Origin: Nitrosococcus oceani ATCC 19707
GTDB lineage: Bacteria > Pseudomonadota > Gammaproteobacteria > Nitrosococcales > Nitrosococcaceae
Length of the DNA: 32,000 nucleotides
Assembly (NCBI RefSeq): GCF_000012805.1
Contig: NC_007484.1
Span: forward strand, 1,620,001-1,652,000
Direction of reading: 5' to 3'
Shown: positions 1-32,000 of the stretch, piece by piece
Layout: each line of letters starts with the position of its first letter
How positions within the stretch are numbered: position 1 is the first letter of the stretch
Notes under the pieces: model-generated
Seen by the model: only the letters and a program-made list of their open reading frames with translations
Told to the model about the DNA's origin: nothing
Databases searched by the model: none
Made by a program: the position numbers and the translations under genes

Positions 1-9
1 TCGAGAAAA

Positions 10-234
10 CTAGCGCTCATTCATCTCATCCCGACTGAATTTACGGCCACCGGTACGCACGTGTTTTCTCAACTCCCTGATGAAGGCCATCGCTTCATCT
101 GCCTGCTGCTGGCGCTGAACATAGTCTTCCAGCCATTCCCGGAATTTGGCATTCAAGGTGGTATGCTCGCTAGCAGCCCGTTGACGGGCGGCTTCAATCA
201 GGTGTTCGTCAGCGCTCAAAGTGATGTTTTTCAT
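10..234 (-). CDS. Ribbon-helix-helix (CopG/Arc/MetJ-like) type II antitoxin-like protein, 74 aa
   Basis: Intact 74-aa ORF. The N-terminus MKNITLSADEHLIEAARQRA fits the strand-helix-helix pattern of RHH antitoxins. A perfect 9-bp inverted repeat lies about 30 bp upstream of its start. Any partner toxin would lie left of the window edge. Confidence 0.65.
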   Translation of the reverse strand: MKNITLSADEHLIEAARQRAASEHTTLNAKFREWLEDYVQRQQQADEAMAFIRELRKHVRTGGRKFSRDEMNER

Positions 235-263
235 ACAATCTCGCCTCTCGTCGAAAATTATGT

Positions 264-282
264 GTACACTATCATAGTGTAC
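264..282. promoter_or_regulatory. Perfect palindrome GTACACTAT-C-ATAGTGTAC, candidate autoregulatory operator of the RHH gene
   Basis: 9-bp arms with a 1-nt centre, read directly, in the 5' region of the minus-strand RHH gene (start at 234). RHH antitoxins typically bind palindromic operators in their own promoters. Confidence 0.45.
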
Positions 283-309
283 TTTGATTGGACTGGGAGC
301 AGCTTTTCT

Positions 310-653
310 TTATTGGCGGCTACCTGTCGCATGTTCAATCATCTCGTTAAACGCTCCTTCGACCTTTTTGGCAAAGTCATGTTGCATGTCGAAGACATCC
401 CCGAATTCCGCGAAGGCCCATCGCCCGTAGCTTTTTAGACTGTTCACGCCCGGAATCCAGTAGGTATCCATGGCGAGTTTTTTTCTTTAGCATCTTCCCG
501 GCGATAACCTTTAATTTCCACAATCAGATTCAATGGATTATCCTGGCTATCATCGATCTGGACAAGGAAGTCCGGGCGGTATTTCCGCGTTTCGGAACCA
601 TAGTGATAGGGTGCTTTCAAACCCAGACTGTGATTAAGGTGGTCACACCGACG
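310..653 (-). pseudogene. C-terminal remnant of a Type III-like restriction endonuclease (Res-type PD-(D/E)XK nuclease end), frameshifted
   Basis: The minus-strand translation gives ...KAPYHYGSETRKYRPDFLVQIDDSQDNPLNLIVEIKGYRREDAKEK. After a 1-nt frame slip in the T7 run at 478-484 it continues LAMDTYWIPGVNSLKSYGRWAFAEFGDVFDM...GSRQ*. The (Y)xPDF...E-x-K-G...W...VN...G(R)W pattern is as I remember Res-subunit C-termini. There is an upstream in-frame stop at 654-656 and no N-terminal helicase part. Confidence 0.6.
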
Positions 654-751
654 CTAAGTATTGCCGCGCTTTGGCACAGCTCGTCATCTGTTTGCAGTAC
701 TGCTTAGGCCCACACCTGGAGGCCGCCTTGCTTGGCCCGTGTGCGTTTGCT

Positions 752-1204
752 TCATCTCCACTCCCATGGTGGTAGCTGTTGGGCCTCTGGTAGCACCCAT
801 AAACCCCGTTTGGCGGCTCTGGCTTCCTGCTCTACCCCAAATAGGGACTTATCCCGCAAATAGGCCATATAGACCCATGCCGCACCTTGGCGGACCATTT
901 CCCGGTTAATATTCACGCCATCAACAAACACATGGCCCACAGTGCGCCCGCAGCGGTCAACGTTCTCTACCACGACTCGCGCTTGCTTCCCAAACGCCAA
1001 GCTAGAGAGAGCTTGCCGCGCTCGGTTGCTGTAGGGCTGGCGTTTTTCGGGGGTGTCGATTTCAGCCAAGCGGACTTTCACTTGCAGGTTACCGGCAGCT
1101 AGAAGTTTGAGGGTGTGGCCATCTGATATCCCCACCACGCGCCCGGTATAGTCGGCGCTTGCCGCCAGGGGGAGAAGAAAGAATAAGAGAATTAGTTTAT
1201 TCAT
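752..1204 (-). CDS. nuc: Secreted thermonuclease (micrococcal/staphylococcal nuclease, SNase family)
   Basis: 150-aa ORF with signal peptide MNKLILLFFLLPLAASA. SNase hallmarks are present: GRVVGISDGHTLKLL, VRLAEIDTPE, GRTVGHVFVDGVNINREMVRQGAAWVY and ARAAKRGLW. Confidence 0.9.
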   Translation of the reverse strand: MNKLILLFFLLPLAASADYTGRVVGISDGHTLKLLAAGNLQVKVRLAEIDTPEKRQPYSNRARQALSSLAFGKQARVVVENVDRCGRTVGHVFVDGVNINREMVRQGAAWVYMAYLRDKSLFGVEQEARAAKRGLWVLPEAQQLPPWEWR

Positions 1205-1297
1205 GTTTTACAGCTCCTTGGGGGAAAAGGGCAAAAATCGCCCTTTCAGACAAAAGAACCCCCCGCCAGGGGTACCCGTAGCGGGGGTGGTGGGCGG

Positions 1298-1456
1298 CTA
1301 GCGGCCTCTTTGCGCTAGCTCCAATTCACTACGAACATAAGCCGTCCTCTTAAAAGTCTTGGCGAACCGCTCGACAGCTTCCCGGCTTCTAAACCGGCCA
1401 AGCTCTTCTCTGCCACTCTGGTAGGCTGTGTTGGTTCCGAATACGTAATAAATCAT
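1298..1456 (-). CDS. Small hypothetical ORF (52 aa), unverified
   Basis: ATG-started ORF MIYYVFGTNTAYQSGREELGRFRSREAVERFAKTFKRTAYVRSELELAQRGR, below the ORF-track cutoff. No recognisable family and no clear RBS. Confidence 0.2.
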   Translation of the reverse strand: MIYYVFGTNTAYQSGREELGRFRSREAVERFAKTFKRTAYVRSELELAQRGR

Positions 1457-1787
1457 GATTTAGCTTTCCGCGATTACCACGGCGGGCAATAAATACTTTG
1501 CCAGCGATTAAAGAGTAAAATTCGATCAGCCATAATTGACTCCTGGTTAGTCAGTTTTTGGCTAGGCTCTAGCTGGTATTTGCGGTACTGGCTAGGGGTG
1601 TTTTTGCTGCTCACTCAGCAAGTATTTAAGGGTATCCGGATCTAGTGTGTAACGCCACGCATTCCTCAGCGTGACAACGATCCAGTAAACCGGAACTAGG
1701 TGTGTATATTCTCTGGTTCATCTAAACCTATCAGAGTTCACACCCAAGTCGAAGGTACGACGAATGATCGGTACAAGGAGCTGACAC

Positions 1788-4532
1788 ATGGCCATCAGTC
1801 AGGCACGCATTATCGAATCACTGGAGCAGGCTTGCTCCAACCTCAATCCTGATGAGTTCATTTTTTCCTTCCTCGATGCGTATGGCTTTCCCAAGAGCAC
1901 CATTACCCGGCTGCGCAAGGGTGGTGACAGCCGCAACGTGGCGGAAGGTGATGACATTGGTCTGAAGAAAAAGCTCTACTTCCGTGCTGTCTCAAAGGGT
2001 GCGGATCTCGATGCTGAGGTTGAATCGCTCAAGGCAAGCGAGGTGATCGCTCGCAATGACATCCGTTTCGTGATCGTGACCGATTTCGAAAGTCTGGCGG
2101 CATTCGATCTCAAGGCTGAGGAGCGTCTCGAAACCACCATGGATGAGCTGGACAAGCAGTACGCTTTCTTCCTGCCGCTGGCCGGATATGAGAAGGCTGT
2201 CATGTACTCTGAGCATCCGGCAGACGTAAAAGCTTCAGAGAAGATGGGCCAGCTGTTCGACCTAATTCGTGAACGTAATGACCTTTCCAAACCGGAGGAC
2301 ATTCATGCATTGAACGTCTTCCTGACGCGCCTGCTGTTCTGCTTCTATGCCGAGGACACTGGCATTTTTGAGCAGGGCCAGATGACTTCAGCGATCCAGT
2401 CCTGCACTCAGGAGGATGGTTCGGGTGTGGATCAGTTCTTCACCGACCTGTTCACAGTGCTGAACCTGGAACCAGACGCACCTGAGCGCAAGGACATGCC
2501 CGCCCATTTCCAGGCGTTCCCCTATGTGAACGGCGGCCTGCTCCGTGATGATGAGCCTATCCCTGAGTTTGGACGCAAAGCACGTCGAATTCTGCTGGAT
2601 TGTGGCTCTCTCAACTGGTCCGCGATTAACCCGGACATTTTTGGTTCTATGTTCCAGGCGGTTATTGATGAGGAGCAGCGTGGCAACCTGGGACAGCACT
2701 ATACCTCCGTATCGAACATCATGAAGGTGATCCAGCCGCTGTTCCTCGACAAGCTGTATGCCGAGCTTGAAAAGTCCCGCAAGCGTGATCGCAAGCTGAA
2801 AGAACTACTGATACGCCTTCAGAACCTACGTGTCTTTGACCCCGCCTGTGGTTCAGGCAACTTCCTGATCATTGCGTACAAGGAGCTGCGCAAGCTGGAG
2901 ATGGAAGTGATCGATGCTCTGAACGCGATATCCGATCAGGCTGAGATGTACTATTCCGGTATCCGCCTCTCCCAGTTCTACGGCATTGAAATTGACGATT
3001 TCGCCCATGAAGTCGCTACTCTTTCTCTGTGGTTGGCCGAACACCAAATGAATATGGCGTTTAAGGCTAAGTTTGGCTATGCCGAGGCGGCACTTCCGCT
3101 GCGGGATTCAGGCGATATCGTGTGTGGTAATGCGTTGCGCCTAGATTGGGAAGAAGTGTGCCCACCGGCTGATGGTAGTGGTAATCCTCGTGAAATCTAT
3201 ATCTGTGGTAATCCGCCTTTTTTAGGGACAACGGAGCGCAGTAAAGAGCAGTCGGCTGATATGAAGCATGTATTTTCATCTTTTAAGTCCATAGGCTATC
3301 TCGACATCGTAGCCGCCTGGTTTTGGAAAGGGGCGAACTTTATCAAGGGGAGAAGAGCAAAATGTGCGCTGGTGTCCACGAACTCTATCAGCCAAGGCGA
3401 CCAAACCTCCTTGTTATGGCCGCCGATTTTTGAGCTGGGAGTTTCGATTGATTTCTGCTACCAGACATTTACGTGGAGTAACAACGCGAAGAATAAAGCC
3501 GCGGTCCATGTTGTCATCATTGGATTAAAGAATAACGAAGACACGTCTACGGTGCCACGAATATTTGAGACGTCCAGGGAGAAAACGACTGTACTGAAAG
3601 TAGATAACATCAGCCCATATCTAGTCCCCGGCCCAAATTTAGCGGTATATCCACGCACAAAGCCAATCGGTCCAGTCAGTAAAATGATTTTTGGCAACAA
3701 ACCAACAGACGGTGGCCACCTATACGTTACGCTAGAGGAACGTGATGAATTTATAGAAAAATACCCTCACTATGCCCACTGGATACGAAAAGTTCTGGGT
3801 TCAAAAGAGTTTATTAACGGGGGAGAGCGTTGGTGCTTCTGGCTGGCCCACATTCCGCTAGAGGATGTCATGAATGTTCCAGAAATGGTTTCTCGTGTAG
3901 AGAAAATTCGTGATCTCAGGATCAAAGCTGGACATCCAGCCGCTCTTAAAGGTGCTGAGCGCCCTCACACATTTCTTCAGTTGGCTCAACCATTGAAGGG
4001 CAATTACTTACTGGTTCCTCGTGTTTCTTCAGAGCGACGTAGCTATGTTCCTATGGGATTTTATGGTGTTGATACCATATCTAGCGACGCGAACCAGATG
4101 GTTCCAAACGCCACTCCCTACGAATTCGGCATCCTTACATCCGAAATGCATAATGATTGGATGCGTACCGTTGCTGGCCGCCTGAAAAGCGACTACCGCT
4201 ATTCAGCCACACTGGTCTACAACACCTTCCCCTGGCCTGAAGTGACCGATGAGCAACGCAAGCACATCGAAGAGTTGGCCGAGGAGATCCTACTGATCCG
4301 CGAGGACTACCCCGACAAGTCGCTGGCTGACCTCTACGATCCGGACAAAATGCCTGCTCCGCTTCGTGAGGCCCACAAATCTCTGGACCGTGCTGTTGAA
4401 AAACTATACCGAGACAAACCTTTCAGGGATGCACCAGAGCGTCTGGAGCACCTGTTTGCCCGTTATGAAAAATTGATTGCCGAAGAGAAGGCAAAAGCAC
4501 CCGCCAAAAAGAAAGCCACAAGGAGTAAGTGA
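1788..4532 (+). CDS. MmeI-family (Type IIL/IIG-like) N6-adenine DNA methyltransferase with TRD; N-terminal nuclease motif apparently degenerate
   Basis: 914 aa, close to MmeI length, and collinear with MmeI as I remember it: LTRLLFCFYAEDTGIF, FPYVNGGLL, NWSAINPDIFGSMFQ, GQHYTS, SAM motif I VFDPACGSGNFLI, catalytic motif IV GNPPFLG, STNSISQGDQ, FGNKPTDGGHL, YRYSATLVYNTFPWP and LYDPDKMP. AAGGAG RBS precedes ATG 1788. Confidence 0.92.
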   Translation: MAISQARIIESLEQACSNLNPDEFIFSFLDAYGFPKSTITRLRKGGDSRNVAEGDDIGLKKKLYFRAVSKGADLDAEVESLKASEVIARNDIRFVIVTDFESLAAFDLKAEERLETTMDELDKQYAFFLPLAGYEKAVMYSEHPADVKASEKMGQLFDLIRERNDLSKPEDIHALNVFLTRLLFCFYAEDTGIFEQGQMTSAIQSCTQEDGSGVDQFFTDLFTVLNLEPDAPERKDMPAHFQAFPYVNGGLLRDDEPIPEFGRKARRILLDCGSLNWSAINPDIFGSMFQAVIDEEQRGNLGQHYTSVSNIMKVIQPLFLDKLYAELEKSRKRDRKLKELLIRLQNLRVFDPACGSGNFLIIAYKELRKLEMEVIDALNAISDQAEMYYSGIRLSQFYGIEIDDFAHEVATLSLWLAEHQMNMAFKAKFGYAEAALPLRDSGDIVCGNALRLDWEEVCPPADGSGNPREIYICGNPPFLGTTERSKEQSADMKHVFSSFKSIGYLDIVAAWFWKGANFIKGRRAKCALVSTNSISQGDQTSLLWPPIFELGVSIDFCYQTFTWSNNAKNKAAVHVVIIGLKNNEDTSTVPRIFETSREKTTVLKVDNISPYLVPGPNLAVYPRTKPIGPVSKMIFGNKPTDGGHLYVTLEERDEFIEKYPHYAHWIRKVLGSKEFINGGERWCFWLAHIPLEDVMNVPEMVSRVEKIRDLRIKAGHPAALKGAERPHTFLQLAQPLKGNYLLVPRVSSERRSYVPMGFYGVDTISSDANQMVPNATPYEFGILTSEMHNDWMRTVAGRLKSDYRYSATLVYNTFPWPEVTDEQRKHIEELAEEILLIREDYPDKSLADLYDPDKMPAPLREAHKSLDRAVEKLYRDKPFRDAPERLEHLFARYEKLIAEEKAKAPAKKKATRSK

Positions 4533-4534
4533 TC

Positions 4535-6586
4535 ATGGCTGATCTGTTGACCGTTCAATACAAGCAAACTGGCAGGAGTTCTAACCTGAATGCGATGGGC
4601 ATGCGTGAAATGCAGGCCCGTGCCTATGAGGCCCGTGATGCCCAATATCTGCTGCTGAAGGCACCGCCGGCCTCCGGTAAGTCTCGCGCCCTGATGTTCC
4701 TAGGACTGGATAAGTTGCATAACCAGGGGCTGAAGAAAGTCATCGTGGCCGTGCCGGAAATGAGCATCGGCGCTTCATTCAAGGACACCCACCTGACCAG
4801 TAGTGGCTTCTTTACCGATTGGGCCGTGCAGCCGAGCTATAACCTCTGTGTGCCTGGTGGTGAAACGCAGAAGGTGAAAGCCTTTGTTCGCTTCATGTCC
4901 GACCCGGATGCCAATGTGCTGGTATGTACCCATGCCACGCTGCGCTTTGCCTACCAGGAGCTGAAACCGGCTGATTTCAATGACGCCCTGTTGGCGATTG
5001 ACGAGTTCCACCACACCTCAGCCGATGGTGAGAACCGTCTGGGTGGTCTGATAGATGGTGTGATGGCCGGCTCTAACGCCCACATCGTTGCCATGACAGG
5101 TTCCTATTTCCGGGGCGATGCGGTACCTATCCTGCTGCCAGAGGACGAGGAGAAATTCACTCAGGTCACGTACTCTTACTATGAGCAGTTGAACGGCTAC
5201 CAGCATCTCAAATCACTGGGCATCGGCTATCACTTCTACACGGGGCGTTACCTCGATGCATTGCATGAGGTGTTGGACACCTCGAAAAAGACCATCGTCC
5301 ATATTCCGAACGTGAACTCGGTTGAATCCACCAAGGATAAGCTGTCTGAGGTTGATTACATTCTGGATGCCATCGGTGACGTGATCGAGAAGGACATGAA
5401 GACCGGCATCATCACGGTCAAGGATGATACTGGCCGGATACTTAAAGTGGCGGATCTGGTGGATGACGGTCCTCTGCGGGTCGAGGTGCAGAACTACCTG
5501 CGCAATGTGTCCAAGGCCGACGATATGGACATCATCATTGCGTTGGGTATGGCCAAAGAGGGCTTCGACTGGCCCTGGTGCGAGCATGTGCTGACCATTG
5601 GCTATCGATCTTCCCTGACCGAGATTATCCAGATCATCGGCCGAGCCACCCGTGACTGTGAGGGTAAATCCCACGCTCAGTTCACCAATCTGATCGCCCA
5701 ACCGGATGCCGAGGACGATGACGTGAAAGTGTCAGTCAACAACATGCTGAAGGCGATTACCGTTTCTCTTCTGATGGAACAGGTATTGGCTCCTGCGGTG
5801 ATTTTTAAGCCTCGCTCGCGCATCCTCCCAGGCGAAGAGGTTAAGCCAGGTACTGTGGTGATTGAAGATACAACAGCGCCGGTATCCGACAAGGTAATCA
5901 AAGCTTTGGAGAACATGGACAATATCAAGGCAGCCATCCTCCAGAAGCCTGAAGTGGTTGCACCGGCTGTGACGGGAGATGCTGATCCAGAAGTCATGGA
6001 AGCGGTTGAGATCCCAAAAGTGGTCGAAAAACTGTACCCTGATATGGATGCCCAGGAACTACAGACCGTCTCCGAAGCTGTCCATGCGTCCATGGCGGTC
6101 CAGTCCACCGGTGGTCTGTTTGATGAATCGGAGCTGCCCGAGGGGGCAGAAATCATAGTGCCCTCAGGCGTGGAAGATGAGGCTCCAGCCTATAAGTCCG
6201 ACACAAAAGCTGCACCGGAACCCGGTCAGAAGTCGCCTAACCGTAAGTTTGTCCTGATTGGCAACAAGTTCGTCAACATCGAATACCTAAATGTCGATCT
6301 GATCCGGCAAATCAACCCCTTCCAGGGCGCCTACGAAATCCTCTCGAAAGCGGTCACGCCGTCTGTATTGAAGACCATTCAGGACACGGTGGTGGGGATG
6401 CGCTCCCAAATATCTGAAGAGGAAGCTGTGATCCTCTGGCCGCGTATCAACGAGTTCAGAAAGGACAAGGGTCGCGAGCCTTCTGTCACAGCCAGCGATC
6501 CGTATGAGCGCCGGCTGGCCGATGCACTGGCCTACATCAAGCGTAAAGCGCAGGAACGCAAAGCTGCCCGGGCACAGACCGCATAA
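4535..6586 (+). CDS. SF2 DEAD/DEAH-like helicase with an acidic/Pro-rich linker and a small C-terminal helical module
   Basis: Walker A APPASGKS, motif Ia VIVAVPEMS, motif II AIDEFHH, motif III MTGSYFRGD, motif V region GMAKEGFDWP and motif VI QIIGRATR. AGGAG at 4521-4525 lies 9 nt before ATG 4535 (GTG 4529 is an alternative). The start lies 2 nt after the methylase stop. Confidence 0.9.
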   Translation: MADLLTVQYKQTGRSSNLNAMGMREMQARAYEARDAQYLLLKAPPASGKSRALMFLGLDKLHNQGLKKVIVAVPEMSIGASFKDTHLTSSGFFTDWAVQPSYNLCVPGGETQKVKAFVRFMSDPDANVLVCTHATLRFAYQELKPADFNDALLAIDEFHHTSADGENRLGGLIDGVMAGSNAHIVAMTGSYFRGDAVPILLPEDEEKFTQVTYSYYEQLNGYQHLKSLGIGYHFYTGRYLDALHEVLDTSKKTIVHIPNVNSVESTKDKLSEVDYILDAIGDVIEKDMKTGIITVKDDTGRILKVADLVDDGPLRVEVQNYLRNVSKADDMDIIIALGMAKEGFDWPWCEHVLTIGYRSSLTEIIQIIGRATRDCEGKSHAQFTNLIAQPDAEDDDVKVSVNNMLKAITVSLLMEQVLAPAVIFKPRSRILPGEEVKPGTVVIEDTTAPVSDKVIKALENMDNIKAAILQKPEVVAPAVTGDADPEVMEAVEIPKVVEKLYPDMDAQELQTVSEAVHASMAVQSTGGLFDESELPEGAEIIVPSGVEDEAPAYKSDTKAAPEPGQKSPNRKFVLIGNKFVNIEYLNVDLIRQINPFQGAYEILSKAVTPSVLKTIQDTVVGMRSQISEEEAVILWPRINEFRKDKGREPSVTASDPYERRLADALAYIKRKAQERKAARAQTA

Positions 6587-6597
6587 GGAGATGCAGG

Positions 6598-7932
6598 ATG
6601 CCACCCATCCATCATGATAGAAAAAAGGGCGTAGCGCGCCCTTCACTGGATGATATTTTCAATGGCCCGGATGAGTTCGGGCTTCTGAATGTTCAGGCAA
6701 AGCGATCCAGCGGTGGAAACCCGCTGGAAGTGGCCAAATTTGAAGAGATCAATACATTCATGGATCAGCATGGTAGAGCCCCTGAAAGTACAGGCAAGCT
6801 GTCAGAAAAGCTCTTGGCCAGGCGCTTAAAGGGCTACTTGGACAACCATGATCTGCATTCCACTCTGAAGCCTTATGATCGTCATGGCTTGCTTCCGGCG
6901 CCAACGTCGTTTGTAGACGAGGTTGATGCTTCTGATTTCGAACTGGACGAACAAACCCAGCCGGACAGTGAAGTGGAACAGGTTTCATCGGATGTGGTGG
7001 CAGATGCCGAGGATGTTACCTCCCTGGATGATATTTTTGCCAGTGAGGCATTTGCGGAGATCGATCAGGGGGAGCCTGCCCTCTTTGATTCTATCCATGT
7101 CCCGTTCAGTTCGGACCGAGAAGCGCCTGATGAGATAGCTCAGCGTCGTGTCTGCCAGGATTTCTATGCGTTTGAGCCGACCTTTCGTGACCTGCATGAG
7201 AAGCTCAAATCAGGTGACGCAAAGACAGTACGGTTCCAACAAGCCTCACAGGTACAGCCAGGCGATGCTTTCATACTGGAAGGCGTCGTATGCCTGATCG
7301 ATGAGGTTGGTGAGTATCGAGAAGATAACCAGGGGCGATACGACCCTAGGCTGCGCGTGATTTTTGAGAACGGAACGGAGTCCAACCATCTTCTGCAATC
7401 ATTAGCCAAGCGACTTTACCAGGATGAGACGGGACGCCGGATCATCCGTGAGGCCGACTCAGTGGTTGATGCTTTCAACAACGTATCCCATAAGGACAAG
7501 CGGGTCGGGCAGATCTACTTCGTCACCACCAGGAGCGAAAACCCTGATCTGAAGGCGATTCCGAACCTGGTTAAGATTGGTTATACCGAGCTTACGGTCG
7601 AAGAGCGGACGAAAAATGCTGAGCGGGACACTGCTTTCCTGGAAGCACCGGTCAAGATCCTTGCTTCGATGGAGTGCTACAACCTGAACCCCAACAAGTT
7701 CGAAAGCCTGATTCATGGGTTTCTGTATGCACAGCGGTTGAAGGTGGCGTTGATCGGGAAAGACGGGAAAGCCTATCACCCGAAAGAGTGGTTTTCCGTT
7801 CCTTTGGATACAGCAAGGGAAGTCGTTAAACGGATCATTGATGGCAGCATCGTCCATTACCGGATGGACAACACCACTGGACGGTTGGTGAAGAAAAGGA
7901 TTGGTTCGATCTGCATCCCGAACCGCGCTTAA
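6598..7932 (+). CDS. T5orf172-domain (GIY-YIG superfamily) putative nuclease with a long acidic N-terminal region
   Basis: The C-terminal ~120 aa read GQIYFVTT...LVKIGYTELTVEERTK...ESLIHGFLYAQR...KEWFSVPLD. This matches the GxIY / KIGxT / R / E..(I/L)H / EWF pattern of T5orf172. AGGAG lies 7 nt before ATG 6598, and the gene follows the helicase stop by 11 nt. Confidence 0.85.
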   Translation: MPPIHHDRKKGVARPSLDDIFNGPDEFGLLNVQAKRSSGGNPLEVAKFEEINTFMDQHGRAPESTGKLSEKLLARRLKGYLDNHDLHSTLKPYDRHGLLPAPTSFVDEVDASDFELDEQTQPDSEVEQVSSDVVADAEDVTSLDDIFASEAFAEIDQGEPALFDSIHVPFSSDREAPDEIAQRRVCQDFYAFEPTFRDLHEKLKSGDAKTVRFQQASQVQPGDAFILEGVVCLIDEVGEYREDNQGRYDPRLRVIFENGTESNHLLQSLAKRLYQDETGRRIIREADSVVDAFNNVSHKDKRVGQIYFVTTRSENPDLKAIPNLVKIGYTELTVEERTKNAERDTAFLEAPVKILASMECYNLNPNKFESLIHGFLYAQRLKVALIGKDGKAYHPKEWFSVPLDTAREVVKRIIDGSIVHYRMDNTTGRLVKKRIGSICIPNRA

Positions 7933-7974
7933 GAGCTGGTGGGATCAAGAGATTATTATTCTTAAACACTCAAA

Positions 7975-8191
7975 ATTTCATCCGCCTGGAGAATTCGCGG
8001 TTCCTCCCGGCCTTCGGCGAAGGGTTTTCCTTAGCCTCTGTTGGTTGGCCGCTCCTCGCGCTTTCACTTCGGGCGCTCCCCATCCTAGGTTCCGTGAACA
8101 AGCGCAGACTACCGCCGATTCGTGGCGAAAAACAAGTAATATTGGCCCGCGCGCCCGATGCACCGTTTCACTTCACACGCTCGCTAGGAGG
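7975..8191 (+). repeat. Degenerate copy (A) of a palindrome-based intergenic repeat family
   Basis: 8111-8148 ACCGCCGATTCGTGGCGAAAAACAAGTAATATTGGCCC aligns with 30335-30372 ACCGCGAATTCATGGCGAAACGCGGGTAATGTTGGCCC. Downstream, CCGTTTCACTTC and CTAGG(A/G)GG are also shared. A left-arm remnant GAATTCGCG lies at 7991-7999. Confidence 0.5.
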
Positions 8192-8244
8192 TCATTAAAC
8201 ATCTATCATTAATTCCAATGAAATATGCAAAATAGGAGCCGGCC

Positions 8245-9123
8245 ATGAAAAAAATTCAAGGCATTTATAGTGCCCCGCAACAGCACTGGGTAGGCGACGG
8301 ATTTCCTGTCCGTTCATTGTTTTCCTACCGCAATCAGGGAGAGCAATTGAGTCCATTTCTGCTCCTTGACTATGCTGGCCCCATGGAATTCGATCCGGCG
8401 AAGCGCCCGCGGGGCGTGGGCGAGCATCCTCACCGGGGCTTTGAGACCGTCACCATCGTCTACCAGGGTGAGGTCGCCCACCGTGACTCCACGGGAGCCG
8501 GCGGCAAGATAGGACCCGGTGATGTGCAGTGGATGACCGCCGCCTCCGGCATACTCCACGACGAATTCCACTCGCCCGAGTTCACGGGCGCCGGTGGTAC
8601 CTTGGAAATGGTCCAGTTGTGGGTGAATTTGCCAGCCAAGGACAAAATGTCGCCACCAAAGTACCAGACTCTGTTGGACAAGGACATTCCGGCGGTAGAA
8701 CTCCCGGAGGAGGGAGGCCAGGTGCGGGTGATCGCCGGTGAATACAGGGGCCACCGGGGTCCGGCGGCTACCTTTACGCCCATGAATGTATGGGACGTGC
8801 GGCTGAATCCCGGCCACTCCGTTGACTTCGCCACGCCGGAAGGGCACACCCTGGCGCTGGTTGTCTTGCACGGCAATGTGCGGGTCAACGCCAGTGAGAC
8901 CGTCCGTGAGGCGCAGTGGGTATTGCTGGAGCGAGCAAATCGTACCGTTTCCCTGGAGGCGAGCACCGAGGCCACATTGCTGCTGCTGAGCGGTGAGCCC
9001 ATCAACGAACCGCTGGTAGGCCACGGACCCTTCGTGATGAACAGTGAGGCCGAAATTCAACAGGCGATGGAAGATTTCAAGCGTGGCCGTTTTGGCCGTC
9101 TAGCGTCAGTGGCGGCTGTTTGA
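8245..9123 (+). CDS. Pirin family protein (bicupin, YhhW-like)
   Basis: 292 aa with the pirin signature HPHRGFETVTIVYQGEVAHRDS. Length and bicupin layout are typical. GGAG RBS present. Confidence 0.93.
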   Translation: MKKIQGIYSAPQQHWVGDGFPVRSLFSYRNQGEQLSPFLLLDYAGPMEFDPAKRPRGVGEHPHRGFETVTIVYQGEVAHRDSTGAGGKIGPGDVQWMTAASGILHDEFHSPEFTGAGGTLEMVQLWVNLPAKDKMSPPKYQTLLDKDIPAVELPEEGGQVRVIAGEYRGHRGPAATFTPMNVWDVRLNPGHSVDFATPEGHTLALVVLHGNVRVNASETVREAQWVLLERANRTVSLEASTEATLLLLSGEPINEPLVGHGPFVMNSEAEIQQAMEDFKRGRFGRLASVAAV

Positions 9124-9173
9124 GCGAGCGCTTGCGCTATCCTCTTACTTATATAAATTGAAAGGAGATCATC

Positions 9174-10178
9174 ATGGGATTATTGGTAGACGGGCAATGG
9201 CAGGATCAGTGGTACGACACTAAAAGCACCGGCGGCCGTTTCCAGCGCTCCGAGAGCCAATTCCGCAACTGGGTGACCGCCGATGGCGCGCCTGGACCCA
9301 GCGGTACGGGTGGTTTCGAAGCCCAATCCGGGCGCTACCATCTGTATGGATCTTATGCCTGCCCCTGGGTACACCGGACCCTGGTCATGCGTGCCTGGAA
9401 AGGGCTAGAGGAGCACATTGGCCTGTCCGTGGTGCATCCGCTGATGCTGGAGAACGGTTGGGAGCTGCGGGAAGATTTCGATGGCGCTACCGGCGATACG
9501 CTCTACGGGCTGGATAAACTCTATGAGCTCTATTTGAAGGCGGACAATCGCTACAGCGGCCGGGTAACCGTGCCCGTGCTGTGGGACAAGCAGCAGGAGA
9601 CCATCGTCAGCAATGAGTCGGCGGATATTATCCGCATGCTCAACCGCGCCTTCGATGATCGCGGCGCCAGGCCAGGGGACTACTACCCCGAGGATCTGCG
9701 CGAGTCCATCGAAGCGATCAACGAGACCGTTTATGACAACATCAATAATGGGGTGTACAAGGCCGGTTTCGCTACCAGCCAGGAAGCCTATGACGAGGCG
9801 GTGACAGTGCTGTTCGACACCCTGGAGAGCTTGGAGCAGCGCCTTGGCGAGAGCCGGTATCTGGTGGGTAACACCCTGACCGAAGCGGATCTGCGCCTGT
9901 GGACCACCCTGCTGCGCTTCGATCCCGTTTACGTCACCCACTTCAAGTGCGACCGCAAGCGCATCCGGGACTATCCGAATCTGGACGGGTTGCTGCGGGA
10001 GATTTATCAGCTACCCGGCGTGGCCGAGACGGTCCACATGGACCATATCCGCAATCATTACTTCCGCAGCCATCCGACGGTGAACCCCAACGGCATCGTC
10101 TCCATCGGCCCGGAGCTGGATTTGTCCGCCCCTCACGGCCGGGATCGCCTGGGCGAGCGGATAGTGCGCGGTGCTTAA
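9174..10178 (+). CDS. yqjG: Xi-class glutathione S-transferase / glutathionyl-hydroquinone reductase (YqjG/ECM4-like)
   Basis: 334 aa with GRYHLYGSYACPWVHRT (the CPWxHR active-site motif), VPVLWDK and YVTHFKCD, all typical of the YqjG family. AGGAG RBS present. Confidence 0.9.
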   Translation: MGLLVDGQWQDQWYDTKSTGGRFQRSESQFRNWVTADGAPGPSGTGGFEAQSGRYHLYGSYACPWVHRTLVMRAWKGLEEHIGLSVVHPLMLENGWELREDFDGATGDTLYGLDKLYELYLKADNRYSGRVTVPVLWDKQQETIVSNESADIIRMLNRAFDDRGARPGDYYPEDLRESIEAINETVYDNINNGVYKAGFATSQEAYDEAVTVLFDTLESLEQRLGESRYLVGNTLTEADLRLWTTLLRFDPVYVTHFKCDRKRIRDYPNLDGLLREIYQLPGVAETVHMDHIRNHYFRSHPTVNPNGIVSIGPELDLSAPHGRDRLGERIVRGA

Positions 10179-10216
10179 TTTTGTTTACGAAGAATACGAA
10201 GAAGAGGAACCGGAAG

Positions 10217-11173
10217 ATGACACATACAACATCCCAGAAAGCTGCTAGCTGGCCAGAAATACCTTATGTCGCCTGGGCGGAAACCTGCGGCGCTTTACAC
10301 TTGTTCACCCAAATCGTTGGCAAGTACCGGCTTGCCCATACCCCCTGGGTTAACCATTCATGGCACGCAACCCTGTATGCCAATGGGCGTGGTTTGACCA
10401 CAGCGCTCATTCCAGACGGGCCAGACGGAGTCGAGGTCATGTTCGATTTTCTTGACCATCGGGTCGTTGCCGAAACGCCGGGCCACGAGTCGGTAAGCTT
10501 CGCCCTTGAGCCGATGTCCGTGGCGGAGTTTCACCAGCGATTTGTGGAGCTGATTAATACCGTTGGCGGCAATCCACAATTCCACGGCCAGCCTAATGAA
10601 ATTCCCAACCCAACGCCGTTTGAAGACGACACCCGCTCACGCCCCTACGATGCCGACGCAGTGCAAAGATTTCACCAAGCCTTGGTGCTTATCAGCCAGG
10701 TGTTTCAACAATTCCGTACCGGGTTTATTGGCAAGGTCAGTCCGGTGCATCTCTTTTGGGGCAGTTTAGACCTCGCCGTTACCCGTTTTTCCGGGCGTCC
10801 AGCGCCGGAACATCCAGGCGGAGTCCCCGAGCTACCAGATGAGATCACCCGGGAGGCCTACAGCCATGAAGTGTCTTCGGCAGGCTTTTGGCCCGGCGGC
10901 GGGCCGATAGAGGCGGCCGCTTTCTACTCTTATGCGTATCCGACGCCGGCGGGGTTTGATGCCGCCACGGTGATGCCCGCTGATGCCTACTATGACAAAA
11001 ATGCAGGTGAATTCATTCTCCCTTATGAGGCTGTAAGAGCGGCGTCCGACCCCGAGAAAGTGCTCCTGTCTTTCCTTGAAAGCACTTACACAGCCGCGGC
11101 AGAGCTTGGTGGTTGGGACCGATCAAGCCTTGAGTGCCCAACTGGCAAACCTCTCATCCCACGGCCTATTTAA
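10217..11173 (+). CDS. DUF5996-like conserved hypothetical protein
   Basis: The ORF-track entry 9899-11173 overlaps yqjG. The internal ATG 10217 (MTHTTSQKAASWPEIPY...) lies just after the yqjG stop and gives 318 aa. Family assignment is from memory of WxxTxxxLHLxTQIVGK-type N-termini. Confidence 0.75.
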   Translation: MTHTTSQKAASWPEIPYVAWAETCGALHLFTQIVGKYRLAHTPWVNHSWHATLYANGRGLTTALIPDGPDGVEVMFDFLDHRVVAETPGHESVSFALEPMSVAEFHQRFVELINTVGGNPQFHGQPNEIPNPTPFEDDTRSRPYDADAVQRFHQALVLISQVFQQFRTGFIGKVSPVHLFWGSLDLAVTRFSGRPAPEHPGGVPELPDEITREAYSHEVSSAGFWPGGGPIEAAAFYSYAYPTPAGFDAATVMPADAYYDKNAGEFILPYEAVRAASDPEKVLLSFLESTYTAAAELGGWDRSSLECPTGKPLIPRPI

Positions 11174-11194
11174 AATCGTAGGGGGTAAGAAAGA

Positions 11195-11216
11195 AAAACA
11201 GCGCTGACACTGTTTT
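11195..11216. terminator. Weak A/T-rich hairpin AAAACAG-N8-CTGTTTT after the DUF5996-like gene
   Basis: 7-bp stem read directly, 22 nt after the stop at 11173. The stem is GC-poor, so support is weak. Confidence 0.3.
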
Positions 11217-11274
11217 CAAATCAGCTTGCTTGGCAAAAAGGCAATCATTGGAGGAGTGCATGGAGGCACGACGA

Positions 11275-11347
11275 CCCCCTAGCCGAATTGCGAAGCGTAG
11301 CGGCACATGAGGCGCGAGGGATGATTACTTGCGTTTTGCCATGAATT
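11275..11347 (-). repeat. Copy (C) of the repeat family, overlapping the 3' end of the small RHH gene
   Basis: The reverse complement reads ...CGCCAATTCATGGCAAAACGCAAGTAATCATCCC...GGCTAGGGGG. It aligns with the right arms and flanks of copies A and B. All three encode a similar in-frame tail (DYAKRQFMAKRK*, MYREFMAKRG*, DYRRFVAKNK*). Confidence 0.5.
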
Positions 11348-11477
11348 GGCGTTTTGCATAATCTACCAATATCGTCTCAATGAGGTTTGATAGGGTTCTA
11401 TTCTCTTCCTTCGCCACTTCCTGAATCCTCCTCTTAAGCTCGGTATCAATACGAACATTTACATATTCTCCGGCCAT
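11325..11477 (-). CDS. Small ribbon-helix-helix (CopG-like) protein, 50 aa
   Basis: MAGEYVNVRIDTELKRRIQEVAKEENRTLSNLIETILVDYAKRQFMAKRK shows the classic RHH pattern (beta strand VNVRID, then two helices). It is below the ORF-track cutoff and divergent from tnpB. Confidence 0.6.
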   Translation of the reverse strand: MAGEYVNVRIDTELKRRIQEVAKEENRTLSNLIETILVDYAKRQFMAKRK

Positions 11478-11513
11478 TGTTGCTTAACCTTTATTGTGTT
11501 ACAATACGTTTCT

Positions 11514-12594
11514 ATGTTAACACAACGCGCCTACAAGTTCAGGTTTTACCCCACGCCCACGCAAAGGCGGCAATTGGCCCTTGAGTTTGGCCATGCCCGG
11601 TGGGCCTGGAATACCTGTTTAGTCTGGCGGGGTCGTCAATATAGGGTGCATGACAAGCGCGTTAGCGGTGTTGATTTTAGTCGTCAACTCACGTTTCTAA
11701 AAAAACTAGGGCCTTACGCGTGGCTGGGCGAGGCGAGCGCGACTTGCTTGGCTCAAAACGCAATCGGTACGCTATCAGTTGGATCAGCGTCACGTAGCGA
11801 AGAACTTCAACGCTGAAAGCAAGCGTTTGAAGCTGCCCAAGCTTGGAGCGCTGAAGCTCAAGTGGTCCCGTGAGGTGGGCGGTATTCCCAAAATGGTGAC
11901 GGTGAATAAAGACCCTTGCGGTCATTATTTCATTAGCATGGCCTGTGAGGTAGAAATTCTCCCCTTGCCTACCCGCAAAAACGCGATTGGCGTGGATGTG
12001 GGCGTCAAGGATGTGGTCATCACTTCCGAGGGGTATAAATCCGGTGCGCCTAAGTACACTTATCGCTATGCTCGGCAATTGAAAATGGCGCAGCGGCGCT
12101 TGAGCAAGAAGCCTAAAGGTTCGGGGCGGCGGCGCAACCAGCAACAGCGCGTCGCTCGAATTCATGCCCGGATAGCGGATAGCCGCCGGGATTTTTTGCA
12201 CCAACAGTCCTCGAAGCTGATTAACGAGAACCAAGTAATTTGTCTTGAGGACTTGAATATCAAAGGGATGTTGAGAAACCGACGCCTGAGCAGAGCCATT
12301 GCCGATGGTGGCTTGTATGAACTCAGGCGGCAAATGGAGTATAAAGCCTCATGGTATGGCCGTGATGTGTTGATCGTGGACCGTTGGGCGCCGACCAGTA
12401 AAACCTGCTCGGCCTGTGGCACGGTGATCGATACCATGCCGCTGAAGATTCGTGAGTGGGTTTGCCCTGATTGCACTGCCCACCACGATAGGGACATCAA
12501 CGCGGCTATCAATGTTTTGAGTTTTGGTACGGCGGGGAGCGCCGGAACCCACAAAGCGCGTGGAGCGGTGAAAACCCCAAGGGCCGTGGCCTAG
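11514..12594 (+). pseudogene. tnpB: TnpB (IS605 OrfB-type RNA-guided nuclease), split by a frameshift near 11750-11820
   Basis: N-terminal piece: MLTQRAYKFRFYPTPTQRRQLALEFGHARWAWN. Second frame: LKLPKLGALKL..., RuvC-like D in IGVDVGVKD, E in VICLEDLN, zinc finger CSACG...CPDC, and D in HHDRDINAAINV. The two ORFs (11496-11816 and 11779-12594) overlap in different frames. Confidence 0.85.
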
Positions 12595-12669
12595 CCACCG
12601 TCCGAGGACTGCGAGGAAACGCGAATCCTCCAGACTGACAAGGTGAGGCGGGGCCGAACCGCAGTCAGT
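12480..12669 (+). ncRNA. Candidate TnpB omega-RNA (reRNA) scaffold at the right end of the element
   Basis: By established TnpB biology, the guide RNA scaffold derives from the tnpB 3' end plus the right end. Seen here: stem-loops GAGGA...TCCTC (12604-12630) and GACTGAC...GTCAGTC (12633-12670). Extent is not determined. Confidence 0.3.
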
Positions 12670-12670
12670 C

Positions 12671-13468
12671 ATGGCGAAACTCCAAATGTTTGAGGAAAAA
12701 ACCGTGCCTGATCACGTAATTGCGATTCACTTCAGTGGAAAGATGACGGGAGAGGATATTCAGCAGTACAAAAAGATACTTGAAGGCAAACTGGAAAAGC
12801 ACGGGCAGCTCAGCTTTCTTATCGACTTCACGGGTCTTTCGGATATGAATGCTAACGCGTTTGTCGAGGGGACCAAGGCTGATCTCGAATTTCTCGGCCA
12901 TATTGATCGGTTCAGCCGCTGTGCATTCGTTTCGGACAAGGAATGGCCGCAAGCCCTGATCGACTTTATAGGCCCCGTGCTTCCGACCTTAGAGATGAAA
13001 GTGTTTACGCCCGAGCAGAGTGATGAGGCGATGAACTGGGTCTCCGAGTTGCCTGAAGCTCCCACAGCCGATAGCCCGGCTTTCCGTTTTATTCCGACAT
13101 CCCGGGACGATGTTTTTGCCTTTGAGATCAACGGCATGATTTCAGCGGAAGAAATGCCGGGCGTTATCAAGGAATTCGAGGGTTTTCTTGAACGTCACGA
13201 TAAGGTGCGTTTGCTCAACCGGATGCGGCATTTTGGGGGTATCGATCCGGCGGTTTTCATGCAGGGGGGACTGGTATCGATGAAGCTTGCCGCGATGCAG
13301 AAAGTTGAGCGCTATGCGATTGTGGGTGCTCCTGGATGGATGCGCAAGATCATCAAGAGCATAAATCCCGCATTCACCGATATGGATATGCGGACATTTT
13401 CGAAGGACAAAGAGCAAGACGCGTGGGAATGGTTGGAGGCGGCACCCGCTGGGGAATCCGCCCGGTAG
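12671..13468 (+). CDS. Tandem STAS/SpoIIAA-like (DUF3478-type) domain protein
   Basis: 265 aa with two similar halves (HVIAIHFSGKMTGEDI...FLIDFTGL and DVFAFEINGMISAEEM...VRLLNRM). Alternative start at ATG 12686. The first codons lie in repeat-family sequence. Confidence 0.75.
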   Translation: MAKLQMFEEKTVPDHVIAIHFSGKMTGEDIQQYKKILEGKLEKHGQLSFLIDFTGLSDMNANAFVEGTKADLEFLGHIDRFSRCAFVSDKEWPQALIDFIGPVLPTLEMKVFTPEQSDEAMNWVSELPEAPTADSPAFRFIPTSRDDVFAFEINGMISAEEMPGVIKEFEGFLERHDKVRLLNRMRHFGGIDPAVFMQGGLVSMKLAAMQKVERYAIVGAPGWMRKIIKSINPAFTDMDMRTFSKDKEQDAWEWLEAAPAGESAR

Positions 13469-13514
13469 AGGATGTTTTTGTCCTATTGTAATTTCATGGG
13501 TTAACCCTATGGGT

Positions 13515-14147
13515 TTACCGTTTCCGATCTGGCGGATTAATGAAGTCGATTCCAAAGCATACCACGGCGGCGATAACCGCCTGCTCGGATATTACCTGGA
13601 AGCTATGGGCCGTGCCCGTTTCTTGGTAGAGCAAATCTCCAGCGCGATTAATGACTCCATCTTCGGAGCGGCAGCATCCTTGCAGCAACAAACTGGATTC
13701 AAGACCCCGGTGGGTGTGGTAGGGAAAGCTGGCTCCTGGTAGCACGCGGAGGAAATTGCTCTTCGCGCCTGCGGTTGCTGGCCCCGCCTGAATTTTGATC
13801 GTCTGGACCCCTGGCAGCACCGTCTTCCAGGCGGTGGGATCATCGAGGCGTTCGAGGTAAGCCTGCGCTTCCCTGGGGGAAAGATCGAATAGCTCGGTGA
13901 GGCGCGATAGAAACGGAAGAAACCGGTTTTTGCCGCAAATGCCATCAAGAAGGCGGGCTTTGAGTTCCGGCGCTGGAGGTTCCGGTTCAAGGTTAAGGGC
14001 AATTGCCGCTAGGAGCTCTTTTACCGAAACTAGTTCTTCCTGGAATTGGGGATCGGAAGCTAAATTTTGCCGTAGCTCTTTAAGTTCCTTTTCGGATAGA
14101 TTTTCGAGCGCCAAATCGATCCACGCTTTATTTTCCTTCCGTTTCAT
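13515..14147 (-). CDS. Anti-sigma factor with a ChrR-type cupin C-terminal domain
   Basis: Lies downstream of, and overlapping, the ECF sigma gene. C-terminal cupin-like sequence FLRVLPGASFPYHTHRGLESSLLLQG...GTAHSF. Start chosen at MKRKENK (GAGGA RBS); the ORF track extends to 14192. Confidence 0.75.
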   Translation of the reverse strand: MKRKENKAWIDLALENLSEKELKELRQNLASDPQFQEELVSVKELLAAIALNLEPEPPAPELKARLLDGICGKNRFLPFLSRLTELFDLSPREAQAYLERLDDPTAWKTVLPGVQTIKIQAGPATAGAKSNFLRVLPGASFPYHTHRGLESSLLLQGCCRSEDGVINRAGDLLYQETGTAHSFQVISEQAVIAAVVCFGIDFINPPDRKR

Positions 14148-14694
14148 TCGATATCCTCTGACATTGCGTTCTGTAATGGGTTCGAAGCACATTTAGCGCC
14201 CCCCGCATCCGGCTTTTGATAGTTCCTAAAGGAAGTCCGACATGGGAAGCGATTTCGCTTGCCGACAAACCCTGAAAATAGGCCAGTTCCATAATAGTAC
14301 GTTGCTCCCTGCTGAGCTTCGACATGGCCTTGCGTACTGCCTGGCAGTCCCATGCAAGGGCAGGATCTTGGGACATTCCATTCGCTGTGTTTTCCAATAC
14401 TGTTTCCGGTATGGGTATTGATCGGGTATAGGGCGCCGAGCGGAGGCGGTCCAGGGATCGGGAGCGCATCCGTAATATCAACCAGGCGCGAACGGAGCCG
14501 CGGCGTCCATCGTATTGACTGGCCTTGCGCCAAATTTCCATAAAAACATTATGCAGCACATCTTCAGCTTCTTGGCGATTACTGAGTATGCCCAGGCCCA
14601 CCGCGAGAAGGAGCGGGGCATAGCAGTCGTATAGATGGCCGAGGGCTTTGGGATCGGCCCGGGCTACCCTGTCGATGAGATCGGTATCGTCCAT
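14128..14694 (-). CDS. ECF-type RNA polymerase sigma-70 family factor
   Basis: 188 aa. Region 2 (EAEDVLHNVFMEIWRKA, RGSVRAWL) and region 4 (LSREQRTIMELAYFQGLSASEIASHVGLPLGTIKSRMR) are typical of ECF sigmas. Confidence 0.9.
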   Translation of the reverse strand: MDDTDLIDRVARADPKALGHLYDCYAPLLLAVGLGILSNRQEAEDVLHNVFMEIWRKASQYDGRRGSVRAWLILRMRSRSLDRLRSAPYTRSIPIPETVLENTANGMSQDPALAWDCQAVRKAMSKLSREQRTIMELAYFQGLSASEIASHVGLPLGTIKSRMRGALNVLRTHYRTQCQRISNETEGK

Positions 14695-14929
14695 ATCTCA
14701 GCCATGGCTTTTTCCGGGAGCGAGTCTAAAAGTTATGTCTTTAAGATTAGCAGAACCAATTTTGATTGGTTGATCGACTGCTAAGCAATCGAATTTCAAT
14801 GCTATCACAGGGAAAAGACGTTGCTAGGACAGCTGAGAAAAAATGGGAAGTTTTTGTGATCCGAACGGCGCGCTCATCACGTACCTATTCATGAGTGAAT
14901 AGCGTGAAGCTGATAAGGAGGAACATCCC

Positions 14930-15766
14930 ATGGCAACCTTTATTGAGGACTACCAGTTATTCAAGGTATTTGCCGCTAGCCATCGGTTCATGTCGGTTAT
15001 CCTGTTACTGATGGGCGGCATCACTATGAGCCCTATTGAGGCGGAGGAGGCCCCGCCGGTATCGAAAGAGAGTGTTGGATATTTAAGGGCCCACGGCATT
15101 GCAGTAACGCCCCACGAAAAAGATGATAAATTCCTGCCGGGCCAGCGTGTATTCAAGACAATGGTAGGCCAGAGTCAGCCTCACGCCTATCGCTTCCATT
15201 CAACGCAAATGCAAGTTACTTATTTAGAAGGAAAGCTTGTGGCTGATCGCCCGGAAGATTGGAAATTTAGGTCTTTTGCAAAAGAGGTAGTGGCTAAAGA
15301 TGGTCAACTTTATACAAAAATTGTCTTCCAACCGCAAAAGGCGAGAACTTCGAGGGCTACTCTCGTTTTCAAGCTGAAATCGAAAATACTAGGGTCTAAC
15401 ACGGTCACGGTGAAAATTCCTTTGATAGGAAAAGGAATCGCGCCAGCCCCTAAGCCTATCCTCCCTGGAGATAAAATTATTCCGACACCGAAACTGGATG
15501 AAGGACCGGACAAGACCAAGCCCCGGGATACTAGCGTAAAAAAGATCTGCCTTGATTTTATATTAGTCGATAATAGGGACACCAAGACATGGAACAAAAA
15601 GGCCCAGGAATGGACAGAAAAAAGTAACGAAATCTTCAAAAAAGTAAAGTCAAAGTCGTGTTTTCAAAGCCTAAACCGGTCCGCCGGATTGCAGAGGACG
15701 ACATCAAAGAGGAGGTTAATAAAGCTACTTCTGGACAACTGCATTGTTTCCCGGTTTTTATCGTAA
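14930..15766 (+). CDS. N-terminal part of a secreted or anchored zinc-metalloprotease-like protein (frame 1 of a split gene)
   Basis: Strong RBS AAGGAGG 7 nt before ATG 14930, followed by a hydrophobic N-terminal segment. The ORF overlaps the next one by 109 nt in another frame. Confidence 0.55.
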   Translation: MATFIEDYQLFKVFAASHRFMSVILLLMGGITMSPIEAEEAPPVSKESVGYLRAHGIAVTPHEKDDKFLPGQRVFKTMVGQSQPHAYRFHSTQMQVTYLEGKLVADRPEDWKFRSFAKEVVAKDGQLYTKIVFQPQKARTSRATLVFKLKSKILGSNTVTVKIPLIGKGIAPAPKPILPGDKIIPTPKLDEGPDKTKPRDTSVKKICLDFILVDNRDTKTWNKKAQEWTEKSNEIFKKVKSKSCFQSLNRSAGLQRTTSKRRLIKLLLDNCIVSRFLS

Positions 15767-17163
15767 AAATATTACCCGAAGAAGCCCCCAATGCCTCTGG
15801 CTATACAGATCCTGAATATATTGGTGATCGTGGGCAGATTGGCAAGGAGGCCGACAAGCTCGCCAAGGATCATAACATTCATCCAAATTATCGCGAGGGT
15901 ATGGCCTATGGTACAGCTATTTATATCTTGCAAAATCTCGATATTTCGGGGACGGTACTGGCCCATGAACTGGGGCATACCTTGGGAGGTGGCGCTGGTG
16001 AAAGAACTGGGCATCTTGATCCTAAAACTGGAGCTGAACTTGATGACACAGATCGTTTGATGAATGGGCAGAATATTAGGAATTCATCTCCCAAAATCAC
16101 GCCTCTTGAAAAAATAATCATGGAATGGACGGCGGAAAAATTCGTGAACCCAAACCTGAGCAAATGTAAGCAGACCTCTAAGAGTTTGATTGGCAATTAT
16201 GGCATGATTGAGGAGGCCAGTATTTCCAATGGTGGAGATGCGATTCTCCTGACAACGCGCTTGTTCGAGCCCCTGGTAATGGAAGGATTATTTCTTGACT
16301 ATCGGCTATCTTTCGATATCGACGGGGATGGCGTGGGTGATCGTATGCTGATCAATACGTATGACGGGGAGGTTTGGAGTTCTCAACTTGAGGGTGTTTC
16401 TCTTGAAGCAGATTCTAAGCCGGCATTGCGATTTTTGCGCCGCCCGGACGGTACCGCCCATGCCATTGCTGCTTCTATACCCAAGGCAATGCTGCAAAAA
16501 AGCCAGGGGATCATCGGCTGGAATATTGTGTTGGAAATTCCGGATTTGGGAATCACTGACTCTCTTCCTTTATTTGGGCAGAGCTGTTCAGGGAAGACAA
16601 GAAAGAGTGCATTGCCGGATTTGAAGGTGTTTAATGGGGATGGGCTGATTTTATCTCCGGTTCGATCCAGCAGAGGGTTTGACTGTTTTGATATCACCAA
16701 TCCCTCGCTGGCCTTGCAGGCTGCCGCTACCGAGGAGCTCATTCCTGTGTTTGCCGGGGACATTTTTGAGCTAGAGGGAAGCTTGGCGGTTTCCAGCACT
16801 TTCTCTGGAGAGGTTGATCTCTATGTGGGTTATCTGCACCCTGAAAGTGGAATTATGAAGGAAGTTTTAGTCAAACACCTCTCCGAAATCCAAGCGGAAA
16901 TGGGTTGGACTGCCTCGGTGCCGGTTCCGCCGGGTTTGGCCCCGGGATTTTATCAGCTTGTTATTACGGCGGTGTGCGAGTTATGCAAGACGGAGACTAC
17001 CGCCTTTGGTCCCATGGTCCGCGTAGGGCAATTTAAGAAACTGCCTGATTTAAATCTCTCTCCCGAACCGTATGGAGGACAATGGGATAGCGGCGAGGGG
17101 GAAAAGGAAATTCTATTAAATTCCAGAGACAAGCTTGAGTTTCAAATGCCCATTTTACGGTAG
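15658..17163 (+). CDS. C-terminal part of the zinc-metalloprotease-like protein (HExxH), frame 2
   Basis: HELGHTLGG motif. There is no ATG or RBS near its 5' end (the only candidate is GTG 15658 inside the upstream ORF), suggesting it continues the upstream ORF. Confidence 0.6.
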   Translation: MFSKPKPVRRIAEDDIKEEVNKATSGQLHCFPVFIVKILPEEAPNASGYTDPEYIGDRGQIGKEADKLAKDHNIHPNYREGMAYGTAIYILQNLDISGTVLAHELGHTLGGGAGERTGHLDPKTGAELDDTDRLMNGQNIRNSSPKITPLEKIIMEWTAEKFVNPNLSKCKQTSKSLIGNYGMIEEASISNGGDAILLTTRLFEPLVMEGLFLDYRLSFDIDGDGVGDRMLINTYDGEVWSSQLEGVSLEADSKPALRFLRRPDGTAHAIAASIPKAMLQKSQGIIGWNIVLEIPDLGITDSLPLFGQSCSGKTRKSALPDLKVFNGDGLILSPVRSSRGFDCFDITNPSLALQAAATEELIPVFAGDIFELEGSLAVSSTFSGEVDLYVGYLHPESGIMKEVLVKHLSEIQAEMGWTASVPVPPGLAPGFYQLVITAVCELCKTETTAFGPMVRVGQFKKLPDLNLSPEPYGGQWDSGEGEKEILLNSRDKLEFQMPILR

Positions 17164-17206
17164 ACGAAAGTAAAGACGCTAATTTCGTTTATTCTACGAG
17201 CAGGAG

Positions 17207-17237
17207 GGCGGCCATCTCAGACAACGGGGTGGCCGCC
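17207..17237 (+). terminator. Hairpin GGCGGCCA-N15-TGGCCGCC after the metalloprotease-like gene
   Basis: 8-bp GC-rich stem read directly, 44 nt after the stop at 17163, followed by AGTTTCTTC. Confidence 0.45.
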
Positions 17238-17293
17238 AGTTTCTTCGATTGAAGAAATTATATGGTGCGGGTCTGGAAATTCAAGGTACGATT

Positions 17294-17324
17294 TTGACAG
17301 AGTGGCTAGGAACAACCCTACAAT
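17294..17324 (+). promoter_or_regulatory. Sigma-70-like promoter TTGACA-N19-TACAAT
   Basis: Consensus -35 hexamer (17294-17299) and near-consensus -10 (17319-17324). The spacer is 19 nt by my count, longer than optimal. Confidence 0.4.
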
Positions 17325-17336
17325 ATTAGGTCTAGC

Positions 17337-17358
17337 GCAGGAACGTTCCTGCTTTTTT
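17337..17358 (+). terminator. Perfect 16-nt palindrome GCAGGAACGTTCCTGC followed by T6 (terminator, attenuator or operator)
   Basis: Read directly. It sits about 10 nt downstream of the putative -10 box and 69 nt upstream of ATG 17427. Confidence 0.5.
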
Positions 17359-17426
17359 GATTTTACGGGGCATCGTTTTGGTGCTATAGAGGCGGCTTCT
17401 ACCCTTTACCCAATGACAGGATTCCA

Positions 17427-17882
17427 ATGGGCACACGCCATACATTTTTATTCGAACCCGCGGTATGGGAAGCGGAGGGAACCTTCTTTGATGCGGCGGG
17501 CCATGCCCTCCGGCTGGAGGGAGAAATGCAGGTGACCCACGCGACACGGGGCTGGCATAGCGAGGGGCGCATGCGCGTGCTAAGCGAGCCGCCATTGGTT
17601 ATTGAAAATCGCTACGATATTATTCCCTTTGCACCAGGGCGTGATACCACTTCATGGATATCGATGAATCCGGTACTGGGAAAACTCTCTGGTCGATTTG
17701 TGTTGGTAGGGGAGATGATCCTTTCCCTGTTTGAAAGCAAAATGGGAGAGCATAAGGGAATGGAGGTATTGGTTAAGCAGGATGATGGGTGCTATCTGGG
17801 GCGGGGGACGGTGCTGGCAAGAGGTGGTAAGGTATCATCGTGGGCGATCACGCTCAGACGCCAGCGTGAGGCGTTAGGATAG
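17427..17882 (+). CDS. Hypothetical protein, 151 aa
   Basis: Intact ORF with plausible composition. No family recognised. Confidence 0.55.
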   Translation: MGTRHTFLFEPAVWEAEGTFFDAAGHALRLEGEMQVTHATRGWHSEGRMRVLSEPPLVIENRYDIIPFAPGRDTTSWISMNPVLGKLSGRFVLVGEMILSLFESKMGEHKGMEVLVKQDDGCYLGRGTVLARGGKVSSWAITLRRQREALG

Positions 17883-18007
17883 AGAGCAAGCTCCTATCAA
17901 AAGACAGGAAAGTAGTTTTGCAGGATTGATGACCTTTGAAATTTCCGTTAGGGTACTTATGCTTGCTATTTTATCTTCTGGAGTAGTGATGCGAGCGCGC
18001 AATACTG

Positions 18008-18916
18008 ATGAACTGGATTAAGCGATTGGAAAGCATTCCCTGGTTTCACAGGGATAAAATCTCGCGCGCATTCTCTATACCCATCTTGTGCTACCACAGT
18101 TGGGTTGCGAAGGGAGATGCCTATCAGGGGAACGACCACGTTGCACTTGAAAGCGATCTGAAGGAGCTGGGCCGTCGTCAGTATCAGGTGATCCCGCTGA
18201 CTACCCTGGTTGGTGTATTGCGCAGTAAAAAGCCCTTAGAATTTCTCACTGATCGTAAGCTGGTTGGGCTTACCTGTGATGATGGCACGGATTTTGATTA
18301 TTATGACTGCAAGGAAGATGAGAACGGTACAGTCTCTAGCCTACATTCCATACTGGAGCGCAGTGAGCAATGGCTTCCCCGGTTCGACGATGGCCCCAGG
18401 GCCGTTTCGTTCGTGATTGCCTCCCGGGAGGCACGCGACATTCTAGATCGCACCTGTTTCAATGGACGTGGTGAATGGCGCGATTCTTGGTGGGCCGAAT
18501 GCGCGGCAAAAAATATTTTGGGTATTGCAAACCATAGTTGGGATCACGTACACGATGGCCTTCCCCTGGTCCGTCAGCGGAACAATAAAAAGGGCTCCTT
18601 CTTCGAGATCGCCACATTTGATGACGCGGAGGGACAGATCGCGGATGCGCAACGGTACCTCTCGGACAAAACGAACGGGAAGGCGCTGCCGCTCTTCTGC
18701 TATCCTTATGGGCACGTTTCACCTTACTTATGTGACGACTATTTCCCTAACCACGGCGTCCGCCTCGGCATTGAAGCGGCTTTTAGCACGGCAGGAGCCT
18801 CGGTACGATCCGATACCAATGTTTGGGACATTCCCCGTTTTGTTTGTGGCTGGCATTGGAAGTCACCTGAGGAATTCTCGGCCCTGCTTGATGCGGTCGA
18901 ACGAGGCGAGCGATGA
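18008..18916 (+). CDS. Polysaccharide deacetylase family (NodB/CE4-like) protein, no signal peptide
   Basis: Motifs LTCDDGTDFDY (DD metal/catalytic motif) and NHSWDHVH (His motif). Paralogous to 19643-20620 (PILCYHSWV versus PILLYHSWV). Confidence 0.8.
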   Translation: MNWIKRLESIPWFHRDKISRAFSIPILCYHSWVAKGDAYQGNDHVALESDLKELGRRQYQVIPLTTLVGVLRSKKPLEFLTDRKLVGLTCDDGTDFDYYDCKEDENGTVSSLHSILERSEQWLPRFDDGPRAVSFVIASREARDILDRTCFNGRGEWRDSWWAECAAKNILGIANHSWDHVHDGLPLVRQRNNKKGSFFEIATFDDAEGQIADAQRYLSDKTNGKALPLFCYPYGHVSPYLCDDYFPNHGVRLGIEAAFSTAGASVRSDTNVWDIPRFVCGWHWKSPEEFSALLDAVERGER

Positions 18917-19602
18917 AATTGCTAGCCACTATGGGGAATAGGATTCCGCCTAGTGTACGGGCGACTTTACGCGACTGGCTTCCACCTATCTTCTTACGTG
19001 CCATTATGCACCGGCTTTACGCCCAGACAGGTAGGGCTATGGATCTACCTAGAACTAGTGTTACCCTTGTTAACATTCATGCTGAAGCAGATGCGGTGCC
19101 AGCAACCGTTTCGGACGTCATCTTCGTTATTGAGGTTGATCAAGCCGAACCATTAGCAGGAGACTTATTTCGTCGACGCTTCAATACCAGCACTTTTCCA
19201 AGCGAGCCCCGCCATTTCGTTGCCTTTTCGAAGCTAAGAGACGGCAGTCTGCTGACGCTGGGATACGTGCACTACACGATGTGGGAGGGTGGTGCGTTGT
19301 GTGGCGGTTTAGTCATAGATGATCGTCATTATCGGCGCGTCGGTGAGGCAAGCCGCAAGGCGATTCGCGAGGCCGGCGGCGTTGCCGAGATATTATTGCG
19401 TGCTAGCTTTGATTTGCTCCCGGATGACTTAACGGCCATTTGGGGCCTCGTCGGCGACAGGCAATCCGAGAAGGTGTGCCTGCGGGTGGGATTTGTCCGA
19501 ACTGAGTCTGACCTTTTAATGGTAGTGTGGCGAGATGGACGGCTAACCGAGGGGCAAAAAGCTGAGTGGATAAAGCGCGCCTCCAAGCTTGGTCCTTTCT
19601 AA
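18913..19602 (+). CDS. Hypothetical protein, 229 aa, translationally coupled to the upstream deacetylase
   Basis: ATGA start/stop overlap at 18913-18916. No confident family; there is possibly a GNAT-like core around GYVHYTMWEGGALCGGLVIDDRHYRR. Confidence 0.55.
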   Translation: MKLLATMGNRIPPSVRATLRDWLPPIFLRAIMHRLYAQTGRAMDLPRTSVTLVNIHAEADAVPATVSDVIFVIEVDQAEPLAGDLFRRRFNTSTFPSEPRHFVAFSKLRDGSLLTLGYVHYTMWEGGALCGGLVIDDRHYRRVGEASRKAIREAGGVAEILLRASFDLLPDDLTAIWGLVGDRQSEKVCLRVGFVRTESDLLMVVWRDGRLTEGQKAEWIKRASKLGPF

Positions 19603-19642
19603 CCGCATGAACTTAGCGGCACGCCTTTCCTCAAAAAATCTG

Positions 19643-20620
19643 TTACTGCCCCGAATTCACCAAGATTTGCTGCAATCCAGCGCCATCCGACCAATCTCGA
19701 CCTCGAACAAACCGACCTAGAGCAAAACGGTTGGATGAGCGGGTGACATAGAGTGGGTCGGTAGAAAAAGCCGCATAAGTTTGGTGCTCCGACCAAAAGT
19801 TTGGGAAATATGTATAGACTAAATATGACGTATAGCCGCCGTAGGGATAGGCAAATAAATCTGGCCAGACTCCTATCTTGCTTGAAATGTAATTTGCGGC
19901 CCCTCTTACCTCGGCATCAGCCGTTTCATAGGTCGACGTCCTTGAGAAATCAGCCGCCCCATTCCAATTCCCGTTCTTATATCCGCCAACTGCCAGAAAT
20001 ACGCCTGTCCTCTGTCCCTTAGAGAAATGAGTGTTCGGCTCTAAGATGGGTCCTTGAATTGCGTTGTGGTCGTGGTCTGTGCTGTGATTATAGATCTCCA
20101 TCAGTCCTGACTGCTGCGCAGCATTCCACCATTCGTCCGTCATTGTTCCTGGAGAAATGATATCTCTTGCGACCGGCGAAGCGATTACGAATGATGCTGC
20201 ATGAGGGGAATACCAGGGCAAATTTGGATGGAGGTTCTTGAAATCCTTTAATACGTTATAGAAACTCTTTGTATAACAGCCGTTAGAAAACGTATCGTAC
20301 CAGTCGCCGTTTTCACCATCGTCAAAAGTAATTCCTACGACTTTATCTGGCAGATATGATCCATCTAAATCGCCAACTGCCCATTTTGCAAGCCAGTAAA
20401 CAGGAACGACGGTGTAGCCTTGCTGATAAAGTAGCTCCAAGTCGGCTTCGAGGCCGATTGATTGGTTGGTAGCTTGAGTGCAACCACTTCTTACCCATGA
20501 ATGGTAGAGTAAAATGGGAACTTTCGCCGAATTATTTAGTGCAAAGGCTGTTGGTGGAATTAAGACTAGGGCGGCCAGAATTGACATTACGATTAATGCG
20601 AAGCGACGAATAACATTCAT
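19643..20620 (-). CDS. Secreted polysaccharide deacetylase family (NodB/CE4-like) protein
   Basis: Signal peptide MNVIRRFALIVMSILAALVLIPPTAFA. Motifs ITFDDGENGDW and YNHSTDHDH. Confidence 0.82.
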   Translation of the reverse strand: MNVIRRFALIVMSILAALVLIPPTAFALNNSAKVPILLYHSWVRSGCTQATNQSIGLEADLELLYQQGYTVVPVYWLAKWAVGDLDGSYLPDKVVGITFDDGENGDWYDTFSNGCYTKSFYNVLKDFKNLHPNLPWYSPHAASFVIASPVARDIISPGTMTDEWWNAAQQSGLMEIYNHSTDHDHNAIQGPILEPNTHFSKGQRTGVFLAVGGYKNGNWNGAADFSRTSTYETADAEVRGAANYISSKIGVWPDLFAYPYGGYTSYLVYTYFPNFWSEHQTYAAFSTDPLYVTRSSNRFALGRFVRGRDWSDGAGLQQILVNSGQ

Positions 20621-20729
20621 ATCAAACTCCTAAATGCTGCGGTTAATGGCTAATGGGTCAGAAAAGCGGAGGCGCGGCTGTGGGGGCTCCAAGCTTTAAC
20701 TCCGCCGCGTTTGACAAGAGAATTCTCGA

Positions 20730-21920
20730 TTAGTGGGAATGCCCGCCTGAAGCCCACTCCGGTAAAAGCACAATGCAATTGGGATTGAATCCTTGGTTTT
20801 TGAGGGTGTCGATTTGCGCTATCGCTTCGCCTTTTGCGAGATCAACCACGGTAATGGAGCCATCACTCATCTCCGGTAGATTGAGGAAGCTATTCTGGAC
20901 AAAAACGTAACGCTCATCAGGCGATAACACTATATGATGGGCACCAGGAGCCGTGGGAATAGCTTTCAGCAGCTCGGGAGCCTGGGGATCGCTGATATCA
21001 AAAATATTCAAATGACCAGGTTGGGCCGTGGTGACAAAAAACCGGTCACCCTTGCGATTGAATTCCAGGGCAAGGGGAACGCCCCGGCCGTGAGGCGCAA
21101 AGTCCGCCACTTGCTGGAAATCGAATACTTTTTTATCCGAATCCCAAACCGCTGTCCAAAGGTTTCCTTCATACATATTGGTGATATAGGCCAGCGGAGG
21201 TTCAGCACCGGGCAGAAAGTGAACCTCGACGGGGGCTGCTCCTGAAGGAGAGGGCTTCATGGAAACCTTATGGGTGGACAGCACTTTCCCTGAACTGGCC
21301 TCAATCGCCGTAATGGTTTCTCCTGGGTCGCCTAAATCCGAGTGCCGGACCGTACTCGTGACTAACAAGCGGTCAAGGTCATCATGGAGGGCGATTCCAT
21401 GGGGATAACGAATAAAGGCTGAGTCTGAAGGTGGAGTCTTGATGGATTTGATAGGCTTATCCGTGCTGGCATTGCCTACGATAACGTTACTAGACCCCAT
21501 ACAGGTGAGATACCAAGTTTGCTTATCTTTGGAGAAGGCCATGTCTTCCAGGACTTTGCATTGGGGAATCTCTACCATTTTCATCCGATAGGGAAACTGG
21601 GTCATGTCCAGGACATGCAAGATGCTTTTTTCTAGGGCGGTTATGTAGATTTTGCTATGGTCTTGGTTATAGTAAAGATGATGGGCCACCAAACCAGGGG
21701 GCAGGGGGATATCCATCAGCATTTTGCCAAAATTGGGTGAATTGGGGTCAACATCGATGATGGCGAGCCCCTCTTTTTGAATGCGCTGCTCTGGTTTTGC
21801 CTCGTAATTGAGCATGGCGAGAATTTCTCCCTGAGCGCGGGGGGCAAACAACATCGGAACTATTAAACTAAGCGTAAGGGCAACAGTGTAAAAAACGGGA
21901 AGAGGGTATCTTTGTTTCAT
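20730..21920 (-). CDS. Secreted beta-propeller protein (YVTN / selenium-binding-protein-56-like repeats)
   Basis: 396 aa with an N-terminal signal sequence. Contains IIDVDPNSPNFGKMLMDIPLP...HHLYYN, reminiscent of SBP56-type proteins. The repetitive strand pattern fits a propeller, and the tail ASGGHSH is His-rich. Confidence 0.65.
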   Translation of the reverse strand: MKQRYPLPVFYTVALTLSLIVPMLFAPRAQGEILAMLNYEAKPEQRIQKEGLAIIDVDPNSPNFGKMLMDIPLPPGLVAHHLYYNQDHSKIYITALEKSILHVLDMTQFPYRMKMVEIPQCKVLEDMAFSKDKQTWYLTCMGSSNVIVGNASTDKPIKSIKTPPSDSAFIRYPHGIALHDDLDRLLVTSTVRHSDLGDPGETITAIEASSGKVLSTHKVSMKPSPSGAAPVEVHFLPGAEPPLAYITNMYEGNLWTAVWDSDKKVFDFQQVADFAPHGRGVPLALEFNRKGDRFFVTTAQPGHLNIFDISDPQAPELLKAIPTAPGAHHIVLSPDERYVFVQNSFLNLPEMSDGSITVVDLAKGEAIAQIDTLKNQGFNPNCIVLLPEWASGGHSH

Positions 21921-21973
21921 AGCAACAAACCTTCTTAGGCCGTGTGTAAAGTGCTCTACCTTTTAACCCATTT

Positions 21974-22177
21974 TTAGTTTGAAATATCGGATTTGTCTTT
22001 ATGGGCTGAGTCAGAGGTAGATAAAATAGATTCTAAATTTAAATCCCGAATAGCCTGTACAGCGCATTCCCACCGGCCTTCAGCGCATAGTCCGCTTATT
22101 CCAGCATTTTCGTAAGCTTCAAGCGCGGCCTCTAAACAGGCGAGTCGAATCGCTTCTGCGACTTTAGTATTATTCAT
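21974..22177 (-). CDS. Small conserved hypothetical protein, 67 aa
   Basis: ORF with ACLEAALEAYENAGISGLCAEGRWECAVQAIRDL, a motif I recall from small proteobacterial proteins of unknown function. Confidence 0.5.
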   Translation of the reverse strand: MNNTKVAEAIRLACLEAALEAYENAGISGLCAEGRWECAVQAIRDLNLESILSTSDSAHKDKSDISN

Positions 22178-22216
22178 AATTAGCTTAGTTTAGTCACTGT
22201 ATCCGATTTTTTATAC

Positions 22217-22277
22217 CTTCACGAGAATTGCAGCGCTATTTGAAGAGGTGAGACTTTTAATTTTGGAGGATCGTCTC
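22217..22277 (+). repeat. Direct repeat copy R1 (~61 bp)
   Basis: Shares exact blocks TTCACGAGAATTGC, ATTTGAAGAGG and AGACTTTT, in the same order and spacing, with 24268-24328. Confidence 0.6.
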
Positions 22278-22573
22278 GTAACAGTACCTAGAGTTAATTC
22301 ACCCGTAAATAGAGAACATTGCAGAAGTGAGGGGACGGTGTTTTGTGAACTTGTTTTTCCTCCCTGAAAAAAGGGTCTGCGGGAATCTTTCTATCCTTTA
22401 GCTCCACACCGCACTCACTGATTAAATACCTAAAAACTTTTGCCGAGGTACTTAGTAGGTACCGGTCATCATGGCTGTGCAGACCGGGAATAATCGGCAA
22501 CAGAGCAACTTTTTTTTAAAACAAATATTTAGTATACTCCTTAAGATATATTCTTCGATGGAAGGCATTATCT

Positions 22574-23035
22574 ATGACTGACATCTCTGTGGCTATCGCG
22601 TTACATGTACTGGGAGTCGTCTGGTGGATCGGCGGCCTAGCGCTGGTGACTACGGTCGTACTGCCGCAATTGCGCAGCGATCCGGTCAACGCCCTGGAGC
22701 GCTTTCACACCATCGAGCGCCGGTTTGCGCCCCAGGTCCGTATAGCGGTGCTGATTGTAGGCGCCTCTGGCGGTTGGCTGCTTTATCGGCTACAACTCTA
22801 CCATGTCCTTAACGAGCCGGCTTTCTGGTGGTTGCCGGCAATGATGGCGTTGTGGACGCTGTTCTTTCTTATGTTATTCATTCTCGGGCCGACCGGCGTG
22901 CTACGCCACATTATGTCTGGTCCGCTAAATGCCGATCTGACGCGCCGGTTGGCGCGCATGCACTTGCTACATACTGTGCTGCTAATTGTGGCGCTCGTTA
23001 TCATTGCGGGTGCTGTGGCAGGCAATCACGGCTGA
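22574..23035 (+). CDS. Integral membrane protein (about 4 TM, CopD-like or DUF-type)
   Basis: 153 aa with four hydrophobic segments. The N-terminus ALHVLGVVWWIGGLALVTTVVLPQL resembles CopD-type helices. Confidence 0.7.
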   Translation: MTDISVAIALHVLGVVWWIGGLALVTTVVLPQLRSDPVNALERFHTIERRFAPQVRIAVLIVGASGGWLLYRLQLYHVLNEPAFWWLPAMMALWTLFFLMLFILGPTGVLRHIMSGPLNADLTRRLARMHLLHTVLLIVALVIIAGAVAGNHG

Positions 23036-23229
23036 GGTTGCTGGGAGCCAAGCGCCGTAGCATCATTGCCGCCTCATTGTCCTCGGCTCCATAGTCCACC
23101 AGCTCGAATAACACATGTGCGCCTATGCCTGCGCCCAAATCCCACGCTGATGACCGATTCATGGAACGCGGGATAGCGGCTATTATTAACAGACCGCGAA
23201 GCGCGAAGAGATCCCACTAACGCGCTCAT
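23001..23229 (-). pseudogene. N-terminal remnant of a class I SAM-dependent methyltransferase (frameshifted, truncated)
   Basis: The minus strand reads ...NNSRYPAFHESVIS in one frame, then AWDLGAGIGAHVLFELVDYGAEDNEAAMMLRRL (motif I DxGxGxG plus acidic post-I) in another. It ends inside the 3' end of the membrane-protein gene. Confidence 0.4.
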
Positions 23230-23289
23230 CACATCTCACATCTTCGCTGAATGCTCTGATCGCCAGCAGCGGATCACGATTATGGTTCC

Positions 23290-23928
23290 CTACGCCGCGT
23301 TATCGCCTGTAATAAGCTCGGTGACATGAATAGTTTCTGGATCATCGGCGTGCTCCAGCAGAAGACGACGGACACGATCCTGCCACGCTTCGGCGAAAGC
23401 AGCGAGCACCTCGGTATCGGCATACCCTTGCAGGACTGCCATGATACGTTTTTGTTGCGCGGCATCCATCGGCACGGTACCCGCATTGAAGCTCACGGCG
23501 ACAGCGGTTCCCGTATCCAGCCGCTTAAAATGTACCGCACCGCCATTAGTCCCGGAAGCTGAGGCGAAATCGAGCAGACTGTTGCGGGCAAACCGCCCAC
23601 CGAGACCTTTGAATCCGCCGCCCCCGGCCGCACCGGTAAGCAGCGTTAGAACCTGGGCCATCACGCCGCTGGTGCCGTCGTGTTCCGGCGCCGGCATTTG
23701 TACTGTGACGCCGCCCCGTTCGGGCAGTGTGTCTGGGTAGAGCGCAGCCAGCGCGGCGCGACCGGTGAGAAATGCTCCCACCACCGTGGGGCAGGAGTGG
23801 CCCGCCAAGCGCACTGCGTCCGCGTAACGATAATCTATGATACCGTCAGCGCTTGCGCCAAGCAGCTGAGCCAGCGGGTCGCGTACGCGCACCACCGGTG
23901 CTTCATCGAAGAAATTTGGAAAACTCAT
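23290..23928 (-). CDS. FmdE family protein (formylmethanofuran dehydrogenase subunit E-like)
   Basis: 212 aa with AVRLAGHSCPTVVGAF (the GHxCP motif) and a Gly-rich LTGAAGGGGFKGLGG segment typical of this family. Confidence 0.82.
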   Translation of the reverse strand: MSFPNFFDEAPVVRVRDPLAQLLGASADGIIDYRYADAVRLAGHSCPTVVGAFLTGRAALAALYPDTLPERGGVTVQMPAPEHDGTSGVMAQVLTLLTGAAGGGGFKGLGGRFARNSLLDFASASGTNGGAVHFKRLDTGTAVAVSFNAGTVPMDAAQQKRIMAVLQGYADTEVLAAFAEAWQDRVRRLLLEHADDPETIHVTELITGDNAA

Positions 23929-24267
23929 GTTATTGTCCCCTAGGATTAGCCGCTTCTTTCGAACTCGACCAGCTCACCTCAGCGGCGTCGCGTTGAGCCA
24001 CCTGCCGGAAAACCGCTTAACCTGATGAGCAGTGGCAGCGCGGACCATGATCGTTGACGAGACAGATGTGCTCGCCGGGAGTGAGCGCGTTCAGAGCGGT
24101 GAAAGTTGCTGTATGCCGAGAGCGGCGGCCGATGCTGCAGGCATCAAAAAGGTAGCTGGCTTGCTGCTCACACTAACAATGGGGGCATGGCCATAAGGCA
24201 TTGTGCCAGCATCCATACCGTTAATACATGTATATTATATGCTATTTATAATGACCGTTCCACAAGC

Positions 24268-24328
24268 TTTCACGAGAATTGCCGTGTCATTTGAAGAGGC
24301 AAGACTTTTTGTTCTGGTAGGTTCTCTC
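24268..24328 (+). repeat. Direct repeat copy R2 (~61 bp)
   Basis: See R1. The offset is exactly 2051 nt, and about three quarters of positions are identical by hand alignment. Confidence 0.6.
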
Positions 24329-24414
24329 ATGATAAATGCTCGCTTTCTTTCGGTAATCATTGATTATCTTCCCATGCTGTGCTAAATAAGAAGTATAATA
24401 AATACGCTTTTCCT

Positions 24415-24735
24415 ATGAGCGAATCAACTTTAAACCAAGACGAGATCATTGTTGCCCTGCATGAAGTGATTGATCCCGAGGCCGGTGTCAGTATAGTCGA
24501 CCTGGGTCTTATCTATCATATTCAGATGTATGAGCGCCGCATTGATATCCGGATGACGATGACCACGCCTGCCTGTCCCTTGCATGAGTCTATCCGTGCT
24601 GAGATAAAAGCAGCGATTGGGCGTTGTTTACCGGAGATTAGTGAAGTGTCCGTGGAATTGGTATGGGATCCTCCCTGGCACCCGGATAGGATGTCTGAAA
24701 GGGCTAAACGCCAACTAGGTTGGTTTGGCCGGTAG
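24415..24735 (+). CDS. DUF59 / MIP18-family Fe-S cluster assembly-type protein
   Basis: MSESTLNQDEIIVALHEVIDPEAGVSIVDLGLIY...MTMTTPACPL is the canonical DUF59 pattern. ATG 24415 is preferred over GTG 24379. Confidence 0.85.
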   Translation: MSESTLNQDEIIVALHEVIDPEAGVSIVDLGLIYHIQMYERRIDIRMTMTTPACPLHESIRAEIKAAIGRCLPEISEVSVELVWDPPWHPDRMSERAKRQLGWFGR

Positions 24736-24992
24736 GAAATAAAGTATTACTTTTGGCGGGGAATTGATGGTGCTTAGATGATCTATCGCGTGCCTTTATT
24801 CGTGTTAGGGTTTTTTTGCCTGCCTGCTACTCTTTTAGCGCCGCCCATGGTAGCAGGCTTGTGTGGCGTGCTTATCAGCCTTGAGGGGAGTGTTGGCCTG
24901 GGTGCCCGCCGGGCTTATGAATGCCTCATCTTTAGGGTAGGAGGAGTGCTCCTCATTCGCGGGCAGCATCTGCAAGCAAGGGCAGGGATTGT

Positions 24993-26141
24993 TTGAGCCA
25001 GGGAAAGAGTAAGCCCCTATCGGCTGATCTCCTCTTCTTTCCTGCCGCAGCTGCTTTGGCGGTGATCGCCATGCCGGGTTGGCTAGCCATATTACAGGGT
25101 TGGATATCTGCCCCTGGGCCTTATTGGCATGGGCATGAGATGTTGCTGGGTTATGCTTTTGCCGTGGTCTCTGGGTACCTTATCAGCCGGGTATCGCTAG
25201 TGACGGTGGGGCTCCTTTTCGTCAGCTGGTTTGCTGCGCGCCTGGCTGCTCTTGGCCTTATGGGAGAGGGATGGCAAGCAGCCTTACCGGGCCTGATTTT
25301 TGCCGGGCTGGCGGCCTATTTCGCTGCATCTCCTTTCCTGCGGGCAGCAAAGAAACTTGAAAACCGGGTTTTTGGACCTTTGTTTATCGGGATTGGCATT
25401 TGCGAGCTTATTTACCAGTTAGGGGTGAGCAAGGTAGTGCCTGGCGCGGAACCCTTTGCCTTGCTGATGGCTGTGGATTTATTTGCGTTGCTCTTATTGC
25501 TTATGGGGGGACGCGTGATTGCGCCGGCGGTAGCAGGTCATTTTCATCGGCGTGGGGAGGTTCTGGCTGCCCGAGTCCAGCCTCGTTTGGAGCGGACGGC
25601 CATTTTATGTATGCTGGGGATGATCATACTGGATATGATTCCAGGCGCAGCCCCGGCTGGGGGAATATTTGCTCTAGGCGCCAGTGCTGTGACCGCGATC
25701 CGAGCCTGGCGCTGGCGGTTGTGGCGGGTATTGGATACCCCCCATCTATGGGCGCTAGGTTTGGGCTATCTTTGGCTTGTTCCAGGTCTCGGCCTCAAGG
25801 GGTGGGCGCAGCTTACGGGGAGTCTTAGTTTAGACTGGGCGTTCCACGGCATTACCGTTGGCGCGCTTGGAACATTGACCCTTGTTGTGATGGCCCGTAC
25901 CCGCTTGCAGCGGAGCCGTCAAGGGCTTGAGGATTTTAGAGATATAGGTGTCGCGGCATTAGGGGTGAGCCTCGCTGCGATACTACGCTTGGGCGCACCG
26001 TTGGCGGATGGAGAGTATATGTTCTTGCTTTTATGGGGCTCTGCCATCGCTTGGTCGGTTGCCTTTAGTCTGCTATTGCGCCGTTTAATTCTCATTTATC
26101 GCAAAGGGCCGGAAGGAGCAAGAAAAAGACCAGAATATTAA
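24993..26141 (+). CDS. nnrS: NnrS family membrane protein (NO-stress associated)
   Basis: 382 aa and polytopic. The signature YWHGHEMLLGYAFAVVSGYL is typical of NnrS. A TTG start is implied. Confidence 0.85.
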   Translation: MSQGKSKPLSADLLFFPAAAALAVIAMPGWLAILQGWISAPGPYWHGHEMLLGYAFAVVSGYLISRVSLVTVGLLFVSWFAARLAALGLMGEGWQAALPGLIFAGLAAYFAASPFLRAAKKLENRVFGPLFIGIGICELIYQLGVSKVVPGAEPFALLMAVDLFALLLLLMGGRVIAPAVAGHFHRRGEVLAARVQPRLERTAILCMLGMIILDMIPGAAPAGGIFALGASAVTAIRAWRWRLWRVLDTPHLWALGLGYLWLVPGLGLKGWAQLTGSLSLDWAFHGITVGALGTLTLVVMARTRLQRSRQGLEDFRDIGVAALGVSLAAILRLGAPLADGEYMFLLLWGSAIAWSVAFSLLLRRLILIYRKGPEGARKRPEY

Positions 26142-26159
26142 GAGCATGGTGGCGTCAGG

Positions 26160-26195
26160 GACCGTGGTTTATTTTGAGGTAAACACTGGTCTTTT
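26160..26195 (+). terminator. Imperfect hairpin plus T4 between convergent nnrS and the PhnD-like gene
   Basis: GACCGTGGTTTA-N8-TAAACACTGGTC with an internal mismatch, followed by TTTT. Confidence 0.35.
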
Positions 26196-26941
26196 CAAAC
26201 CACCAAAGTATCCATGAGATCAATCATGAATTCTGTATTTTCTTGATTGACCGCTTCCCAGCCGCTGAAACCAAGACTTTTTAAAACTCCTTGACCTTTC
26301 TCATTTTCCATCATGCCCATGAGGGCTCCTAATAGCTTTTCTTGTTTATCCGCCAAAGCGGGGCCGAGCATCAGAGAGTGATGAATAAGCCGAATCTGGC
26401 TGCTAACCAGAATTCGAAGCTGGCTTTTAACCATGGAAGATAAGTTATCGAAGGCTTCGGCCAAGAAAATTCCTACATCACTTTCGCCCCGCAGCAAATC
26501 CTTTGCAACCATGAGGTAATTATCTCGGATGTTCAGTTGTATATTGGCCGAATTCAAATCGGCCGGCTCAAGCATGATGAGACCTACCATGTGGATATCC
26601 GGATCATTGGTAATAGCCACTTTCACTCCGGCTTCCAAATCTTCCACGGTTTTTGCGGGACTACGGGTATGAACAGCGACGGTGGCTTCGTCCGCTTCAT
26701 CTTTTGGCTTAACTAAAGCGGTGAACCCTTTTTCTCTCACCAGCATTGAGGTATCGTAGGGATTGGCATAAATTAAATCTACTTTCCCTGCATCGATGGC
26801 ATCGCGCTGGGTTTGAAAATCATTATACATTTCCAGGTGGACAGCTTCACCCAGGGCTTTCTGTAGCCAGGTATTAAAAATATACCAGCCGGATAAATGA
26901 TCCGGGGTAAAATCTGGACTAACGGTAAAATTATAGGACAT
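26195..26941 (-). CDS. PhnD/SsuA-type periplasmic-binding-fold protein without signal peptide
   Basis: MSYNFTVSPDFTPDHLSGWYIFNTWLQ...GKVDLIYANPYD resembles PhnD-like substrate-binding proteins. The start is taken at the internal ATG 26941, because the upstream PAS gene stops at 26965. Confidence 0.75.
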   Translation of the reverse strand: MSYNFTVSPDFTPDHLSGWYIFNTWLQKALGEAVHLEMYNDFQTQRDAIDAGKVDLIYANPYDTSMLVREKGFTALVKPKDEADEATVAVHTRSPAKTVEDLEAGVKVAITNDPDIHMVGLIMLEPADLNSANIQLNIRDNYLMVAKDLLRGESDVGIFLAEAFDNLSSMVKSQLRILVSSQIRLIHHSLMLGPALADKQEKLLGALMGMMENEKGQGVLKSLGFSGWEAVNQENTEFMIDLMDTLVV

Positions 26942-26964
26942 GAATACCTCTCCGTGGTTGCAGA

Positions 26965-27441
26965 TTAGAATAGGCTTGGATACTGGCCAATGCATTCTTC
27001 GATCTTTTTATGGGAAGCTTTGCGGCGCACCGAGGTATAACCGATGACTTTGCCGTTGCGGATATTGGGAAGCACGGTTGCTTTAACCCAGTAGTAACCG
27101 CCATCTTTGCGAAGATTTTTGATGAATCCCTGCCATTTATCTCCTCTTTTCAAGGTATCCCATAGATCTTTGTATATGGTCGGTGGTATGTCGGGGTGCT
27201 TTAGAATGGAATGGGGAACACCGATTAATTCTTCTTTGGCATAGCCGGACATATCGACAAAAGATTGGTTGCAGTGGGTGATGCGCCCCTCTGGATCGGT
27301 TCTAGAAACAATGAGGCGGCCGTCTGGATAAGGCGTTTCCATCTCCGTGTAGAGAATACGACGTGGTCCAATGCCATAGAGATCTAGCATAGCTTGTCTA
27401 TAATCTCCTACAATATCTTCGGGTACCATATCCCTGATCAT
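26965..27441 (-). CDS. Stand-alone PAS domain protein (Aer-type PAS)
   Basis: TDPEGRITHCNQSFVDMSGYAKEELIGVPHSILKHPDIP...LWDTLKRGDKWQGFIKNLRKDGGYYWVKATV is the Aer/MCP-type PAS pattern. Confidence 0.85.
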   Translation of the reverse strand: MIRDMVPEDIVGDYRQAMLDLYGIGPRRILYTEMETPYPDGRLIVSRTDPEGRITHCNQSFVDMSGYAKEELIGVPHSILKHPDIPPTIYKDLWDTLKRGDKWQGFIKNLRKDGGYYWVKATVLPNIRNGKVIGYTSVRRKASHKKIEECIGQYPSLF

Positions 27442-27542
27442 TTAGTTCCTCTCTTCGGATAGAATGGCGTATTGAAAAATACCTGTCTGAATTTGCAGTC
27501 AATCTTCCAAAATATTGTTTAATAGGGAGTCCATGGGCTCTC

Positions 27543-27905
27543 TCATATCATTGAAGCGATGCTTTCAGCCGCCCTTTTGACATCAAGAAAAATTAACCCA
27601 AGTTTTGCGCGGGGTTTTGCCATGACTGTGAGTACGGCTTCATCGCCTGCATAGGTCATTAGCACATAGCCGTGATCCCCTTTTATCAGAACTTGCTCCA
27701 GAGCCCCACGTTCTAGTTCTTTGGCGCTTCTATCACCTAACGACAGCATGGCAGCGCTCATGGCGCCGACCCTGTCTTCATCGAGGGTAGTAGGTAAAAC
27801 CGCGGCTATCATTAGACCATCGGTTGAAATGACTCCAGATGCCTCGATATCGGCAGAGGTGCTATTGAGATCATTGAGGACAGCAGTCAGCATATCTGCG
27901 CGCAT
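27543..27905 (-). CDS. Roadblock/LC7 (MglB-like) domain protein
   Basis: 120 aa. LNDLNSTSADIEASGVISTDGLMIAA...MSAAMLSLGDRSAKEL...GYVLMTYAGDEAVLTVM matches the Robl_LC7 pattern. GGAG RBS present. Confidence 0.82.
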   Translation of the reverse strand: MRADMLTAVLNDLNSTSADIEASGVISTDGLMIAAVLPTTLDEDRVGAMSAAMLSLGDRSAKELERGALEQVLIKGDHGYVLMTYAGDEAVLTVMAKPRAKLGLIFLDVKRAAESIASMI

Positions 27906-28051
27906 TTCATGCTCCTATTACCAATCCATTTTAAGAAGAGAAAGATTATTTAAGTAAGTATGTATTGAAATAGGGATTGGGGATCTAGACGGGGTTCACA
28001 GAATGGGGTTCTTTCGCTCAACCTCATGTCCTAATTATTATTGACATAACA

Positions 28052-28066
28052 TGTTATGTTATAACA
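28052..28066. promoter_or_regulatory. Zur-box-like palindrome TGTTAT-GTT-ATAACA overlapping a TTGACA promoter element
   Basis: Two overlapping 12-bp perfect palindromes, ATAACATGTTAT (28046-28057) and ATGTTATAACAT (28056-28067). TGTTAT-N3-ATAACA fits the Zur box form I recall for znuD-type genes. It lies 22 nt upstream of the receptor start. Confidence 0.55.
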
Positions 28067-28087
28067 TTATATAAATTTAGAGAGTGA

Positions 28088-30157
28088 ATGCAAGTGATTA
28101 TATTGAGATGGGCAAGTCTCTGCTGGGGGATGCTGTTTTTGTTGCCTTTTTTTAAGGCACAAGCAATGGACGACGCCGTAGCATTGGAAGCGTTAGTGGT
28201 GACGGCTGATCCCTTGGGCAGAAGCGAGGAGGATATATTGCAGCCTACTTCGGTACTGATGGGTAAGGCGTTATCGATTAAGGATAAACGCAATATTGGG
28301 GAGGCTGTGGCTGGGGAACTCGGGGTGACTTCCAGCGACTTTGGCCCTGCGGTAGGCCGTCCAATTATCCGGGGTTTGGGCGGAACCCGCGTTCGCGTAT
28401 TAGAAGACGGCATTGGGGCCATGGATGTTTCCGCTATCAGTCCGGACCATGCGGTGGCTGTCCAACCTTTCTTTGCGGATCAGATTGAAATTTTCAAGGG
28501 GCCGGCTACTTTACTATACGGCAGTGGTGCTATTGGGGGAGTGGTTAATATTGTCGACCACCGAATTCTCGATTATGTCCCCGAAGCCATTGAGGGGGAT
28601 GTGTACGGCCATTATGATTCGGTTGCTGATGACGCTACCGGCGTTTTTCGCTTTAATGCCGGTGCAGGCGATTTTGCATTTCACCTGGCTGGCCTTTTGC
28701 GGGATACGGAGGATTATGGTATTCCGGGATTTGCCCAGGTTAATCCTGAGCCGGGCGCGAAAAGTGGAACACTTGCAAACAGCGATGTCCACACCAAGAA
28801 TTTTACCGGTGGTTTATCTCTCGTTCGTGATGAGGGATTTTTAGGGCTTGCCGTGAGTCGCCTCACCAATGAATATGGTGTCCCTGGTGAGCATGGGCAT
28901 GAAGATGAAGCAGGGCAGGCGCACGAAGAGGGCGGAGTCCGTATTGATCAAGCCCAGACCCGTCTTGATATTAAAGGGACCTTATACTTACCTTTAGCGG
29001 GAATCCAAACCATTAAAACCCGATGGGGCCATAATGATCATACCCATCAGGAATTTGAGCCCTCTGGGCTGGCTAGCACGATTTTAAATAACAAAGAGTG
29101 GGAGGGTCGGGTTGAATTTCTTCATACTCCTTTTGGAGAGTGGGAGGGGGTCGCTGGATTGCAATACCGCAACCGGGACCTTTCCGCTAGAGGAGAGGAG
29201 GCTTTCATGCCTCCCTCCTCGCGGATGGATTCTATAAGTGTCTTTATTTTAGAAGAGCGTGCTTGGCGACGCTGGCATTTCGAGATGGGGGGGCGATTTG
29301 AGCATCAGGTAGCTAAGAAATCAGAGGGTGGCCCGCACGCGAGCCATAATCTATTCAGTATCTCTGGCGGAGCCATGTGGGATTTCTGGAAAGACTATGC
29401 TGTCGGCTTCAATGTTTCCCATTCCGAGCGGGCCCCCGCGTTGGAAGAGCTATTTTCAGAAGGTCCCCACCTGGCTACCAATACGTTTGAAATTGGCAAT
29501 CCTTTCCTGAACAAGGAAATCTCCAATAATTTGGATCTATCCTTGCGTAAGACTCGTTCACATTGGCATTGGAAGTTGAATCTTTTCGCTAATTTCATCA
29601 GCGATTTCATTTTCTTACAAGAGCAGGATAAAAATGGCGATGGGATCGCTGATCGGGTTAATTTGGAGGGGGAACCGTCCATGGACCCGGATGGGCTTTT
29701 GTTGGTAAACGAAAAACAAGCGGATGCTGAATTTTTTGGAGTAGAATTCGAAACAGTAATAGGTCTATTTGAGGATCATCGCGGCAAGCTGGATCTTCGT
29801 TTATGGACCGACTATGTCAGGGGTAAATTGAAAAATGGCGCTAATTTGCCTCGAATAACTCCTTTGCGCTTTGGGAGTGAATTGGATTATGAGCGAGGGC
29901 CAGGGTATGCGGGCATTAATCTAATGCGGGTTCAAGCCCAAGATGAGACGGCAGCGCTAGAGACGGAGACCGGGGGCTATACCCTATTAAAGGTTTATAT
30001 GGGATATCGCTTTGCGCTGGGGCCGGTACAGTATGCTGTTTTCCTGCGGGGGACAAATCTCTTAAACGAGAAAGCTCGGCGCCATACTTCCTTTTTAAAA
30101 AATCAGGCTCCTTTACCAGGCCGTTCAGCCATGGTGGGAGTAAACGCGACTTTCTAA
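28088..30157 (+). CDS. TonB-dependent outer-membrane receptor, ZnuD-like (His/Glu-rich loop)
   Basis: Signal peptide ending FFKAQA, TonB-box-like ALEALVVTAD, plug motifs (RGLGGTRVRVLEDG, IEIFKGPATLLYGSGAIGGVVNIV), and a terminal F in VNATF. The loop GEHGHEDEAGQAHEEGG suggests metal (zinc) capture. Confidence 0.9.
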   Translation: MQVIILRWASLCWGMLFLLPFFKAQAMDDAVALEALVVTADPLGRSEEDILQPTSVLMGKALSIKDKRNIGEAVAGELGVTSSDFGPAVGRPIIRGLGGTRVRVLEDGIGAMDVSAISPDHAVAVQPFFADQIEIFKGPATLLYGSGAIGGVVNIVDHRILDYVPEAIEGDVYGHYDSVADDATGVFRFNAGAGDFAFHLAGLLRDTEDYGIPGFAQVNPEPGAKSGTLANSDVHTKNFTGGLSLVRDEGFLGLAVSRLTNEYGVPGEHGHEDEAGQAHEEGGVRIDQAQTRLDIKGTLYLPLAGIQTIKTRWGHNDHTHQEFEPSGLASTILNNKEWEGRVEFLHTPFGEWEGVAGLQYRNRDLSARGEEAFMPPSSRMDSISVFILEERAWRRWHFEMGGRFEHQVAKKSEGGPHASHNLFSISGGAMWDFWKDYAVGFNVSHSERAPALEELFSEGPHLATNTFEIGNPFLNKEISNNLDLSLRKTRSHWHWKLNLFANFISDFIFLQEQDKNGDGIADRVNLEGEPSMDPDGLLLVNEKQADAEFFGVEFETVIGLFEDHRGKLDLRLWTDYVRGKLKNGANLPRITPLRFGSELDYERGPGYAGINLMRVQAQDETAALETETGGYTLLKVYMGYRFALGPVQYAVFLRGTNLLNEKARRHTSFLKNQAPLPGRSAMVGVNATF

Positions 30158-30183
30158 CTTCTGTTGGCTTGCTTTTCTCAGCA

Positions 30184-30434
30184 ATTTGGAGTTTCGCCAT
30201 GAATTCGCGCTTCAACGGGCGCTTTGGGTTGGCCACGACTTAGCGCGCAAGACCCTCCATTGGGTATTACCCTCCACGGGCATCACTTCCCGGCCTTCCG
30301 CCGGTAGGTCGCCCTCTTGGCAATGGGAAAATGTACCGCGAATTCATGGCGAAACGCGGGTAATGTTGGCCCTCGTGTTCGGCGTGCCGTTTCACTTCGC
30401 CTGCCTGCAGCAGGCAGGCGAGCTCACTAGGGGG
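30184..30434 (+). repeat. Best-preserved copy (B) of the palindrome-based repeat family (MITE-like)
   Basis: Perfect 19-bp inverted repeat: GTTTCGCCATGAATTCGCG (30191-30209) and CGCGAATTCATGGCGAAAC (30337-30355). The right flank is homologous to copies A and C. The left end is identical over 19 nt (reverse complement) to 12669-12687. Confidence 0.65.
30398..30420. terminator. Perfect 23-nt palindrome CGCCTGCCTGC-A-GCAGGCAGGCG between convergent genes
   Basis: 11-bp GC-rich arms read directly, located between the receptor stop (30157) and the DAHP synthase stop (30427). Plausible bidirectional terminator. Confidence 0.5.
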
Positions 30435-31527
30435 TTGCTGAACATCCATGTTTAGCTTCAATGTGTTTTTCTGGCATTTGCCGCCGCTTCTGTATGGCGC
30501 GGGCAAATTCACGAAGTAACTGCTCGCTTTCCTCCCAGCCTATACAGGCATCGGTGATGCTTTGGCCATAGGTAAGAGGGGTGTTTGGGATGACGTCCTG
30601 GCGTCCTGCTACGAGATGGCTTTCCAGCATAACCCCCATGATTCGCCTATCGCCCGCAGCAATTTGTCCCGCAATATCCCTGGCAACCAGAACTTGCTTC
30701 TTGGGATTCTTGCTGCTGTTGCCATGGCTGCAATCAATCATGACTTGAGGCCGAAGGCCCGTTTGAATAAGATTATGGGCCGTCTCGTTGACGCTTGCTG
30801 CATCGTAATTAGGTTTCTGCCCACCCCGTAAAATGAGATGGCAATCTGGATTTCCGGCAGTTGAAAAAATAGCCGAACGGCCAGCCAAGGTGAGGGAGAG
30901 AAAATGATGGGGCTTTGAGGCCGAGACGATAGCGGACATGGCGGCACCTAAGCTGCCGTTGGTCGCATTCTTAAAGCCAACCGGACATGAGAGTCCCGAG
31001 GCGAGTTCCCGATGCACTTGACTTTCAGTTGTGCGAGCCCCGATTGCGCCCCAGGCAATTAGATCAGCGATATATTGTGGGCTAACGAGATCCAGGTATT
31101 CGGTGCCTGCCGGCACACCTGTTTCGGCCAGATCCAACAGCAGCCTGCGGGCCAAGCGCAAGCCTTCATTAATCTGAAAGCTGCCGTCCAAATGGGGATC
31201 GTTAATAAGCCCTTTCCAGCCTACTGTAGAGCGAGGTTTCTCAAAATAAACGCGCATGACGATGAGCAATTCATCGGCAAGCTCATCAATTAGTAGCTTG
31301 AGTCTTTTCCCATAATCCCGTGCAGCCTGGGGATCATGGATGGAGCAGGGGCCAGCGACCACCAGCAGGCGGTCATCTTTCCCGCCGAGCACTTCCTGAA
31401 TGGCTTGCCGGGTTCGATAGACTGTTTTTGATGCCTCGCTGGTAATGGGCAAGCCTTCATGGAGTTGGGCCGGGGGAATAACTTCTTGAATGTTCTTAAT
31501 GCGAAGATCTTCAGTAGGAAAGCTCAT
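30427..31527 (-). CDS. 3-deoxy-7-phosphoheptulonate (DAHP) synthase, class I (AroF/G/H type)
   Basis: Near-collinear with E. coli AroG as I recall it: DLRIKNIQEV, DDRLLVVAGPCSIHDP, VMRVYFEKPRSTVGWKGLINDP, WGAIGARTTESQVHRELASGLSCPVGFKN and ITDACIGWE. It has a roughly 16-aa C-terminal extension that runs into repeat copy B. Confidence 0.95.
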   Translation of the reverse strand: MSFPTEDLRIKNIQEVIPPAQLHEGLPITSEASKTVYRTRQAIQEVLGGKDDRLLVVAGPCSIHDPQAARDYGKRLKLLIDELADELLIVMRVYFEKPRSTVGWKGLINDPHLDGSFQINEGLRLARRLLLDLAETGVPAGTEYLDLVSPQYIADLIAWGAIGARTTESQVHRELASGLSCPVGFKNATNGSLGAAMSAIVSASKPHHFLSLTLAGRSAIFSTAGNPDCHLILRGGQKPNYDAASVNETAHNLIQTGLRPQVMIDCSHGNSSKNPKKQVLVARDIAGQIAAGDRRIMGVMLESHLVAGRQDVIPNTPLTYGQSITDACIGWEESEQLLREFARAIQKRRQMPEKHIEAKHGCSATP

Positions 31528-31609
31528 AGGTTAATTATTTCCGTTACGCTAACGCCCTATTTTACTTGCTGTTCAATTCGGGCACGATCATTTATGAATA
31601 TACGAAATG

Positions 31610-32000
31610 CTACTGAAACAGTTCAGCGTTGAGGGTAAGATGGACCCAGATGCTAGCTCCATAGCCTAAGGCAATAGCCCAGATCCATTTCAAATGGGCA
31701 AAAAAAGTATAAACTCCCCGGGCTTGGCCCATCACTGCTACTCCCGCTGCTGAACCGATGGAAAGCAATGAGCCCCCAACCCCAGCGGTCAGGGTTACTA
31801 ACAGCCATTGGCCGTGTCCCATGTCCGGCTCCATGGAGAGTACCGCAAACATGACCGGGATATTATCTACGATAGCAGAGAGTATGCCTACTAGAATATT
31901 GGCGGTGGTTGGTCCTAGATCCACGTACATGAATTGGGAACCTAGCGCCAGATAGCCAATGGCGCCCAATCCACCGACACAAAGAATAATGCCATAGAAG
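31610..32000 (-). CDS. nhaD: NhaD-type Na+/H+ antiporter (ArsB/NhaD permease superfamily), C-terminal part; gene continues beyond the window
   Basis: The ORF is open to the window edge. Hydrophobic sequence ...ILSAIVDNIPVMFAVLSM...LTAGVGGSLLSIGSAAGVAVMG resembles NhaD C-termini. Confidence 0.8.
   Translation of the reverse strand, partial: FYGIILCVGGLGAIGYLALGSQFMYVDLGPTTANILVGILSAIVDNIPVMFAVLSMEPDMGHGQWLLVTLTAGVGGSLLSIGSAAGVAVMGQARGVYTFFAHLKWIWAIALGYGASIWVHLTLNAELFQ

Follow-up and report, generated by a model that had tools for sequence, protein, structure and literature searches.

An intact copy of the YeeA(DnmA)-YeeB-YeeC cassette in Nitrosococcus oceani

Morgan et al. (NAR 2009; PMC2731913) described a group of MmeI homologues, the 'second set', in which the nuclease motif is missing and the gene invariably has those of a YeeB-like helicase and a YeeC-like GIY-YIG protein as neighbours. 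In the division of labour that they put forward, the methyltransferase (MTase), with its target recognition domain (TRD), recognises and marks DNA, while translocation falls to the SF2 motor and cleavage to the GIY-YIG protein. The triad was revisited in 2012, 2020, 2021 and 2023 (PMC3553950, PMC7261158, PMC9973331, bioRxiv 10.1101/2021.05.05.442762); its relationship to Type ISP enzymes has been noted before (PMC3553950) and, by the account in PMC9973331, which cites Makarova 2011, the cluster was listed among defence-island genes. In Vibrio crassostreae 7F1_18, resistance to one phage subclade is reported to rest on yeeAB alone; in the available part of that preprint, the evidence covers yeeA and yeeB, with no requirement for yeeC reported (bioRxiv 10.1101/2021.05.05.442762). 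According to PMC9973331, deletion of either dnmA or yeeB raised phage sensitivity.

In the window (the whole 32,000-nt stretch of N. oceani DNA that was analysed), ORF calling identified three intact, consecutive genes with the order MTase, helicase, GIY-YIG/T5orf172 protein, as in the Bacillus subtilis cluster, and the public annotation of the identical contig lists the same products for all three. Their features are as follows.

1788–4532, + strand: gene 1, YeeA/DnmA-type MmeI-family gamma-class N6-adenine DNA methyltransferase with fused TRD, 914 aa
1788–2282, + strand: degenerate MmeI_N (former PD-ExK) domain, gene 1 residues 1–165 (MmeI_N match over residues 14–162)
2766–3545, + strand: methyltransferase catalytic domain, gene 1 residues 327–586 (motif I FDPACGSGNFL, 350–360; motif IV GNPPF, 474–478)
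3630–4241, + strand: TRD, gene 1 residues 615–818 (MmeI_TRD)
4521–4525, + strand: ribosome binding site AGGAG of gene 2, within the end of gene 1 (direct reading)
4530–4532, + strand: gene 1 stop TGA, 2 nt ahead of the gene 2 ATG at 4535 (direct reading)
4535–6586, + strand: gene 2, YeeB-type SF2 helicase/translocase, 683 aa (RecA1, residues 1–215; RecA2, ca. 216–425; variable acidic region, 426–570; conserved C-terminal domain, 571–683)
6584–6586, + strand: gene 2 stop TAA (direct reading)
6586–6590, + strand: ribosome binding site AGGAG of gene 3, sharing position 6586 with the gene 2 stop (direct reading)
6598–7932, + strand: gene 3, YeeC-type protein with a C-terminal T5orf172/GIY-YIG domain, 444 aa (N-terminal helical region, residues ca. 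20–100; variable acidic linker, 101–140; beta-rich middle, ca. 141–300; T5orf172/GIY-YIG, 304–420); start ATG 6598, stop TAA 7930–7932 (direct reading)
7507–7797, + strand: GIY-YIG-type core of gene 3 (G304-x-x-Y307, GIY; K326-I-G328-Y-T, YIG; R337, N362, E369, H373, E397-W-F)

A GTG at 4529 is an alternative start for gene 2; the homologues begin M-A/E/P-D/N, which supports ATG 4535. ORF calls and direct reading thus confirm the co-directional, nearly abutting arrangement given by the first-pass annotation, with all of its coordinates and motifs.

Gene 1 matches all five MmeI domains in Pfam (MmeI_N, 4e-24; MmeI_hel; MmeI_Mtase, 2.6e-105; MmeI_TRD, 7.5e-73; MmeI_C) and the MmeI structure (PDB 5hr4; E 9e-212), sharing with MmeI and the Type IIL/IIG enzymes a gamma-class N6A MTase with a fused TRD. 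Among its homologues, motif I is kept in 52 of 55 and NPP[YF] in 55 of the 56 aligned. MmeI cuts by itself through D70/E80/K82, ca. 20 bp from its site and without ATP, whereas in gene 1 the ExK is replaced, and helicase and nuclease are supplied by genes of their own: in the 5hr4 alignment, E80-M-K82 of MmeI corresponds to R66-A-V68 of gene 1, which thus lacks the ExK part of the PD-ExK motif, and a search for ExK in the aligned homologues found it in 0/57. Gene 1 is therefore, as had been annotated, a protein with the full MmeI architecture but without its nuclease motif, and in both respects it fits the group as Morgan et al. defined it. Its degenerate MmeI_N, in which 12 columns are at least 95 % conserved (F24, L29, R93, D107, F127, F128, P130, G133, E135, D146, A149 and N164), probably serves in docking or communication and not as a nuclease, following Morgan et al. 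(PMC2731913). PADLOC matched gene 1 end to end to REase_MTase_IIG (PDLC03598, 1035 bits) and its library has no model dedicated to either gene 2 or gene 3, as might be expected if gene 1 were a stand-alone Type IIG/IIL enzyme and its two neighbours were unrelated to it. The replacement of ExK by R66 and V68, and its absence from the homologues, make this very improbable, as do the lack of observed endonuclease activity for YeeA and MslORFHP alone (PMC2731913) and the synteny with genes 2 and 3, invariant in all assessable loci (see below).

The TRD specificity code established for the MmeI family (PMC2731914) appears to be transferable to gene 1. By alignment, its specificity residues R745, D767, A768, K800, D802 and R804 correspond to E751, N773, A774, E806, R808 and R810 of MmeI, respectively, and they equal those of the engineered MmeI variant E751R/N773D/E806K/R808D, which recognises TCGRAG (PMC2731914); the site is therefore predicted to end in GRAG. 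We predict a short, asymmetric target, 5′-NNGRAG-3′, in which the A would be methylated on one strand only, the modification being probably restricted to a single strand as in MmeI. The TRD is also the least conserved domain of gene 1, with 37 combinations of specificity residues among 55 homologues, as expected for a restriction specificity module.

All the SF2 motor motifs attributed to gene 2 were located (GKS 48–50, DEFH 156–159, MTGS 187–190, GRATR 369–373). Gene 2 is a divergent SF2 helicase with weak Pfam matches (DEAD, Helicase_C, ResIII), and a PDB search for a solved relative returned none beyond generic SF2 proteins; the best sequence matches, to LlaBIII (E 0.0027) and LlaGI (E 0.016), are weak and limited to ca. 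85 residues of the RecA2 core. A structure model of low confidence had HsdR among its best fold matches. Across 80 sequences from many phyla, 208 columns of the helicase are at least 95 % conserved.

Gene 3 ends, in agreement with its annotation, in a T5orf172 domain (Pfam T5orf172, 2.5e-11, and MUG113, 9.7e-15, residues 305–413) with the motifs GQIYFV (304–309), KIGYT (326–330) and EWF (397–399). T5orf172 was originally described as a DNA-binding domain, and a nuclease role in YeeC-type proteins is putative. Among 73 homologues, the core residues are present in all sequences except for G304 (71/73), N362 (69/73) and H373 (72/73), a conservation that points to a putatively catalytically competent GIY-YIG core. 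In the AF2 model of gene 3, only residues 41–100 and 180–285 reach a pLDDT of ca. 80–89, and the quality of the structure models was too low for them to support the proposed mechanism. For comparison with characterised relatives, the YeeB and YeeC sequences of B. subtilis and V. crassostreae were taken, by machine reading, from FIG S5 of PMC9973331. Gene 2 is 59.5 % identical to V. crassostreae YeeB over its full length and 53 % identical to that of B. subtilis, the corresponding values for gene 3 and YeeC being 41 % and 34 %. B. subtilis YeeB (599 aa) and YeeC (382 aa) are shortened, without the conserved C-terminal segments kept in the window and Vibrio copies. V. crassostreae 7F1_18 yeeAB(C) is thus, among those with sequences compared, the closest genetically supported member, with full-length YeeB and YeeC as in the window, although it belongs to another host and presumably has another recognition site, and the phenotype is that of the Vibrio copy.

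Scanning one genome per species yielded at least 582 helicase relatives, and 80 loci from many phyla were fetched for an examination of synteny. The MTase gene lay upstream, on the same strand, in all 48 loci with at least 6 kb of upstream sequence, and a GIY-YIG gene lay directly downstream of the helicase in 69/69 loci with at least 1.4 kb of downstream sequence, so that the three families do co-occur as neighbours across genomes. The same order was found in four diverged Escherichia coli loci and in the conjugative plasmid pAsa4. In view of this constant synteny, the triad behaves as a single functional unit. The cassette occurs in ca. 100 of 5,426 complete E. coli genomes, where the copies sit in integrase/P4-like islands, and the helicase is carried by 232 plasmids, including 118 conjugative ones. 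In 19/48 loci, passenger genes separate the MTase and helicase genes, including RhuM, Schlafen/AlbA_2, Fic/DOC, PDDEXK_3 and Bro-N; passengers of these types also occur inside Type I restriction-modification (R-M) operons.

The N. oceani cassette itself is neighboured by a signal-peptide SNase (752–1204), a 74-aa ORF with an RHH-antitoxin match below threshold (E 0.0024), and then pirin, GST and DUF5996 genes. This locus lies outside any clear defence island, an observation that runs against a defence role. A search for a restriction remnant among the window neighbours found none, and the earlier description of the surroundings as defence debris is weakly supported at best.

As in the Type ISP enzymes LlaGI and LlaBIII, the locus combines a nuclease, an SF2 motor and an MmeI-related MTase-TRD, with an asymmetric site and hemimethylation, both predicted for the locus; in contrast, Type ISP enzymes are single polypeptides with an N-terminal Mrr/PD-ExK nuclease, whereas the N. 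oceani functions are divided among three polypeptides, with a nuclease of GIY-YIG type. The proposal of a split Type ISP-like system consequently holds as an analogy only, since the helicase match is weak and confined to the RecA2 core and the nuclease is from another superfamily. Type I R-M systems (e.g. EcoR124I HsdR/M/S) similarly have separate subunits, an ATP-dependent SF2 motor and similar operon passengers (RhuM, Fic, AlbA_2), and dependence of restriction on the MTase/specificity subunit is expected in both. Unlike them, the locus has no HsdS, its TRD being fused and its predicted site contiguous and asymmetric, and it carries motor and nuclease on separate proteins, with GIY-YIG in place of PD-ExK.

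We consider it most likely, with somewhat better than even confidence, that the triad is an ATP-dependent Type I/Type ISP-like R-M system, every step of which we infer. Gene 1 would recognise its short asymmetric site (predicted 5′-NNGRAG-3′) and methylate host DNA; at unmethylated sites it would recruit or license the gene 2 motor, perhaps via its degenerate N-terminal domain; the motor would then translocate on double-stranded DNA, and the GIY-YIG domain of gene 3 would cut. Restriction would depend on the MTase subunit for targeting, and loss of the methylase would for this reason be non-lethal.

A different logic is conceivable, in which the MTase marks self and the helicase and T5orf172 protein block replication, nick DNA or trigger abortive infection, as in BREX or DISARM, without translocation-coupled double-strand breaks. 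A monomeric GIY-YIG domain typically nicks a single strand at a time, which would suit such a scheme, and gene 1 is partly similar in PADLOC to the DrmMI and PglX methylases. The DnmA site shows no depletion in phage genomes (PMC9973331), and protection in Vibrio is specific to one phage subclade (bioRxiv 10.1101/2021.05.05.442762), both also in its favour. We nevertheless judge it rather improbable: the PADLOC similarity is confined to the common MTase and TRD folds, the hallmark partners PglZ, BrxC and DrmA/B/C are absent, and the passenger-gene pattern and diversifying TRD resemble those of Type I R-M loci.

The B. subtilis copy raises the further alternative of an epigenetic or orphan methyltransferase, as proposed for DnmA, acting in gene regulation, with genes 2 and 3 as relics of a dead restriction system. 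There, the cluster had no restricting effect on plasmid transformation or on three phages, its m6A affects promoter activity, and its authors termed it a relic (PMC7261158, PMC9973331); additionally, the N. oceani locus lies among housekeeping-type genes (pirin, GST). Deletion of B. subtilis dnmA left growth normal (PMC7261158), which fits MTase-dependent restriction. The B. subtilis cluster differs from that of the window both in its site (GACGAG, against the predicted NNGRAG) and in its shortened YeeB and YeeC; the missing segments soften, but do not remove, the objection from its null results, and the window copy, which keeps them, is closer to the genetically active Vibrio one. A relic would decay, so that the constant synteny (48/48 and 69/69) counts against this alternative, which is unlikely also in view of the three full-length ORFs with tight translational coupling, the near-invariant helicase columns and invariant GIY-YIG catalytic residues, and the travel of the cassette on conjugative plasmids and islands. 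With MTase, SF2 and GIY-YIG residues near-invariant across phyla and a diversified TRD, selection seems to be maintaining the activity of each of the three proteins.

The first-pass annotation had regarded the triad as a candidate undescribed system. PADLOC-DB v2 holds no dedicated triad model, genes 2 and 3 giving only weak PbeA and PDC-S57 matches; no NCBIfam family was found for either gene, and the literature searched offers no system name beyond the yee/dnmA gene names. A previously undescribed class of split Type ISP-like defence system, still without a name, is even so a scarcely credible reading of the triad, since the genes, with their invariant synteny, and this mechanistic hypothesis have been in print since 2009 (PMC2731913). 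The marking, translocating and cutting roles assigned to the three proteins remain reasonable, agree with that hypothesis and fit the strict synteny; the claim that they were undescribed does not stand. The N. oceani triad is an ordinary, intact, horizontally acquired copy of YeeA(DnmA)-YeeB-YeeC, a widespread and horizontally spread cassette that is presumed to serve in R-M-like phage defence.

The three genes of the triad are co-directional and nearly abutting, and occupy the following positions in the window:

1788–4532, plus strand: gene 1, MmeI-family methyltransferase (MTase) with TRD, ORF of 914 aa
4020–4199: TRD specificity residues 745–804 of gene 1
4535–6586, plus strand: gene 2, SF2 helicase, ORF of 683 aa
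6598–7932, plus strand: gene 3, T5orf172/GIY-YIG protein, ORF of 444 aa

Direct reading of the first junction places an AGGAG at 4521–4525, the gene 1 stop (TGA) at 4530–4532 and the helicase ATG at 4535, 2 nt past that stop; in the second, the TAA of gene 2 (6584–6586) is followed by an AGGAG (6586–6590) and by the ATG of gene 3 at 6598, whose stop TAA lies at 7930–7932. This coincides with the gene order, stops, starts and AGGAG sites proposed in the first-pass annotation, and the same three products appear in the public gene calls of the identical contig BJWX01000004.1 (assembly GCA_007990675.1). Gene 1 matched every one of the five MmeI domains of Pfam (N, helical spacer, MTase, TRD and C) and aligned, over residues 63–899, with the sequence of the MmeI crystal structure 5hr4 (E 9e-212), in agreement with an MmeI-type architecture devoid of the nuclease motif, as had been proposed. 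In this alignment the catalytic E80-M-K82 of MmeI corresponds to R66-A-V68 and, since R66 and V68 lie opposite E80 and K82, the ExK half of the PD-ExK motif has been lost; the position reads F-[K/R]-x among the aligned gene 1 homologues, with ExK in 0 of 57. The MTase motifs are intact in gene 1 and retained among its homologues.

All the SF2 motor motifs attributed to gene 2 at first pass could be located (GKS, 48–50; DEFH, 156–159; MTGS, 187–190; GRATR, 369–373); its Pfam helicase matches are weak, and no nuclease domain was found by Pfam and PDB sequence searches. An alignment of 80 helicases from many phyla contains 208 columns with a conservation of 95 % or more, and the helicase of the window is up to about 90 % identical to many database entries. 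Similarity to LlaBIII/LlaGI is limited to ca. 85 residues (E 0.003–0.016), and neither sequence nor profile searches against the PDB gave informative relatives of genes 2 and 3. The AlphaFold2 model of gene 2, from a 31-sequence alignment, was of low confidence (pLDDT 56), and a fold search with it retrieved SF2 helicases of a generic kind; EcoR124I HsdR ranked near the top (TM about 0.2).

Gene 3 ends, as anticipated, in a T5orf172/MUG113 domain (Pfam) with the motifs GQIYFV (304–309), KIGYT (326–330) and EWF (397–399). Residues G304/Y307, K326/G328, R337, N362, E369, H373 and E397-W-F are kept in 69–73 of the 73 gene 3 homologues, with G304/Y307, K326/G328, R337 and E397 in 71–73 of them, and Y329 is invariant in our alignment. 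Judging from its sequence, which contains the GIY and YIG motifs, the conserved Arg and the metal-binding Glu, this domain belongs to the GIY-YIG nuclease superfamily. The N-terminal helical domain and the middle domain are also conserved among the 73 homologues, with a variable acidic linker between them. The AlphaFold2 model of gene 3 was again of low confidence (pLDDT 59, 31-sequence alignment); a PDB fold search with this model produced no match below E 0.014, with weak SH3-like matches (eIF5A/EF-P domain I) to the middle domain only. Neither of the two models is used as evidence here. Additionally, gene 3 contains two copies of the sequence SLDDIF, one ahead of the N-terminal helical domain (residues 16–21, window 6643–6659) and one right after the acidic linker (residues 142–147, window 7021–7037), visible in the DNA as a 17-nt direct repeat, 94 % identical. 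Its columns L17, D19 and I20 of the first copy, and S142, L143, D145 and I146 of the second, are invariant or near-invariant, and SLDDIF might be a short motif by which gene 3 docks to the helicase or to the methylase.

The first-pass annotation presented the triad as a candidate undescribed system, but both the triad and the same hypothesis have been in print since Morgan et al. 2009 (PMC2731913). These authors divided the MmeI homologues into two sets, one with PD-ExK and a second one without it that is highly MmeI-like past the first ca. 100 residues; in this second set, the gene is immediately followed by one for a YeeB-like DEAD-type SF2 helicase and, next, by one for a YeeC-like GIY-YIG protein. 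In their speculation, both specificity and protective modification come from the MmeI-like subunit, whose N-terminal domain contacts separate helicase and endonuclease subunits, and they described the whole as a Type I-like architecture with single-strand modification (PMC2731913). A Type ISP paper of 2012 also mentions these relatives with their associated helicases and GIY-YIG nucleases (PMC3553950). By BLASTP, gene 2 is 59.5 % identical over its full length to YeeB from Vibrio crassostreae and 53 % (E 0) to that from Bacillus subtilis, and gene 3 is 41 % (E 1e-91) and 34 % (E 6e-60) identical to the respective YeeC proteins. The YeeB and YeeC references were taken from the machine-read text of FIG S5 in PMC9973331 and may contain small reading errors; even so, sequence homology at these levels is not in doubt and places the window triad in the YeeA(DnmA)-YeeB-YeeC (YeeABC) family. 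The window shows those characters of this family that can be read from sequence, namely an MmeI homologue without PD-ExK, a helicase gene immediately downstream and then a GIY-YIG gene, in a linkage that is invariant across genomes; m6A on one strand of an asymmetric site, expected of the MTase in this family, would be a further one. In the literature searched, which leaves much subscription content outside it, we found no system name other than the yee/dnmA gene names and no biochemical study of the cluster.

A scan with the helicase alignment, using one genome per species, identified at least 582 stretches encoding a relative. We kept 80 loci, from Proteobacteria, Bacteroidota, Firmicutes, Actinomycetota, Planctomycetota, Spirochaetota, Campylobacterota, Melainabacteria and bacteria of the candidate phyla radiation, and examined them by tblastn with the window proteins. 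The co-occurrence check proposed with the first-pass annotation revealed linkage in every assessable locus: where 6 kb or more of upstream sequence was available (48 loci), a gene 1 homologue preceded the helicase on the same strand each time, and where 1.4 kb or more lay downstream (69 loci), a gene 3 homologue came directly after it in every case, across gaps of −19 to +420 nt. Passengers of 0.5–6 kb separate the MTase from the helicase in 19 of those 48 loci; they include RhuM (8 loci), Schlafen AlbA_2 plus HATPase_c_4 (6 loci), Fic/DOC with a wHTH, PDDEXK_3, Bro-N, HTH plus an IrrE/M78 peptidase, and an extra SF2 helicase. Examples, among related loci L014–L084, are:

L019, 5557–6998: passenger
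L057, 5166–6833: passenger
L045, 6114–6809: passenger

Type I R-M operons typically carry passengers of the same sorts. The junction of genes 2 and 3 was interrupted in no related locus, suggesting that the helicase and the GIY-YIG protein form a tighter unit.

Helicase relatives were found in 100 of 5,426 complete E. coli genomes (about 2 %), and on 232 PLSDB plasmids, of which 118 are conjugative; there were almost none among phage records. The whole triad, in the same order, is present on plasmid pAsa4 of Aeromonas salmonicida. Four diverged E. coli loci all show the order MTase, helicase, GIY-YIG, and have as neighbours integrases or P4-like modules that contain DUF927, Icd and Ash genes. 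In E. coli ECCHD184 (L001, 1–4330) and MRE162 (L003, 9224–13202), the triad lies inside P4-like integrative elements whose cargo comprises integrase, Ash, Icd-like, DUF4222 and DUF927 primase genes, and a copy of gene lspA in ECCHD184 has been broken up by the cassette together with an ISL3 transposase. P4-like satellites are a class known for hotspots of anti-phage systems.

In the window, the G+C content of the triad is 0.48–0.53 versus 0.57–0.59 for the downstream pirin, GST and DUF5996 genes, which fits horizontal acquisition; neither boundary direct repeats nor flanking tRNA genes were found around the triad. A promoter scan performed no better than on shuffled sequence (4 found versus 5.8 expected) and did not locate the promoter. 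Other features of the surroundings are:

10–234, minus strand: 74-aa ORF with a sub-threshold match to a FitA-like RHH antitoxin (E 0.0024)
752–1204, minus strand: SNase/thermonuclease-family protein with the N-terminal signal-peptide-like sequence MNKLILLFFLLPLAASA
upstream of the triad: 52-aa ORF with no family match
11496–12594: IS605/IS200-family TnpB, split in two frames

Because of its signal-peptide-like N-terminus, the SNase is probably a secreted protein and not a nuclease of defence, and no toxin partner for the 74-aa ORF was found inside the window. The first TnpB piece (ORF 11496–11816) contains HTH_OrfB_IS605 and the second (ORF 11779–12594) OrfB_IS605 and a Cas12f1-like TNB domain; no adjoining TnpA was seen, and this is probably a frameshifted, decaying copy. 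The surroundings are not convincing as a defence island; of the 'defence debris' described at first pass, the nuclease is this signal-peptide protein, the antitoxin is a sub-threshold match, and no restriction remnant was found.

The triad would work like Type IIL, Type ISP and Type I systems, yet is a member of none. MmeI-type enzymes (Type IIL/IIG) have a functional PD-ExK in the same polypeptide, whereas gene 1 has R-A-V in place of ExK, and no aligned homologue has ExK; we thus rejected this class for want of the nuclease motif. Type ISP enzymes (LlaGI type) join an Mrr-type nuclease, SF2 motor, MTase and TRD in one polypeptide, in contrast with the three separate ORFs of the window and a nuclease candidate, GIY-YIG, from another superfamily. 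For these reasons, and with the helicase likeness restricted to ca. 85 residues, Type ISP was also rejected, and 'split Type ISP-like' is an analogy. Type I R-M systems consist of HsdM, a separate HsdS and HsdR with a fused PD-ExK nuclease, whereas the window has no hsdS gene, a TRD fused to the MTase and a gene 2 without a nuclease domain. Type I was discarded on the absence of HsdS and of a motor-fused nuclease; the PADLOC match to MTase_I reached only 20 bits. DISARM class 1 and BREX are recognized by DrmA/B/C(D), or by PglZ/BrxC/BrxL with a methylase. Gene 1 showed only partial DrmMI/PglX similarity, genes 2 and 3 matched no BREX or DISARM models (PADLOC, NCBIfam) and their neighbours are SNase, pirin and GST, so that both were excluded for absence of the signature partners. 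PADLOC would call gene 1 a Type IIG enzyme and pass over genes 2 and 3, for which there are no NCBIfam models.

The TRD is the least conserved domain of gene 1, and its six specificity positions show 37 combinations in 55 homologues, as expected for diversifying restriction specificity. In the window these are R745, D767, A768, K800, D802 and R804, corresponding to MmeI positions E751, N773, A774, E806, R808 and R810. Morgan and Luyten reported that MmeI E751R/N773D/E806K/R808D recognises TCGRAG (PMC2731914). The window residues equal those of this engineered variant and gene 1 should hence recognise NNGRAG, with G, R, A (methylated) and G at positions 3–6, a prediction using a specificity code established on nuclease-active family members. 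The site at which B. subtilis DnmA (YeeA) deposits m6A, GACGAG (PMC7261158, PMC9973331), likewise ends in GAG.

No cutting of DNA was seen with YeeA or MslORFHP on their own (PMC2731913), and genetic results conflict. According to a preprint, yeeAB alone mediated resistance to one phage subclade in V. crassostreae 7F1_18 (bioRxiv 10.1101/2021.05.05.442762), and PMC9973331 relates this result as higher phage sensitivity upon deletion of dnmA and yeeB. The B. subtilis cluster, however, restricted neither transformation nor any of three phages, the DnmA site is not depleted in phages, and the authors view the cluster as a relic (PMC7261158, PMC9973331); deletion of dnmA caused no growth defect (PMC7261158). 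The authors point out that C-terminal stretches are missing from the B. subtilis YeeB and YeeC (PMC9973331), and in our BLASTP alignments these two proteins end at gene 2 residue 638 and gene 3 residue 414, respectively, whereas the Vibrio and window proteins extend through conserved C-terminal ends. The segments missing in B. subtilis are ca. 639–683 of gene 2, including E658, R660 and A662, and ca. 415–433 of gene 3, including Y421, R422, D424, N425 and T426. Activity may depend on these tails. Weighing these results, we consider it fairly probable that the window triad is an active, ATP-dependent and MTase-dependent restriction system. We infer throughout an order of steps in which recognition would lead to loading of the motor and then to GIY-YIG cleavage.

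The triad is thus of a kind already known, reported since 2009, in hundreds of species and on conjugative plasmids, and the main value of this analysis is the removal of a false 'new system' call. The YeeABC family is nevertheless under-characterised, with no structure for YeeB or YeeC and no PADLOC entry of its own, and with a B. subtilis copy that is inactive and a Vibrio copy that is protective; annotation pipelines mislabel such loci as stand-alone Type IIG enzymes. We slightly favour the view that YeeABC-type systems are a mechanistically distinct class of ATP-dependent restriction, in which a hemimethylating MmeI-type MTase-TRD, its dead nuclease domain turned into a coupling module, would act with an SF2 motor, free-standing and extremely conserved, and with a separate GIY-YIG nuclease bearing two extra conserved domains and the duplicated SLDDIF; the window copy would be an intact example, full-length like the genetically active Vibrio one and with the predictable site NNGRAG. 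Since the class has been predicted since 2009, what is new here would be the mechanism rather than the discovery. The intact, full-length copy of N. oceani, with its predicted site, is a reasonable substrate for asking how MTase, motor and GIY-YIG protein cooperate and, if the class is indeed distinct, would be a good candidate for its first biochemical description.
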